From an uncultured Bacilli bacterium (GTDB lineage Bacteria; Bacillota_I; Bacilli_A; RF39; UBA660), in NCBI GenBank assembly GCA_934085675.1, contig CAKOHH010000001.1:6115-70114 (forward strand): a stretch of 64,000 bases of DNA. Reading direction: 5' to 3'. The position numbers were made by a program, and so were the translations under genes. Each line of letters starts with the position of its first letter. Within the stretch, counting starts at the first letter, position 1. Shown piece after piece: positions 1 to 64,000 of this stretch. The notes under the pieces were generated by a model that searched no databases, was not told the DNA's origin, and saw only the letters and a program-made list of their open reading frames with translations.

Positions 1-296
1 ATGGTGAATTTGTGGCATGTTCTAACTATCCAAATTGTAAGTACATAAAAAAAGAAGAAAGAAAAGTAGTAGAAGTTATGGATTGTCCAAAATGTGATGG
101 TAAAATCATTGAGAAAAAAACAAAAAGAGGTAAGATTTTCTATGGTTGCAGCCATTATCCTAAATGTGATTTTGCTACTTGGGATAAACCAGTTAGGGAA
201 AAATGTCCTTCTTGTGGCGGAGTTCTTGTTATTAAAAAAGATGGGCTTCATTGTTTAAGTTGTGATTATCATAAAGAAATATTAGAAGAAAATTAA
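1..296 (+). CDS. topA: DNA topoisomerase I, C-terminal zinc-ribbon region (5'-partial, gene continues upstream of window)
   Basis: Reading frame is open from window start (GEFVACSNYPNC...); repeated C4 zinc-ribbon motifs CxxC...CxxC typical of TopA C-terminus; stop at 294-296. Confidence 0.6.
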   Translation, partial: GEFVACSNYPNCKYIKKEERKVVEVMDCPKCDGKIIEKKTKRGKIFYGCSHYPKCDFATWDKPVREKCPSCGGVLVIKKDGLHCLSCDYHKEILEEN

Positions 297-297
297 A

Positions 298-324
298 AGA
301 TTGCTATTTAAAGCAATTTTTTTT
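298..324 (+). terminator. Rho-independent terminator after topA fragment
   Basis: Inverted repeat attgct/agcaat with 6-nt loop followed by T8 run. Confidence 0.5.
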
Positions 325-400
325 CATGTCAAATAAATGTCACACCACTTTAAAAAGCAAAATTATCTTGATATACTTGAAAGGTGAAAGGTAGGAAAAA

Positions 401-2629
401 ATGAAACAAGAATGGAATGGATTTAAAGATGGAATATGGACAGAAGAAATAAATGTTTCAGATTTCATTTTAAAAAATTATAAAGCTTATGATGGAGAGG
501 AATCTTTTTTGACTTCTTCATCAGCCAAAACAAAAAAAGTTTGGAATACATGTGAAAATTTACTTAAAGAAGAATTAAAAAAACATGTTTTAGATATTGA
601 TACAAAACATATGTCTGGAATAAATAGTTTTGCTCCAGGATATATTTGTGATGAAGATGATGTGATTGTTGGACTACAAACAGATAAGCCTTTAAAAAGA
701 ATTGTCAATCCTTATGGAGGAATAAGGATGGTTCATCAAGAACTCGAGGCTTATGGTTATCATTTAGATGAAACCGTAGCCAAATATTTTAAGGAATTTC
801 GTAAAACTCATAATGATGGCGTTTTTGATGCTTATCCAGAAAGTGTTCGTAAAGCTCGCCATGTTGGTCTTTTAACAGGACTTCCTGATGCCTATGGTCG
901 TGGTCGTATTATTGGAGATTATAGAAGAGTTGCTTTATATGGTATTGATTATTTAATGCAGGAAAAGAAAAAAGATTGGGATAATTTAATTGGACCAATG
1001 ACGGATGATTTAATAAGACTTCGAGAAGAAGTATCCATGCAATATAAGGCTTTAGATGATATAAAAAAGATGGCTCTTTCTTATGGCTTTGATATTTCAA
1101 AACCGGCTTCTTGTGCACGTGAAGCAGTGCAATGGACATATTTTGCCTATTTAGCTGCGGTCAAAGAAAATAATGGGGCCGCTATGAGTCTAGGTAGAGT
1201 CGATGCTTTTTTTGATATTTACTTTGAAAGAGACTTAGAAAATGGTCTTTTAACAGAAGAAGAAGTTCAAGAAATCATTGATCAATTTGTAATTAAACTT
1301 CGCTTAGTAAGACATTTAAGAACACCAGAATATGATGAATTATTCTCTGGAGATCCTACTTGGGTAACATGTTCTATCGGCGGAATTACCGAAAAAGGCG
1401 AATCTTTAGTAACAAAGACTTCCTTAAGGCTTTTACATACGCTTACAAACTTAGATACTGCTCCAGAACCAAATATGACGGTTTTATGGAGTGAAAAATT
1501 ACCTGAAAATTTCAAAAAATACTGTGCTCGCATGTCTATTTTAACCGATGCAATTCAATATGAAAATGATGATGTCATGAGACCATTATATGGCAGTGAT
1601 TATGCCATTGCGTGCTGTGTTTCAGCCATGCGTGAAGGAAAAGATATGCAATTTTTTGGCGCTCGTTGTAATTTAGCTAAAGCCCTTCTTTATTCTATTA
1701 ACGGTGGTATTGATGAAATCAAAAAAGAAAAAGTCATAGATGGTTTTTTTAAAAATACAGATACCATTTTAAACTTTGAAACTGTTAAAGAAAACTATTT
1801 TAAAATGCTTAAAGAAATTGCTTCTGTTTACAGCGATGCTATGAATGTTATTCATTATATGCATGATAAATATGCTTATGAAGCTGGTCAAATGGCTTTG
1901 CATGATACCCATGTAAGACGTTTAATGGCTTATGGCGTTGCGGGACTTTCTGTGGTAGCTGATTCTTTATCTGCGATTAAATATGCCAAAGTAAAACCCA
2001 TAAGAGATGAAGATGGCTTAGCTATTGATTTTGAAATTGAAGGAGATTTTCCTAAATATGGTAATGATGATGACCGGGTAGATGATTTAGCTAAAGAAGT
2101 TTTAGAAAAATTTTATGAAGAACTTTCCAGCCATAAATGTTACCGTGACGCTCATCCAACTTTATCAGTTTTAACTATAACCTCTAATGTGGTATACGGT
2201 TCTAAAACAGGTGCTACTCCAGATGGTCGTAAAAAAGGTGTTGCCTTTGCCCCAGGTGCCAATCCAATGCATCAACGAGATGAAAGTGGTGCAATTGCAA
2301 GTTTAAATTCGGTTGCTAAGATTCCTTACCAAGGTTGCTGTGAAGATGGTATTTCTAATACATTCAGTATTGTCCCAACAAGTCTTGGCCATTCTTTAGA
2401 CGAACAAATAAATAATCTTGTTTCCTTATTAGAAGGTTATTTTAGTCAAGGAGCACATCACCTAAATGTTAACGTTTTAAATCGGGAAATGCTTGTTGAT
2501 GCCATGAACAATCCGTTAAAATATCCTCTTTTAACTATTAGAGTTTCTGGTTATGCTGTTCGTTTTAATCGCTTGACAAGAAAACAACAGGAAGAAGTTA
2601 TTTCTAGAACTTTCCATGAGAAGCTATAA
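401..2629 (+). CDS. pflB: Formate C-acetyltransferase (pyruvate formate-lyase), glycyl-radical enzyme
   Basis: 742 aa; C-terminal glycyl radical motif RVSGYAV; active-site CC (IACCVSAMR); followed by activase gene. Confidence 0.95.
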
Positions 2630-3351
2630 TGAATGGATATATTGATTCAATCGAGTCTTTTGGCCTTGTTGATGGTCCAGGCATTCGGACAGTCGTCTTT
2701 TTAAAAGGGTGTCAATTAAGATGTTTGTATTGTCATAACCCTGAAATGTGGAAGATGAATGGTAGTACTATTAGCCCAGATGAACTTGTCAGTAAAATAA
2801 AAAGAAATAAACCTTATTTTAAAAGAAATCATGGTGGGGTTACTTTCTCAGGTGGCGAACCTCTCTTACAAAAAGATTTTTTAATAGCAGTCATGACTAA
2901 ATTAAGACAAGAAAACATTCATATTGCCCTTGATACTGCTGGAGTAGGGATAGGGGATTATGATAAAATTTTATCTTTAGTAGATTTAGTTTTGTTTGAT
3001 GTTAAATACGCGGATAAAGAAGGGTACCAAAAATTAACAGGATATCCTATTGATGAGTCTGAAAAATTTATTGAAGCTTTAAATAAAAGTGGTAAACCAG
3101 TTTGGATACGCCAAGTTATTGTTCCTTCTATGATGGATAATGAAGATTATTTAAAAAAACTAGCGTTATATTTAAATAAAATAAATAATATTGAAAAAAT
3201 TGAATTTTTACCATTTCACCATTTAGGTTTTAATAAATATGAAAAACTACATTTAACAAATCCCTTAATTAATACACCTGAAATGGACCCAGAAAAATGT
3301 GAAAAACTATTTGCAACATTTCAAAAAATTAGAGCAAACATAGCTACTTAG
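2629..3351 (+). CDS. pflA: Pyruvate formate-lyase activating enzyme (radical SAM)
   Basis: CxxxCxxC motif (CQLRCLYCHNPE) near N-terminus; ATGA overlap with pflB stop; 240 aa. Confidence 0.93.
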   Translation: MNGYIDSIESFGLVDGPGIRTVVFLKGCQLRCLYCHNPEMWKMNGSTISPDELVSKIKRNKPYFKRNHGGVTFSGGEPLLQKDFLIAVMTKLRQENIHIALDTAGVGIGDYDKILSLVDLVLFDVKYADKEGYQKLTGYPIDESEKFIEALNKSGKPVWIRQVIVPSMMDNEDYLKKLALYLNKINNIEKIEFLPFHHLGFNKYEKLHLTNPLINTPEMDPEKCEKLFATFQKIRANIAT

Positions 3352-3454
3352 CTTTGTTTGTTTTTTTATAAACGATTGGATGATAACAAAAAAAATTAAG
3401 TTGTTAGCAAACGAAGAAATATGATATACTAAATAAGAGAATAGAGGGAATAGT

Positions 3455-5056
3455 ATGCAGGAAAATTCGAATCCTTTAAAATATCCTAGTATTGGTTTAT
3501 TTATGTCATTTAAATCAGTGATGGAAGTTATAATTTATATGTTTGAATGCCTTTGGCGGGGTATTGTTTATGTTTTTAAAGATTTACCAACTTTTTTATG
3601 GCAACACGCCAGTGTCAAAGTATCAGAAGCTGTGGCTCCGGTAAATAAAAGAACAAGTGATAATGCAGGTACGAAGGCAAAGGCGGAAGAAAAGAAAAAA
3701 AGTGTTTTAAATATGGATATTAATGATCTATTAAAAAACACAACTTTTATGAAAAAGAAAATAGAAGGCCTTGAAAAAGAAAAAATAAAACTTTTAAAAG
3801 AATTGGAAACAACAGGTAAAATTAGAAGTAAAGAAGCTCAAGTATACCGTTTTACAGCCAAAAATAAAGAAGGTAAAATTGAAACAGGTATTATGAACAG
3901 TTTTTCTAAATTAGATGTTAACACTTTTCTTGTTCAAGATGGTTATGACGTTTATAAAATTGAAACAAGTGATTTTATTAATTTAGTTTATGGCAAATCA
4001 AGTCTTTTTTCTGTTCGCTTAAAAAATAAAGATTTATTATTTTGGCTAACACAACTTTCGACTTATTTAAAAAGTGGTATTCCTTTAACAGATTCTATTA
4101 AAATACTTAATCGTCAAATGAATAAAAATGCTACTTATAAAAGAGCCTTTCAATCCATTATTTATGAACTTACCATGGGTGAATCTTTTTCAAATGCTCT
4201 AGAAAAACAAGGTAATATGTTTCCGGCCCTTCTTATTAATATGATAAAAGCTGCCGAGGCAACTGGAGAACTTGAAGAAACCTTAGATGATATGGCTAAT
4301 TATTACGAAGAAATTGAAAAGACAAGAAAACAAATGGTGTCTGCTTTGACTTATCCAACTATTATTATGATTTTTGCTTTAGCGGTTATTACTTTCATTA
4401 TGGTTTGGGTAGTTCCTCAATTTGTAAACATTTATGAGGAAGCAGGAGCTACCTTAAATGGCTTTACGCTTCTTATTTTAAATATTAGTAATTTCTTACA
4501 AGCCAATGCTTTAACACTCATTTTAATTATTGCTTCTGTAATTCTAGTTATTGCTTTGCTTTATCAAAAGATAAAGGCTTTTCGTAAATCTTTACAAACT
4601 TTTGCCATGAAAATACCTGTTATTGGCAAAGTTATTATTTATAACGAGATGACTATTTTCTCAAAAACGTTTGCATCTCTTTTAAAAAACAATGTTTTCA
4701 TTACTGATAGTATTGATATTTTAAGTAAAATAACCAATAATGAAATTTATAAAGAAATTATGTATAATACTATCGACAATATTGTGAAAGGTGATAAAAT
4801 AAGCCTAGCTTTTAAAGATCATTGGGCCGTGCCTGATGTTGCCTATTTTATGATTGAAACAGGTGAATCAACAGGACAACTTGCAGAAATGATGAGTAAA
4901 GTAAGTACTTATTATCAAGAAATGCACCGTTCCATGGTAAACAGTTTAAAATCGTTTATTGAACCAGTTACCATTTGTTTATTAGCGGTTATAGTCGGTA
5001 TTATTTTAATGGCTGTTATGATTCCAATGTTCGATTTATATGGAAAACTAGAATAG
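3455..5056 (+). CDS. Type IV pilus / competence pseudopilus platform protein (GspF/PilC/ComGB family) with ~130-aa N-terminal extension
   Basis: 533 aa; paired GspF-type domains (YRFTAKNKEGKIETG N-domain; multiple TM helices); good RBS AGAGGGAA before ATG 3455; N-terminal region hydrophobic+coiled-coil not typical of PilC. Confidence 0.75.
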   Translation: MQENSNPLKYPSIGLFMSFKSVMEVIIYMFECLWRGIVYVFKDLPTFLWQHASVKVSEAVAPVNKRTSDNAGTKAKAEEKKKSVLNMDINDLLKNTTFMKKKIEGLEKEKIKLLKELETTGKIRSKEAQVYRFTAKNKEGKIETGIMNSFSKLDVNTFLVQDGYDVYKIETSDFINLVYGKSSLFSVRLKNKDLLFWLTQLSTYLKSGIPLTDSIKILNRQMNKNATYKRAFQSIIYELTMGESFSNALEKQGNMFPALLINMIKAAEATGELEETLDDMANYYEEIEKTRKQMVSALTYPTIIMIFALAVITFIMVWVVPQFVNIYEEAGATLNGFTLLILNISNFLQANALTLILIIASVILVIALLYQKIKAFRKSLQTFAMKIPVIGKVIIYNEMTIFSKTFASLLKNNVFITDSIDILSKITNNEIYKEIMYNTIDNIVKGDKISLAFKDHWAVPDVAYFMIETGESTGQLAEMMSKVSTYYQEMHRSMVNSLKSFIEPVTICLLAVIVGIILMAVMIPMFDLYGKLE

Positions 5057-5064
5057 GTGGTTTT

Positions 5065-5838
5065 ATGAATGTGTTTAATGGAATAATGTGTTTTATTTTA
5101 GGAAGCGTTCTTGCTTCCTTTTATGGGGTAATGGCTTGTCGTTTACCCCTTAATAAATCAATTGTAAAACCAAGAAGTCATTGTGATTACTGTAATCATC
5201 CTTTAGCTTTTTATGAATTGATTCCCATTTTTTCTTATCTTTTTTTAAAAGGAAGATGTTCTTCATGTCATCAGAAACTTTCAAAAACAATGATAATTAC
5301 CGAGATAGGTTTAGGCCTTTCTTTTGCTTTTTCTTATTTTTATTATGGCTTTTCTTATAACTTTTTAATATCGCTTTTTCTTTTTTCACTATTTGATTTA
5401 ATCTTTCTAACCGATATTAAATATATGATAATTTTGGATTCGCCTTTACTAATAAGTGCTCTAGGCATTTTTCTTTTAGAGTGGTTCTTCTATGGTCTTT
5501 CTTTTGCCTTTTCTAGAATACTTGCCGGTATCATCTTATTTTTCTTTATGTATTTCATTGGTATTTTAGGAAAATTTTTATTTAAAAGAGAAGCCTTAGG
5601 TGGTGGGGATATTAAACTTTCCTTTCTTTTTGGCTTAGTTTTAGGCCTTTCTCATGGTCTTATTGCCCTTACTTTATCTACTTTTTTAGCTTTGCCTTAT
5701 GCAACGTTTAATTTATATTCATCACATACAAATGAACTACCGTACGGTCCATTTTTAATAAGTGCTTTATGCTTAGTTTTCTTTTTCTATGATAAGTTCT
5801 CATGGTTTTTAGATTTTTTGTTTCAAGTTAGATTTTGA
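5065..5838 (+). CDS. Prepilin peptidase (PilD/ComC family, A24 aspartic peptidase)
   Basis: Zn-binding CDYC...CSSC pair, GGGDIKL active-site region, polytopic membrane protein; RBS AGGTGG before ATG 5065 (ORF track start 4975 is upstream read-through overlapping pilC). Confidence 0.85.
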   Translation: MNVFNGIMCFILGSVLASFYGVMACRLPLNKSIVKPRSHCDYCNHPLAFYELIPIFSYLFLKGRCSSCHQKLSKTMIITEIGLGLSFAFSYFYYGFSYNFLISLFLFSLFDLIFLTDIKYMIILDSPLLISALGIFLLEWFFYGLSFAFSRILAGIILFFFMYFIGILGKFLFKREALGGGDIKLSFLFGLVLGLSHGLIALTLSTFLALPYATFNLYSSHTNELPYGPFLISALCLVFFFYDKFSWFLDFLFQVRF

Positions 5839-5958
5839 TACTTATTCCAAGAAGTAGCAATGATTTTTAATCTATACTTTAGAAAAAAAATGTGATATTC
5901 TTTAATAGTAGAAGAGAGTAATGTAATTGTACTCTTAAAATAGAAAGAGGTTCTCAAT

Positions 5959-8223
5959 ATGAATAATGAAAATGATAATTTGAGTAAAAAAGAAGATACG
6001 AAAGAACTTAATACTTTGAGTGATTTAGCCTTAGAATCTTTGGAAAACATGGCCAATGAGTATCAAAATGAATTTGATGAACATATGAAAGATTCGGATT
6101 TGATTTTTAAAACAGAGGTAGAAACGAAAGAAGAAATGAAAAAAGAAGAACCTCCTAAGAAAAAAAAGCCTTTAGATAAATTAAAAGATTGGTGGAAGTC
6201 ACTTGATAAAAAAAAGAAAATTATCTTTTCTATTATTGCTTTATTAATTGTACTATTAATTATAGGAATCATTGTTTTCTTCGCTTTTAAAAAAGATGAT
6301 TCTTCTTCCTTAACGAATCCTGATGTTATTTTAGAAAAAGATAATTATCGTTATGAAAATGGTACGCTTATTTTACTTGATAAAGATGGCAAAGAACTTG
6401 GTAAATATGAGTGTGAGAATAAAGACGAAAAACAATGCGAAGTGGCTTTTTTAAATCAAGATGCCGTGATGGATACAACAAGACTTGATAACGAAAAAGA
6501 AGAGCCTTTACAGCTTCGTTCTTCTATTTATCATAATCGGTTTGTTTTCATTAGAGATACAAAAGATGAAAATGTAAAAAACTATATTTTGTATGATCTA
6601 AAAGATGAAAAAATAATTAGTACAGTGTATGATGCTTTAACCAGTTATCAGTATGAAAATGATATCATTATCAAAAACGAAGAAAGTAAATATGGTTTAA
6701 TAGAATTAACTGAAGATGAAGCTAAAACGGTTATTCCTGCTACTTATGATGAATTGCATATTATTCCTAATCAAGAGGAATTAAAACTTGTTTCGGTTCG
6801 TAAAGATAACAATTCCTATGTATCTAATTTAGAAAATAAGCCTTTAACTAAAGCTTTTAATGAGACAATTGTGAATGCTAGTGATAAATATGTGGTAACA
6901 AAAAATAGTCAAAATAAATATCATGTTTATGATTATAATGCTAAAGAAGTAAATAAAAATGATAATCAAGACTATATTGTCCTTTTAAAAGATATTATGC
7001 TTTCTGTCCGTCAAAATAAGTTATATGTTTTAGATTATGAAGATAATTTATACAGCATGAAAGATATTGAATTAAAAAATAATGTTTATAATAAAACAGA
7101 AATTTACAATAATGATTTAAAACTTATAAATACCAAAAAATCATTTGATTATGAATTAACAGATGATATTCTTCTTATTAATGTTTATGATGATGAGGAG
7201 AAAACAAACTATAACGTTAACTTAAAAGAAGGTAGATTGTCTAAAACCCAAGCATTCTTAAGTTATTTTGATGGCTCTTTGTATATTTATGGTGATAGTA
7301 GCAAAAAAGAACTTTTAGGTTCTTATCGTTGTAACAATCAAAATACAATTGAAAATAATACCCAAAAATTTACTAATTGTACTATAGCCAGTGATTCTGT
7401 TTATAGAGAAACAAATGGAAATATGAAAGAAACAGGAGACGTTAAAGAAGGCTATATTCCTATTATTGGCAAAAAATATGCCTTCATTAAAGATGGTTCT
7501 AGTATTTATTTAGTTGATTTAAATAATACTACCAAACCAATTAGTGAATTTTCTAGTGTGGATACTTCTTCTTATACAGGTGGTGAAGATGTCACATTTA
7601 TAACTCCTTCTAATTTATATTTTATTGCTGTTTCAAAAGCAAGCGGTAAATACGGTGTAAATAAAATAACAAGTGAAGGCGTAAGTTCTGTTATTCAATT
7701 TAATAAATCTGAAATTAAACGTTTAGGCGACTACTTTGTTGTAACAGAAAATAATAAATATTCTTTGTATGATAAAAATGGTTCGAAACAAACTGAAGAT
7801 AAAGCTTCTCCTATTGTCGACTATTACAAAAATTATTTAAAAACTTTTAAAGATAACATGTTCTTTGTTCATTCATTTGCTAAAGAAATAAGTAGTACAG
7901 CCTATAATTATGTAGAACTTTATGATGATTTTTATGCCGCTGTTATTAATCATCGTGTTCATTTATATCGTTATGATGAACCAAATAAAGAGTTCATTTA
8001 TGAAGTAAATGGGGATGAAAAAGGTGAGAATGGACTTAAGCTTCTAACAGACCGTTATTATGGAAGTAATGTTAATGCCTTTAGAATAACTTTTGATAGT
8101 AAATATATTTATGTTGAAATTGGCAATACTAATAATACTTATAATGCTCCTTTAAAATTTTTATTAGACGGTAGTTATGTAAGTGAGAAAGAAGAGACGA
8201 CTGATGGACAAGAGAATAACTAA
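5959..8223 (+). CDS. Hypothetical bitopic membrane protein, acidic cytoplasmic N-terminus, single TM, large Asn/Lys/Tyr-rich extracytoplasmic domain
   Basis: 754 aa; TM IIFSIIALLIVLLIIGIIVFFAF after KKKK stretch; RBS AAAGAGG; follows pilC-pilD. Confidence 0.6.
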   Translation: MNNENDNLSKKEDTKELNTLSDLALESLENMANEYQNEFDEHMKDSDLIFKTEVETKEEMKKEEPPKKKKPLDKLKDWWKSLDKKKKIIFSIIALLIVLLIIGIIVFFAFKKDDSSSLTNPDVILEKDNYRYENGTLILLDKDGKELGKYECENKDEKQCEVAFLNQDAVMDTTRLDNEKEEPLQLRSSIYHNRFVFIRDTKDENVKNYILYDLKDEKIISTVYDALTSYQYENDIIIKNEESKYGLIELTEDEAKTVIPATYDELHIIPNQEELKLVSVRKDNNSYVSNLENKPLTKAFNETIVNASDKYVVTKNSQNKYHVYDYNAKEVNKNDNQDYIVLLKDIMLSVRQNKLYVLDYEDNLYSMKDIELKNNVYNKTEIYNNDLKLINTKKSFDYELTDDILLINVYDDEEKTNYNVNLKEGRLSKTQAFLSYFDGSLYIYGDSSKKELLGSYRCNNQNTIENNTQKFTNCTIASDSVYRETNGNMKETGDVKEGYIPIIGKKYAFIKDGSSIYLVDLNNTTKPISEFSSVDTSSYTGGEDVTFITPSNLYFIAVSKASGKYGVNKITSEGVSSVIQFNKSEIKRLGDYFVVTENNKYSLYDKNGSKQTEDKASPIVDYYKNYLKTFKDNMFFVHSFAKEISSTAYNYVELYDDFYAAVINHRVHLYRYDEPNKEFIYEVNGDEKGENGLKLLTDRYYGSNVNAFRITFDSKYIYVEIGNTNNTYNAPLKFLLDGSYVSEKEETTDGQENN

Positions 8224-9154
8224 AAGTGCCGGTATTACCATTGTTATTTTACTCGTCCTTTCTTCCTTTTTAGGGGGATATGGCATGTTTTTACATCATT
8301 CTAAAAAACAGATTATCATTAATAATGAAAAACCAAATACAAATAAAGAAAAATTTTTTGATAATAAATTATGGTTTTATTCGGAAGACGGAGAGTTAAT
8401 TGGTAATTATGAATGTGTTTCTAGTGAATGCGACATTGCTAAAAATACTGTGACTGATGGTACATATAAAAAGACTTTTATTGATTCTTCTGCTTACGTT
8501 AAAGTTATTCAAGATAGATATGCTTTTATTACAGATGATGGAATAACTTTCTTATATGATATAAAAACAAAATCAGCCTATAAAACTACAACTTATAAAG
8601 AAGTTAAAGATTATGGACAGGGACTAACTAATGATAATGTTATTTTAGCCGATATGGATGGTAATTATGGCGTAATGAGTTTTCTAAATATGCCCCATAT
8701 GCTTATTCCTTTTACTGATAATTATAAGTTCATTGGTCTTTCTTATGAAGAAAGTACAGAACTTTTAAATTCGGATTATTACATTGCTTTAAAAGATGGA
8801 ACTTGGAATATTATTGATACTAATGACGCGACTTTAACAGCAAATATTACTGAACCAATCGTAGCTTTTAATGGGGACGTTATTATCATTGAAACACTTA
8901 ATAATGATAATGTTTTGATTGATTATAATAATAATGAAAAATTAGATGGTCATTTTAAAAAATTATCTTTTACAGGTAAATATTTAAATTGTACAACAAA
9001 TGAAGATACTTTCTATGTTTACGATTTAATGAATAATAAAATAATTAGTGATACCTTTTCTTTGGCTGGTAATGAAGGTAAAACAATTTTAGAAGAAACA
9101 AATCTAAAAGTATATGTTGGTAATAGTTTAAGACAAACGATTAAACTATCTTGA
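8183..9154 (+). CDS. Hypothetical bitopic membrane protein, paralogous to the preceding gene
   Basis: 323 aa; N-in TM anchor; shares GxYEC...C motif just after the TM and YAFI[KT]D..YL.D motif with the 754-aa protein; overlaps its stop. Confidence 0.55.
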   Translation: MRKKRRLMDKRITKSAGITIVILLVLSSFLGGYGMFLHHSKKQIIINNEKPNTNKEKFFDNKLWFYSEDGELIGNYECVSSECDIAKNTVTDGTYKKTFIDSSAYVKVIQDRYAFITDDGITFLYDIKTKSAYKTTTYKEVKDYGQGLTNDNVILADMDGNYGVMSFLNMPHMLIPFTDNYKFIGLSYEESTELLNSDYYIALKDGTWNIIDTNDATLTANITEPIVAFNGDVIIIETLNNDNVLIDYNNNEKLDGHFKKLSFTGKYLNCTTNEDTFYVYDLMNNKIISDTFSLAGNEGKTILEETNLKVYVGNSLRQTIKLS

Positions 9155-9179
9155 TTTTTAGAAAATATACTGGTATGAT
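9151..9179 (+). promoter_or_regulatory. Sigma-A type promoter for valS leader (TTGATT-17-TATGAT with TG extension)
   Basis: cTTGATTtttagaaaatatacTGgTATGAT. Confidence 0.45.
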
Positions 9180-9185
9180 ATTTAA

Positions 9186-9380
9186 GAAATGCGAAGAAGT
9201 TAAAGGAGTATAAAATAAATTTTTTAAAGAGAGTTTATGGTTGGTGTAAATAAACAAAAATTATTTTAGAAGGTTGTTAACAAATGCATGTAGGAGATTA
9301 CTCCTTTATCAAAAAAAGAAAAAATAAGGATGGTACCGTCAGCTTTGACTCCTTTGAGGCACCATCTTTTTTATTTTAGA
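9186..9380 (+). promoter_or_regulatory. T-box leader (putative Val specifier) with terminator
   Basis: T-box sequence AATAAGGATGGTACCGTCAG forming 5' arm of terminator GATGGTACC...GGCACCATC followed by T6; AGAGAG and GGTTGGTG stem-I like elements; candidate specifier GUU-A. Confidence 0.55.
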
Positions 9381-9394
9381 AAGGATTTAATTTA

Positions 9395-9823
9395 ATGAGA
9401 GAAGTTTTATTAGTTACAAAAAACGGAGATGTACATTCAGGCGTTCCTGGAGATAAAATTAGACATGATATAGTTGCCGGGGCCATATTAAAAAACCGTA
9501 TAGACGCGGATTATCAAGAACCTCCTACTGCTATAGCTATGTATGATAATTCTCTTAATGCTGCCAAATTTTATCAAATATTAGCCATTTTGGATGATGA
9601 TAACGATTTGGTTGCCTTTTTCCCAGATGTTATTTCCCCTAAACAAATTATTTACTTTATTGAAAATTTTGCAGAAGAGGCTGAAGAAAAGAAAAATATT
9701 AAAAGATTTCATCTTGTAAAATATGTTGCATCATCTGATAAATTAAAAGAAATAAATATGAATAAACTTTTGGATATTTATGCAAAAATAAAGGAGGAAA
9801 AACAAAATGGACTTAATCGATAA
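9395..9823 (+). CDS. Hypothetical protein (142 aa) between T-box and valS
   Basis: ORF with RBS GAAAGGA; stop overlaps valS start region; no recognisable motif. Confidence 0.45.
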   Translation: MREVLLVTKNGDVHSGVPGDKIRHDIVAGAILKNRIDADYQEPPTAIAMYDNSLNAAKFYQILAILDDDNDLVAFFPDVISPKQIIYFIENFAEEAEEKKNIKRFHLVKYVASSDKLKEINMNKLLDIYAKIKEEKQNGLNR

Positions 9824-12335
9824 AAAATATAATCATTTAGAAGTAGAAGAGGGAAAATATAATATTTGGAAAGAAAATGGCTATTTTGAAAGTGGTAAAA
9901 ACAATGGCAAACCATTTTGTATTGTTATTCCCCCACCTAATGTAACAGGAAAATTACATCTTGGTCATGCTTGGGATACATCTATTCAAGATATTATGAT
10001 TCGTTATAAAAGAATGCAAGGCTTTGATGCTTTATGGGTTCCAGGAATGGATCATGCTGGTATTGCCACTCAAGCTAAGGTAGATAAAAAACTTCGTGAA
10101 GAAGGCATTGACCCACGTAGTATGAAAAGGCAAGATTGGCTAAAAGAAGCCTGGAAATGGAAAGATGAATATGCATCTAATATTCACCGTCAATGGGCTA
10201 AACTTGGCCTAAGTGTCGATTATTCTAAAGAAAGATTTACTTTAGATGAAGGACTATCTAAAGCTGTCCGTAAAGTATTTGTTGATTTATATAACGAAGG
10301 CCTTATCTATCGGGGAGAAAGAATGATTAACTGGGATCCTGTTGCTAAAACGGCCTTGTCAAATGAAGAAGTTATTTATAAAGATGTACCAGGTAATTTT
10401 TATCATTTAAAATACCCAATTAAAGGCACAGACGAATATTTAGATGTAGCCACAACTCGTCCAGAAACAATGTTTGGGGATATGGCAGTTGCGGTTAATA
10501 AAGACGATAAAAGATATCAAAAATACATTGGTAAAACCGTTATTTTACCACTTGTTAATAGAGAAATACCTATTATTGCCGATGAACACGCTGATATGGA
10601 AAAAGGTACAGGTTGTGTTAAAATAACCCCTAAAAGTGATCCAAATGACTACGAAGTAGGCAAAAGACATAGTCTAAAAGGTATTGATATTTTAAATTTA
10701 GATGGTACTATGAATGAAAATTGTCTTTCTTATGTTGGTATGGACCGCTTTGTATGCCGAGAAAAATTACTCGAAGAATTAAAAGAAAAAGGATACTTAC
10801 TTAAAGTAGAACCTATTATCCATAGTGTGGGCCACTCTGAAAGAACTGATGCTATGGTAGAGCCTATGGTTTCTAAACAATGGTTTGTTAAGATGAGACC
10901 TTTGGCTGATAAAGTTTTAGAAAATCAAAAAAACAAAGAAACGAAAGTTAAATTTTTACCAGCACGTTATGAAAAAATAATGAATCACTGGATGGAAATA
11001 ACCTATGACTGGTGTATTTCAAGACAACTTTGGTGGGGACATCAAATACCAGCTTGGTATAAAGATGGCAATGTTTACGTTGGTATGGAATCTCCTAAAG
11101 AAGAAGGCTGGGTTCAAGATGAAGATGTTTTAGATACGTGGTTTTCCAGTGCCTTATGGCCATTTTCAACCCTTGGTTGGCCTTTAAACACAGATTTACT
11201 TTCTAAGTATTATCCAACGAATGTCTTAGTAACTGGTTATGATATTATTCCTTTCTGGGTTAATAGAATGACTTTTCAAGGCCTTCATTTTACAAATACT
11301 CGTCCTTTTGAATATTGTTATATTCATGGTTTAATTAGGGATAAACAAGGTAGAAAAATGAGTAAAAGTCTTGGCAATGGGGTAGATCCTATGGATGTAA
11401 TAGATTCTTATGGGGCTGATGCTTTAAGATACTATTTAACTACTTCTACAGCTGGGGGAACTGATTTAAGATACGATGAAGAAAAAGTAAAAAGTACTTG
11501 GAATTTCATTAATAAAATCTGGAATGCTTCTCGTTTTGTGATGATGAATTTAGACGGTTTAGATGAAAAAGAAGAACTTACCTTAAATAAAGAGGATAAA
11601 TGGATTTTAACAAAATATAATGAAACAGTTAAAGCTGTAACAAAATATATGGATAAATTTGAATTCCAAAACGTTGGTACTATTTTATATCGTTTTATTT
11701 GGGAAGATTTCTGTGATAAATATATCGAAATGGCCAAATTTCATATGAGTGAAAATACAACAAAACTTGTTTTACGTAAAGTTTTAGTAGGCATTTTAAA
11801 AATGCTTCATCCATTCATGCCTTTTGTAACAGAAGAAATTTATCAAAAAGTTTTAGAAACAAAAGAGACTATTATGTTGAGTGAATATCCAAAATATGAT
11901 AAAAAAGAAGTGTTTAAAGAAGTTTGTTTAGACGTTGATGATGAAATGGAATTCATTCGTATATTTAGAAATATGAAAGCAGAACATAACATTGGCAAAG
12001 AATATCACGTTTTATTAAATAATAAAGAAGATTATAACTTTATTATGCAAATATTAAAAATAACAGATCATATAGCCTCTGAAAGTCAAAGTCAAAATAA
12101 ATATGAAGTAGTTTATAAAAACTATAATATGACTTTATGTGACGAAAAAGAAGAAAGTAAAGAAGATATTGAGAAAAAAGAAAAAGAAATATCTTTCTTA
12201 AAAGCAAGTATTGAAAAAAGAGAAAAATTATTAGCCAATGAAAACTTTGTAAAAAAAGCACCAGAAAAACTTGTTAAAGAAGAACAAGAAAAATTAGAGG
12301 CTGAGAAGCAAAAATTAAGTTTATTAGAGAAATAA
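9807..12335 (+). CDS. valS: Valyl-tRNA synthetase
   Basis: 842 aa; HIGH motif (PNVTGKLHLGHA), KMSKS motif, C-terminal coiled-coil; RBS AAGGAGG. Confidence 0.95.
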   Translation: MDLIDKKYNHLEVEEGKYNIWKENGYFESGKNNGKPFCIVIPPPNVTGKLHLGHAWDTSIQDIMIRYKRMQGFDALWVPGMDHAGIATQAKVDKKLREEGIDPRSMKRQDWLKEAWKWKDEYASNIHRQWAKLGLSVDYSKERFTLDEGLSKAVRKVFVDLYNEGLIYRGERMINWDPVAKTALSNEEVIYKDVPGNFYHLKYPIKGTDEYLDVATTRPETMFGDMAVAVNKDDKRYQKYIGKTVILPLVNREIPIIADEHADMEKGTGCVKITPKSDPNDYEVGKRHSLKGIDILNLDGTMNENCLSYVGMDRFVCREKLLEELKEKGYLLKVEPIIHSVGHSERTDAMVEPMVSKQWFVKMRPLADKVLENQKNKETKVKFLPARYEKIMNHWMEITYDWCISRQLWWGHQIPAWYKDGNVYVGMESPKEEGWVQDEDVLDTWFSSALWPFSTLGWPLNTDLLSKYYPTNVLVTGYDIIPFWVNRMTFQGLHFTNTRPFEYCYIHGLIRDKQGRKMSKSLGNGVDPMDVIDSYGADALRYYLTTSTAGGTDLRYDEEKVKSTWNFINKIWNASRFVMMNLDGLDEKEELTLNKEDKWILTKYNETVKAVTKYMDKFEFQNVGTILYRFIWEDFCDKYIEMAKFHMSENTTKLVLRKVLVGILKMLHPFMPFVTEEIYQKVLETKETIMLSEYPKYDKKEVFKEVCLDVDDEMEFIRIFRNMKAEHNIGKEYHVLLNNKEDYNFIMQILKITDHIASESQSQNKYEVVYKNYNMTLCDEKEESKEDIEKKEKEISFLKASIEKREKLLANENFVKKAPEKLVKEEQEKLEAEKQKLSLLEK

Positions 12336-12339
12336 AAAG

Positions 12340-12366
12340 AAAGTCAGGTTAAAATCTGGCTTTTTC
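12340..12366 (+). terminator. Rho-independent terminator after valS
   Basis: AGTCAG...CTGGCT stem (one G-U) followed by TTTTTC. Confidence 0.6.
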
Positions 12367-12386
12367 TTCTTTTATATGCTACTATT

Positions 12387-13433
12387 ATGATGGTGATAAA
12401 AGTGAAGTCTAAAAAGAGATATATTTTATTTATATTATTTTTCTTCTTGCTTATTTTTGCCACTTATTATTTTATTTTAAAAGATTATTCTTTAGAAGCT
12501 TTAAAGTTTTCATTACAAAATTGCCATGTATCCACTTTATTATGGGGTCTTGTTTTTATGTCTTTTTATGCTTTTTGGGGAGCATTTTTCTTAAAAAGAA
12601 TGTTATTTCATTTTGGTAAAAAAGCAACTTTATTAGCTTCTTTAGGCTATGTTTGTACAGAAAATTATTTTTCAGCCATAACTCCTAGTAGTATGGGAGG
12701 ACAACCTGTTGAAATGTATGAAATGAATAAAGATAATATTCCTTATCGAATTAATTGTATTATTATTCTTCTTAATACTATTCTTTATAAAATTGCCTTA
12801 ATATTATTAGCTTTCATTTTATTTCCTATTTATTTTCATTCTTTGTTTTCAATTAACAAAGTCTTTACGATTTTAGTAATATTAGGATTTGCCACGACCA
12901 TTTTGGTTATATTTCTTTTCTTACTTCTGGTATATAGTCATAAAATTTTTCCTCAATTTATGATAAGATTAATTCATTTAGGAAGTAGACTTCATTTAGT
13001 TAAAGACGAAAAAAAGAAAAAAGATGAATTTCAGAAAGCTTTGAAAGACTATAAGGCCTGTGCTGAACTCACCAAAAAGAAACCCCTTATTTTATTAGAA
13101 GGCTTATTTTATATGATTTTTCAAAGACTTTCTTTGCTTGGTGTTAGTTATATTATTTATTTATCATTTGGACTTCATGATTATAGTATCTTTTACTTAA
13201 TTGCTGTTCAAGTAGGAATTACCCTAGCCAGTGATTTTGTTCCCTTTCCGGGAGGAGTTGTCGTTAGTGAAAACCTTTTATTAGCCATTAATGAATCAGT
13301 TTATGGACCGTTACTAGCAACTTCAGCGATGATTTTACTAAGAACCATAAGTTTTTATTTATTTGTTATTTTTTGTGCAATAGTTTATTTAATATTTCAT
13401 TCCATTAAAAGAAAGAGAGTAGTAGATTTATGA
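12387..13433 (+). CDS. Polytopic membrane protein, YbfM/UPF0104 (lysylphosphatidylglycerol-synthase TM-domain-like) family
   Basis: 348 aa, ~8 TM helices; position in a ybfM-pssA-psd type phospholipid operon. Confidence 0.6.
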   Translation: MMVIKVKSKKRYILFILFFFLLIFATYYFILKDYSLEALKFSLQNCHVSTLLWGLVFMSFYAFWGAFFLKRMLFHFGKKATLLASLGYVCTENYFSAITPSSMGGQPVEMYEMNKDNIPYRINCIIILLNTILYKIALILLAFILFPIYFHSLFSINKVFTILVILGFATTILVIFLFLLLVYSHKIFPQFMIRLIHLGSRLHLVKDEKKKKDEFQKALKDYKACAELTKKKPLILLEGLFYMIFQRLSLLGVSYIIYLSFGLHDYSIFYLIAVQVGITLASDFVPFPGGVVVSENLLLAINESVYGPLLATSAMILLRTISFYLFVIFCAIVYLIFHSIKRKRVVDL

Positions 13434-14050
13434 TAGGAATTTTTGATTATACAACGTTATTTACGTTTTTAGGAACTTTATGTGGCATATTAAGTATATA
13501 TTTTTCTATGTCCGGTTCTCTTTTATATAGTTTATTATGCTTGATGGCCTCTGGACTTTTCGATTCTTTAGATGGCACGGTTGCAAGGACTAAAAAGAAT
13601 CGCTCTGATTTTGATAAAAGATATGGCATTCAATTAGACTCTTTATCAGATGTTATTTGTTTTGGGACGGCCCCTTTATTTATTGGTCTTACGATTGCTA
13701 AAGATAATATGTGGCTTCAAGTTTTATGCTTAATTTATCTTTTAACGGCTATTTCACGTCTTGCCTGGTTTAATGTGGATGAAGAAATTAGAAGAACAAA
13801 AGAAACAACGGCAAGAAAGTATTATACAGGTCTTCCTGTGACACCTGCTGCGCTTATTTTTCCCACTGTTTATTTGCTTTTTCATAATTTTACAGAAGTT
13901 TTTTCTTATATTTATATAGCAAGTATGATTGTTGTAGCCATACTGCAAATATCAAAACTTAAAGTTCCTCATTTAAAAGGAAAGGGTGAAACCATATGTG
14001 TGATTTACGGGATAGTTCTTCTTGGAGCTCTGCTACACTTTTGTATGTAA
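13430..14050 (+). CDS. pssA: CDP-diacylglycerol--serine O-phosphatidyltransferase (CDP-alcohol phosphatidyltransferase family)
   Basis: DGxxAR...G...G...D...D motif (DSLDGTVARTKKNRSDFDKRYGIQLDSLSDVICFGTAP); ATGA overlap with upstream gene. Confidence 0.85.
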   Translation: MIGIFDYTTLFTFLGTLCGILSIYFSMSGSLLYSLLCLMASGLFDSLDGTVARTKKNRSDFDKRYGIQLDSLSDVICFGTAPLFIGLTIAKDNMWLQVLCLIYLLTAISRLAWFNVDEEIRRTKETTARKYYTGLPVTPAALIFPTVYLLFHNFTEVFSYIYIASMIVVAILQISKLKVPHLKGKGETICVIYGIVLLGALLHFCM

Positions 14051-14868
14051 AAGAATATCAGGAAAATAAGTTTTTATCTTTTCTTTATGAAAATAATTTA
14101 GGTCAAAAATTGCTGCCATTAATTACCTCAAAAGGTTTAACTACTTTAATGGGAAAGTTTTATGATTCTAGATTATCTAAAAAAATAATTCCAGGTTTTA
14201 TAAAGAAAAACCAAATGGATATAAAACCTTATAAGAAAAAAGAGTATACGAGTTTTAATGATTTTTTTACGAGAGAAAAAAAGAAGATAAACTTTTCTTC
14301 AGTTTCCAAAGATTTATGTTCACCATGTGACGCTTATTTAAGCGCTTATCGTATTGATTTGCAAAGTAAATTTAAGATAAAGGGATTAGAATACTCTTTA
14401 GAAGATTTAATTTTAAATCAAGGATTAGCCCAAAAATATAAAGGTGGCCTTTTATATATCTTTCGTCTTATCCCAACAAATTACCACCGTTACCATTATT
14501 TTGATGATGGCAACCTTTTATTTGTTAAAAAAATAAAGGGTGCTTTTCATACTGTTCGAGATGTTGCTTTAAAGAAAACGCATGTTTATTTAGAAAATAC
14601 AAGAGAATATTCTTTTATAGAAACAAAAAACTTTAAAGAGGTAATATATCTCGAAGTTGGAGCTTTAGGTGTTGGAAAAATCTTTAATCATTATCAAAAA
14701 AATTTTAAAAGAGGAGAAGAAAAGGGGATGTTTTTCTTTGGGGGTTCCACGGTGATTTTATGTTTTATGAAAGACACTTTAAAAGAGCCTGTAAAGTTAC
14801 TAGAAAAATCTTTAAAAGGGGAAGAGGCTGTGGTAAAATGTGGACAGAAAATAGGTGAAATTAAATGA
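13996..14868 (+). CDS. psd: Phosphatidylserine decarboxylase proenzyme
   Basis: C-terminal GST self-cleavage motif (FFFGGSTVIL); N-terminus resembles Firmicutes Psd; start uncertain (overlaps pssA by 55 nt). Confidence 0.85.
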   Translation: MCDLRDSSSWSSATLLYVKEYQENKFLSFLYENNLGQKLLPLITSKGLTTLMGKFYDSRLSKKIIPGFIKKNQMDIKPYKKKEYTSFNDFFTREKKKINFSSVSKDLCSPCDAYLSAYRIDLQSKFKIKGLEYSLEDLILNQGLAQKYKGGLLYIFRLIPTNYHRYHYFDDGNLLFVKKIKGAFHTVRDVALKKTHVYLENTREYSFIETKNFKEVIYLEVGALGVGKIFNHYQKNFKRGEEKGMFFFGGSTVILCFMKDTLKEPVKLLEKSLKGEEAVVKCGQKIGEIK

Positions 14869-15245
14869 ATAAAAAAGGATTTACACTAGTGGAGCTAGTT
14901 ATTACTATTGCTCTTTTAGGTGTCTTGGGCATGGTTATTGTCTCCAATATGAGTGGCATTTTAAATAAAGAGCAGGATAAACAATACGATCTTTTTAAAA
15001 CAACTCTTTCGAAGGCCGCTTGTAGTTATATTCATTTAAATGCCGGCAAAACACTTCGAAGTACATGTGTTACTAGGGGTAAATGTGATGTGGCTGTAAC
15101 TGTCTTATTAGAACAAGGCCTTATTAGTGATGATGATTTAATAGATCCTCGAAAACACGAGAAGATTTCTTCTAAAACATATGTTGAAATCACTTATCAA
15201 AATAGCGAATTTACTTGTTCAGTTGATTCTTTAGATTCAAAATAA
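14865..15245 (+). CDS. Type IV pilin-like / ComGC-like pseudopilin (class III signal peptide)
   Basis: MNKKG|FTLVELVITIALLGVLGMVI: prepilin cleavage site G|F, Glu+5, hydrophobic helix; ATGA overlap with psd. Confidence 0.8.
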   Translation: MNKKGFTLVELVITIALLGVLGMVIVSNMSGILNKEQDKQYDLFKTTLSKAACSYIHLNAGKTLRSTCVTRGKCDVAVTVLLEQGLISDDDLIDPRKHEKISSKTYVEITYQNSEFTCSVDSLDSK

Positions 15246-15396
15246 AAATTAGACATTGGCTTTGACAGATATATTTTATTATGATAGTATTTTTTCTTGA
15301 GGAGAAAATTATTCTCCTTGAAGCTGTTTATAGCCTTTATTTTAAAGGTTATGGCAGTTTATCGTATTCATTTTTTGCTTTCTTCTAAGTAGTAGA

Positions 15397-15420
15397 AAAG
15401 AAGACTTATTCGTCTTCTTT
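15397..15420. terminator. Bidirectional hairpin between comGC-like gene (+) and gatD (-)
   Basis: AAAGAAGAC(ttattc)GTCTTCTTT; overlaps gatD stop codon; T-rich flank on plus strand. Confidence 0.45.
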
Positions 15421-16137
15421 TTCGTTTAATAAATTTTTTTGATATTCATGGTAAGCAGTAATTTCAATTTCATCTTCAAAGGGCTTGTATTCTAATTTTC
15501 GTTGCTTTAATATTTCCTTAATTATTTTTTCTGTAAAATAAGGATTACGAATAAATATAGGACCTAGAAGATAAGTGCCATAAAAATGTTTCTTTAAAAT
15601 ACCATCTTTTGTTTCATTCGGAGCATAACCTGTTCCAGATTTAACCGTGAATAAATTTTTTTCATGCACATTTTTTAAAACCGAATTTCTATTTTCAAAA
15701 CCAATAACTTCATCTTTTAAATCTTTCATTTCAAATACTTGTTCACCAACAATGCGGAAATCTGTTTCATAACTTTGATATTTAAATAAGCCTAATGTTT
15801 CATATTTGACATCATCTACTGTTGTGAAACTTTCGCCAAAGAAATCTAGGGCATTACCGGTCACAAAGAAAAATTTATTTTTATTATAAGCCTTAACTAT
15901 ATCTTCTTTTCTTTTCATTAAATCATTTAAAGAAAGAAGAAAGGATTCTTTAGAGCCACTTCCTATATAAAAAATATCATAATCATCAAATTTAATTTTA
16001 TCATCAATACTTAAATTGTGTACAATGACACGGACATCATGACTTTCCAAATGATGAGTTAAACATCTTACATTGCCATGTTCACCATATAAATTCATGA
16101 GATCATAATATAAATGCGCTATTTTAATTGTTTCCAT
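15406..16137 (-). CDS. gatD: GatD-type glutamine amidotransferase-like subunit (CobB/CobQ-like GATase) of lipid II isoglutaminyl synthase; catalytic Cys apparently absent
   Basis: 243 aa, overlaps murT; conserved C-terminal GTYLxGP region; position of nucleophile elbow reads FVTGNAL with no Cys (only Cys at residue 25). Confidence 0.7.
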   Translation of the reverse strand: METIKIAHLYYDLMNLYGEHGNVRCLTHHLESHDVRVIVHNLSIDDKIKFDDYDIFYIGSGSKESFLLSLNDLMKRKEDIVKAYNKNKFFFVTGNALDFFGESFTTVDDVKYETLGLFKYQSYETDFRIVGEQVFEMKDLKDEVIGFENRNSVLKNVHEKNLFTVKSGTGYAPNETKDGILKKHFYGTYLLGPIFIRNPYFTEKIIKEILKQRKLEYKPFEDEIEITAYHEYQKNLLNEKEDE

Positions 16138-17467
16138 TATTGTACTCCTTTATTTTCTTTTTGATGATTTCTGTCATATCAAAACATACCATTGTATAAA
16201 TATCACCAATTGATTCTTTTTTTACTGTATCAATTAAATTGTTTAAATCGTCAATAAGAACGATTTTTTTAGCCTTAATCTTCGCATATTTAAGCCTTAC
16301 TAAAACATCCCATTTAAACCGGCCAATTAAAAATATTTTTTCAATACTGTCGTCATTTAGAAGTTCAAAATCAACATCCCAAAGCCAACTTAAATCATTA
16401 AATTTATATCTTCTTGAAACATTATCAAAACCTAAAATAACACTTTTTTGACCATCTTCGTTCACAATATATCGTAAAGACTGATAATAACTCAAAGCAT
16501 TTTCGTTTTTACTTTCAAGCATTAAAACATGTCGGTTATCAATCAAATATTCATGTCCTCTTTTAGATTCAATCATGTCGTCATTTAAAGCATATAAAAT
16601 TTGTTTCTCTTTAATACCTATGGTATTTGTAAGAGCATAGGCCGCTAAGGTAGCATAGGCTGTAAAAAAGAAATTTTTATTTAAGCAAACCTCATTATTG
16701 TTAATTAACATTGTTTTATTTTTTAAATCAACTTTAGTTGCCGTATAATCAGGGTTTCCTCTTTTAAAGTCACAGTTTTGGCAATAATAAGAACCAATAT
16801 GACCATAATGATAATAATAATACACAAGTTTTTTATGACATTTTGGACAGTAAGCATTATCTACTGAAAAGTTTTCTTTTTTAGAATAAGAATCTTTTGT
16901 CTTATTAATACCATAAGTAACTATTTTACCCTTAAAGTTAATTTTTTCTTTCATAAGACCTGGGTCATCAGCGTTTAAAATAAGCGTTGTTTGCTCATCT
17001 ATGGCATTAAAAATAGCGTCATAAATAAGATCTGGAGAACCGTTTCTAGCAGGTTGATCACGGGTAATATTGGTTACCACAAGATGTGTCATTTTATTTT
17101 TACCAAAAGCTAAATGTAAGTGCTTTTCATCAAGTTCTAAAAGTAAAACATCATGTTTAAACTTACCTGTTAAGGTACAGTTATTTAAAATTAAGGTTGT
17201 AATTCCCCGAATACCGTTACTTCCAGAGGCGTTATAACTAACATCTAAACCAGCATCTGTTAAAATATGATAAATCATTTGGGTTGTAGTGCCTTTACCA
17301 CTAGAACCAGTTACACCAATCACATATTTTGGATATTTAATTTTTTCTAGGACATGTTGATTCATATTGTAACTGATTGCTCCTGGAAATTGACTGCCGT
17401 TTCTATGAAATAATTTACAAACGAACGTCAATGTTTTGTTAACTATTATTTGTAAAGTTGTCATCAT
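16124..17467 (-). CDS. murT: Mur-ligase family lipid II isoglutaminyl synthase subunit MurT
   Basis: P-loop GVTGSSGKGTT, MurT-specific Cys4 ribbon (CPKCHKK...CQNCDF), C-terminal DUF1727-like DNVSRRYKFNDLSWLWDVDFE; start set at ATGATG 17467 (RBS GGTGA) because ORF-track start 17515 lies inside the promoter. Confidence 0.85.
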   Translation of the reverse strand: MMTTLQIIVNKTLTFVCKLFHRNGSQFPGAISYNMNQHVLEKIKYPKYVIGVTGSSGKGTTTQMIYHILTDAGLDVSYNASGSNGIRGITTLILNNCTLTGKFKHDVLLLELDEKHLHLAFGKNKMTHLVVTNITRDQPARNGSPDLIYDAIFNAIDEQTTLILNADDPGLMKEKINFKGKIVTYGINKTKDSYSKKENFSVDNAYCPKCHKKLVYYYYHYGHIGSYYCQNCDFKRGNPDYTATKVDLKNKTMLINNNEVCLNKNFFFTAYATLAAYALTNTIGIKEKQILYALNDDMIESKRGHEYLIDNRHVLMLESKNENALSYYQSLRYIVNEDGQKSVILGFDNVSRRYKFNDLSWLWDVDFELLNDDSIEKIFLIGRFKWDVLVRLKYAKIKAKKIVLIDDLNNLIDTVKKESIGDIYTMVCFDMTEIIKKKIKEYNNGNN

Positions 17468-17486
17468 CTTTTCATCACCTAAGAAA

Positions 17487-17515
17487 ATTATAGCAAATAC
17501 CTTTCCATTTGACAA
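17487..17515 (-). promoter_or_regulatory. Sigma-A promoter for murT-gatD (TTGTCA-17-TATAAT)
   Basis: minus strand TTGTCAaatggaaaggtatttgcTATAAT, ~20 nt upstream of RBS GGTGATGAAAAG-ATG; -35 overlaps a plus-strand TTGACA facing xerC. Confidence 0.55.
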
Positions 17516-17545
17516 TAAAGATGCTAGAATTAAAACGTGATATAA

Positions 17546-18427
17546 ATGAAAAATAAAGTCGTAGAATTTTTACAATACTTGACAGATGTGAAGATGGTTT
17601 CTTCCAATACTGTGTTAGCTTATCAAACAGATTTAAATGAATTTGCCTTATTTTTAAAGGAACATAACTTGTCATATTTATCTTTAACTAAAGAAGATGT
17701 ACGAACATATTTAAAATTGTTGGATCAAGAAAAATTCAAAAACAAAAGTATTGCTAGACACTTAAGTGCTCTTCGTAGTTTTTACAGTTATTTAGAACAA
17801 AAAGGTGTAGTAGAAAATAATGTTTTTGAAAAAATTCATAATCCTAAACTAAATAAACCTTTACCTAATACCTTAAACTATGAAGAAACTGAGAAACTTT
17901 TACATTTTGATAAACTTGAAACGCCTTGGGATATTGAATGCAATCTTGTTTTAGAACTTCTTTATTCAACAGGCCTTCGTGTCAGTGAATTATCCGATAT
18001 TAAATTAAAGGATATTAATAGTTCAGAAAGAATTATCGTGGTTAAGGGAAAAGGGCAAAAATATCGCACGGTTTATTATGGCGAAGTAGCCAAAGATGTT
18101 TTAACTAAATACCTTGAAGTACGACTAAGTCTTTTAAATAAAGAAAAACATGATTATTTATTAGTAAATCAAAGGGGCGGAAAATTAAGCCGCAGTAGTA
18201 TTTTTAAAATACTAGAAAAAAAAGCCAAGTTATCAGGCCTTAATCATCATCTATCTCCTCATACATTAAGACATACTTTTGCAACACATCTTCTTTCAAA
18301 CGGCGCTGATATTAAAACGGTTCAAAACTTACTAGGTCATGAAAACTTAGGAACCACCGAAATTTACACACATTTATCTAATTCTTATTTGCAAGAAGAG
18401 TATCGCCACAAAATGATGCGAAAATGA
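17546..18427 (+). CDS. Tyrosine recombinase, XerC/XerD family
   Basis: 293 aa; catalytic R..HxxR..Y (RHTFATHLLSNGADIKTVQNLLGHENLGTTEIYTHL); N-terminal SAM-like core-binding domain. Confidence 0.85.
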   Translation: MKNKVVEFLQYLTDVKMVSSNTVLAYQTDLNEFALFLKEHNLSYLSLTKEDVRTYLKLLDQEKFKNKSIARHLSALRSFYSYLEQKGVVENNVFEKIHNPKLNKPLPNTLNYEETEKLLHFDKLETPWDIECNLVLELLYSTGLRVSELSDIKLKDINSSERIIVVKGKGQKYRTVYYGEVAKDVLTKYLEVRLSLLNKEKHDYLLVNQRGGKLSRSSIFKILEKKAKLSGLNHHLSPHTLRHTFATHLLSNGADIKTVQNLLGHENLGTTEIYTHLSNSYLQEEYRHKMMRK

Positions 18428-18552
18428 GGTCTTTTGAGAGTCTATTTCAATATAAAATAATCCGGCAGGTTGTTTAGTGTATTTCTAATATATTCTAAAA
18501 AAGCAATGTAATTAACTATTAAACGTGCTTCTTTAGATGATTGGTGTAAAAA

Positions 18553-18590
18553 ATGTTGACGATTTCTTATAAAAGGGGTTAAAATAAAAG
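18553..18590 (+). promoter_or_regulatory. Putative promoter for asnS T-box leader (TTGACG-18-TAAAAT)
   Basis: aatgTTGACGatttcttataaaaggggtTAAAATaaaag. Confidence 0.4.
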
Positions 18591-18594
18591 AGGT

Positions 18595-18815
18595 CTTTTA
18601 AGAAAGAGACGAGTAGAAAAGTATATTTATAACAAAGAGAGAGCTAGTGGGTGTAAATGCTTTTATAATGCTTTTTGAAAAACAACTCTTTATATCCTTA
18701 AAACGGTTGAACCGATAAAACTATTTTTGAGAGTACCTAGGTAAAATAAGGTGGCACCGCGGCTTTTTAAGTCGTCCTTATAAAATTACTTAGGTTTTTT
18801 TGTTAAAAGAAAGGG
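18595..18815 (+). promoter_or_regulatory. T-box leader upstream of asnS
   Basis: Canonical T-box AAATAAGGTGGCACCGCGG followed by terminator helix and T7; AGAGAGA and GGGTG stem-I elements; AAC triplet in candidate specifier region. Confidence 0.65.
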
Positions 18816-18825
18816 ATGAATAAAA

Positions 18826-20190
18826 ATGTATTTAATGGATATTTATAAAGATGAAGAGAAATTAATGGATAAAGAAATAAAGGTGAGTGGTTGGATTCGT
18901 AATCATCGACATGGCTCTAATTTTGGCTTTATTGATTTAGCAGATGGCACTTCTATTAAAAAACTTCAGGTTGTCTATGATACGACTTTACCAAATTTTA
19001 AAGAAGTGGATACAATTAACTTTGGCTCTTCTATTGAAGTAGAAGGTATCTTAAAAAAAGGAGAGGGAACGCAAAGTGTTGAATTAAAAGCTACAAAAAT
19101 AACCTTACTTGGCGAGTGTGCAAAAGATTATCCTTTACAACCTAAAAAACATAGTAAAGAATTTTTAAGAAGCATCGCTCATTTAAGACCAAGAGCAAAC
19201 TTATTCCAAGCCGTCTTTCGGATTCGTTCTTTGGCTGCTTTTGCCATTCACGAATACTTTCAATCAAGAGGTTATATTTACTTTAATGCTCCTTTAATTA
19301 CAGCATCTGACTGTGAAGGCGCTGGGGAAATGTTTCAAGTAACAACAATACCTTTAGATAAAATAAAAGGCGAAGTAGATTATAAAAAAGATTTCTTTGG
19401 TAAACAAACTTCTTTAACAGTATCTGGCCAATTAGAAGCTGAAACTTTTGCAACTGCTTTTTCCAAGGTTTACACCTTTGGCCCTACTTTTAGAGCAGAA
19501 AACTCAAATACCAAAACGCATGCTGCAGAATTTTGGATGGTCGAACCAGAAATTGCTTTCTGTGATTTAGATGAGTTAATGGATATTGAAGAAGATATGT
19601 TAAAACATGTTGTTTCTTATGTATTAGAACATGGTAAAGATGAATTAGCTTTCTTAGATAAATTCGTATCTAATGGCTTAATTAACAAACTAGAAACCTT
19701 AACTAAAAGTACTTTTACCCGTGTTACTCATGAAGAAGTTATTACTATTTTAAAAAATGCTAAGCAAAAATGGGAATTTGAACCAGAATATGGAGAAGAT
19801 ATTCATAAAGAACATGAAACCTTTATTACCGAATATTTTCATGGTCCTGTTTTCATCACTGATTGGCCTAAAGATATTAAAGCCTTTTATATGAAACAAA
19901 ATGAAGATGGTAAAACCGTTCGAGCTGTAGACTTAGAAGTTCCTTTATCCGGTGAACTTATGGGCGGTAGTCAAAGAGAAGAAGATTATGACAAGCTTTT
20001 AAAACGTATGGAAGAGCTTCATATGAATACCGAAGAGTTAAAATGGTATACCGATTTACGTAAATACGGTACGGTAGTCCATTCTGGTTTTGGTATGGGC
20101 TTTGAAAGACTTTTAATTTATCTAACTGGCGTTGATAACATTCGTGATGTTATTGCTTACCCAAGAGTTCCAGGTTCTTGTGAATTCTAG
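18826..20190 (+). CDS. asnS: Asparaginyl-tRNA synthetase
   Basis: 454 aa class IIb; FRAENSNTKTHAAEFWMVEPEIAF and GGSQREE/GFGMGFERL motifs characteristic of AsnRS rather than AspRS. Confidence 0.93.
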   Translation: MYLMDIYKDEEKLMDKEIKVSGWIRNHRHGSNFGFIDLADGTSIKKLQVVYDTTLPNFKEVDTINFGSSIEVEGILKKGEGTQSVELKATKITLLGECAKDYPLQPKKHSKEFLRSIAHLRPRANLFQAVFRIRSLAAFAIHEYFQSRGYIYFNAPLITASDCEGAGEMFQVTTIPLDKIKGEVDYKKDFFGKQTSLTVSGQLEAETFATAFSKVYTFGPTFRAENSNTKTHAAEFWMVEPEIAFCDLDELMDIEEDMLKHVVSYVLEHGKDELAFLDKFVSNGLINKLETLTKSTFTRVTHEEVITILKNAKQKWEFEPEYGEDIHKEHETFITEYFHGPVFITDWPKDIKAFYMKQNEDGKTVRAVDLEVPLSGELMGGSQREEDYDKLLKRMEELHMNTEELKWYTDLRKYGTVVHSGFGMGFERLLIYLTGVDNIRDVIAYPRVPGSCEF

Positions 20191-20326
20191 AGATGAACTA
20201 AACTTAAAAGAAGTCCTGATGATTTAAAACAAGTACTACTGGTATGGATAACTTAATGGGTTTCATAAGTAGTCTTACTGAAATACAATTAAAAAACTCA
20301 TTATCAGAGTAAGAGAGGAGAAAAAA

Positions 20327-20623
20327 ATGAATAAATTTACAAAAGAAATGATTGATAGTTATGCGGATAAATTACTTATTGGCTTAACCGATGAAGAAAA
20401 AGATATGATAACTCTTGAATTCGATAATATTGATAAGAGTATACAATCTGTTTTAGAAATACCTAATTTAAGTGAAGTAGAGCCTATGACACATACTTTA
20501 GATGATTTTGTTTACGAATTAAGAGAAGATGAACCAGAAGAATCGGTTCCAATTGATGATTTATTAAGAAATAGTGGCGATGAAGACGGTGCCTACATCG
20601 TCGTACCAAAGGTGGTGGGATAA
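20327..20623 (+). CDS. gatC: Glu/Asp-tRNA(Gln/Asn) amidotransferase subunit C
   Basis: 98 aa, immediately precedes gatA/gatB; RBS AGAGAGGAG. Confidence 0.9.
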   Translation: MNKFTKEMIDSYADKLLIGLTDEEKDMITLEFDNIDKSIQSVLEIPNLSEVEPMTHTLDDFVYELREDEPEESVPIDDLLRNSGDEDGAYIVVPKVVG

Positions 20624-22075
20624 ATGATGGATAAAAGTATTAGTTTCTTACATGAAAAATTAATTAATAAGGAAGTGACAAGTGATGAACTTGTTAAAGA
20701 GTCTTTAGAAAAATCACATGAAGTTCAAGCCTCATGTAATGCCTTTGTTACCATTTTAGATGATGCAAAAGGCACTGAAGTAACAGATAACTTATTATCT
20801 GGTATTCCTTATGGTGTTAAAGATAATTATTCTACGGCTGGTGTTTTATCAACGGGTTCTTCTAACATCTTAAAAAACTATGTACCATTTTTTGATGCAA
20901 CTGCTGTTAAAAACTTAAAAAAAGCTGGCGCGATTATGGTTAATAAAACTGCTTTAGACGAATTTGGAATGGGGGGAACCGGAACAACTTGTCATACAGG
21001 TGTTGTGACAAACCCTTGGGATCACACAAGAATGACTGCAGGATCATCTGCTGGTTCTGCAGCTGCTGTCGCGGCTGGTGTTTATCCTTATGCTCTTGGA
21101 AGTGATACTGGGGACTCTATTCGTAAACCGGCGGCTTACTGTGGTATTGTTGGTTACAAACCTACTTATGGTATGATTAGTCGTTATGGGTTATTTCCTT
21201 TTGCTTCTAGTTTAGACCACTGTGGTGTTTTAACAAGAAGTGTTTTAGATGCCGCCATCGTAGTTGATGCTATGAAAGGTATTGATAAAAATGATATGAC
21301 TAGTTTTGATAGTAAAGATATCCATTTAAAAGACGCTCTTCAAAAAGATATACCTTTAAAGAAAGTTTGTTATATTAAAGAAATATGTGATATGAATCGT
21401 TACCCTAATGCTAGTGATGAATTAAAAAGTCATTTAGAAAACTTCCATAATACTTTAAAACATTTTAAAGATTTAGGTATTGAAGTAGATGAAGTATCCG
21501 TTGATGAAAAACTTTTAAAGGCTGTGGCAAGTGTCTATGTTATTATTTCTTGCGCTGAAGCAAGTAGTAATATGTCTAACTTAACTGGTATCATTTTTGG
21601 CCCAAGAGGTGAGGGTGATAATTACATTGATATGATGAAAGATGCCCGTACTAAAGGATTCTCAAGTTTAATTAAACGTCGTTTTGTGATAGGCTCTTAT
21701 GTTTTACAAAAAGAAAATCAAGACCGATATTTCCATAATGCTCAACGTGTTCGTCGTTTAATTGTAGATACTTACAAAAATTTATTCAAAGAATATGATG
21801 CCGTTATTTTACCAGTGGGATCAGGACCAGCTAAAAAACTTAGTGAAGCTAAAAATATTTTAGATGAAAATACGCAAGTCTTAGAAGAACATTTACAAAT
21901 TGGTAACTTTGGTGGTTTCCCATCTATAACTATTCCTGATGGCTTTGTAAATGGCTTACCTGTAGGTATTAATATTACGGGTAATTGTTATGAAGATGAA
22001 AAAGTTTTAAAATTAGCATCCTTATTAGAAAGTCAAATGAATTATAAAGGCCAAATTGCTAAGGAGGTAAAATAA
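20624..22075 (+). CDS. gatA: Glu/Asp-tRNA amidotransferase subunit A (amidase signature family)
   Basis: 483 aa; amidase signature GGSSGGSAAAVAAG-like (AGSSAGSAAAVAAG), Ser-cisSer-Lys. Confidence 0.95.
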   Translation: MMDKSISFLHEKLINKEVTSDELVKESLEKSHEVQASCNAFVTILDDAKGTEVTDNLLSGIPYGVKDNYSTAGVLSTGSSNILKNYVPFFDATAVKNLKKAGAIMVNKTALDEFGMGGTGTTCHTGVVTNPWDHTRMTAGSSAGSAAAVAAGVYPYALGSDTGDSIRKPAAYCGIVGYKPTYGMISRYGLFPFASSLDHCGVLTRSVLDAAIVVDAMKGIDKNDMTSFDSKDIHLKDALQKDIPLKKVCYIKEICDMNRYPNASDELKSHLENFHNTLKHFKDLGIEVDEVSVDEKLLKAVASVYVIISCAEASSNMSNLTGIIFGPRGEGDNYIDMMKDARTKGFSSLIKRRFVIGSYVLQKENQDRYFHNAQRVRRLIVDTYKNLFKEYDAVILPVGSGPAKKLSEAKNILDENTQVLEEHLQIGNFGGFPSITIPDGFVNGLPVGINITGNCYEDEKVLKLASLLESQMNYKGQIAKEVK

Positions 22076-23532
22076 TGAGTAAATATATTGCTAAAATTGG
22101 CTTAGAAATGCACTGTGAGATATCAAAAACTAAAAGTAAAGTATTCTCAAGTGCAAGAAACACTTATTCAGATGAGCCAAACTCTTCGGTAAGACCTTTA
22201 GATATGGCTTTCCCAGGAACTTTGCCAGTTGTTAATAAAGAAGCCGTAAGACTTTCTTTAATGGCTTCCATGATTATGCATTGTTCGCAACCAGAATATA
22301 TGTATTTTGAAAGAAAAAACTACTATTATCCTGATTTACCAAAAGGTTTTCAATTAACGCAAGAAACTAAACCAATACCCGTTGGTATTTATGGTTATGT
22401 AGATTATGAATGTGATGGAGAAATGAAACGTGTACGCGTTAATAATATTCACTTAGAAGAAGATGCGGCTAGTCTTGATCACTATGAAACAACATCGACA
22501 ATTGATTATAATAGAGCAGGAGTGCCTTTACTAGAACTTGTTACTGAGCCAGATTTTCATTCAGCCAATGAGGCAGTGGCTTTTCTAGAACATATGCGTC
22601 GTACTTATCAATATGCTGGTATTTCAGATGCCGATCCTAAAAAAGGCCAAATTAGATGTGATGTGAACGTATCTATTATGGATAACAGTCTTGATGAAGA
22701 AAATCCAGCAAACTGGGGTACTAAAATTGAAATTAAAAATGTTAACTCTTTTGGTGGTGTAAGAGATGCCATTAACTATGAGATTGAAAGACAAACAGAA
22801 CTTAAAGAAAATGGCACTTATGATGAAATGCCACAGCAAACAAGAAGATGGGATGAAGATACTTTTAGCACGATTTACATGCGTAGTAAAGCCGATGCCG
22901 TTGATTACAAATATTTTGTAGAACCTAATATTCCTAAATTTAAAATTAGTCCTTCTTGGTTAGAAGAAATAAGATCTTCTATTCCAAAACTAGCTCATGA
23001 ACGTAAAGAAGATTATACGAGAAACTATGGTTTATCTTCTTATGACGCTAATGTCCTAGTTAAAGATAAAGCTATTTCTGATTATTTTGAAGAATGTTTA
23101 AAACTCTCTATAGATCCTAAAACAGCGTCTAATTGGATAACTGTTACTATTGTGGGTGAACTTAATAAAGAAAATATAAATATTAGTGACTTTTTTATTA
23201 CTCCTGTTTATTTAAAACAAATTATTGATGGTATCAAAGATGGGATTTTATCTTCCAAACAAGCCAAAGAAGTTTTTTATAAAGCCCTTGAAGAGAAAAA
23301 AGAACCGAAAAACTTTATTAGTAAGGAAAATGGCCAAATTTCAGATACCACTGAACTTACTTCAATTATTGTAAATATTCTTGATAAAAATCAAACGCAA
23401 ATTGAGGCTTATAAAGCAGGAAAAACAAATTTATTTGATTATTTCGTTGGTCAAGTTATGAAAGAAACAAGAGGAAAAGCCAATCCTGTTTTAACCAAAG
23501 AAATTTTAACACAGGAACTTAATAAAAAATAA
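22075..23532 (+). CDS. gatB: Glu/Asp-tRNA amidotransferase subunit B
   Basis: 485 aa; MAFPGTLPV, NRAGVPLLE(L)VTEPD motifs; ATGA overlap with gatA. Confidence 0.95.
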   Translation: MSKYIAKIGLEMHCEISKTKSKVFSSARNTYSDEPNSSVRPLDMAFPGTLPVVNKEAVRLSLMASMIMHCSQPEYMYFERKNYYYPDLPKGFQLTQETKPIPVGIYGYVDYECDGEMKRVRVNNIHLEEDAASLDHYETTSTIDYNRAGVPLLELVTEPDFHSANEAVAFLEHMRRTYQYAGISDADPKKGQIRCDVNVSIMDNSLDEENPANWGTKIEIKNVNSFGGVRDAINYEIERQTELKENGTYDEMPQQTRRWDEDTFSTIYMRSKADAVDYKYFVEPNIPKFKISPSWLEEIRSSIPKLAHERKEDYTRNYGLSSYDANVLVKDKAISDYFEECLKLSIDPKTASNWITVTIVGELNKENINISDFFITPVYLKQIIDGIKDGILSSKQAKEVFYKALEEKKEPKNFISKENGQISDTTELTSIIVNILDKNQTQIEAYKAGKTNLFDYFVGQVMKETRGKANPVLTKEILTQELNKK

Positions 23533-23690
23533 AAGTGAAAGTAACTTTTAAAATTCAGTTTTTAAAAAAAATAACGGTGTACCGTTAGCATTTTCTAAAA
23601 AAGTATGTTATAATGTCTATGGATGAGGAAAAACTCATCTATAGCCTCGGCTATTAAGTCCTTAGTTTTTACTTAGGATAGGGTTTACGG

Positions 23691-23725
23691 AAAAATAGAT
23701 AGGCAAAAGCGTCTATCTATTTTTG
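23691..23725. terminator. Bidirectional Rho-independent terminator between gatB (+) and HTH gene (-)
   Basis: AAAAATAGATAG(gcaaaagcgt)CTATCTATTTTT, A-run/T-run on both sides. Confidence 0.6.
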
Positions 23726-23750
23726 TTTGTGATAATTTTTTCTAAATCTT

Positions 23751-24011
23751 TTAAGAATTAATTTTTGATTTAGGATAAGGTTTGCGAATATCAGTAAGCC
23801 CTAATAAATAATCTATACTGACATCATAAAATTTAGCCAGCATGGCTATTTTATCAATAGGCATAACTCTAATACCACGTTCATATCTGGAATATTGTAC
23901 TTGGCTAGTTTTCAAAACTTTGGCAATATCCACTTGCTGTAAATCACGGTCTTGTCTAATTTCTTTTAATCTATCTATATTCAACTTTATCACCCAACAC
24001 CATTTTTTCAT
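23751..24011 (-). CDS. XRE-family helix-turn-helix transcriptional regulator
   Basis: 86 aa; HTH_3-like QQVDIAKVLKTSQVQYSRYERG; start codon uncertain. Confidence 0.7.
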   Translation of the reverse strand: MKKWCWVIKLNIDRLKEIRQDRDLQQVDIAKVLKTSQVQYSRYERGIRVMPIDKIAMLAKFYDVSIDYLLGLTDIRKPYPKSKINS

Positions 24012-24133
24012 ATAACCAAATAGTTATCTTAAATTTATTACCAATCAGTTATATCATATGAATAACCTTCTAAATATATAATGAAAATAACTAATAAAAT
24101 AAGAAAGACAACTAAATAATTTTTTAAACAGCA

Positions 24134-24163
24134 TTGCTAATCGTTTTATTTTATTGTATAATT
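24134..24163 (+). promoter_or_regulatory. Sigma-A promoter (TTGCTA-17-TATAAT, TG-extended) driving a structured leader
   Basis: TTGCTAatcgttttattttatTGTATAAT. Confidence 0.5.
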
Positions 24164-24169
24164 TAATTA

Positions 24170-24340
24170 CCAAGTGTAAGATAGTTACATAAAACCGACT
24201 ATGGTGATATACGGGAATCAGAACCTTATATGGTGTAGAAAACTAATCCGTTAAGTGCATTAGGATCCTAAAATGTAAGTGAGATGCCCACCTGCGAGAA
24301 AGCGGGGATTTTATCACGCTGACTTACATTTGGTTTTTTT
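24170..24340 (+). promoter_or_regulatory. Structured 5' leader with intrinsic terminator (riboswitch/attenuator-like, class not assigned)
   Basis: ~170-nt leader; terminator AAATGTAAGT...ACTTACATTT + T7 at 24271-24340; alternative pairing GGTGATA(24202)/TATCAC(24311); internal hairpin CCUGC-GAGAAA-GCGGG. Confidence 0.5.
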
Positions 24341-24362
24341 ATGAAATAAAGGTTGTGATATT

Positions 24363-25052
24363 ATGTTTGAAAGAATTGAAAGATTATTAGAAATTGAAAC
24401 TATCAATAAAATAAAAGAGACAAAGATTTTGTTAATTGGTTTAGGTGGTGTGGGAGGCTATACCTTTGAATCTCTTCTTAGAACAGGATTTAAAGAAATA
24501 GCTGTCATAGACAAGGATGTTTTTGACATTACCAATTTAAATAGGCAAATTTACGCCACAACAAAAACTATTGGCATAGATAAAGTCGAGGCGGCCTTTA
24601 AAAGAGCTACTTTAATTCCTTCAAATACCCTTGTTACAAGGATTAAAAAAGAATTAACAGAAGAAGATATTACTAAAGAGTTTTTAACTAATTATGACTA
24701 TATTTTAGATGCTTGTGACTGCGTACCGGTAAAAATTAAACTCATTGAAGTATGTAGTAGAGAAAAAATAAAACTGATTACATGTATGGGAACAGCCAAT
24801 AAAACACATCCTGAAATGCTTCAGATTGTTCCTCTTAAAAATACGCAAAGTGATCCTTTAGCTAAAAAAATTCGTAACAAATTAAGTAAGAATCCTAAAG
24901 CTATGAAATCTATATGTGTTTGTAGTTTAGAAGTTCCTAAACACCAAGCTCTTTTAGGTACCATTTGTGCAGTACCAATGGCAGCCGGGGCAATGATGTC
25001 TAGTTATGTAATTAATGACATTAAAAAAACAGCTATTAATCATGAAAAATAG
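24363..25052 (+). CDS. ThiF/MoeB/TcdA-family E1-like adenylyltransferase-fold protein (tRNA ct6A dehydratase-like)
   Basis: 229 aa; Rossmann GxGxxG (LIGLGGVGGYTFESL), DxD...NRQ motif; no C-terminal CxxC pair. Confidence 0.75.
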   Translation: MFERIERLLEIETINKIKETKILLIGLGGVGGYTFESLLRTGFKEIAVIDKDVFDITNLNRQIYATTKTIGIDKVEAAFKRATLIPSNTLVTRIKKELTEEDITKEFLTNYDYILDACDCVPVKIKLIEVCSREKIKLITCMGTANKTHPEMLQIVPLKNTQSDPLAKKIRNKLSKNPKAMKSICVCSLEVPKHQALLGTICAVPMAAGAMMSSYVINDIKKTAINHEK

Positions 25053-25920
25053 CTGTTTTTAATTTATCTGAAACTTTATTTAAGGATAAACTTTCAGATA
25101 TTCCCTCAAAAATAGGGAGGGTGATATCCTTATCCTTTAAAATGCGCTTTACCGTTTCTAAATTTGCTAAACCTTCTACGGTATTTTTTGAAAGATATTT
25201 TTTTCTTTTATTAACATCATGAATTAAGGTTCCATAAGTAAAATTTCGGGAATCTTTCATTGAACAAGTAAGAAGTAAGTCTCCTAAAAAAGGATAAATA
25301 TCTTCATCTACTAAGCTTTGAAGTTCTTTAATTACCTCATTTAAATAGGTAAAATGGCTATTTTGAAAAGGATATAAAGAACTTATCATTCCTGCTCCTA
25401 TGGCATAAATATTTTTTAAATTATTACATATTTCCAACGAAATAGCGTCTTTTATAAAGATAGGTTTAATAAAAGGTGGCCATAAAGTTTTAATTTGATT
25501 TGTCTTTTTAAAATCATTAATTGAAAAAGTAATTGAAGTAGGAGAGGCTTCATTTAATTCTTTGGCTAAATTAGGTCCGCCAAAAATAGAATATGAAACT
25601 TGTTTTTTATCTAAATAATTACTTATAAAATAAGGTGGCTTTGGTAAAAAACCTTTTGTTCCTAAAAATAAAATTTTATTTGTTAAATCATTTGTTAAGA
25701 TTTGTTCTAATATTTTTTCTAAATAAGGAGTACTAACTAAAACAAAAATAAAATCATTATTTTGAACAGCTTCATTTAAATTGTAAGTAATATTTAACTT
25801 TTTCTTTTTTAAATGAAAATTAGGACTCCACATGGTAAGATTGTTTTCCTTTTTGTTTTGAAAAACATGATATAAGGCTTTGGAAAAGGCTCCATCGCCA
25901 ACAAGTAGTATTTTGTTCAT
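25036..25920 (-). CDS. gpsA: NAD(P)H-dependent glycerol-3-phosphate dehydrogenase-like protein
   Basis: 294 aa; GGPNLAKELNEASPTSITFS and C-terminal TYGTL..DV...VEG...LPI resemble GpsA; N-terminal dinucleotide motif degenerate (GDGAFS). Confidence 0.6.
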   Translation of the reverse strand: MNKILLVGDGAFSKALYHVFQNKKENNLTMWSPNFHLKKKKLNITYNLNEAVQNNDFIFVLVSTPYLEKILEQILTNDLTNKILFLGTKGFLPKPPYFISNYLDKKQVSYSIFGGPNLAKELNEASPTSITFSINDFKKTNQIKTLWPPFIKPIFIKDAISLEICNNLKNIYAIGAGMISSLYPFQNSHFTYLNEVIKELQSLVDEDIYPFLGDLLLTCSMKDSRNFTYGTLIHDVNKRKKYLSKNTVEGLANLETVKRILKDKDITLPIFEGISESLSLNKVSDKLKTAIFHD

Positions 25921-25921
25921 A

Positions 25922-27118
25922 TTATTCTCCCTTCATTTCGTGCCATAGTTTATTTAAATTATTTTCATATTTATTATCACGTGGATGATAATATTTTTTT
26001 CCTCTTAAGTTAGATGGCAAATATTCTTGTTTAACGTAAGAATTTTTATAGTTATGAGGATATAAATAAGTAGTACTAGTTGTTTTAATATTATCTGGAA
26101 CATTACCAGTAGAGCCTTTTCTAATGTCATTTAAGGCTTCATCTAAGGCTATGTGAGCAGAGTTTGATTTGGGAGACAAGGCCATCTCGGTAATGACTGT
26201 GCCCAAAGGAATGCGAGCCTCAGGAAGACCTACTAATTCGGCTGCAGAAATAGCGGCCATTACCTTGGGACCAATGGAAGGATTGGCAAGACCAATATCT
26301 TCATAAGCAATCACACTCATTCGTCTATAAATGCTATCTAAGTCACCTGCTTCAATTAAACGAGCCAGATAATGTAAAGCAGCATCCACATCACTTCCCC
26401 GAATTGATTTTTGAAAAGCCGACAATACATCATAATGTCCATCTTCGTTTTTATCATGAAAAAAGACTGGCTTACTTTGAATATTCTTTAATAATTCAAG
26501 CGTTAAATGATGATCACTAGAAGCATAATAAGCTGTTTCTAATAAATTTAAGGCACTTCTTACATCGCCACTTGAGTAGGTAGCAATATAGGAAAGGGCG
26601 TCATCTTCAATTTGACAACCTTCTAATTTAGTCACGGCTCTTTTAAGGCCTACTATAATATCTTCTTTTGTTAAATCATGAAGTTCAAAAATTTGCACAC
26701 GACTTCTAATAGCCGGATTAATTTTATGGTAGGGATTCGAAGTAGTAAGGCCAATTAAAGTAATTAAGCCAGATTCAATATGGGGTAATAAAATATCTTG
26801 TTTATCTTTGTTCATACGATGTATTTCATCAACAATTAAAATTAAATTACCATGCATTTTGGCTTCTTCAATAGCTATATCAAAATCACTTTTATTATTC
26901 ATAGTTGCATTTAAAAATTTATAAGGCATTTTTAAATCATGAACAATCGCATTAGCAATTGAGGTTTTGCCAATACCCGGACGGCCATATAAAATCATCG
27001 AACATAAATGTTTATTTTTTACTAAATTGGTTATAATCTTATTTTCTCCGACAAGATGTGTTTGACCAATGACTTCTTTTAAAGTTGTTGGCCGCATCTG
27101 ATTTGCTAATATTTCCAT
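25922..27118 (-). CDS. rarA: Replication-associated recombination protein A (AAA+ ATPase RarA/MgsA)
   Basis: Walker A GRPGIGKTSIA, Walker B LIVDEIHR; start set at MEILANQMRPTTL (ORF-track start 27199 is 27 codons upstream, no RBS). Confidence 0.9.
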   Translation of the reverse strand: MEILANQMRPTTLKEVIGQTHLVGENKIITNLVKNKHLCSMILYGRPGIGKTSIANAIVHDLKMPYKFLNATMNNKSDFDIAIEEAKMHGNLILIVDEIHRMNKDKQDILLPHIESGLITLIGLTTSNPYHKINPAIRSRVQIFELHDLTKEDIIVGLKRAVTKLEGCQIEDDALSYIATYSSGDVRSALNLLETAYYASSDHHLTLELLKNIQSKPVFFHDKNEDGHYDVLSAFQKSIRGSDVDAALHYLARLIEAGDLDSIYRRMSVIAYEDIGLANPSIGPKVMAAISAAELVGLPEARIPLGTVITEMALSPKSNSAHIALDEALNDIRKGSTGNVPDNIKTTSTTYLYPHNYKNSYVKQEYLPSNLRGKKYYHPRDNKYENNLNKLWHEMKGE

Positions 27119-27146
27119 ATATATCACCTTTGTTAAGTATATCAGT

Positions 27147-27175
27147 TTGACAACCTTTTGAAAAGACTTTATACT
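27147..27175 (+). promoter_or_regulatory. Sigma-A promoter for second xer-family gene (TTGACA-17-TATACT)
   Basis: TTGACAaccttttgaaaagacttTATACT, 15 nt upstream of ATG 27191. Confidence 0.55.
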
Positions 27176-27190
27176 TATCTTGTGATAAAT

Positions 27191-28066
27191 ATGGAACACG
27201 AAATTACAAATTATTTGGATTATTTAAAATACGAAAAAAAGTTAAGCGACAACACATTAAAATCTTATGCTAATGACTTAGAAGAATTTTTAAAATTTTT
27301 TGGCCCTTGTTCTTCCTCTTTAAAATTAGAAGAAAAAGATATTATTAACTTTCTAAAAACAAAAGGAAATAATGTTCGAACCCATTCTCATTATCTTTCT
27401 ACTTTAAAGGGATTTTACGCTTTTTTAAATGAAGATAAAAATATCGAACATAATCCATGCAAACAAATACCTTTTCCTAAAGTAAATGAAAAGTCTCCTA
27501 ATTATTTAACATATGAAGAAGTGGATAAATTGCTAAATTTTCCTTTAAAAACTGTATATGACTACCGAACAAAGGCCATGTTAGAAGTTTTATATGCTAC
27601 GGGACTTCGTATTAGTGAACTTGTTTCTTTAAAAGATAAAAATATTGATTTTCAAAATGAATGGTTACGTATTGAAGGAAAGGGTAAGAAAGAAAGAATT
27701 GTCCCTTTAAATGAAACATCTCTTTATTATTTGAAATTATATTTAAATAACTATCGTTCTAAACTTAAAAAGAAAGATAAAAACTATGATGAATTATTTT
27801 TAAATAATCGTGGTACGCCTATAACAAGACAAGGTATGAACAAATTATTAGGAGAAATTTCTTTAAAAACAATTGAAAGACAAGTAAATCCTCATATGTT
27901 ACGTCATTCTTTTGCTACTCATCTTCTTTTAAATGGGGCCAATTTACGGGTTATTCAAACATTTTTAGGACATAGTAGCATTACTACTACGGAGATATAT
28001 ACGCATTTTACATCCGTGAAAAATAAAGAGGAATATGATTCTTTTCATCCTCATGCCAAAAAATAA
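27191..28066 (+). CDS. Tyrosine recombinase, XerD/XerC family (second copy)
   Basis: R..HxxR..Y (RHSFATHLLLNGANLRVIQTFLGHSSITTTEIYTHF); ORF-track TTG start 27158 lies upstream of the -10 element so ATG 27191 preferred. Confidence 0.85.
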   Translation: MEHEITNYLDYLKYEKKLSDNTLKSYANDLEEFLKFFGPCSSSLKLEEKDIINFLKTKGNNVRTHSHYLSTLKGFYAFLNEDKNIEHNPCKQIPFPKVNEKSPNYLTYEEVDKLLNFPLKTVYDYRTKAMLEVLYATGLRISELVSLKDKNIDFQNEWLRIEGKGKKERIVPLNETSLYYLKLYLNNYRSKLKKKDKNYDELFLNNRGTPITRQGMNKLLGEISLKTIERQVNPHMLRHSFATHLLLNGANLRVIQTFLGHSSITTTEIYTHFTSVKNKEEYDSFHPHAKK

Positions 28067-28092
28067 GGAAGAAATAAATCATTCTTCCTTAT
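28064..28092 (+). terminator. Hairpin after xer gene
   Basis: AAGGAAGAA(ataaatcat)TCTTCCTT followed by A/T-rich tract. Confidence 0.45.
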
Positions 28093-28198
28093 TAAATTAA
28101 TCACAATTTTTTTCTTGATTTCTAGATTCACGTTTTTGATTTTGGTTATTATTTTTACGTTCTTGTTTTCTAGAATTGTTTTTTTGATTTTTTTTCAT
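28088..28198 (-). CDS. Small highly basic Lys/Asn/Gln-rich protein (36 aa), not in ORF track
   Basis: minus strand GGGAGGtaaaataaaatATG...; translation MKKNQKNNSRKQERKNNNQNQKRESRNQEKNCD*; strong SD at 10-nt spacing. Confidence 0.35.
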
Positions 28199-28334
28199 AT
28201 TTTATTTTACCTCCCACTAGTATTATGGATAAAGATTAAAAAAAGATACGTAAATTAAATAACAAATATTGGTAAAAAAGAGACTTGAGATTTTAGAAAT
28301 TTTCGGCTAAAATATATTGACGTAGGGGGAGTTT

Positions 28335-29375
28335 ATGAAAAATAGTAAATATTATTTAATCGCCGCAAATGGGGCTGTTGGCAAAGTTGTAAAGATACCT
28401 AGTATTGCGACAGAAGGACAAGATTTTTTTAAGGATATTTCAATGCTTGATTTAATTTCTATGGGACAATCCAAAGAAGACTTCATAAAATCTATTCTAC
28501 CTTATAACGAAAGTATTTCCTTTCGCAGTGATACTGATTTATTTGTTTTAAGAATAGCAAATAGCAAAGAAAATTTAATAAACTTGCACACATATGAATT
28601 GATTTTTGATTATCCTTTACCAGATAGATTAAGAGCCTTAAAAAGCAAGCTTTATTTAGGATTAAAAAGAGAAGCATTAGTAAGACTTTCAAAAGTTAAT
28701 GATGCAAAATCTAGAACTATTTCTTTAAAGAAAGATGTTGAATTCAAAAATTATGCTAGAATGTTGATTCGCAATATTACTAGTAATTCAAATACTTTTG
28801 CAACACATTTTAATTTTGAAACTTGTGCGTGCCTTGATCCTCAAATATTAAAGCAGCTTATTGATTATAAAGAATTTAAAGAACCAAGTATCTTAACAGA
28901 ATTGCAATCATATAAAAAATTAAGAGGATTGTCTTTAGAATATTTAAGTTATTTAAATAAGACACCTTTTGATAAAGCAAAAATAAAAAGCAGAATAAAT
29001 TATTTTTATCCTAAAATAATTTTTGGCTTTAAAAATTCTAATGAAATGATGACTATCAATGAGGCTCGAAAAATTTTTAAAGAAGGGGCTTTACATAGTA
29101 AATTAATGAGTCCTAAAGAAACTGAAATCATGGTAACACTTGAAAAATTATCTTTAATAGAACAAATTAAATGGCAACCATTTGATAATCCTGAGTTAGA
29201 AAGAGTTTATTATAGTGTTTCAAACAGCAAAGAAAATGGTTTAGAAGCCGTCATGGAACAAATGGACGCTAATGATATTTATGATTCAAGTCCAGAAGAT
29301 TTACTTAGAATAGGTTTTTATAGTAATGAACAATATTTAAAAATTAAAAAGAAAAATTCTAAGAAATTGATTTAA
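28335..29375 (+). CDS. Hypothetical protein (346 aa)
   Basis: RBS GGGGGAG; upstream TTGAGA-17-TAAAAT promoter-like element; no recognisable motif. Confidence 0.6.
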   Translation: MKNSKYYLIAANGAVGKVVKIPSIATEGQDFFKDISMLDLISMGQSKEDFIKSILPYNESISFRSDTDLFVLRIANSKENLINLHTYELIFDYPLPDRLRALKSKLYLGLKREALVRLSKVNDAKSRTISLKKDVEFKNYARMLIRNITSNSNTFATHFNFETCACLDPQILKQLIDYKEFKEPSILTELQSYKKLRGLSLEYLSYLNKTPFDKAKIKSRINYFYPKIIFGFKNSNEMMTINEARKIFKEGALHSKLMSPKETEIMVTLEKLSLIEQIKWQPFDNPELERVYYSVSNSKENGLEAVMEQMDANDIYDSSPEDLLRIGFYSNEQYLKIKKKNSKKLI

Positions 29376-29400
29376 GACATACACTTTATTAGGTGATACT

Positions 29401-30153
29401 ATGTCTTTTTTTATTCCTTTACTGTTATCGTCATTAGCAGGATTATCGACTGTATTAGGTACATTTGTAATTTTTTTTAAATGGCAAAGAGAAAACATTA
29501 ATAAATTTATAACTTTTTGTTTGAGTCTTTCATTAGTGATAATGATTGGTATATCTGTTTTAGAATTAATACCCGAAGCCAGTTTTATTATCTTAACTAA
29601 ATTTAAACTTGTTAAAGGAATTTTTCTTTCTTTAATAATCTTTATTTTTTCTATTTTAGCCATTCGTTTTATAAACCAAAAAATAGAGAAGGGAAGAGGG
29701 GATGTTCCTTTATATCGTTTAGGAGTTTTAAGTATGATTACTTTAATGTTACATAATTTACCAGAAGGAATTCTTACATTCTTAAGTAGTTATCAAAACA
29801 TTACCTTAGGCCTTCATATTAGTATTGCTATAATGCTTCATAATATTCCGGAAGGTATTAGCATTGCTGTTCCCATTTATTATGCGACAGGAAGTAAAAA
29901 GAAAGCCATTAAAATGACATTTCTATCAGGAATAGCTGAGCCATTAGGAGCCTTATTAGCGTGTACATTTTTAAGAAATTATATTTCGTCAGAATTAATT
30001 GGTTTTATTTTATTATTTGTCGGTGGTATTATGATTACGTTGGCCATTGAAGAATTACTTCCTAAAGCCCTTTCTTATCATCAGGAAAAGTATTTATTTT
30101 TAGGTAGCATAATAGGGATTATTATTTTATTAATAAATCATTTTTTATTGTAG
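29401..30153 (+). CDS. zupT: ZIP-family zinc transporter
   Basis: 250 aa, 8 TM; duplicated HNxPEGx motifs (HNLPEGIL, HNIPEGISIA). Confidence 0.85.
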   Translation: MSFFIPLLLSSLAGLSTVLGTFVIFFKWQRENINKFITFCLSLSLVIMIGISVLELIPEASFIILTKFKLVKGIFLSLIIFIFSILAIRFINQKIEKGRGDVPLYRLGVLSMITLMLHNLPEGILTFLSSYQNITLGLHISIAIMLHNIPEGISIAVPIYYATGSKKKAIKMTFLSGIAEPLGALLACTFLRNYISSELIGFILLFVGGIMITLAIEELLPKALSYHQEKYLFLGSIIGIIILLINHFLL

Positions 30154-30387
30154 TTTAAAATATAGCGGTTAACATAATATATATTATGAAACTTTTAAAA
30201 ATTAAGATAAAATTGTTAAATTAAATTCTATTAAGTATTTTCTTTAAGAAAACTTAGCATCACTTTATTAAAGTTATCCTTATCTAAAATAATATTTTGG
30301 GTATTGATACAATGAATTTAATTTTAATTGCTAATAATTTATAAACATTTTATTAAATTAAAAATATATTATTTAGAGACCCTATCT

Positions 30388-30439
30388 AATTTGCAACGAA
30401 AATATTTAAAATGGATAGTTATCCATCTCGTTGCAAATT
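30388..30439. repeat. Perfect 12-bp inverted repeat (AATTTGCAACGA / TCGTTGCAAATT) enclosing inner ATGGATA/TATCCAT hairpin
   Basis: seen directly at 30388-30399 and 30428-30439; T4 follows on plus strand. Confidence 0.5.
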
Positions 30440-30473
30440 TTAGCAAAGAAAAAATATCTATTTATCTAGATAT

Positions 30474-31265
30474 TTATTCATCCATATTCATAATGGATCC
30501 TCGTGATTCAATTTCGGCAATTTTTTCTATAATTTCTGAAGCGTTTGATTCATTTAATTCAGAATAACCAAGTTCTTTTAAGGCTTGAGTTCTTAAAGTA
30601 AATAATTGTTGGGTACGACTTAATTTTTCTTCTTTCTGCTTTTCAATCTCTTGAACAAAACGCTTATGAGATAGGGCAAGTTTACTTCGTGAGGCTCCCC
30701 CATTATTATAAAGTGTTAGGGCAGAGTACAAAATTCCTTCAAAAATGAATTGTCTATCTTCATTAAATCTAAATTCTTCTGGATTTGTAAAACCTGTTGC
30801 CTTTGACATATATCCAAAAATATATTTTATTTCTGGAACATTATCCATAGATTGCAACATATGGTACAAATACAAAAAGGCATAATAATTCTCTTGCTTT
30901 TTTTCATCCCCTAGTCTTTCTCGTAACAAATTCAAGATGTTTGTAATTAATATTTGAGAATCCTTATTAAGATTTTTTAAATCAAAATAATTAGAAATAC
31001 TAGCCGAACCTTTGACACTTGTATTAAGACGATTTTCAACACTCATAAGATAATCTGTCGTTACTTTGATAGAATCAATCGTTTGATTATTTTCATCATT
31101 AATATCTAATAAACGGTACAACAAAATCTTTTTTTCCTTAGGCCATTTATTAATGTCATCAAGTTCAAGATAATTATAGACCATTTGTCTTGATACCCCT
31201 AAATATTTTGCAAGTCTAACTTTAGAAATTCCTAATTCTTGTAATAATTCATTTAATCTGTTCAT
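30474..31265 (-). CDS. HTH-domain DNA-binding protein with uncharacterised C-terminal domain
   Basis: 263 aa; N-terminal HTH (LAKYLGVSRQMVYNYLE). Confidence 0.65.
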   Translation of the reverse strand: MNRLNELLQELGISKVRLAKYLGVSRQMVYNYLELDDINKWPKEKKILLYRLLDINDENNQTIDSIKVTTDYLMSVENRLNTSVKGSASISNYFDLKNLNKDSQILITNILNLLRERLGDEKKQENYYAFLYLYHMLQSMDNVPEIKYIFGYMSKATGFTNPEEFRFNEDRQFIFEGILYSALTLYNNGGASRSKLALSHKRFVQEIEKQKEEKLSRTQQLFTLRTQALKELGYSELNESNASEIIEKIAEIESRGSIMNMDE

Positions 31266-31383
31266 TTCAATTTGCCTACTCTCTTTTTATTTAATTTACA
31301 TTCTAATTATAAGGCACTAGACACTTTTGTGTCAAGTAAAAGTAAACAATGAAAATAAATCTTTAAAAAAAATACGGTACTTT

Positions 31384-32499
31384 TTAATTATTTAAATACC
31401 ATATTTTATCATTATTTTTATAAATTTCTTTAATAACCCCACTACCGAAACAAACATCTCCATCATAAAAAACGCAAAATTGTCCTGGTGTCACCGCTTT
31501 CACGCCTTCTTTATAAGTAACATGCGCCATATTGCCTTTTAATAATTCTAATTCAATAGGGTACTCTTCTCCCCGATAACGAAACTTGGCTTGACATTTT
31601 TTGGGTGGATTATCAATAGTAATATTTACATCTTCTAAAAGACAACTATCACTAATTAAATATTTTGAATCATCACCAAAAGCAACATATAATTCGTTTT
31701 TCGCTACATTTTTACCACACACATAATGTCTTTCTTGGAATCCTGAAAGTCCCACATTACGTCTTTGCCCAATTGTATAGTTCATAAGACCAGTATGAGT
31801 ACCAATTACATTTTTAGTTTCGACATCAATAATATTACCAGGATTAGGTTTTAAGTAATTACGAATAAATTCTTGATAATTTCTTTCGCCAATAAAACAA
31901 ATACCTGTTGAATCTTTCTTTTTGGCAACATTTAGGCCACACTCTGAAGCAATTTTTCTTACTTGCTCTTTATGAAGGTCTCCGACTGGGAATAAAACAT
32001 CTTCTAGTTGTTTTTTACTTAACTGGGCTAAAAAATAAGTTTGATCTTTATTCTCATCAACACCCTTTAAAAGTTTACCATCTTTAAGTCTAGCATAATG
32101 ACCGGTAGCCATAAAATCAGCTCCTAGACGTTTAGCTTCTTTTTTAAAAACATCAAATTTAATATATTTATTGCAAAGTAAATCGGGATTAGGTGTTCGT
32201 CCTTTTTTTAGTTCATTTAAAAAATAAGTAAATACATTATCCCAATATTCTTTAATAAAATCTACACGATGCAAAGGAATACCAATAATCTCACATGTTT
32301 TTAAGGCATCATTATAATCTTGCTCTTGAGGACAAATATTATTATTTAAAGTAGGGTTCCCTAAAATATCATTATTAAGTCCCGCATCCCAATTGCGCAT
32401 AAATAAGCCTTCTACTTCATATCCTTGTTGTTTTAATAAATAAGCACTTACTGCAGAGTCTACTCCCCCACTCATACCGACAATTACTTTTTTTGCCAT
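31384..32499 (-). CDS. mnmA: tRNA-specific 2-thiouridylase
   Basis: PP-loop VIVGMSGGVDSAV; catalytic Cys pair; 371 aa. Confidence 0.92.
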   Translation of the reverse strand: MAKKVIVGMSGGVDSAVSAYLLKQQGYEVEGLFMRNWDAGLNNDILGNPTLNNNICPQEQDYNDALKTCEIIGIPLHRVDFIKEYWDNVFTYFLNELKKGRTPNPDLLCNKYIKFDVFKKEAKRLGADFMATGHYARLKDGKLLKGVDENKDQTYFLAQLSKKQLEDVLFPVGDLHKEQVRKIASECGLNVAKKKDSTGICFIGERNYQEFIRNYLKPNPGNIIDVETKNVIGTHTGLMNYTIGQRRNVGLSGFQERHYVCGKNVAKNELYVAFGDDSKYLISDSCLLEDVNITIDNPPKKCQAKFRYRGEEYPIELELLKGNMAHVTYKEGVKAVTPGQFCVFYDGDVCFGSGVIKEIYKNNDKIWYLNN

Positions 32500-32532
32500 A
32501 ATATCCGACCTCTTTTTCTCTAGCCTATTCTA

Positions 32533-33114
32533 TCATATTTCTAGTAGAAAAGCAAAAATGTTTAAAATTGGTTTATTAAATAAAAGCAAACAAAAGTCAT
32601 ATAAAGTTTGTAATAAAATAAGTAAGCCACAACTCTTTGTCATAGAAATAAGATAGTTTGCAGGATTCGTTTTATAAATCATTTTACCTATCATTTTTCT
32701 TGTAATATTAAAACATTTGATAAAAAAGAAATATAAAATAATTAAATAAAATAATTGAGTGACAGTATAAAATATAATGGCATATAAAAGTCCTTTTAAA
32801 GATAATGTTAGACTAAAAATACCCAAAAGAAAACCGAAAGATATACCTTGGTAAAAGATAAGCGTACATAGTAAAGGAAGTCCTATGATAAAAAATGAAC
32901 CTATAAAACTAATAACTAAAAAGAAAAAATGAATATAGATGTAATTAAATGACAAACCTTGATAATTGTTAATATAATAATAAACATTGTCTTTTAAAGT
33001 ATTTATATTTTTAAAACTTAAGTATAGTCCCACTAAAATACCTATAAATGTGAGGATGCCCATAAATAAAAAAAGGTATTTCTTACGACTTAAAAATTTT
33101 TTTAAAATCGTCAT
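32533..33114 (-). CDS. Polytopic membrane protein (possibly SpoIIM-like), co-transcribed with mnmA
   Basis: 193 aa, ~5 TM helices; 33-nt gap to mnmA. Confidence 0.5.
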   Translation of the reverse strand: MTILKKFLSRKKYLFLFMGILTFIGILVGLYLSFKNINTLKDNVYYYINNYQGLSFNYIYIHFFFLVISFIGSFFIIGLPLLCTLIFYQGISFGFLLGIFSLTLSLKGLLYAIIFYTVTQLFYLIILYFFFIKCFNITRKMIGKMIYKTNPANYLISMTKSCGLLILLQTLYDFCLLLFNKPILNIFAFLLEI

Positions 33115-33218
33115 CTTATCACCTATCAGATTGTATGTTTTAAAATAATTTTTTATGTACTTTTTTGGTAGTTTATGATAAAGTTATAATGAATTTCATT
33201 TAGAAGGAGACGATAAGA

Positions 33219-33314
33219 ATGAGTAAAAAAACAAGACAAATTGTCACTTGGCTTACTTTAATTATTATGGTATTAGGTATTGCTGGTAGTATTATTGCCT
33301 ATGCTATTTCATAA
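33219..33314 (+). CDS. Small single-TM membrane peptide (31 aa), not in ORF track
   Basis: RBS GAAGGAG 9 nt before ATG; MSKKTRQIVTWLTLIIMVLGIAGSIIAYAIS*; followed by terminator. Confidence 0.4.
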   Translation: MSKKTRQIVTWLTLIIMVLGIAGSIIAYAIS

Positions 33315-33337
33315 TTATTAAAATATAGATACTTAAA

Positions 33338-33365
33338 AATGGTAATCCAGTTATTACCATTTTTT
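33338..33365 (+). terminator. Rho-independent terminator after small peptide gene
   Basis: AATGGTAAT(ccagt)TATTACCATT + T7. Confidence 0.5.
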
Positions 33366-33404
33366 TATATTAGTAAACCACCATAATATAAGTGAGGTGA
33401 TAAT

Positions 33405-34391
33405 TTGAAAAAGATTTATTTAAGTATGTTCTTATTTCTTTATTTTCTTTTTCCTAGTATAACACTTGCCTATTCTGATAAAGTGGCTCTTGGTGGAGAA
33501 AACATCGGTATTCAAATAAAAACACCAGGTGTATTAGTAGTTGGCTTTTATAAAGTAAATGGTGCTTATTTAAAGGGTACACCAGAAATTAAAATTGGGG
33601 ACTATATTTTAAAAGTTGGTGAGAAAGAGATTTCTTCTGTGAATTCTTTAAGTGAAGCTATTTTACAAAATGTTAAAGATAATCAAGTAAAATTAACTTT
33701 AAAAAGAAATGAACAGGTCATGAATATTACGATGCCACTTCAAAATGTTGATGGTATTTACAAGACAGGTCTTTATGTCAAAGAAAGTATTACAGGCCTT
33801 GGTACCTTAACCTATATTGATCCTAATAGTAAAATATATGGTGCTTTAGGCCATGAAATTTTAGAAAGTAATAGTTTACAATTAGTAGAGGTTAAAACTG
33901 GTCATATTTTTGAAAGTCCTGTGACAAGTATTCGTAAAAGTACAAGAGGTAATGCCGGAGAAAAAAATGCCGAATTTCACTTTAATAAAGTGTATGGTTC
34001 TTTAGATAATAATACGAGACATGGAATATATGGAATTTATAAAGATACTATTCCTTCTAATTTTATTCCTGTGGCTAAAAATAAAGAAATTAAAATTGGG
34101 GAAGCCGAAATCTACACTGTTTTAAACGGTCAGGAGAAAAAAAGTTATAAAATAGATATTACATCTATTCAAGAATATAACGATGTTAAAAACATTTCTT
34201 TTACTGTGACAGACGATAACCTTATTAATACCGCAGGTGGGATTGTTCAAGGAATGAGTGGTTCTCCTATTGTTCAAAATGGCAAAATTATTGGAGCAGT
34301 AACCCATGTAATTACAGACAATCCTATTACAGGGTATGGAATATTTATTACAACGATGCTAGAAACAGGAGATAATCTCTTAAAAAAATAG
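33405..34391 (+). CDS. SpoIVB-family S55 serine peptidase with PDZ domain (sporulation signalling protease-like)
   Basis: Signal/TM N-terminus; PDZ-like IKIGDYILKVGEKEISS; catalytic His (GALGHEI) and Ser (VQGMSGSPIVQNGKIIGAVTHV) motifs. Confidence 0.75.
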   Translation: MKKIYLSMFLFLYFLFPSITLAYSDKVALGGENIGIQIKTPGVLVVGFYKVNGAYLKGTPEIKIGDYILKVGEKEISSVNSLSEAILQNVKDNQVKLTLKRNEQVMNITMPLQNVDGIYKTGLYVKESITGLGTLTYIDPNSKIYGALGHEILESNSLQLVEVKTGHIFESPVTSIRKSTRGNAGEKNAEFHFNKVYGSLDNNTRHGIYGIYKDTIPSNFIPVAKNKEIKIGEAEIYTVLNGQEKKSYKIDITSIQEYNDVKNISFTVTDDNLINTAGGIVQGMSGSPIVQNGKIIGAVTHVITDNPITGYGIFITTMLETGDNLLKK

Positions 34392-34426
34392 AAAAAAAAT
34401 CAAAGGAAAATAATAACCTTTGATTT

Positions 34427-35854
34427 TTAATATTGTTTACCAAAATAAATTTTATATTTAGCTTTTTCACCACAGTAAGCACAAACGCCATCACTAATTT
34501 CTTCTTTAATGCAACGACTTTTTAAACCTGTTTCTTCTTTAATTTTGTCTTCACAAGAAGTATTACCACACCAAGAAATTAAAATGAAACCTGGTTTATT
34601 TTGCGCAATATCCTGAAATTCTTCTTTCGTTTTTGCTTCATAAATCATGCTGTCACGTCTTTTTAAAGCTCTATCATACATATTGTTTTGAATGTCGACT
34701 AATAGTTTTTCTACTCTTTCTTTAAAAGCCGAAATAGCAATTGTTTCTTTTTCTAAAGTATCTCTTCTTACTAAAGTGATTTCTTTATTTTCTAAATCTC
34801 TTTTACCAATTTCCACGCGAATAGGAATACCTTTTACTTCCGCATCAGCAAATTTAAAGCCTGGTGATTTTTCAGATTCGTCAATTTGATATGTGATTTC
34901 TTCAGGAAGAGTGCTTGCTAATTCTTTTACCGTCTTTAAAACTTCTTCATCTTTGCCAATAGGAATAAATACCACTTTAGTAGGAGCAATATTAGGAGGT
35001 AAAACAAGACCATGATTATCGCCATGAGTCATGATAATGGCCCCAATCATTCTTGTTGTTACGCCCCAGCTTGTTTGATATGGTGTTTTTAAAGTATTGT
35101 CCGTATCTAGAAATTGAATACCAAAAGCTTTAGCAAAATGTTGGCCAAAATAATGGCTTGTACCATTTTGAAGTGCTACTCCATCATACATCATGGCTTC
35201 AATTGTATAAGTTTCTTCAGCACCAGCAAATTTTTCTTTTTCTGTTTTACGTCCTGTAATAACAGGTAAAGCTAGGATATTTCTTTGAAAATCTTCATAA
35301 ACCTTAAACATTCTAAGTGTTTCATTTCTCGCTTCTTCACGAGTTTGATGAAGAGTATGACCTTCTTGCCATAGTATTTCTCTACTTCTTAAAAAAGGTC
35401 TTGTTGTTTTTTCCCAACGCACAATCGTGCACCACTGATTATATAAAAGGGGTAAATCACGATAGGACTTTACAATATTTTTGAAGTGTTCGCAAAATAA
35501 AACTTCACTAGTAGGTCTAACACACATTCTTTCATCTAATTTATTTTCCCCACCATAAGTTACCCAAGCTACTTCTGGGGCAAAACCTTTAACATGTTCT
35601 TTTTCTACATTTAATAAAGATTCCGGAATAAACATTGGCATTTGAACATTTTGGTGACCTAATTTTTTGAATTCTTTATCTAATATTCTTTGCATATTTT
35701 CCCAAATCGCGTAGCCATATGGGCGAATAATCATGCTGCCTTTGACACTTGAATAACTTACTAAATCAGCTTGTTTTAAAACATCTGTGTACCATGTAGC
35801 AAAATCTGTATCTCGATCAGTTATTTTCGTTACTAGTTTGCTCATTTGTTTCAT
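34427..35854 (-). CDS. proS: Prolyl-tRNA synthetase (archaeal/eukaryote-like type without editing insertion)
   Basis: 475 aa class II; motif 2/3 and C-terminal zinc-binding CxxC...CxxC (CAYCGEKAKY). Confidence 0.92.
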   Translation of the reverse strand: MKQMSKLVTKITDRDTDFATWYTDVLKQADLVSYSSVKGSMIIRPYGYAIWENMQRILDKEFKKLGHQNVQMPMFIPESLLNVEKEHVKGFAPEVAWVTYGGENKLDERMCVRPTSEVLFCEHFKNIVKSYRDLPLLYNQWCTIVRWEKTTRPFLRSREILWQEGHTLHQTREEARNETLRMFKVYEDFQRNILALPVITGRKTEKEKFAGAEETYTIEAMMYDGVALQNGTSHYFGQHFAKAFGIQFLDTDNTLKTPYQTSWGVTTRMIGAIIMTHGDNHGLVLPPNIAPTKVVFIPIGKDEEVLKTVKELASTLPEEITYQIDESEKSPGFKFADAEVKGIPIRVEIGKRDLENKEITLVRRDTLEKETIAISAFKERVEKLLVDIQNNMYDRALKRRDSMIYEAKTKEEFQDIAQNKPGFILISWCGNTSCEDKIKEETGLKSRCIKEEISDGVCAYCGEKAKYKIYFGKQY

Positions 35855-36074
35855 CTTCTTTCATTAAAAAATCTTGGGCTTCACCGTCTGTACCGATGAT
35901 TTTATTCACTTGCTCTGTTGCATTATCTAATTTTTCTTGACATATTTTAACCAAGTTCATCGCATCTGTATATTTACTAATGGCGTCTTCCAAAGGAATA
36001 TTGCCGTTTTCTAAATCTTTAATGATCCCGTCTAAATTATTTAAAGCGGTTTCAAACGTCATTTCTTTCATCAT
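35817..36074 (-). CDS. xseB: Exodeoxyribonuclease VII small subunit
   Basis: 85 aa, FE.AL..LE.IV..LE.G motif; overlaps xseA stop. Confidence 0.85.
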   Translation of the reverse strand: MMKEMTFETALNNLDGIIKDLENGNIPLEDAISKYTDAMNLVKICQEKLDNATEQVNKIIGTDGEAQDFLMKEDETNEQTSNENN

Positions 36075-37398
36075 TTATCTCCTCTACTTTCACTTTTAAT
36101 GTTCCTTTTGCTAAAGTAACATCTAATTTATCGTTTATATTAATTTTAGCAGTATTTTTGATAATTTCGTTATCTTTTTTGACAATAGAATAGCCTTGTT
36201 CTAAGATATTTAAAGGATTAAGCAGTTTTAAATTTTGAATCGTATAATAAAGCAGTTGTTTTTTATCATTCATATATTTAACTATTTCTTTTTGTAAGGC
36301 TTCTTTTCTATCCCAATATCTTTCTAAAGATTTTTGATAAAGAACCTTAGGATTGTTCAATATATAATTGCCTTTATACTTATCTAATTTTACCTGTAAA
36401 GAATTTAAATAATAAGTATAACTTTTATTTAAATTATCGGTTAAATTATCTAATTTTTGCATTTTTACTTCATATAAAATATGTGGATTTTTTAATACAT
36501 AATGGTTACTTAAAATACTAAGTTGATGTTTAGCAAATTGAAGTTTAGACAAGAATAGATGATTAATTTCATCTTTTTTTTGAGTCAAAATAGTCATAAC
36601 TTCTTCTTTGGTTGGCACTGCCATTTCGGCTGCCCCTGTAGGAGTCGGTGCTCTTCTATCAGCTACATAATCGGCAATCGTAAAATCTATCTCATGACCA
36701 ACAGCACTAATAATAGGTATTTTAGAAGCAAAAATGGCTCTGGCTACTATTTCTTCATTAAAAGCCCATAAATCCTCAATGGAACCGCCACCTCGCCCAA
36801 CGATTAAAACATCAAGTTTATAATGATTAGCTAAATAAATATTTTTAGCAATATCCTTTGCCGCCGAAACACCTTGAACTAAACTAGGAAAAAGAAGGGT
36901 TTTAGCATATGGAAATCTTCTTTTTAAAGTGCTCAAAATATCTTTGATAGCTGCCCCTGTGGGCGCGGTAACAATACCTATTTTAGTAGGATATTTAGGA
37001 ATAGGCTTTTTGTATTTTGAATCAAATAAGCCTTCGCTCGCTAGTTTCTCTTTTAGTTTTTCAAATTCTATATAAAGATTACCTAGGCCATCCATTTCCA
37101 TTTTTTCAATATATATTTGGTAGTTTCCTCCCATAGGATAGACAGAAATACGTCCTGTTACTAAAACATTCATACCATCTTCTGGTTTAAAGTTCAAATT
37201 AGAAGCAGCACTTTTAAACATAATAGCACTTATTCTTGACTCGTCATCTTTAAGAGTTAAATAAAGATGTCCGGAAGAATGATGTTTAAAGTTACTAATT
37301 TCTCCTTTTAAATAAACTTTTTTTAAAAAAATATTAGTATCAAAAATATTTTTAATATAATTATTAATCTCAGCAACACTTAAATATTTAGGAATCAT
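36052..37398 (-). CDS. xseA: Exodeoxyribonuclease VII large subunit
   Basis: 448 aa; N-terminal OB-fold, GRGGGS catalytic region (VGRGGGSIEDLWAFNEE). Confidence 0.92.
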   Translation of the reverse strand: MIPKYLSVAEINNYIKNIFDTNIFLKKVYLKGEISNFKHHSSGHLYLTLKDDESRISAIMFKSAASNLNFKPEDGMNVLVTGRISVYPMGGNYQIYIEKMEMDGLGNLYIEFEKLKEKLASEGLFDSKYKKPIPKYPTKIGIVTAPTGAAIKDILSTLKRRFPYAKTLLFPSLVQGVSAAKDIAKNIYLANHYKLDVLIVGRGGGSIEDLWAFNEEIVARAIFASKIPIISAVGHEIDFTIADYVADRRAPTPTGAAEMAVPTKEEVMTILTQKKDEINHLFLSKLQFAKHQLSILSNHYVLKNPHILYEVKMQKLDNLTDNLNKSYTYYLNSLQVKLDKYKGNYILNNPKVLYQKSLERYWDRKEALQKEIVKYMNDKKQLLYYTIQNLKLLNPLNILEQGYSIVKKDNEIIKNTAKININDKLDVTLAKGTLKVKVEEINDERNDV

Positions 37399-38390
37399 AA
37401 GCTTCGATCCTTTACTAAACGACTCATTTGTTCATAATGTGGAACATAAACTCTTAAAATTTGTTCAGCATATTTTTTTAAATCTTCTTTTTGATAAATA
37501 TTTATAATACGTTCCATAGCTTCCTTGATATTTTCTGGTGTTAAAATATTTTGCTGACGATAAAATTCTTTTTTAAAATTTTCCGCCGAAGACGAAAAAT
37601 AACGTGTAAAATCCTCATAAATACTTTCTATACTGTTTTCATAAGATTTCATCGAATTATTTTTGTCTAAATCTGTAAAAAAACAATCAAAACTTAAATC
37701 AACATCATATAAAGGTGACAAAGTATAATTACCATAAATATCTATTATTTCCCAATTTTTAAGATGAAAATCTTTATTCATTATCATAAAGGAAAATAAG
37801 TAACGTTTTGTTAAATCTTTGACAATTCTTTCGGTAATAATTTGGCTATTTTCTTTATCTTTAAATTGAAAACTTAAAGCATCCCAGATAAAATTTAAAG
37901 AATTACAATTGACATGCCGGCGTTCAAAAGCAGCCATCATACCCTCTAAATACTGATCATGAAAATCTTCTTGTTCCTCAGGAGTTAAGGGAGTATCTAA
38001 CCATAAACATAGTAAATTATTAGAGTATAAATATTGTAAATAATTAATAACAATTTCTTTGCCTGATAAAATGTTATCATCATATTTAATATAATTGGTT
38101 GACATCAGGCCATAAATATTTGAACCAGCATCAACTATCTTAGAATGGACTGTTTCAATTCCAACCATTCTAGCTAGTTCTTCCCCAATTATTTGAACAA
38201 AAATTTCTTTAGAAATACCATTTTTTTTAGAAATTTTTAAAAAGTAATTTTCTCCTTCAATATCATTTAACCAATATCCTGAATAATAACAACCACACAA
38301 ATCATTTGGAACAACAGTGTGATTTTTAATAGCCTTTCGCCAATTTGGAACAATACTTTTAAGATTTACAATTCCATTATTAACTTCCAT
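37395..38390 (-). CDS. HipA-family kinase-like protein (HipT-sized), embedded in nusB-xseAB operon
   Basis: 331 aa; catalytic-loop-like DFHLKNWEI (cf HipA DDHLKNFS) and LSPLYDVD (cf HipA LAPAYD); start/stop overlap nusB and xseA; not FolD. Confidence 0.5.
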   Translation of the reverse strand: MEVNNGIVNLKSIVPNWRKAIKNHTVVPNDLCGCYYSGYWLNDIEGENYFLKISKKNGISKEIFVQIIGEELARMVGIETVHSKIVDAGSNIYGLMSTNYIKYDDNILSGKEIVINYLQYLYSNNLLCLWLDTPLTPEEQEDFHDQYLEGMMAAFERRHVNCNSLNFIWDALSFQFKDKENSQIITERIVKDLTKRYLFSFMIMNKDFHLKNWEIIDIYGNYTLSPLYDVDLSFDCFFTDLDKNNSMKSYENSIESIYEDFTRYFSSSAENFKKEFYRQQNILTPENIKEAMERIINIYQKEDLKKYAEQILRVYVPHYEQMSRLVKDRSL

Positions 38391-38785
38391 TAGGACTCCT
38401 TAACATATTTATCTAAAGAAGCATTAATCATATCAGCAAGTTCCTTATCAGTATAAGTTTTAGCAAGCTCTACAGCTTCATTTATAACGACAATTGCCGG
38501 AGTATCCATATATTTTAGTTCATAAAAAGCCATTCTTAAAATATTAGCGCCTGCTTTATCTAAACGATTTATTTTCCAATTGGTTAAATAAGTGTTACAT
38601 AATTTATCAATCTCATCTAAGTGTTGGGTGACTCCATTAACAACTAAGTATACAAAGTCATTTTCAATTTCTAAATTATCTTTTAAAATTTCATCCACAT
38701 TAATGTCATGCTTATTTTGTCTTAAAATATCAATTTGATATAAGCATGTCATACAAACTTTCCGTGCCTCACTTCTAGTAAGCAT
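38390..38785 (-). CDS. nusB: Transcription antitermination factor NusB
   Basis: 131 aa; RSEARKVCMTCLYQ...ILRMAFYEL...INEAVELAK motifs. Confidence 0.9.
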   Translation of the reverse strand: MLTRSEARKVCMTCLYQIDILRQNKHDINVDEILKDNLEIENDFVYLVVNGVTQHLDEIDKLCNTYLTNWKINRLDKAGANILRMAFYELKYMDTPAIVVINEAVELAKTYTDKELADMINASLDKYVKES

Positions 38786-38971
38786 CTAAATCACCTTCAT
38801 TCCTAACTATTTTATCAAAAAAAGATACAAGTTACTAGGCTAAATCAACCTTTTTCTTTGTATTTTTAAAGGCACCACGACCATATTTAGTGTCAATTAA
38901 GTGTCAACGTCTTATCTTTTATATTTTTAAAGTTCATTTAAAGGTATAATAAGTTTTTGAAAGAGGAAATT

Positions 38972-39793
38972 ATGGAAAAAATTGAAATTACAAAGAGCGA
39001 TTTAGAAAAACTTAAAATCATTGGTCGTGGAACAGAAGGAACAATTTATCAATATAGTAATGATGAATTAATTAAAATTTATCATAGTCATTCGGATTAT
39101 AATCAAGGAAAAAGGCAAAATATTATTGTTGATGAAAGTGGCGTTAATATAACACCTATTAAAAAGGTACAAAAGACAAATATTAAAGATCAAACGATTC
39201 AATATTTTGACACTGAAGGAGTTCGTTTAGCCAGAGAAGACGCGATTATAAAAGCCATTGAAGCCCAAAAAAATATTTATTTAACAAAACTACCCCAAAA
39301 AGCTGTATACCTAGATGGAAAAATAAGGGGATGTTCCTTATATTATCATAAACATGCCACAAATATTTATAATGTGATGCATATTCCTGTTTATAAATGG
39401 CGGTTAAAAATCGTTAAAGAAATTTTAAAAGAAGTAAAAGAGTTAGCAGATCATAATATTTATCATATTGATTTATGCCAACATCCTACTAAAGAAAATA
39501 AAAACACCAATATTTTACTCATGAGAGATTTTCATCCTGAGATTATTGATATTGATGGTCATTCTGCTATTTACTCTGAAACGCCAAGTGAATGTTATGA
39601 AAGGTCAACAACTCTTTCTTTAAGTGTCTTAGTAATTGAACTTTTATCTCGAGAGTACATTACTGATTTTTTGAGAAATCCCGAAGATATTGATCTTCAT
39701 GAGTTAGTAAGTGGGAAAATTCCTGAAGCCTTAATAGATGATTTTTTAAATGAAAAATTAACTTTAGAAAAGATTAGTAAACATTTATCTTAA
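38972..39793 (+). CDS. Protein-kinase-like (PKL/APH-fold) protein
   Basis: Gly-rich loop IIGRGTEGTIYQY, Lys in ELIKIY, catalytic-loop-like YHIDLCQHP...N, metal-binding-like IIDIDG; RBS AAGAGG before ATG 38972 (track TTG 38957). Confidence 0.55.
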   Translation: MEKIEITKSDLEKLKIIGRGTEGTIYQYSNDELIKIYHSHSDYNQGKRQNIIVDESGVNITPIKKVQKTNIKDQTIQYFDTEGVRLAREDAIIKAIEAQKNIYLTKLPQKAVYLDGKIRGCSLYYHKHATNIYNVMHIPVYKWRLKIVKEILKEVKELADHNIYHIDLCQHPTKENKNTNILLMRDFHPEIIDIDGHSAIYSETPSECYERSTTLSLSVLVIELLSREYITDFLRNPEDIDLHELVSGKIPEALIDDFLNEKLTLEKISKHLS

Positions 39794-39841
39794 AAAAAGA
39801 AACTCAGTAAAATAACTATTAAGTTTCTTTTTTCTTTACAC

Positions 39842-40447
39842 TTAGTTTTCTTTTTTTCTAGTAAGACCAGTTTGATTTTGGTCTATTTCGTTTGCTTTTA
39901 AAGAATAATAAGAAAGACACCAATTATAACAAGGTATTGATGCAATTAAAGATACATTTTCTTGTAAGAAAGATATATTTTGACTTAAAATTGCTTGATT
40001 TATTTGACGATAGATTTCTCTTCTTTCCTTATAAATTGTTAGAATTTCTTCATCTGTTTTTCCTTCACAAGAAATATAAAAAGTATCAGCTCTATAAATT
40101 GCTCTTTCTTTTAAAGAACGTCCTACATCGGCAATACCAACAATAGCATTTATTTTCATAATATTATTAGGATTAAATTCATGCAACAATTTATGAATAA
40201 TAGGCATATCTTTAATCTTACAATTTTTCATAGGTAAATCAAGAATCTGATTTAATTTTTTCATGCTTTTGTGACAAATATAATATAAGTCAATAAATGA
40301 ATTTAAAGCACTTGTATAATCACCAGCATATAAGATTTTTAAAATAATTTGTTTTACTTCTAGACCATTTTTTAACTCACCATATTCATCAGGTAGTCCA
40401 AAGTGGTTAATGTAATAAGTTTTAACATTGTCCTCCATAATAATCAC
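39842..40447 (-). CDS. Hypothetical protein (201 aa)
   Basis: ORF between kinase-like gene and mutS; no recognisable motif. Confidence 0.5.
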   Translation of the reverse strand: MIIMEDNVKTYYINHFGLPDEYGELKNGLEVKQIILKILYAGDYTSALNSFIDLYYICHKSMKKLNQILDLPMKNCKIKDMPIIHKLLHEFNPNNIMKINAIVGIADVGRSLKERAIYRADTFYISCEGKTDEEILTIYKERREIYRQINQAILSQNISFLQENVSLIASIPCYNWCLSYYSLKANEIDQNQTGLTRKKEN

Positions 40448-40472
40448 CTTTCTAAATTATATTATAGCATAT

Positions 40473-43007
40473 TTATTTTAATTCTTCTTTTAATTCATAA
40501 ATGAAATTAATAGCTTCCAAAGGCGTCATATGTAAAATATCCGCATTTTTTAATTTTTCTTTAATAGGATCTTCTTTTTCCTCTGGAAATTCCATTACAA
40601 ATTGAATTTGCTCTTCATTTTTTTTCTTTTTAGTTTGTTTTTCATGCTTTGATAAGATATCATTGGCATCATTAATAATTTGTTCTGGTAGGCCTGCTAG
40701 TTTGGCAACATGAATACCATAACTTTTATCTACCGCCCCATTTTTGATTTTATGTAAAAAAATTAAATTACCATTTTCTTCAACGGCACTCACATGAACA
40801 TTTTTAATAGAAGGAATTTTACTTTCTAAAGTTGTTAATTCGTGATAATGCGTTGAAAAAAGTGTTTTACAACGAATATGAGTAGCTACATAAGACAAAA
40901 TACTTTCTGCTAAACTCATACCATCATAAGTAGCTGTTCCTCTTCCTAATTCATCAAATAAAATTAAACTATCTTCAGTAGCATTACAAATAGCGTTTTT
41001 GGCTTCTTTCATTTCTACCATAAAGGTAGATTCACCACTTACTAAGTCATCACTTGCCCCTATTCTCGTAAATATTTTATCAACAATTGGCAAATTAGCC
41101 GATGTAGCAGGAACAAAAGAACCCATCTGAGCCATGATTAAAATGATGGCTAATTGTCTCATATAAGTAGATTTACCACTCATATTAGGGCCCGTAATTA
41201 AAAGGGTATTAATAGATTCATCCATAATACAATCATTAGAAACGTATTCTTTATTACTTACTTTTTCAATCACAGGATGACGCCCATTTTTTATTTCAAT
41301 TTTATGATTCGTATTTAAAGTTGGTCTTACTAAATGAAGTTCTTCTGCATCCACAGATAAAGCCGTAATCGCGTCTAACTCTGCCACTAAATTGGCAGTA
41401 TCTGTTAATTTCAAAATTTGTTTTTTGATAGTTTCCTTAATTTCACAGAACAAACGATATTCTAAATCAATAATTTTTTCCTCAGCATTCAAAATAAGAG
41501 CTTCTTTTTCTTTTAACTCAGGACTAATATATCTTTCACATCCTGTCAGAGTTTGTCTTCTTTCCCAATGAAGACTTTCTGGAACATTACTAATTTGACC
41601 TTTTGTAATTTCAATGTAATATCCGAATACTTTATTAAAACCAACTTTTAAGTTTTTAATACCCGTTTCTTCTTTTAATTTGTTTTCAATACTTGCAATA
41701 AACTCTTTACCACCACTTCTTATTTTCTTTAATTCATCTAATTCCTGATTATAACCTTCTTTAATGAGGTAGCCTTCTTTAATTGTAACAGGAGGATCTT
41801 CATAAATAGCCTCTTCTAATAGATTATATAAATCTTCGTGGGTATTAATTTCCATATCAAAATGCAAATTACAAACAATTTCTTTAATTTTAGGTAGTTC
41901 TTTTAAACTTTGTTTTAATTGTAATAAATCACGAGCATTTAAAGAACCACAAGAGACTTTTCCACATAATCTTTCAATATCATAAATATTATATAAAGAA
42001 TTACGAAGTTCATCTTTTAAAATAAATTCTTGATTTAATATTTCAATTTTATTATAACGTTCTTCAATAAGAGTTTGGTTTTTTAAAGGATTCATAAGCC
42101 AAAATTTTAATTTTCTAGAACCCATACTTGTTTTAGTTTTGTCTAAAAGCCAAATTAAAGAATAGGTTCTTTCTTTAAGACGAAGGGTTTCAATTAATTC
42201 TAAGTTGCGAACCGTGTGAACATCCATCATCAAATAATCATCAGGAATAACCACTTCGACTGGTTTAAAATGTGATAAATCTTTTAATTCTTTTACAACT
42301 AAATAATGCATTAAATGTTTAATAGCTTCAATATAATGTGGTTCTTCAACATTTTCATAAACGGATTCATAAGCATTTTCTAAAAGTTCTTCGTCAAAAG
42401 ACATTTCAATACCATAATTTCCTTTTAGGCTTGCTTGAAGATCATAATCTAAATCTTTTTTAATAACAACTTCTAAAATATTTAGATTTAAAATAGTACT
42501 TAATAGTTTCTCTTTTTGATGAGGTAGAATAGAAACGTAAATACTACCCGTTGATATATCAGCATAACAAAGAGTATATATATAAGAAAAGTCTAGAATA
42601 CTAGCAATGTAATGGTTATTATGTTCATTTAGTAATTCTAAATCAACAACCGTTCCTTTACTAATAACTTGTGTAACACCTCGTTTTACCATTCCTTTAG
42701 CGTCTTTTGGATCTTCTAGTTGTTCACATATGGCTACTTTATAGCCTTTGTTAACTAACTTTTCAATATAAGGCTTTACAGAATGAAAAGGAACTCCACA
42801 CATAGGGACTCTTTCCTTAAGACCAGCATTTTTACCAGTTAAAGTAAGTTCTAGTTCTCTTGAAGCTGTAATTCCGTCTTCAAAGAAAAGTTCATAAAAG
42901 TCCCCGATACGATAAAAAAGAAGTTCTTCTTCATACTCTTTTTTTGTGTCCATATATTGTTTCATCATAGGACTTAATTCTTCATAATTCACATCACTGC
43001 GTTTCAT
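40473..43007 (-). CDS. mutS: DNA mismatch repair protein MutS
   Basis: 844 aa; Walker A GPNMSGKSTYMRQ, ABC signature/ Walker B (LILFDELGRGT), N-terminal mismatch-binding GDFYELF. Confidence 0.95.
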   Translation of the reverse strand: MKRSDVNYEELSPMMKQYMDTKKEYEEELLFYRIGDFYELFFEDGITASRELELTLTGKNAGLKERVPMCGVPFHSVKPYIEKLVNKGYKVAICEQLEDPKDAKGMVKRGVTQVISKGTVVDLELLNEHNNHYIASILDFSYIYTLCYADISTGSIYVSILPHQKEKLLSTILNLNILEVVIKKDLDYDLQASLKGNYGIEMSFDEELLENAYESVYENVEEPHYIEAIKHLMHYLVVKELKDLSHFKPVEVVIPDDYLMMDVHTVRNLELIETLRLKERTYSLIWLLDKTKTSMGSRKLKFWLMNPLKNQTLIEERYNKIEILNQEFILKDELRNSLYNIYDIERLCGKVSCGSLNARDLLQLKQSLKELPKIKEIVCNLHFDMEINTHEDLYNLLEEAIYEDPPVTIKEGYLIKEGYNQELDELKKIRSGGKEFIASIENKLKEETGIKNLKVGFNKVFGYYIEITKGQISNVPESLHWERRQTLTGCERYISPELKEKEALILNAEEKIIDLEYRLFCEIKETIKKQILKLTDTANLVAELDAITALSVDAEELHLVRPTLNTNHKIEIKNGRHPVIEKVSNKEYVSNDCIMDESINTLLITGPNMSGKSTYMRQLAIILIMAQMGSFVPATSANLPIVDKIFTRIGASDDLVSGESTFMVEMKEAKNAICNATEDSLILFDELGRGTATYDGMSLAESILSYVATHIRCKTLFSTHYHELTTLESKIPSIKNVHVSAVEENGNLIFLHKIKNGAVDKSYGIHVAKLAGLPEQIINDANDILSKHEKQTKKKKNEEQIQFVMEFPEEKEDPIKEKLKNADILHMTPLEAINFIYELKEELK

Positions 43008-43090
43008 TTTCTACCACCCGTACTAAAGATTATAACATATATGTTATACATTTTGTTAAAGAAAAATCAAGGAATAACCCTTGATTTTCA

Positions 43091-44992
43091 CTAATTTGCT
43101 AACTTGTCACAGATAAGACTTGCAAGTTCTGTTGGATTTTCAAGAGGAAGGCCTTCAATAAGTCTTGCTTCAGCATATAAAATTTTAGTATAGTCTTTTA
43201 AAGCTTCTTTATCTGTTTCATACAACGTTTTTAATTTTTGAGCAATTTTATGATTTGCATTAATTTCTAATACTTTATTGGCATTTATCTTTTCATCTGT
43301 TGGCATGGCATTAATAACCTTTTCCATTTCGATGGAAATATCTCCTTCAGATACTAAACAAACTGGATGATTTTTTAAACGATTAGTAAATTTTACCCCG
43401 GAAACATCTTTTAAAGATTCCTTCATAGTAGCAAGTAAATCTTTACTATCTTCATTTAATTTTTGCAATTCTTCTTTTTCTTCTTCTGTATCTAAATTTA
43501 AATCTTCTTTGCAAATGTTTACAAATTTCTTACCTTCATATTCTCTTAAACTTTGGAAAGTAAATTCATCAACATACTCAGTGCAATATAAAATTTCATA
43601 GCCTTTATCTGCGACTTGTTCTACTTGAGGCATAAGTTTTATCTTATCTGTTGTTTCCCCACAAGCATAATAAATAGCATCTTGTTTATCTTTCATTCTA
43701 GAAACATAATCTTTTAAAGAAGTCATTTTATCTTCATAAGAAGAAGGGAAAATAATTAAATCTTGAAGTTTTTCTTTATGCATACCAAAGTTTTCATAAA
43801 TACCATATTTAATAGTAGCACCGAAAGTTTTAAAGAATTTTTCATAATTTTCTTTATCTTCTTTCATCATACTTGTTAATTCTTTAATAATTTTGGTTTC
43901 AATATTTTTAGCAATTAATTTTAAATTTTTATCTTGTTGCAACATTTCCCGAGAAATATTTAAAGATAAGTCTGGAGAATCAACAACGCCTTTGACAAAA
44001 CTAAAGTAATCAGGAAGTAAATCAGCACAGTTTTCCATGATTAAAACCCCGTTAGAGTAAAGTTGTAAGCCTTTTTCATATGTTTTCGTATAAAAATCAT
44101 AAGGTGCATGACTTGGGATAAATAGTAAACTATTAAAACTTACTAAGCCTTCAGCGCTTGTATGAATGACTTTTAAAGGTTTTTCATAGTCCATGAATTT
44201 ATCACTATAGAAGGTATCATAATCTTCTTCTTTAATTTTTTTCTTATCTCTTTTCCATAAAGGAACCATATCATTTAAGGTTTCAATTTCGGTGTGATTT
44301 TCGTATTCATTTTCCGTTCCTTCTTTTAAATGACTGTGAGTAACCTCCATTTTTATAGGATAAGTAATATAATCAGAGTATTTTTTAATAAGTCCTTTTA
44401 AACGATATTCTTCTAAGTATTCTGAATATTTTTCATCTTCGGTGTCTTCTTTTAAAGTTAAGATAATGTCTGTTCCATAAGTATCTTTACTTGCTTTTTC
44501 AATGGTATAACCATCAATACCTTCACTTATCCATTTATAAGCTTCTTCACTGCCATAAGCTTTAGATATTACCTCTATTTTAGAAGCAACCATAAAGGCA
44601 CTGTAAAAACCAACACCAAATTGACCAATGATATCAATATCTTTTTGATGCTCTTTTTCTTCTTTAAAAGCAAGAGAACCGCTTTTAGCAATTGTTCCTA
44701 AATTGTTTTCTAGTTCTTCTTTAGTCATACCACAACCGTTATCTGTAATGGTTAAAGTATGTTTTTCTTTATCAGGTTTCACAAAGATAGCAAAGTCTTT
44801 AGTATTAACTTTTATATCTTTATTGGTAAGAGACTCATAATGAAGTTTATCAATTGCATCGCTGGCATTAGAAATGATTTCTCTTAAAAATATTTCTTTA
44901 TTAGTATATATAGAATTTATCATCAAATCCATTAATTTTTTTGATTCTGTTTTAAATTGCTTTTTAGCCATATTTATTCCTTCTTTCAACAC
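43091..44992 (-). CDS. htpG: Chaperone HtpG (Hsp90 family)
   Basis: 633 aa; GHKL ATPase N-domain EIFLRELISNASDA, GQFGVGFYSAFMVA. Confidence 0.95.
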   Translation of the reverse strand: MLKEGINMAKKQFKTESKKLMDLMINSIYTNKEIFLREIISNASDAIDKLHYESLTNKDIKVNTKDFAIFVKPDKEKHTLTITDNGCGMTKEELENNLGTIAKSGSLAFKEEKEHQKDIDIIGQFGVGFYSAFMVASKIEVISKAYGSEEAYKWISEGIDGYTIEKASKDTYGTDIILTLKEDTEDEKYSEYLEEYRLKGLIKKYSDYITYPIKMEVTHSHLKEGTENEYENHTEIETLNDMVPLWKRDKKKIKEEDYDTFYSDKFMDYEKPLKVIHTSAEGLVSFNSLLFIPSHAPYDFYTKTYEKGLQLYSNGVLIMENCADLLPDYFSFVKGVVDSPDLSLNISREMLQQDKNLKLIAKNIETKIIKELTSMMKEDKENYEKFFKTFGATIKYGIYENFGMHKEKLQDLIIFPSSYEDKMTSLKDYVSRMKDKQDAIYYACGETTDKIKLMPQVEQVADKGYEILYCTEYVDEFTFQSLREYEGKKFVNICKEDLNLDTEEEKEELQKLNEDSKDLLATMKESLKDVSGVKFTNRLKNHPVCLVSEGDISIEMEKVINAMPTDEKINANKVLEINANHKIAQKLKTLYETDKEALKDYTKILYAEARLIEGLPLENPTELASLICDKLAN

Positions 44993-45164
44993 CTAAAGTT
45001 ATAGCACATTTATTTAGCACTGTCAATATATGAGTGCTAAATATTTTTTCTTTATCTTAAAAATATTTGTCCCTATAAATCTCTGTACTTTTTATCCCAA
45101 AAAATTATATAATAAATTTGACATATAAAAATATATACAGCATAAATTAGATTAGGTGACTTAT

Positions 45165-45491
45165 ATGAAATTGAAATTAAATAACCAAGAAATTGAAATC
45201 AAAAAGGCTACTAACTTTAAAGACCGCCTTTTGGGCCTTATGGGTAAAACAAATATTACCTATGGAATTTTGTTTCCAAATTGTAATGCAATACATACTT
45301 TTTTCATGAAAGAAAACATTGATGTTATTGGCTTAAATGAAAATAATCAAGTGATTTATATATATCGTGATGTCCCTAAAAATAAAATTGTTAAGGTAAG
45401 TGAAGAGCCAAAAAAAACTAGTATTTTAGAAATTCCTAAAAATACTAGTCAAAAATTATACATTGGTTCCGTTTTAAAATTTATTCCTTGA
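45165..45491 (+). CDS. DUF192 (COG1430) family protein
   Basis: RLLGLMGK...GILFP...IHTFFM...IDVIGL motifs; ATG 45165 preceded by TAGGTGA. Confidence 0.6.
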   Translation: MKLKLNNQEIEIKKATNFKDRLLGLMGKTNITYGILFPNCNAIHTFFMKENIDVIGLNENNQVIYIYRDVPKNKIVKVSEEPKKTSILEIPKNTSQKLYIGSVLKFIP

Positions 45492-46761
45492 ATTCAAAAA
45501 TGTAATCCATGATTTGAACTTCATCGCCTCTTTTAGCACCTAAGCGTTCTAATTCATCATCAATACCCATACCTTTTAATTTTCGTCCAAAGCGTAAAAC
45601 AGCTTCTTTTTCTTCAAAACGAGTCATTTGAAACAATTTGGCAATTTCTTCGCCTCGAATAACCCATATACCATCTTCTTTCGTAATAGTGTATGGTTTT
45701 TCATTTTTAAAGCGATAAATCACAGTAGATTCAAAATCATCATTTTTATAAATCTCGGTTTTAGGTAAAGTATCAATAGTCTTTTTTAAATAAAGCATTA
45801 ATTCATCTAAGCCTTCATGAGTAAGACCACTTATTTCAAAGATGTCTTTAGAAGGATATTTTGCTTTAAATTTTTTTAGATTTTCTTCGTAAGAAGGTAA
45901 ATCTTTTTTATTGGCTAAAATAATTTCTTTTTTATTGGCTAAGGCTTCGCTGTAATTCACAATTTCTTTACGAATAATTTCATAATCAGAAATAGGATCT
46001 CTTCCCTCTTCGCTTCCCATATCAAGTACATGAGCCAAAATAAGACAACGAGAAGCATGTCTTAGAAAGTCAAGCCCTAGACCTACTCCTTTACTTGCTC
46101 CTTCAATCATACCAGGTAAATCAGCTAAAACGAAGGAAGTTTTATCTTTTAAAGTAACAACACCTAAGTTAGGACTTAAGGTTGTAAAGTGATAACTAGC
46201 AACTTTTGGGTTTGCACTAGTAACGGCACTTAAAATAGTACTTTTACCAACACTTGGCATACCAACAAGTCCTACATCAGCCAAAAGTTTTAATTCACAT
46301 TTAATATAACGTATTTCACCTGGTTCTCCTAATTCTGAAAATTCTGGGGCAGGTTTTTCATGAGTTGCAAAAGCTGTATTTCCTCTTCCTCCACGACCAC
46401 CATGAGCAACGATAACTCTATCTTTATCTTCTAATAAATCCGCTAATACCAAACCTGTATCATCATCAAAGATGGTGGTGCCAGCAGGCACTTTAATAAT
46501 TATATCTTCGGCATTGGCTCCTCGTCTATTTTTACCTTTGCCATTTTCTCCTTTTGTGGCTTTTACTATTTTATGATATTTCAAATCAACTAGTGTTTTT
46601 AAACTATCATCGCACTCAAAAATAATGTCGCCACCTTTACCACCTGATCCTCCATCTGGTCCACCCATAGGAATATATTTTTCTCTACGAAAAGAAGTAC
46701 ATCCATCGCCACCTTTACCGGCAATTAATTTCATTTTTACAATATCTACAAACATAATCAT
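45481..46761 (-). CDS. obg: GTPase Obg/CgtA
   Basis: Obg fold N-domain (GGKGGDGCTSFRREKY, Gly-rich), G1 GMPSVGKST, G3 DLPG, G4 NKKD; 426 aa. Confidence 0.93.
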   Translation of the reverse strand: MIMFVDIVKMKLIAGKGGDGCTSFRREKYIPMGGPDGGSGGKGGDIIFECDDSLKTLVDLKYHKIVKATKGENGKGKNRRGANAEDIIIKVPAGTTIFDDDTGLVLADLLEDKDRVIVAHGGRGGRGNTAFATHEKPAPEFSELGEPGEIRYIKCELKLLADVGLVGMPSVGKSTILSAVTSANPKVASYHFTTLSPNLGVVTLKDKTSFVLADLPGMIEGASKGVGLGLDFLRHASRCLILAHVLDMGSEEGRDPISDYEIIRKEIVNYSEALANKKEIILANKKDLPSYEENLKKFKAKYPSKDIFEISGLTHEGLDELMLYLKKTIDTLPKTEIYKNDDFESTVIYRFKNEKPYTITKEDGIWVIRGEEIAKLFQMTRFEEKEAVLRFGRKLKGMGIDDELERLGAKRGDEVQIMDYIFEFKE

Positions 46762-46941
46762 ATTCCTTTCTAAAATTGTTTTTTAAATTTTTGTGTCATT
46801 TTATAATTAATTTAATCTGTTATTATTGCTCGTTTTTTGCATTTTTTATTTTAACATAGTTTTATAAAGAAGACAATTGTTTTATTTTTACAAATTTTAT
46901 GAAAAAAGCCCCTTGTATAAAGGACTTTACAAATATATATT

Positions 46942-48105
46942 CTAAGAATTAGTTATTAATTTAATTTGTCTTTTTTCTTCATTAATTTTATTTTCTATAG
47001 CAATTCTTTGCAGAACAAAACACATTAAAATAATATTCATGTTATAACTTCCCCCATAACTTAAAAATGGAAGTGGTACGCCTGTCAAAGGAATTAAGGC
47101 TAAAGAACCGGCTAAATTTATGATTAAATGAAGCAAAATATAAATAAATGTTCCATAGCAAATAATAAAGTTACGGATATTATCACATGATTTCGCTATC
47201 TTTAAAATACGATATAATATTAAAATATAACCAATTAAAACGAAAATTCCTACTAAAAGTCCTAATTCTTCTACTAATATAGGAAAAATAAAATCGGTAT
47301 GGGCTTCAGGTAAATATAAATACTTTTGACTAGAATTACCAAGACCAACTCCAAAAAGTCCGCCATTATGATAAGCGATAAGACCATTGCATACTTGGTA
47401 CCCTGTATCGTCCATATAACGGCTACAAGGGGCATCAAACTTAAGTCGTGATAATTGCGAAGAATTAAAGATATCAGAGCCACTATAAAGAAGAACAATT
47501 GCACTTATTATAGAGCCAATACCTATATATTTTATAATATTTACTTTCTTTTTATCTGGAAATGGAATTTTTAAAAAAGTAAAAAAGACAATACCGGCGA
47601 TAATAGCAGCACCACCAAAGTCAGGTTGTTTGGCTACTAAAATAAAAATAAAAAGAGCGATAACAATAGGAATAAAATTATATAAAAAAGTTTTTTTTCT
47701 TTTCAAACTTTTCTCATAAAAAACGCCCATATATAAAATTAAAGCGGTCTTAGCAAACTCGGTTGGTTGCAGATTAAAAAAGCCAAAATCAATCCAACTT
47801 TGAGCACCACCAGCAATAGCTCCGTAGCCAAAAACATAAAGAAGTAAGGCCACGACACCAATTAAATAAAGTGGCGCAAACCATTTATAATTACGTGTAG
47901 GATATTTTAAAATGAATAAAAATCCTAAAAGACAAGAAAATAAAACAAATATCACTTGACGAATAAAAAAATAATAAGAGGAAACTTGATATCTTAATAC
48001 AGCTGAAACAGAAGAAGCACTTAAAATCATTACTATTCCCAAAATTATATAAACTAACATTAGAAAAAAAAGAGACCTATCTATTTTTTTCATTAAGGAC
48101 TTCAT
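46942..48105 (-). CDS. SEDS-family peptidoglycan polymerase (FtsW/RodA/SpoVE)
   Basis: 387 aa, ~10 TM, conserved GGS and PLP(F)LSYGGS C-terminal motifs. Confidence 0.85.
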   Translation of the reverse strand: MKSLMKKIDRSLFFLMLVYIILGIVMILSASSVSAVLRYQVSSYYFFIRQVIFVLFSCLLGFLFILKYPTRNYKWFAPLYLIGVVALLLYVFGYGAIAGGAQSWIDFGFFNLQPTEFAKTALILYMGVFYEKSLKRKKTFLYNFIPIVIALFIFILVAKQPDFGGAAIIAGIVFFTFLKIPFPDKKKVNIIKYIGIGSIISAIVLLYSGSDIFNSSQLSRLKFDAPCSRYMDDTGYQVCNGLIAYHNGGLFGVGLGNSSQKYLYLPEAHTDFIFPILVEELGLLVGIFVLIGYILILYRILKIAKSCDNIRNFIICYGTFIYILLHLIINLAGSLALIPLTGVPLPFLSYGGSYNMNIILMCFVLQRIAIENKINEEKRQIKLITNS

Positions 48106-48247
48106 AATATCACCTTATTATAATCGTATCACAAAAATAAATAGATAAAAAGGCATTTTAAAAAATGGTTGACAAAAATGATACACATTTTATATCACTT
48201 TTGCAAAAGATGTATAAAATATAATAGATAGATTAGGAGGTAATACT

Positions 48248-48436
48248 ATGTATTATTATGGTAATAATGGTTACTATGGTGGTATGGGTGGCGGATATAA
48301 TCCATGTTATAACACAGGATATGCCGGATACACTTCTGGTTACGGTGCCGGTGCTGCAATTTGGATTGTTTTATTCATCTTACTTGTTATCATTATAGGA
48401 GCCGGCTGGAATTGGAATAACAATTCTAACAACTAA
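48248..48436 (+). CDS. YjcZ-like small sporulation protein (Gly/Tyr-rich N-terminus + TM)
   Basis: 62 aa; GYYGGMGGGYN...AIWIVLFILLVIIIGAGW; strong RBS TTAGGAGGT. Confidence 0.55.
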   Translation: MYYYGNNGYYGGMGGGYNPCYNTGYAGYTSGYGAGAAIWIVLFILLVIIIGAGWNWNNNSNN

Positions 48437-48445
48437 GGATAGATA

Positions 48446-48482
48446 AAAAGGCAACTCATCTCGGGTTACCTTTTTTGATTAA
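48446..48482 (+). terminator. Imperfect hairpin + T-run after yjcZ-like gene
   Basis: AAAAAGGCAAC...GTTACCTTTTTT. Confidence 0.4.
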
Positions 48483-48586
48483 TGGTTGTAGTTTCCATTA
48501 AATCATTTTAACTTTGGTAACTTAAAAGAAAATTTTTGGTTTTTTTAGTTTTTGTGATACAATATTAATGTTTTGGGGTGTTGTAT

Positions 48587-49138
48587 ATGAATTTACCAAA
48601 GATACATATTTTAGAAGAATATGATAAAAAGTTAAGAATGACGAGTAAGGAAGTTACTTTTCCTTTAACAAAAGAAGAAAAAGATATGATTAATGATATG
48701 ATAACTTATCTTACCATGAGTCAAATTAAAGAATATGAAGAAAAGTATAATTTAAGACCTGGAATGGGCCTTTCAGCTGTTCAAGTTGGCTTATTAAAAC
48801 GAATTTTTGTTATTGTTGAAGAAAAAGATGACCATACTTTCAAAAATTATATTGTTATTAATCCAAAAGTTCTTGCTCACAGTGAAGAAGAAATATTTGT
48901 CGGTGAAGGTGAAGGATGTTTATCTATTAATCGTCCTGTCGAAGGAATTGTACCAAGATTTGCTAGACTTACTGTAGAAGCCTATGACACAGAAGGAAAT
49001 AAATTTCGAATTCGCGTTCGAGAAGATATTGCTATTGCCTTTCAACACGAAATTGATCATTTAAATGGTATTTTATTTATAGATAAAATCGATCCTAAAA
49101 ATCCTTTTAAAAATCGTGATAATATGCGAGAGATTTAA
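48587..49138 (+). CDS. def: Peptide deformylase
   Basis: GMGLSAVQVG, EGCLS, QHEIDHLNG (HExxH); ATG 48587 with RBS GGGGTG. Confidence 0.9.
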   Translation: MNLPKIHILEEYDKKLRMTSKEVTFPLTKEEKDMINDMITYLTMSQIKEYEEKYNLRPGMGLSAVQVGLLKRIFVIVEEKDDHTFKNYIVINPKVLAHSEEEIFVGEGEGCLSINRPVEGIVPRFARLTVEAYDTEGNKFRIRVREDIAIAFQHEIDHLNGILFIDKIDPKNPFKNRDNMREI

Positions 49139-49142
49139 TAAA

Positions 49143-49186
49143 AAACGCCTATCATAAAATAGAATTATGATTGGCGTTTTTTGACA
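49143..49186. terminator. Bidirectional terminator between def (+) and 375-aa gene (-)
   Basis: AAAAACGCC(A)...TGGCGTTTTTT; minus-strand gene stop codon lies inside the hairpin. Confidence 0.6.
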
Positions 49187-50292
49187 AGTACTTCTTTTGA
49201 TGATTCTTCAAAAGAAGTAAGACATTGTTTCATATTTTCATATAAAGACTTATAGGCATTTAATTCCATACGTAATTTTTGAATTTCCGCTGTTTTTTCA
49301 CTATCACTTTTTTTGAGTTCTTTATTTTCTATTTGCAAAGAATTTAATTCTTCTTTTAATTCTGAATATGTTAATTCATCACCTGCTCCAGCCTTAAAAT
49401 GAGAATTATTGATAGCATAGCAAAGTTTTTTTATATAAAAATCATCATAATCGGTACTAATTGGAAAAGCATTTTTACCAACAGAGGCCGTGATTTCTTC
49501 TAAGAAAGCATTGTTTCTTTCTTTTTCTAATGTCTTATCACGATTATTTAATAACACTCTTTCATAGTCACGAGAAACGACAATAGACATATCAAATTGA
49601 TTCGACCATTGTCTTAGTAATCGTAATCTCAATTTTTTTTCTTCGGAATTAAGCCACATTTTTTTATTAATTTTCTTAATAAAAAGTGTAGTTGGAAAAG
49701 AACACTCTTGTTTTTGTAAGTATTTCATATACTTATCAAGATTACTTTTATTCCAGCACATATTAGAAACAGGAATATAATGTGCATCTTCATCCTTACG
49801 TAAGCCTAATACGGCATAATCATCTTCCATTTCTTTAATAATTAAATAATCAACATCTATGGCTTCTGGTAAATCATCCTGCCAGTTTTTAGATTTATCA
49901 ATTTTTATTGTAGCAGCTACGGCTAACAAACCATAACGGATATTGGTTTCAAAAACTTTAATCTTTTCTTCAATCATCGGTGAAAAAAGCAAATTGAAAG
50001 CAATATTTTTCTTAATAAAATACCCATAAAAGCGATAATAATCATCTAACATATAACGAAGTAATTCAAAAGAATTCATTTTTTTGGTTTCTAATAATGG
50101 ATTGGCATTTTTAATCAAATCGGTATTCACCCCAAGTAAATGAGCAATTCTATTTTCATTAATTTTAAATTGTAAATTATCTCCTGAAGCTATATTGTAA
50201 TAAAAAGTAAAGTCCTTTGTCCGTAACTGTTCATAATATTCTAAACATTTTTTCAAAAGAATACATAATTTTTCATATTTTTCATAACTCAT
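49165..50292 (-). CDS. Hypothetical protein with C-terminal coiled coil (375 aa)
   Basis: ORF between def and smc; heptad-rich C-terminus (LKEELNSLQIENKELKK...). Confidence 0.55.
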   Translation of the reverse strand: MSYEKYEKLCILLKKCLEYYEQLRTKDFTFYYNIASGDNLQFKINENRIAHLLGVNTDLIKNANPLLETKKMNSFELLRYMLDDYYRFYGYFIKKNIAFNLLFSPMIEEKIKVFETNIRYGLLAVAATIKIDKSKNWQDDLPEAIDVDYLIIKEMEDDYAVLGLRKDEDAHYIPVSNMCWNKSNLDKYMKYLQKQECSFPTTLFIKKINKKMWLNSEEKKLRLRLLRQWSNQFDMSIVVSRDYERVLLNNRDKTLEKERNNAFLEEITASVGKNAFPISTDYDDFYIKKLCYAINNSHFKAGAGDELTYSELKEELNSLQIENKELKKSDSEKTAEIQKLRMELNAYKSLYENMKQCLTSFEESSKEVLVKKRQS

Positions 50293-50551
50293 AAAAATCT
50301 CCCCCTGTTTATAAAAACATATTCTATATTTCTAATTAAGAAGTGTCAAGTCTTTTTATACAGGATAAAACTATCAAAAAAAGAATAAAACCTTTGCTCA
50401 ATTTTATTCTTTATATATTTAGTCTTTCTTTAAAGCAATTATCTTGTTTTAACGTCGTACCAATTATCAGATATTTTTTTCAAATAAAAATTAAAACCAG
50501 TACTAAAATAGAACATAATAAATTTTTTTGAGAAGTTGACATTTTCATTAA

Positions 50552-53500
50552 CTACATATCCCTATTTTCTAAAGTAACACTGACAATTTTAGAAACACCT
50601 TGTTCTTGCATCGTAATGCCATATAAAGTACCAGCATATTCCATTGTTCTTTTCTTATGGGTAATAAGTAAGAATTCACTTTTATCTTTTTGTTCTTGTA
50701 AGTATTTACCAAATGTATCAACGTTTGCTTCATCTAAAGCTGCTTCTACCTCGTCTAAAATACAAAATGGTACAGGATAGACATTTAATATTGCAAATAA
50801 AAGAGAAATAGCTGTTAATGTTTTTTCACCACCTGACAATAGTTGAATACTATTTAATTTCTTTCCAGGAGGTTCTGCTACAATTTCAATACCAGTTTCT
50901 AAAATGTTTTCCGGTTCGGTAAGTCTTAATTCACCACGTCCACCTTTAAACATTTTTTTAAATACGATTGAAAACTCTTCTGCTATTTTTTTAAATGCTT
51001 CTTTTAAACGAGTTTCCATAACGCCATCCATCTCATCAATGATTTTATAAAGATCTGTGCAAGATTTTTCTAAGTCTTCTTTTTGCGTCATTAAAAATTC
51101 ATAACGTTCATTTACTCTTTCATATTCACTAATACTACCGACATTGACATCTCCTAAAGCTCGTATTTCATTTTTGAGACTCTTTACTTTTAATCTCGCA
51201 ATGTCTTCTTTAATATCAAGTTCATAGTCCATTTTAGCCTTTTCATAAGTAATATGATAATCTTCACTTAAAATATTAAGTAAATAATCCATTTTTGTAT
51301 CTAATTTACCAATTTCAATTTCATGCTTATTAATTTCATTTTCAATTTTATGAAAATGACTATTTTTCTCACGATATTTATTTTCTAATTCTGAAATAGA
51401 AGAAGAAAGTTCACTTTTTTCTTTTTGTAAGTCTGTCAAAGCACGGGTTATTTTTTCTTTGGCAATTTCCACATTCTTTTTCTCATCTAAAATAGTAACA
51501 ATAGAAGCCGCTACGGTGCCATTTTTTAACATACTTGCTGAAGCCATGTCCTCTTTTAAAGATGCTAATTTGTTTTCATTTTCCTCTTTATCTTTATTTT
51601 TACTTTTAAGTAGTTCTACTTGATAAAAAATATCTTTTTCTAATTTAGAAATTTTTTCTTTTCTTTCTTCACTTTCTTGTTGTAATTCTTCCTTTTTACT
51701 TAAAATATTTTTTAATGTAACTTCATTTTCTTTTAAAGCCTCTTGGGCATTTATTAAATCTTTCTTTTCTGTTAAAAATGACGTTTGTTTTTTAATAGAA
51801 CCACCAGTTAGTGAACCACCACTATGCATAATCTCACCATCTAAAGTAACTACTCGATAACGATAATTTAAAGATGAAGCAAGTTGATTCATAGCGTCAA
51901 AATCACGAACGACCAAAACATTACCTAATTGGTTAGTTATAATATTATTATATATTTCATCATACGAAACTAAGTCACTGGCAACACCTAAAAAGCCTAT
52001 AGTTTTTTTAGCTATTTCTAAATCTTCACCACTTATTTTTCGTCCTTTAATGACATTTAAAGGAAAGAAAGTAGCACGTCCTAAATGATTATTTTTTAAA
52101 TAATTAATGGCTTCTTTTGCACAAGTTTCATTATCACAAATGATAAAATTAGAAGAAGCTCCTAAGGCTATATCAATCGCTGTTGTTAATTCTTCTTTAA
52201 TATTTAAAGTTTTACCAATTGTTTTATGAATACCTTTTAAACGAGGATGATTAATAACATTTTTTACAGCAACAGGTAAAGACATATCTTGTTCAATATT
52301 TGCTTCTAATAAATTAATTTTATTTTTCAAAATCAAATTATTACGGGAACATTCCTCGTACTCAGTATTTAAGTGTCTTTCACTTAAAGTTTGCAAAGAA
52401 TCTTTTTCTTCTAAATCACTTAAATCTCTGCGAAAACGATTTAAGTTTGTCTCTAATTTAGTAATATCTTCTTGTAAAAGAGATAATCCTTTAGAAAGAA
52501 GAACTTCTTTTTCTTTTAAGGCTAATAAATTTTCATTAACTTTTTCTTCACTAACCTCATACTTTTGTCTTTCTAAAAGTAATGTGTATTCGGAATTTAT
52601 CTTGGCTAAATTTTCATTAACAGAAATAAGTTCCTTGTTCTTTTTATCGATATCTTCTTCTAAATGTAAAAGTTTTAATTTTAAACTTTCTGTTTCATTG
52701 TTATCTTTAGTACTTGTTACTTCAAGTTTCTCTTTTTCAATTTGTAACTCTTCCATTTCTTTAGCTAATACATTATAAACTTCATGAATTTGATTAATAT
52801 CATAAGTTGTTAAACTAATTTCTAAGCCTTCTAAATCTTTTTTGAAGTCTAAATATTTCTTAGCTTTAATACTTTGTTCTTTTAAAGGTTCTACTGATAA
52901 AGCAAGTTCATCCGTTACTAAAGTTACTTTTTCTAAATTGTCTTTTGTTTTTTCTAATTTACGAACACTTTCTGTTTTACGAGTTTTATATTTTAAAACC
53001 CCAGCGGCTCCTTCTAAGATTATTCTTCTATCATATGGTTTAGAATTTACAATAGATTCAATACTACCTTGACTAATAATGTTAAAAGAATCGACACCAA
53101 TCCCACTGTCTAAAAATAAGTTAGTGACATCTTTTAAACGAACTTTACTATTATTAATATAATATTCGTTTTCGCCTGTATGATAAAGGACTCTTTTTAC
53201 TTCTACATCTTGTAAATCCGTATTTAAAAAATGATCCGTGTTATCAAATGTTAACGCCACCTCACATCTTTTTAAAGGACTTCGTGTTTCACTACCAGCA
53301 AAAATAACGTCACTCATCGCTCCCGCACCACGAAGGCTTTTTACAGATTGTTCACCAAGTACCCATCTAACTGCATCCACAATATTACTCTTACCAGAGC
53401 CATTAGGTCCAACAATAGCTGTTATGTTTGTTTTTAGTTCAATATCTATTTTATCGGCAAATGATTTAAAACCATTAGCACGAATACTTTTTAATTTCAT
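50552..53500 (-). CDS. smc: Chromosome partition protein SMC (short-arm form, 982 aa)
   Basis: N-terminal Walker A GPNGSGKSN, hinge GRATFFPLN, C-terminal signature LSGGEKTLTAISLLFAI + Walker B ILDEVEAALD. Confidence 0.93.
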   Translation of the reverse strand: MKLKSIRANGFKSFADKIDIELKTNITAIVGPNGSGKSNIVDAVRWVLGEQSVKSLRGAGAMSDVIFAGSETRSPLKRCEVALTFDNTDHFLNTDLQDVEVKRVLYHTGENEYYINNSKVRLKDVTNLFLDSGIGVDSFNIISQGSIESIVNSKPYDRRIILEGAAGVLKYKTRKTESVRKLEKTKDNLEKVTLVTDELALSVEPLKEQSIKAKKYLDFKKDLEGLEISLTTYDINQIHEVYNVLAKEMEELQIEKEKLEVTSTKDNNETESLKLKLLHLEEDIDKKNKELISVNENLAKINSEYTLLLERQKYEVSEEKVNENLLALKEKEVLLSKGLSLLQEDITKLETNLNRFRRDLSDLEEKDSLQTLSERHLNTEYEECSRNNLILKNKINLLEANIEQDMSLPVAVKNVINHPRLKGIHKTIGKTLNIKEELTTAIDIALGASSNFIICDNETCAKEAINYLKNNHLGRATFFPLNVIKGRKISGEDLEIAKKTIGFLGVASDLVSYDEIYNNIITNQLGNVLVVRDFDAMNQLASSLNYRYRVVTLDGEIMHSGGSLTGGSIKKQTSFLTEKKDLINAQEALKENEVTLKNILSKKEELQQESEERKEKISKLEKDIFYQVELLKSKNKDKEENENKLASLKEDMASASMLKNGTVAASIVTILDEKKNVEIAKEKITRALTDLQKEKSELSSSISELENKYREKNSHFHKIENEINKHEIEIGKLDTKMDYLLNILSEDYHITYEKAKMDYELDIKEDIARLKVKSLKNEIRALGDVNVGSISEYERVNERYEFLMTQKEDLEKSCTDLYKIIDEMDGVMETRLKEAFKKIAEEFSIVFKKMFKGGRGELRLTEPENILETGIEIVAEPPGKKLNSIQLLSGGEKTLTAISLLFAILNVYPVPFCILDEVEAALDEANVDTFGKYLQEQKDKSEFLLITHKKRTMEYAGTLYGITMQEQGVSKIVSVTLENRDM

Positions 53501-53502
53501 CT

Positions 53503-54165
53503 TTATCTAGCCCTTTTCCGGTAAGCATCACAAGCAGCCTTTTGTTCAGCTTCTTTTTTACTTTTGCCAATTCCTGTTCCAAAAACAATACCATCAATAA
53601 TAACATTTACTTCGAAAGTCTTATCATGAGCTGGTCCTTCTTCTCTTACAATTTCATAGCTTAAACTTTCCTTATCAGTTTGGACCATTTCTTGTAAGGC
53701 TGATTTATAATCCGATAAAAATATTTCTTTTCTTTCAATATAAGGAACAATAATCTTTAAAGCATATTCTTTGGCTACTGTAAAACCACAATCTAAATAA
53801 ATAGCGCCTAAAACACTTTCGAAAACATCAGCCACAATCGTATCATTTATATTATCTAACTGACCATTACCGACTCTAATATATTTATTTAAACCTATTT
53901 CTTTGGCATAAGTAGCTAAGGCATGTTCGCAAACATAACTTGCCCGTGTTTTAGTCATATCACCTTCTCTTAAATCAGTGTTTAAATAAAAATACTCACT
54001 TGTAATAAGTTCTAAGACGGCATCTCCTAAAAATTCCAAACGCTCATATGATTCTAAGTGGTGTTCATTGGCATAAGATGTATGCGTTAATGCCGTTTGC
54101 ATTTGTTTTAAATCTTTTATTTGAATATGATATTTTGCAAAAAATTTTTCAAAGTTCATTTCCAT
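53503..54165 (-). CDS. rnc: Ribonuclease III
   Basis: ERLEFLGDAVLEL signature; C-terminal dsRBD; 220 aa; immediately upstream of smc. Confidence 0.93.
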   Translation of the reverse strand: MEMNFEKFFAKYHIQIKDLKQMQTALTHTSYANEHHLESYERLEFLGDAVLELITSEYFYLNTDLREGDMTKTRASYVCEHALATYAKEIGLNKYIRVGNGQLDNINDTIVADVFESVLGAIYLDCGFTVAKEYALKIIVPYIERKEIFLSDYKSALQEMVQTDKESLSYEIVREEGPAHDKTFEVNVIIDGIVFGTGIGKSKKEAEQKAACDAYRKRAR

Positions 54166-54238
54166 AACCTCCTGTCAAAATTATACACACAGAAAAGTTA
54201 TTTTACAAGTAAGTTTTTTTGTAGTAAAATGATTTTAG

Positions 54239-54454
54239 GTGATAGCTACGCAAAAGTTACTTATTTTTTTGATTAATTTTTATCAAAATTTACCTTTATC
54301 GTCCCACAGTTATTGTCGGTGTATTCCTACTTGTAGTGAATATACCAAACAAGCCATTTTAAAATATGGTTCTTTTAAAGGAATGAAATTGGGACTTCAA
54401 AGAATTATGAAATGCCGTCCTCATGGTATTTATGGCTATCAACCCTTAGAATAA
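54239..54454 (+). CDS. yidD: Membrane protein insertion efficiency factor YidD
   Basis: 71 aa; CRCIPTCSEY motif; GTG start. Confidence 0.75.
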   Translation: MIATQKLLIFLINFYQNLPLSSHSYCRCIPTCSEYTKQAILKYGSFKGMKLGLQRIMKCRPHGIYGYQPLE

Positions 54455-54467
54455 AAGGAGGTGGAAA

Positions 54468-55328
54468 ATGAAAAAAATTATTTATAGCTTCATTTTGGGA
54501 GTTTTACTACTTTTAGCTAGTGGTTGTAATAATCTCGAAAATGCCAATATTTATACGACAACTTATCCAATTGAATATTTAGCTAATACCCTTTATAGTG
54601 ATCACTCCACAGCCTCTTCTATTTATCCTGATGGCGCGGATGTCGAAAATTATACTTTAACTGAAAAACAAACTGATAATTTTAGTAAAGGAACTCTTTT
54701 TATTTATAATGGTACAACCGTTGAAAAGCAAATTGCTAATACCTTAGTAAAAAAGAATAAAAATCTAAAAATTATTGATGCCGCGTATGCCTTAAAATAT
54801 GACTATGGGGTGGAGGAATTATGGCTTAGCCCTAGCAATTATCTAATGCTCGCGGCTAATATTAAAGATAGCCTCCAAGAACAAATTGGTTCTAAATATA
54901 TTAATGCTGAAATTGAAAATAAATATAAAACATTGGAAGAAACTTTATCTATTATGGATGCTGAAATAAGAAGTATTGCTAAAAATGCCAAAAAAAGAAA
55001 TAATCACATTTTAATAGCCGATTCTAATACTTTTAAATATTTGGAAAACTATGGCTTTAAAGTAATTTCGTTAGAAGACTATACTTTAAATACTTCCCCA
55101 TTAGCTTCTTTAAAAAGTAATTTTAAAGCCGGTACTTATAAATATGTTCTAACTAAAAAAGGTGTTGATGAATCAGCCGTTTTAAAAGACCTTAAAAAAG
55201 ACACTTCAGCTGTTTCTATGCCAGTTGATTTTATGAATACTCTTTCTGAAGATAGTAGAAAAGCTAATGAAACATATTTAACAATTATGAAACAGTATAT
55301 TGCTAATTTGAAAACAATAGCCAATTAA
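54468..55328 (+). CDS. Lipoprotein, function unknown
   Basis: Lipobox LLLASGC; RBS AAGGAGGTGG; 286 aa. Confidence 0.7.
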   Translation: MKKIIYSFILGVLLLLASGCNNLENANIYTTTYPIEYLANTLYSDHSTASSIYPDGADVENYTLTEKQTDNFSKGTLFIYNGTTVEKQIANTLVKKNKNLKIIDAAYALKYDYGVEELWLSPSNYLMLAANIKDSLQEQIGSKYINAEIENKYKTLEETLSIMDAEIRSIAKNAKKRNNHILIADSNTFKYLENYGFKVISLEDYTLNTSPLASLKSNFKAGTYKYVLTKKGVDESAVLKDLKKDTSAVSMPVDFMNTLSEDSRKANETYLTIMKQYIANLKTIAN

Positions 55329-55336
55329 TTTTACAA

Positions 55337-55372
55337 ACTGCTTTAAAGGCAGTTTTTCTTTTTCCAGTATGG
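55337..55372 (+). terminator. Rho-independent terminator after lipoprotein gene
   Basis: AAACTGC(tttaaag)GCAGTTTTTCTTTTT. Confidence 0.55.
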
Positions 55373-55425
55373 CTTTTTTTAAAATATCCTTTATTTTTAA
55401 TTATCTTTGTTGTAAAATACGGATA

Positions 55426-55501
55426 TGTCCTCATAGTAAAATGGATATTACAAGATCCTCCTAAGATTTAGTTGTAGGTTCGATTCCTACTGGGGACACC
55501 A
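55426..55501 (+). tRNA. tRNA-Arg (anticodon CCU)
   Basis: Acceptor GTCCTCA/TGGGGAC (one G-U), D-arm GTAA/TTAC, anticodon loop CT-CCT-AA, T-arm GTAGG-TTCGATT-CCTAC, encoded CCA. Confidence 0.8.
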
Positions 55502-55502
55502 T

Positions 55503-55588
55503 GCAAGAATGGCGGAATTGGTAGACGCGCTACTTTGAGGGGGTAGTGAATTATATTCGTGGGAGTTCAAATCTCCTTTCTTGCACCA
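55503..55588 (+). tRNA. tRNA-Leu (anticodon GAG), type II with long variable arm
   Basis: Acceptor GCAAGAA/TTCTTGC perfect 7 bp, GGAATTGGTAGAC D-loop, anticodon loop TT-GAG-GG, 13-nt variable arm, T-loop TTCAAAT, encoded CCA. Confidence 0.85.
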
Positions 55589-55704
55589 ATGTAGAAGTTA
55601 GGTGAACTTTAGTTCAATTTTACCAATGATTATCAATTCTGGAAATGAAATTGACTTTTTTTACCAAAATGTGACAGAACATAAAACAAGCAAAATAATG
55701 ACTA

Positions 55705-56358
55705 CTAACTGTAGCCATTATTTTGCTTTATATTATTAAGTATGCCCATAACTTCATTATATACTTCACTATTATTTTCAAATATTTTCTTTATTTCCTT
55801 GTTTTGATACGATTTAATGAAGTTTTCTATTTCGCTTAACGCCAAAGTAATGTTATCTTTATTTATTTTATCTTTAATAATCATTAATGCTGTATTCCTA
55901 TAGCCCATAATCGCAACACCTGCCAATGATTTATAATATTCTTTATCTGGCAAATTCGATTTTAAATAAAAATTCATAGCAAGTTCATCGGTTATGTGTC
56001 TTGGATTAGTTGGAATTATTTTATTACTTTTAATTACACCAAGTGGTGATAATTCACTAGAGCACTCTATTATTTTAGTGCCATCTGGAATTATTACATC
56101 ATAAACGGTATCTCCGTTAACTAACCATCTTAATATTTTATCTTCGGCATAAAAATCAAATCCGCCCATTTGCTCAGGTTCAGAAGTATTGGGATTCCAT
56201 TTATTTGCAGTATTTACTTCATCAATTTTATATTTAAAATTAAATTCTTTATTTTCAAACATAACTTTCATATACTTTGGTTTACTATATAATTCATTTA
56301 TAATTAAACTGGTTTTATAGTTTTTTAGAAGATTACTTTGTTCTTTATTTGTTATCAT
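55705..56358 (-). CDS. Hypothetical protein (217 aa), second gene of two-gene operon
   Basis: ATGA start/stop overlap with upstream 708-aa gene; no recognisable motif; very AT-rich. Confidence 0.55.
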   Translation of the reverse strand: MITNKEQSNLLKNYKTSLIINELYSKPKYMKVMFENKEFNFKYKIDEVNTANKWNPNTSEPEQMGGFDFYAEDKILRWLVNGDTVYDVIIPDGTKIIECSSELSPLGVIKSNKIIPTNPRHITDELAMNFYLKSNLPDKEYYKSLAGVAIMGYRNTALMIIKDKINKDNITLALSEIENFIKSYQNKEIKKIFENNSEVYNEVMGILNNIKQNNGYS

Positions 56359-58481
56359 AATCTATTCTCTCCTGCTTTTTTACCTATTTCACTAACCAAA
56401 TAACTATCAATCATCTCAACTAATAAATCACTATCAATGCCTAATTCTTGTGAGTGTTTTATATATTTTTTTTTCGTTTCAATTTTATGCTTTTCATTTA
56501 AAATTGCATTTTTTAATATTTCCATATTCATTGCTTTTAACTGATTATCTTCTATAGAACTAATATCGTTTATTATTCCTATTAATATTTGATTTATAAT
56601 ATTCTTTGAAAAATACTTTTCTCTCAAATAGTTATGAGGATATCTTAAACCCATTCTATTATTTTCAAAATCGGTAACTATTCTTGTTAATAAACTAGAA
56701 TTATGTGTTTGATAAAATTCTTCAACCATTTTATTAATTTTAAATAATTCAGATATTGCACATTTTTCCCTATTTATCTTTACAACAGGAATGTTAAAAT
56801 CTTGTGCAGCTTTTAATGAAATTGCTTTTATTCTTTCTTGTTCAACTAATAATTGCTTAGTTTCTTCATCTATTTCTTGATTATTAATATCATTATCAAT
56901 TAATTCTTCAAACATTACTATATAATCTGGATTTTTCTTGTAATGTTCTCTATCTTGAGATAAATCTCTTCTTTCAAATACTAATTCATTATAATCACTT
57001 CGCGTATTATCAATTAAAGAATTTATACTCATAAATTCTCCAAAATGATCTTGAGAATTAATTTGCCTACTTGTACATGTAGAACCTAAATCATGTGAAC
57101 CAGATAATAATAGCATTCCAGTTTCAAAATTAGAAAAACCTAAACATATATTTCTAATTGTTGCAGTTGATAAATTATTATTTGCTATTAAACTGCAACA
57201 ATTACCGTGCGATCTTATAGAATTGTTATTCCAATATTTTGAATAATTTGATTGTGTTTCCATTTCAGGCCTATATGCGCCAACTGATGTTAATATTATT
57301 TTAAAATCTGTTCCAGCATCATATATTTTAACACCATCTTTTACTTCATAATTTTCACTATTGCATTTAAATGTAGAATTTGTTAAATGCCTTAAGAATA
57401 TATCTCTCATCCCATTTTCAAATAATGAAATTGTCATATAATCCAAACAAAAATTACAATTATTTGAAATTTTTTCATATATTTGAAATAATTTATTTAC
57501 ATCAGTTTCATTTGCAACATTATAAATACTTCTATACATGGAAATATATTTATCAGATTTATCAAAATCGATACCGTCTAAATTAAATTTTTCAATTATT
57601 GATTTAGCATAATCAAGTTCTATTCCGTAACTTCTCATCAATATAGCTGTTTTGATATTATTTATATCATCAGTCGAATATTCATTTTGATTCTTAAATT
57701 TATTAATTGATTCACTTGTAAAAGCTAATATTTTTTTTTCAATTTGCCTAAGTTCAGATATACTATTAATTGTAAATTCAAAATTATTATTAGAAAATAC
57801 AAATATCAACAAATCTAAATCATGTTCCGTTAATTGCTCATTTGTAAAAGCATGTGATAAATTTTTAAAACTTTGTGTTTTCTTTTGAAACATTTCATCA
57901 TTATATTTTGGAAATGTCAGCAAACTAGCAGTAATTGATGTTCCAATTATGCCAAGAATTCTTGATATATATGGTATTGCATTACTTGTTTCAGCAACAA
58001 CCTTATTATACATTTTTGAAAAAAGATTTAAACTTGCATCATCCAAACTTAAGATTAATTGTTGGATTCTAATATCAGTAACTAGAAAATCCATATATTT
58101 TTCCAAAAAAGAATATTTATCGTCCAGCAATAATGGATTTAATGTTTCATACCAAGAATCATTATTAGATACAATTTTTTTTAATCTTTTAAATTGTATT
58201 TCTGTTAAAGGCAACTTTACAATTTCAGATTTTACTAAATCATAATCCATCCATAATTGACCCAATAAAACTTTTGTCAAAGAATCAGTTATGTTATATT
58301 TAGAAATATAATATTGTAAATTATCACTTTTGTCACACATAATTTGATAATATTCCACCGGATAGCTATCATCGTTATAGTCTATTTCATCACTTATTCT
58401 ATTGATTAATTCATAATCTACTTTCATAGCCTCACATCCTTGTAATAATACAATATCATAAAAATGATGATACAATATCAA
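56355..58481 (-). CDS. Hypothetical large protein (708 aa by track; 690 aa if ATG 58427 is used), no recognisable catalytic motifs
   Basis: Track start is TTG; first ATG (MKVDYEL, 58427) has AAGGA ~10 nt upstream; no Walker A, no TM; Cys-containing segment HGNCCSLIANN...LSGSHDLGSTC. Confidence 0.6.
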   Translation of the reverse strand: MILYHHFYDIVLLQGCEAMKVDYELINRISDEIDYNDDSYPVEYYQIMCDKSDNLQYYISKYNITDSLTKVLLGQLWMDYDLVKSEIVKLPLTEIQFKRLKKIVSNNDSWYETLNPLLLDDKYSFLEKYMDFLVTDIRIQQLILSLDDASLNLFSKMYNKVVAETSNAIPYISRILGIIGTSITASLLTFPKYNDEMFQKKTQSFKNLSHAFTNEQLTEHDLDLLIFVFSNNNFEFTINSISELRQIEKKILAFTSESINKFKNQNEYSTDDINNIKTAILMRSYGIELDYAKSIIEKFNLDGIDFDKSDKYISMYRSIYNVANETDVNKLFQIYEKISNNCNFCLDYMTISLFENGMRDIFLRHLTNSTFKCNSENYEVKDGVKIYDAGTDFKIILTSVGAYRPEMETQSNYSKYWNNNSIRSHGNCCSLIANNNLSTATIRNICLGFSNFETGMLLLSGSHDLGSTCTSRQINSQDHFGEFMSINSLIDNTRSDYNELVFERRDLSQDREHYKKNPDYIVMFEELIDNDINNQEIDEETKQLLVEQERIKAISLKAAQDFNIPVVKINREKCAISELFKINKMVEEFYQTHNSSLLTRIVTDFENNRMGLRYPHNYLREKYFSKNIINQILIGIINDISSIEDNQLKAMNMEILKNAILNEKHKIETKKKYIKHSQELGIDSDLLVEMIDSYLVSEIGKKAGENRL

Positions 58482-58652
58482 AATAAAATAAAATTTTACA
58501 TTTTTTAACTAATTTTGCTAATACTGTGATATATTTATATCAGTTAGTAATTATTACTAGCTAAAAATTTAGGCCTAATAGTTGTAATACTTCTATCAAA
58601 AGGCATCCAACTAAATAACGATTAGTAAAAGAAGATTTATAAGGAATTATCA

Positions 58653-59165
58653 ATGAAATATAACAAAAATAATAAAATATATCCTATTATATGTAGTTCA
58701 TATGCAAACTTAGATATGACGCTTGATATATGGATAAAATTTACAAGTCATTTAAAACCAGAGGAAAAAGAAATTTTAGAAAAGATTAATTCAAAGTCAA
58801 TTGGAACTATTAACTCTATAGATTTTGAACAATACTTACAAATTAAAAAACGTCTTTGGAAAGCATGTTTATTTAAGAAATACCAAAACAAAGAATGTTC
58901 AAAGGAAGAAATACATGAGGTCATCTCTTTCATGCATTCTCCTTTAGAAGATTTTATGATAGAAAGATTAACTGAAAGTGAAAAACAAGAAGCTGATTTT
59001 TATCTTTCCCAAATGAATACATTAGAAGAATTGAAAGAATATCAAGAAAAAAAACAAAAAGATTATATTAATTTAAGTGTTAGTGAGGCTTATGTTTTAT
59101 TTAAAGTAAAAGAAAAAATTTATGATTTAGAACAAGATTTTTATCAAAAAAGGCAATCGCGATAA
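58653..59165 (+). CDS. Hypothetical protein (170 aa), divergent from the 708-aa gene
   Basis: ORF with downstream palindromic terminator; no recognisable motif. Confidence 0.5.
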   Translation: MKYNKNNKIYPIICSSYANLDMTLDIWIKFTSHLKPEEKEILEKINSKSIGTINSIDFEQYLQIKKRLWKACLFKKYQNKECSKEEIHEVISFMHSPLEDFMIERLTESEKQEADFYLSQMNTLEELKEYQEKKQKDYINLSVSEAYVLFKVKEKIYDLEQDFYQKRQSR

Positions 59166-59184
59166 CTACGAAAAAGGATATGAA

Positions 59185-59212
59185 TTCATATCCTCTTTTT
59201 TATGTTTTAAAT
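59185..59212. terminator. Bidirectional terminator (perfect palindrome around GAATTC) between 170-aa gene (+) and sortase (-)
   Basis: AAAAAGGATATGAATTCATATCCTCTTTTTT. Confidence 0.55.
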
Positions 59213-59227
59213 AAAAAGTTATCATCT

Positions 59228-59923
59228 TTAAAGAGAATAACTTTTTACCTCTTTCATTAAAATAAGTAAATAATCTCCCACTGCTTTATCATAGTTGCAT
59301 GTTTGTAAAACAAGTATTTTATCAGTAGCCTTCACCCCTACTTTCGTATCATATAAAGCATGTTCTTTCATCTTTTCTAAATGATGTAAAAATTCTGTTT
59401 GTGAAGAAAAAGTAAGCCTCATATGTTCATTATTATCTTTATTAACCCCTATAACACTAAAAATCAAGTATTCTGACTTTCTTTTTCTTGTTTCTAAGAA
59501 AAACTTTGGATATTCTTTGTAAAAAGCATAAGACGTGTAGTTAATTAAAGGGGCAAAAACACCCGTATGGTCTTTAAAATGATGTCCATAAATATTTAAT
59601 TGATAACTTTCATCTATTTTATTACGATAATCTAAGAATGCTTGTCCCTCTTTTGTTTCCTTATCATACAAATCATGTTTTAAATAATAGCTATTATTCG
59701 TACTTTGCGTTATCAATGTATCTATTCCAATTAAAGAAGTTAAATGAGCAACAACTTTTTCATTATTAAAAATATCTTTTTGAAAAGTATCATCTGTAGC
59801 AATTTCCAAATTTTCATTTTCCTTTGTTTTTTCTTTCTGATAACTATAAATTGCCTCTGGTTTAATAAAATAAAGTAGAAAAAGACTAATAACTACTAAT
59901 ATTAGTTCTAATATTTTTTGCAT
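59228..59923 (-). CDS. srtB: Class B sortase
   Basis: N-terminal TM anchor, His in NIYGHH, catalytic Cys in LVLQTCNYD (TLxTC-like), 231 aa; immediately downstream of an IPPTG-protein. Confidence 0.8.
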   Translation of the reverse strand: MQKILELILVVISLFLLYFIKPEAIYSYQKEKTKENENLEIATDDTFQKDIFNNEKVVAHLTSLIGIDTLITQSTNNSYYLKHDLYDKETKEGQAFLDYRNKIDESYQLNIYGHHFKDHTGVFAPLINYTSYAFYKEYPKFFLETRKRKSEYLIFSVIGVNKDNNEHMRLTFSSQTEFLHHLEKMKEHALYDTKVGVKATDKILVLQTCNYDKAVGDYLLILMKEVKSYSL

Positions 59924-61674
59924 ATTCTTTTCTTTAATATAAAAATAACCAAAGAAATTAAAATTAAAACAGGATAAGATAGTTTAAAGTTCTCTCCAGT
60001 TGGGGGAATTTGTTCTTCAAAAACAGCTGAAACTTTTTTATAAACGTATATGACCGTGATATCTTCTTTTTGATAAACGCCTTTACTATTTAAAGGAATA
60101 CCAACAAGTTCGTAGTTTAAAATTTCTTTACTTTCAGTTTCATAGTTATCATCTAATGAACCTGTCATTTCAATCGAACTTAATAGTTCATTTCCTTCTT
60201 CATCAACATATTTTACAATAACTTTACCAAGTAAATTATGGGCTGCTTTTAAAGAAATATTCTCTCTTGTTTCTAAAGCCTTATCATATTTTTGAACAAA
60301 ATAATTTTCTTCATCATGAACATTATATCTTTTTTCTTCCGTATCTAAATACCAATCATCAATCAAATGATCACAGTCATCTAAGTTCCAATTTATAGAT
60401 GTTTTAGAAAAGTTAAATAATGCGTCTGTTACATTATAAATATCATCCCCAGCTTTACCAGCGTGATTATTATATAAAGCACTATTAATAGCGTTAACAA
60501 TACCTTTATTATAAATACCACCACCATAAGTAGAAGCATGATTATTTTGAATAACAGCTTTATTTGGTAAAGTAAGTGTTCCGGCGTTAAAGATACCTGC
60601 GCCATTTGACTTATCTTTGTTTTCTGTAATTTCTAAAAAAACATCAGAATCAAATTTAAATTGACCATAATTTTCTAAGGCATTACTCTTATTACCTTTT
60701 AAAGTTACTTTGGCACCACTAGCAATATTACCAACACTTTTATTTAGGTTACCAGAAGTTCCAAGGCGCAGACCACCGCCGATAAAACCATAGCCATTTT
60801 CATTAGAAATAATAGTTGATGAATCATCTACCGTGATTTCATTTGTGGAAGTAATACCATAATAGGCATTGTTGGTTGCATTAATAACAGAATTATTAGA
60901 AACCTTTAAAATACCCGTTGATAAGCCATGGCCAGCATTATTCAAAAAATTAATCTTAGAATTCTTAGCTTCAAAAAGGCCACCATTAGAGGCATTAGCA
61001 GTACAATTTTGCACCGTAAAATTAGAATTTTCCACATAAACCGTTGGACTATTAACATAACCACGATTTGCCCCATCAATTAAAAAACTAGAATTATTTT
61101 TAACAAATATACCTGAACCTGCTGTCATATCAAGTTGAATACCTTGACCAGTTTTACCTAAAGTATTAAGGCCTTCTATTTTGAAATTAGCATTATTGAT
61201 AACATTAATTGTTGCTTTATTATCAGCATAAATAGCGTTTCTAACTCCTTTATTACTATCATAAGAAAATGTAATACTACCTTTATTTGTCGCGGTTAAA
61301 TTACCTCCTAAAACCATACTTGCCCAAGTAGGCGCTTCGCCATTATCTGCTTTTTGCATTTTTTCTTTCGAGTTAATAACTAAATGACTACCATCCAAAG
61401 TTAAATCACTTTTATAACGCCAACCATAAACATTGTAAGTAATTGTAAAATTCCCTTTAAATGTTAAACTTTTATAAAATGTTTTGGTCGGATTTACATC
61501 ACTTAAAAGAGTAATAGTGTCCTTATCTTGAGCACTTAAAATAGCCTCATCAATATCTTCATATTTTACTTCTTTACCATCTTTCACTAAAGATGCAACT
61601 TCTAAAGCCTCCACCTTACCTAAAAACATAAATAAACTAACTACTAAAATTATAAAATAACCTTTCCTTTTCAT
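59908..61674 (-). CDS. Sortase-anchored surface protein with Gly/Asn-rich parallel beta-helix-like repeats
   Basis: Signal peptide; repeated GxGI(F/Y)N / NNxAxxGG segments (Pmp/pectate-lyase-like); C-terminal sorting signal IPPTGE + hydrophobic TM + KKRICKKY tail. Confidence 0.75.
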   Translation of the reverse strand: MKRKGYFIILVVSLFMFLGKVEALEVASLVKDGKEVKYEDIDEAILSAQDKDTITLLSDVNPTKTFYKSLTFKGNFTITYNVYGWRYKSDLTLDGSHLVINSKEKMQKADNGEAPTWASMVLGGNLTATNKGSITFSYDSNKGVRNAIYADNKATINVINNANFKIEGLNTLGKTGQGIQLDMTAGSGIFVKNNSSFLIDGANRGYVNSPTVYVENSNFTVQNCTANASNGGLFEAKNSKINFLNNAGHGLSTGILKVSNNSVINATNNAYYGITSTNEITVDDSSTIISNENGYGFIGGGLRLGTSGNLNKSVGNIASGAKVTLKGNKSNALENYGQFKFDSDVFLEITENKDKSNGAGIFNAGTLTLPNKAVIQNNHASTYGGGIYNKGIVNAINSALYNNHAGKAGDDIYNVTDALFNFSKTSINWNLDDCDHLIDDWYLDTEEKRYNVHDEENYFVQKYDKALETRENISLKAAHNLLGKVIVKYVDEEGNELLSSIEMTGSLDDNYETESKEILNYELVGIPLNSKGVYQKEDITVIYVYKKVSAVFEEQIPPTGENFKLSYPVLILISLVIFILKKRICKKY

Positions 61675-61740
61675 CTTTTCCTCCGTAAAATATATTTTTT
61701 ACTTCTTAAAAATCTTAAGGGTTAAAAACTTATTCAGTTT

Positions 61741-62370
61741 TTAACGTACTTCATAATACTGCCGTAGTTTTTTTAAGCTCTTTTGTTCATATCTAGAAAT
61801 CATTACTTGACTCATACGCATTTTTTTGGCCGTTTCACTTTGCGTTAAATCATTAAAATAACGATACTTAATAATTTTCTGTTCTTCTTCTTCTAAAGAT
61901 TCTATTCCCTCTTCAAGGGTCAGTTTTTCTTCTAGGGAAATGCTTTCTTTACTCGGAATGGTCTCATAAAGTTCTCTTGCTTCCTTGGTGTTATCATCAA
62001 GACTAGTCATTTCTCTTGTTACATATAAAACTTCTGCAATTTGAGTTAAAGGAATCTCTAAATATTGGGAAAGTTCTTCGTAATTAGGAATTTTTCCTAG
62101 TTTTAAACTAAGAGCATTTCTGGCGTGTTCAATTTGTTTTGCTAATTTTAAAATGTCTTTTGTTACTTTAATCTTACGATTTTTCATAACAAGTTCATAC
62201 ATTTCTCCAAAAATATAATCATAAGCATACGAGGAAAACTTCACATTGTTATTTTGACGATAGTTTTTATAGGCTTTTAAAACCCCTATCGCTCCAGCTT
62301 GCATTAAATCTTCAAACGGAACTTCATAGAACTTAGCTGCGATGTGTTTGATTAAAGGAGATAACTCCAA
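61741..62370 (-). CDS. Sigma-70 family sigma factor, SigF/SigG/SigB-like (group 3), N-terminally short
   Basis: 209 aa; regions 2.2-2.4 (FEDLMQAGAIGVLKAYKNY...KFSSYAYDYIFGEM), region 3, region 4 HTH (LTQSETAKKMRMSQVMISRYEQKSLKKLR); TTG start, frame closed 7 codons upstream. Confidence 0.8.
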   Translation of the reverse strand: MELSPLIKHIAAKFYEVPFEDLMQAGAIGVLKAYKNYRQNNNVKFSSYAYDYIFGEMYELVMKNRKIKVTKDILKLAKQIEHARNALSLKLGKIPNYEELSQYLEIPLTQIAEVLYVTREMTSLDDNTKEARELYETIPSKESISLEEKLTLEEGIESLEEEEQKIIKYRYFNDLTQSETAKKMRMSQVMISRYEQKSLKKLRQYYEVR

Positions 62371-62400
62371 AATAAGCGAAGCTGTGTTTATTTAAATCAC

Positions 62401-62706
62401 TCACTTTCCATTTTGTATGCGCATACGATATCCCATTAAACTTTCTTTAATATCATTTTTTACATTGCAAAGCAGAAATTTTCCTTGTTGTTTTTTCAAA
62501 ATAATTTTTGTTTTTAAAAGAACATACCTCCCTTCACTATCAACCTTCTTTAAATCTCGGCAATCTAAAATAAAAGAAGAAATGTTGTTTTTTTGCAAAT
62601 AAGGAATTACATAATGGTTAATCTTATATGTTTCTTTCTTAGTTAAATTGCCTTTTATCTTCGCGTACAAAGTATGTCCTTCTAAGCTTAAATTTAAAAT
62701 TAGCAT
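62401..62706 (-). CDS. STAS-domain anti-sigma-factor antagonist (SpoIIAA/RsbV-like)
   Basis: 101 aa; FILDCRDLKKVDSEG matches SpoIIAA phosphoserine region (DSSG), GKFLLCNV C-terminal motif; RBS AGGGTGA. Confidence 0.75.
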   Translation of the reverse strand: MLILNLSLEGHTLYAKIKGNLTKKETYKINHYVIPYLQKNNISSFILDCRDLKKVDSEGRYVLLKTKIILKKQQGKFLLCNVKNDIKESLMGYRMRIQNGK

Positions 62707-62787
62707 TCTATCACCCTCGCCTATTTTAATATAGAAGATTTTTTAAATATTTTAAAGAAGTTCGACAAGATAAGCTAAAAAAAATAA

Positions 62788-64000
62788 CTAGTTAGAGCCA
62801 GTTATTTCATCAATTTTTTGAATAGCCTCGGAAATACTACTTGAAGAAGGCATCATAACATAAGAATATAAATCAGGCATAGAAAGAGTCTTTTGATAAT
62901 CATCGACACCTGCTAAGACATTTGTTTTAATTTCCCAACTAGGCATATTATCAAGTTGCCACTCCATAAAGCTTTTGATGGAATCTAAAGACATATTCGT
63001 TGTGAAATTTCCCTCGATACTGCCAATAATTTCGGGATATTTTATCAAAATCGTTGGGGAAGTTACTTTGTTTACAATACCCTTAATAACTTGTTGTTGA
63101 TGTCGAGCACGAGCCACATCACCTTCTCTTAAATTATATCTTTCTCTAACATAAGCAAGAGCTTGTTTACCATTTAAGTCTATTTCGCCTTTTTTAAACA
63201 CATAATAAATGTGTTCGTCTTCTTCTTCGTAATCAGCCGTGAATAAAAAGGGATTATCAACCGTAATGCCACCTATAGCGTCAACAATTTTAATAAGGGA
63301 AGTAAAATTTAAACGAACATAATAATTGATATCTGTTTCTAAAAGATTTTCAATCGTTTTAACCGTTGTTTCGACACCTTTTAAGCCCGTATGTGTTAGT
63401 TTGTCTTTTAAATCATTTTCACTTCCATAAACGCTTACATAATAATCTCTTGGAATACTTGTTAAAAGAACTTGATGGGTTTTAGGATTAACCGTCACCA
63501 CCATATTAACATCACTTCTACTTACACTTGAAAGTTTCCCGTAGGTATCAATGCCTGTAATATAAACACTAAAAGGTTCTTTAGTAATTTCTACTTCTTT
63601 GGCAATATTTTCTTTTTCATAATTTACTTCTAAAACTTCAATAATCCGAACATCATCACTTAAAGAAGAATTCATTTCTTTATAGAGATTAAATTCTTCT
63701 TTTTCCATAAGAATTGCTTCTGTATAACCTTTTTTTAGTCGTTCTATTAAAGAAGTTGTATTACTAATAGGTCTATCTTTTAAAGTTACCTTTTTTGAAA
63801 GTGTTTGAAAGGCTTTTTGGGCTCCTTTCTTACTTTCTAAATAATCTATTTCTTTAGAAGAAAGATCATCTAAGCTTTCATAATTACTTTCTTTTAAAAC
63901 TAAGACATAGTAAGTTTCAGTTTGAATATTCAAAAAAGAAATATTTTTCAAAAAGTTTTCTGTCACACTTTGATAATAAAGGATAAAACTAAAGGATAAA
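62788..64000 (-). CDS. LytR-CpsA-Psr (LCP) family cell-wall glycopolymer transferase (5' end probably beyond window)
   Basis: LTSIPRDYYV, DKLTHTG, VRERYNLREGDVARARHQQQV motifs; no N-terminal TM within the 392 aa seen, ORF open to window edge. Confidence 0.8.
   Translation of the reverse strand, partial: LSFSFILYYQSVTENFLKNISFLNIQTETYYVLVLKESNYESLDDLSSKEIDYLESKKGAQKAFQTLSKKVTLKDRPISNTTSLIERLKKGYTEAILMEKEEFNLYKEMNSSLSDDVRIIEVLEVNYEKENIAKEVEITKEPFSVYITGIDTYGKLSSVSRSDVNMVVTVNPKTHQVLLTSIPRDYYVSVYGSENDLKDKLTHTGLKGVETTVKTIENLLETDINYYVRLNFTSLIKIVDAIGGITVDNPFLFTADYEEEDEHIYYVFKKGEIDLNGKQALAYVRERYNLREGDVARARHQQQVIKGIVNKVTSPTILIKYPEIIGSIEGNFTTNMSLDSIKSFMEWQLDNMPSWEIKTNVLAGVDDYQKTLSMPDLYSYVMMPSSSSISEAIQKIDEITGSN

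Follow-up and report, generated by a model that had tools for sequence, protein, structure and literature searches.

In the textbook view, the SpoIIAA-SpoIIAB-SpoIIE switch restricts sigma F activity to the forespore. The closest described counterpart of the locus analyzed here is the spoIIA operon, known from B. subtilis, where its promoter is of the sigma-H type, and from protein structures of G. stearothermophilus (1TH8/1THN, 1L0O). A second related arrangement is rsbV-rsbW-sigB, in which a STAS antagonist is also encoded upstream of a group 3 sigma factor of the SigB/SigF/SigG subfamily. In addition, orphan or non-phosphorylated STAS proteins are known to have non-kinase partners, as in HsbA-FlgM of Pseudomonas and MlaB of the Mla ABC transporter, and these examples show that single-domain STAS proteins can function without serving as GHKL kinase substrates.

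For RF39, an abundant uncultured order of human and animal gut bacteria, two published predictions on sporulation disagree. [quoted passage not shown] We analyzed a window of 64,000 nucleotides (the whole stretch of DNA under study) with a STAS-sigma gene pair (Table 1), together with its counterparts in related genomes. The locus is probably the ancestral dacF–spoIIA–spoVA sporulation locus of the order, from which spoIIAB has been deleted to leave a reduced spoIIA operon driven by a Spo0A-box promoter; this assignment is based on the identity of the sigma and STAS proteins, the synteny, the 0A-box promoter and the missing kinase gene. The survey's lineage-wide reduction or absence of spoIIAB and spoIIE alongside many retained sporulation genes agrees with our results, which add to its KEGG presence/absence calls (PMC10868615) the locus architecture, the 0A-box promoter, a phospho-site that is no longer conserved, STAS losses that have recurred, and selection on the genes that remain.

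Table 1. Features of the window that are discussed in the text, in order along the minus strand
Feature	Position	Strand	Details
LCP (LytR-CpsA-Psr) glycopolymer transferase gene	62788..64000	-	Pfam LytR_cpsA_psr 147 bits; 5' end beyond window
Putative Spo0A box	62761..62767	-	TGTCGAA, immediately 5' of the -35 element; binding predicted from the motif
Predicted sigma-A-type promoter	62728..62756	-	TTTAAA, 17-nt spacer, TATATT
Shine-Dalgarno of STAS gene	62712..62718	-	GAGGGTG, read off the sequence
SpoIIAA-like STAS gene	62401..62706	-	101 aa; Pfam STAS 33.5 bits
Vestige of ancestral sigma start	62392..62400	-	GTG ATT TAA, directly 3' of the STAS stop codon
SigF-like sigma gene	61741..62370	-	209 aa, TTG start; regions 2, 3 and 4 present
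MucBP-domain surface protein gene	59908..61674	-	Pfam MucBP 63.8 bits
Class B sortase gene	59228..59923	-	TIGR03064 103 bits (below cut-off); Pfam Sortase 27.8 bits
Palindromic hairpin	59175..59194	.	AGGATATGAATTCATATCCT; between the convergent sortase gene and 170-aa ORF
SpoIVB peptidase gene	33405..34391	+	Pfam Peptidase_S55 230.8 bits and PDZ domain

All three sigma-70 regions of the sigma protein score over the Pfam cut-offs (Sigma70_r2 37.2, r3 29.4 and r4 46.7 bits). Its best NCBIfam match is TIGR02980 (SigBFG), with 141 bits against a curated cut-off of 234 that is not reached, and by these scores the protein classifies as a divergent member of the SigB/SigF/SigG subfamily of group 3 sigma-70 factors. 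The NCBIfam models rank as SigF (131 bits), SigG (96), FliA (87) and SigB (74), the SigF score being that of TIGR02885 (spore_sigF), which stays below the equivalog cut-off of 321. The best PDB match is sigma F (1L0O_C, 91 bits), followed by a match of 54 bits. A reading of the sequence alone (hereafter the sequence-only reading) had called the factor SigF/SigB-like, and both the model ranking and the PDB match bear out the likeness to SigF. Together with the dacF-like and spoVA synteny and the Spo0A box described below, the best matches to SigF and 1L0O argue for an orthologue of sporulation sigma F; endospore formation by the organism and activity of the factor in a forespore are predictions.

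The upstream partner exceeds the Pfam STAS cut-off of 22.6 bits and falls below the curated cut-offs of TIGR00377 (32.7 vs 53 bits) and TIGR02886, spore_II_AA (31.2 vs 115). The family was assembled from members in the collected loci; a word-indexed homologue search with the STAS protein gave 6 matches. When the family profile was compared with the PDB, SpoIIAA structures (1TH8/1TID/1AUZ) came out on top at E about 2e-12. The best AF2 model (pLDDT 92.4) was matched by Foldseek to 1THN_B with a TM of 0.90 and an rmsd of 1.5 A, and the modelled protein has the SpoIIAA fold, in keeping with the earlier description of the sigma partner as a STAS anti-anti-sigma protein. Relative to the spoIIA proteins, the STAS protein is ~15 residues shorter at the C-terminus and the sigma factor about 30-40 residues shorter at the N-terminus. 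MlaB was also a weak match of the STAS profile in the PDB search.

The locus departs from both spoIIA and rsbV-rsbW-sigB in lacking a gene for the anti-sigma kinase (SpoIIAB or RsbW). Both ORFs of the pair were confirmed, and the gap of ~30 nt described between them is exactly 30 nt long (coding strand GTG ATT TAA ATA AAC ACA GCT TCG CTT ATT). Six-frame tblastn, phmmer and jackhmmer matched no SpoIIAB/RsbW-like kinase in the window or, across ~1.5 Mb in sum, within about 10 kb of the pair at 101 related loci. The queries were B. subtilis SpoIIAB and RsbW, verified as HATPase_c_2; as a positive control, they recovered the kinase encoded at a canonical locus (STAS - HATPase_c_2 - sigma - SpoVAC - SpoVAD) at E=1.6e-28. 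Similarly, Pfam detected no HATPase_c domain in any neighbour gene of the window, and precomputed Pfam calls contained none within ~10 kb on each side of 12 metagenome copies. Thus the claim that no kinase gene lies between or near the two genes holds, and the six-frame searches of the window leave no overlooked or frameshifted copy at the locus.

The sequence-only reading had also stressed that the STAS protein retains a phosphorylatable serine. Ser57 of the window protein (VDSEG) does align with phospho-Ser58 of SpoIIAA, but the position is not conserved in the RF39 STAS family, which sets it apart from spoIIA. Among 72 family sequences this column has the highest entropy of 99 columns and holds 15 residue types (E17, S12, F9, L8, N7, and others), whereas the D and G that flank it are each near-invariant (71/72). 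Ser is found in the window protein and 11 other family members, and close relatives have F, L, I, T, E or N at this position. Since the position varies while its flanks stay, the retained Ser loses its value as evidence of a working switch; an unrelated kinase may phosphorylate it in the Ser-bearing lineages. Moreover, STAS has been lost or has decayed in at least seven species (L044, L052, L062, L064, L065, L078 and L088), with sigma and promoter remaining.

These observations bear directly on the possibility that the partner switch is intact, with an unlinked SpoIIAB/RsbW-type kinase and a PP2C phosphatase acting on STAS Ser57 and the sigma factor. Such an arrangement has precedent, as other bacteria encode partner-switching components at unlinked sites, and the window protein has D-S-x-G at the right position. 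We nevertheless consider it improbable given the most variable column of the family at the phospho-site, about 1.5 Mb of related loci free of a kinase, and the seven species that kept sigma and promoter after losing STAS. For the genome as a whole, the reduced presence or absence of spoIIAB and spoIIE that the KEGG survey reports for RF39 (PMC10868615) would suggest that neither a SpoIIAB/RsbW-type kinase nor SpoIIE is encoded. The suggestion that the kinase is encoded elsewhere therefore appears unlikely, because the Ser is variable and spoIIAB and spoIIE are, according to that survey, reduced or absent across the order (PMC10868615). With the kinase missing, the phospho-site free to vary, and STAS dispensable in several sublineages, the phosphorylation-based switch (SpoIIAB kinase, SpoIIE phosphatase, SpoIIAA Ser58) is most likely gone.

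In other respects the locus resembles a spoIIA operon. Across 81 species-level loci, the STAS gene is found at position -1, abutting sigma, in 73, and it usually overlaps sigF in the sampled clade. A gene for an S11 D-Ala-D-Ala carboxypeptidase (dacF-like) lies upstream of the operon in 32 loci, and SpoVAC, SpoVAD and SpoVAEB follow sigma at positions +1 to +3 in 33. Relatives of the window share with spoIIA the STAS-then-sigma order, a dacF-like gene before the operon and spoVAC/AD/AE after it, and the canonical control locus likewise has SpoVAC and SpoVAD following sigma; the window has MucBP/SrtB in place of spoVA. Unlike in spoIIA, an LCP gene is placed between the dacF-like gene and STAS; it is a conserved upstream neighbour (position -2 in 44/81 species loci), and the protein has 481 aa in full-length copies (L001-L012). 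As further context evidence, SpoIVB in the window indicates that the genome keeps sporulation genes, and SpoIIIAH is encoded near the locus in relatives.

The promoter region is another shared feature. The box TGTCGAA occurs in the same orientation and in fixed register with the -35/-10 elements in 71/73 STAS-bearing and 7/7 STAS-less loci, against a background of 0.09 matches of TGNCGAA per 250 nt on either strand. One 0A box alone is not significant (the pattern has 5 matches across the window vs 4 expected), and it is conservation across loci that carries weight. The promoter forms a clade-wide motif, TTTGTCGAAnnTGTTTAAA-N15-TCTATATT, with a column conservation of 0.8-1.0 across 80 loci, and AGG..GGTGA is kept across loci at the Shine-Dalgarno position of STAS. 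A Spo0A box is also present in the spoIIA promoter; in contrast to the sigma-H type promoter of B. subtilis, that of RF39 looks like a sigma-A-type promoter. A tblastn search with B. subtilis Spo0A gave no match in the window or any locus, so spo0A is not near the STAS-sigma locus.

Candidate forespore-type promoters (GnATA - N14-18 - CATAnT) were seen upstream of spoVAC in 19/33 loci and of the dacF-like gene in 10/32, compared with about 1% for other neighbour genes. In the window this pattern had 19 matches vs 28 in shuffles, and none of the 19 fell in the 120 nt preceding a gene.

The same context speaks to whether the pair could be a general stress module of the SigB type (rsbV-sigB) with no role in sporulation. 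The sigma factor does fall within the SigB/F/G subfamily and leaves the NCBIfam SigF equivalog cut-off unmet. However, SigB models reach 74 bits vs 131 for SigF, the best PDB matches are sigma F and SpoIIAA, RsbW is lacking, and the surroundings, with a Spo0A box and dacF/spoVA synteny, are of the sporulation and not of the stress type, which makes a SigB module extremely unlikely.

Another proposal of the sequence-only reading was that the reduced module regulates the adjacent sortase and adhesin genes. The MucBP gene and sortase B gene are on the same strand as sigma and next to it, and no terminator is predicted on the minus strand between 61741 and 59564; the cassette is therefore possibly co-transcribed with sigma, and from the Spo0A-box promoter, in the window lineage. 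The hairpin downstream of the sortase gene (Table 1) likely ends the transcription unit. Yet MucBP occupies position +1 after sigma in 5/81 species loci only, and a MucBP/sortase cluster was seen in 7 loci, as compared to spoVAC-AD-AE in 33. By its distribution the cassette is a lineage-specific insertion downstream of sigma, into a position where the ancestral genes are spoVAC/AD/AE, and the STAS-sigma pair long predates it. The promoter check suggested at the time, for forespore-type elements before the adhesin and sortase genes, gave 0/5 for MucBP vs 19/33 for spoVAC. A STAS-sigma module dedicated to adhesin and sortase B is accordingly a doubtful reading that we regard as improbable, and the proposal is not borne out.

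The short N-terminus of the sigma factor has two separate origins. The sequence-only reading was right that ~40 residues are missing and that the ORF starts with TTG. Of the missing residues, ~30 are lacking family-wide (homologues have 204-220 aa; the N-terminus of P0027 reads MIQINTTSLLTELSPL), and the window lineage has lost 10 more codons by a change of CAA->TAA at codon 3. In contrast to the window, L022 and L023, the relatives L024 and L100, with 87-88% identity, keep GTG ATA CAA and an intact sigma start. The in-frame TAA within the 30-nt gap closes the sigma frame on its 5' side, and comparison of the aligned starts identifies a nonsense mutation at codon 3, apparently followed by a restart at the TTG 10 codons downstream.

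Such a lesion might suggest that the two genes are decaying, functionless relics of a lost sporulation pathway. The loss of the kinase, the loss of STAS in some lineages, the weak TTG start of sigma without an obvious ribosome-binding site, and the predictor that calls RF39 non-sporulating are all compatible with decay. At unsaturated divergence, however, window vs L022/L023 comparisons gave Nd 6-7 and Sd 19-21 for sigma (dN/dS about 0.07-0.17) and Nd 2 and Sd 8-9 for STAS (dN/dS about 0.1-0.2). With Nd well under Sd, neither gene behaves as a pseudogene, contrary to one of the outcomes the sequence-only reading had allowed for, and both are under purifying selection, also after the N-terminal truncation of sigma. 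Furthermore, 81 bacterial species with reduced genomes have kept intact ORFs, and the promoter with its Spo0A box is kept in 78 loci. Relics are thus very unlikely. Since sporulation of RF39 is only predicted, and put at 0% by one predictor, the operon might instead serve a modified or residual programme.

Returning to the reduced spoIIA operon, we propose the following course of events. The ancestral gene order would have been dacF - spoIIAA - spoIIAB - sigF - spoVA, and the deletion of spoIIAB, which brought spoIIAA next to sigF, would date to the common ancestor of the sampled clade or earlier. Transcription would start at the sigma-A-type promoter and, as for canonical spoIIA, Spo0A~P would activate it, since the Spo0A box adjoins the -35 element of a conserved promoter. 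STAS and sigma would be translated as a coupled pair. Judging from the motifs, sigma F, perhaps alongside a sigma G paralogue, may read the forespore-type promoters before the dacF-like and spoVA genes of relatives. If the partner switch is gone, control of sigma F would differ from that in any spore-former studied to date and would be mainly transcriptional or depend on some further factor. Our best guess for STAS is that it binds sigma F or another protein stoichiometrically, without being phosphorylated. This recalls HsbA-FlgM and MlaB, to which the RF39 protein has no link in sequence or context; unlike theirs, its gene appears translationally coupled to a sigma gene. In the window lineage, two later events would be the nonsense change at sigma codon 3 with a new start 10 codons downstream at TTG, and replacement of the earlier sigF downstream genes by the MucBP adhesin/sortase B cassette.

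A broader version of this proposal is offered tentatively, as a possibility that we hold to be rather unlikely as a whole: RF39 would run a Spo0A -> sigma F sporulation-like programme without the SpoIIAA/SpoIIAB/SpoIIE phospho-switch, the SpoIIAA descendant, no longer phosphorylatable, would have been repurposed to regulate sigma F or a new partner directly and stoichiometrically, and cell-specific activation would use a mechanism new to model spore-formers. RF39 keeps sigma F, the 0A-box promoter, SpoIIAA, spoVA and SpoIVB under purifying selection, whereas the kinase gene is missing from the locus and the phospho-site is no longer constrained. On one reading, compartmentalisation of sigma F may be possible without the switch, which bears on the evolution of sporulation and on its minimal gene set; on another, the Spo0A-to-sigma F axis may have been re-used for something else in these reduced-genome symbionts. 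Markers for judging the sporulation coding of RF39 genomes could be the promoter with its 0A box, the junction of STAS and sigma, and promoters of the forespore type.

Proteins that naturally join STAS and sigma in one chain were looked for in the best 150 representatives of 1.84 billion proteins, and there were none; longer matches in this search were a duplicated assembly artefact or had unrelated extensions. Among the remaining ORFs of the window, the 708-aa, 217-aa, 170-aa and other unannotated ones had no NCBIfam or PADLOC matches, except that a HipA_C-like gene matched PDC-M03A.

The 209-aa sigma factor was compared with SigF, SigG and SigB HMMs, as the sequence-only reading had proposed, and was placed as SigF-like: the NCBIfam models scored 141 bits (SigB/F/G), 131 (SigF), 96 (SigG), 87 (FliA/WhiG) and 74 (SigB). 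Every score is under its curated cut-off, so the protein is a divergent member. Its closest solved structure is 1L0O_C, the G. stearothermophilus sigma F (91 bits; runner-up 54). The family profile of the 101-aa STAS protein matched solved structures of SpoIIAA (1TH8, 1TID and 1AUZ; E about 2e-12), and its top AlphaFold2 model (pLDDT 92.4; input of six sequences only, with the remaining four models scoring lower) superposed on SpoIIAA 1THN_B with a TM of 0.90 and an rmsd of 1.5 Å. The two ORFs share one reading frame (62368-62706), interrupted only by the STAS TGA and by a TAA at the ancestral codon 3 of sigma.

Features of the STAS-sigma locus in the window
Feature	Position or length	Strand	Details
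LCP-family gene	62788 to beyond 64000	minus	
0A box	62761-62767	minus	
-35 TTTAAA	62751-62756	minus	
-10 TATATT	62728-62733	minus	
Spacer LCP gene/STAS	81 nt		
STAS ORF, 101 aa	62401-62706	minus	Pfam STAS 33.5 bits, cut-off 22.6
Gap STAS/sigma	30 nt		coding strand GTG ATT TAA ATA AAC ACA GCT TCG CTT ATT
Sigma ORF, 209 aa, TTG start	61741-62370	minus	Pfam Sigma70 regions 2, 3, 4
Spacer sigma/MucBP gene	66 nt		
MucBP-domain protein, 588 aa	59908-61674	minus	
Class B sortase	59228-59923	minus	overlaps MucBP gene
Palindromic hairpin	59175-59194		first good terminator candidate past sigma

Identical proteins were found across many human gut metagenomes, Hadza and other cohorts among them. A scan of one genome per species yielded 80 loci (sigma identity 45-97%), all from MAGs of uncultured gut 'Bacilli' or 'Tenericutes', among which are Ca. 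Coprovivens (GTDB order RF39, family CAG-1000; PMC8035907), Ca. Onthocola, Ca. Ventrenecus and Clostridium sp. CAG:609. Kinship with this family would place the window's own genome in RF39 too. At 73 of the 81 species-level loci, a STAS ORF of 98-125 aa lies directly upstream of sigma. The gaps range from -41 to +30 nt, and frequent overlaps of 1, 4 or 17 nt imply translational coupling. Clustering of the neighbours at the 81 loci revealed a dacF-like S11 D-Ala-D-Ala carboxypeptidase (Pfam 270 bits) and the LCP gene upstream; in 33 loci, sigma is followed at once by SpoVAC (94 bits), SpoVAD (359 bits) and SpoVAEB (93 bits). Relatives encode SpoIIIAH a few kb ahead of the locus. B. subtilis has dacF in front of spoIIA and spoVA behind it. 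The sigma - spoVAC - spoVAD order is matched in a control locus with a canonical module. The locus is the ancestral spoIIA, the sporulation sigma F operon. The window also encodes an intact SpoIVB signalling protease (33405-34391, plus strand; Peptidase_S55 231 bits and a PDZ domain), with a -10-like CATAATA 12 nt ahead of its ribosome-binding site.

Compared with the canonical spoIIAA-spoIIAB-sigF operon, this locus is a derivative without the kinase and without a conserved phospho-site. The claim that no kinase ORF lies between or near the two genes held throughout. The 30-nt gap is too short for any gene, none of the window ORFs scanned carries a HATPase_c domain of the anti-sigma kinase type, and precomputed Pfam annotations gave no HATPase_c within about 10 kb on either side in 12 metagenome contigs with identical proteins. 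Searched by tblastn, phmmer and jackhmmer against the window and 101 related loci (about 1.5 Mb altogether), B. subtilis SpoIIAB and RsbW queries (verified as HATPase_c_2, 84 and 106 bits) had no match. The same queries recovered the kinase of the control locus (E=1.6e-28 and 5e-19), in which a 254-aa sigma (P0221, 37% identity) lies within a canonical STAS - HATPase_c_2 - sigma - SpoVAC - SpoVAD order. None of the 73 STAS-bearing species-level loci has a kinase. The anti-sigma kinase gene is absent from the locus.

The STAS protein had been read as retaining a phosphorylatable Ser (VDSEG), and Ser57 indeed aligns with SpoIIAA Ser58. However, when 72 distinct STAS sequences from the family were aligned with SpoIIAA and RsbV, this column held 15 residue types (E17, S12, F9, L8, N7, I4, A3, Y3, T2 and others), and its entropy of 3.31 bits is the highest of 99 columns. 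The flanking Asp and Gly are each kept in 71 of the 72 STAS sequences, and the flanking columns rank 96th and 95th of 99 in entropy. Since the phospho-Ser column is the most variable, the Ser in the window is one drifting state of a site that is not conserved, and gives no evidence of a working switch. A gene survey (PMC10868615) reports spoIIAB and spoIIE as reduced or absent in RF39 and predicts sporulation 'with a markedly different ... regulation'. Loss of both kinase and phosphatase is consistent with such free variation. With no kinase at the locus and no conserved phospho-site, the operon lacks the defining features of a partner-switching module.

The promoter region is conserved across the clade. 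A perfect TGTCGAA in coding orientation lies 57-107 nt 5' of the STAS start in 71 of the 73 loci, against a background of 0.09 per 250 nt when the looser TGNCGAA is counted on either strand. L080 and L097 are the two exceptions, both with TGTCGGA. Alignment anchored on the box produced a clade-wide motif, TTTGTCGAAnnTGTTTAAA - N15 - TCTATATT - ... AGG..GGTGA - ATG, with most columns 80-100% conserved. Judging from the known 0A-box consensus, Spo0A would bind this predicted box. The sigF-like genes of L080 and L097 (L080:715 and L097:8754), from two RF39 species, share an in-frame TGA (..KMI*KIASHFYG..) at a position that is K, W, Y or H in relatives. Their low pN/pS (0.07/0.45 over the gene, including the stretch from the TGA to the next Met) suggests read-through or TGA recoding, not a dead gene.

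Both genes are under purifying selection, with Nei-Gojobori dN/dS of 0.10-0.20 for STAS and 0.07-0.17 for sigma in unsaturated pairs (sigma dS 0.01-0.6). STAS has nonetheless disappeared from seven species. The Ca. Coprovivens group (L062, L064, L065, L078, L088) and L044 show a clean deletion that leaves the 0A-box promoter immediately before sigma, and in L052 STAS is unrecognisable and its start codon altered; an eighth STAS-less locus (L055) is cut by a contig end. Thus STAS is useful yet not indispensable, and cannot be the sole brake on sigma F.

The N-terminus of sigma is short, although Pfam region 2 is still nearly whole (profile positions 5-70 of 71). Sigma homologues span 204-220 aa, form over 100 clusters at 50% identity and start about 30 residues into B. 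subtilis sigma F; a further 10 codons were lost in the window lineage. Past the STAS stop, the window and its relatives L022 and L023 read GTG ATT TAA, whereas L024 and L100 (87-88% identity) read GTG ATA CAA and stay open (MIQINTTSLL...), so the window lineage gained a nonsense codon at position 3. The sigma start there has moved 10 codons downstream, to a new TTG that no obvious ribosome-binding site precedes; re-initiation past the STAS stop is plausible. Substitutions since the truncation (Nd 6-7 vs Sd 19-21) indicate that the truncated sigma is still constrained, which counters the alternative that this copy is a pseudogene. A 218-aa sigma of 37% identity (P0169) occurs alone, without STAS (L104:3628-4284 and L105:787-1443), flanked by a weak HamA (Hachiman-like) match with a DEAD/ResIII helicase and by a KAP NTPase with an MmeI-type enzyme; a short SigF-like sigma is therefore also found in an apparent defence island.

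The proposal that the module regulates the adjacent sortase and adhesin genes was not supported by comparison across loci. The MucBP gene lies directly 3' of sigma at just 5 of the 81 loci, and the sortase cluster occurs at 7; the adjacency is therefore recent. A forespore-type pattern (G[ACT]AT[AG] - N14-18 - CAT.[ACT]T., within 100 nt upstream of a gene) precedes spoVAC in 19/33 loci, the dacF-like gene in 10/32, about 1% of other neighbour genes and the MucBP gene in 0/5. Terminator prediction gave none between sigma and MucBP, so in the window lineage the cassette may simply ride on the operon transcript, the sole sense in which regulation of adjacent genes could hold. Strains whose proteins are 97-100% identical carry the LCP - STAS - sigma - MucBP - SrtB block in two chromosomal contexts. 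In L011 and L022 it follows VanY and the S11 peptidase, close to SpoIIIAH; in the window and L001-L010 it follows scpAB, RNase R, MarR and two ABC transporter genes. This indicates a recent rearrangement with its breakpoint upstream of LCP.

The observation of the sequence-only reading is confirmed and its interpretation partly right: the module lacks a kinase, but it is the operon of sporulation sigma F rather than a regulator of adhesins. In the mechanism we propose, Spo0A~P would activate the operon promoter, STAS and sigma F would be produced together, and the dacF-like and spoVA genes would have their GnATA/CATA-type promoters read by sigma F, perhaps with sigma G. No phosphorylation cycle would gate sigma F. 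For the present STAS, direct stoichiometric binding to sigma F may be ranked first, favoured by the translational coupling; second, it may bind some non-kinase protein, and third, its role may be sigma-independent.

The gap in RF39 gene content is already published at the level of KEGG presence/absence (PMC10868615); we found no paper on the locus architecture, 0A-box promoter, released phospho-site, repeated STAS loss or selection data. A sporulation-prediction study of MAGs placed spoIIAB among nine genes in all predicted spore-forming MAGs and gave RF39 a sporulation probability of 0%. These opposed predictions limit the surprise of the finding: should RF39 sporulate, the locus is a real exception to the textbook rule; otherwise it is a remnant preserved unusually well, whose Spo0A-to-sigma F axis has been put to new use.

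Several other window genes deserve mention. Two overlapping ORFs of 708 and 217 aa (55705-58481, minus strand; no Pfam, NCBIfam or PADLOC match) are present in some strains (L002, L009) and missing from the otherwise collinear L001, L003 and L004; they form a strain-variable island between a 170-aa ORF and znuA. A PBECR4-domain protein (49165-50292, minus strand; precomputed Pfam, a predicted phage/toxin-type nuclease family; no PADLOC match) adjoins the peptide deformylase gene, and a 62-aa peptide rich in Gly and Tyr, with a hydrophobic C-terminal segment (MYYYGNNGYYGGMGGGYNPCYNTGYAGY...; no NCBIfam match), is encoded at 48248-48436 (plus strand). Wedged between the genes for the exonuclease VII large subunit and nusB is a HipA_C-like kinase-fold protein (37395-38390, minus strand; 36 bits; PADLOC PDC-M03A 37 bits). 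A 278-aa ORF at 38957-39793 (plus strand), with no family match, shows by eye kinase-like motifs, a GRGTEGTIY glycine loop and a catalytic-loop-like YHIDL...N.
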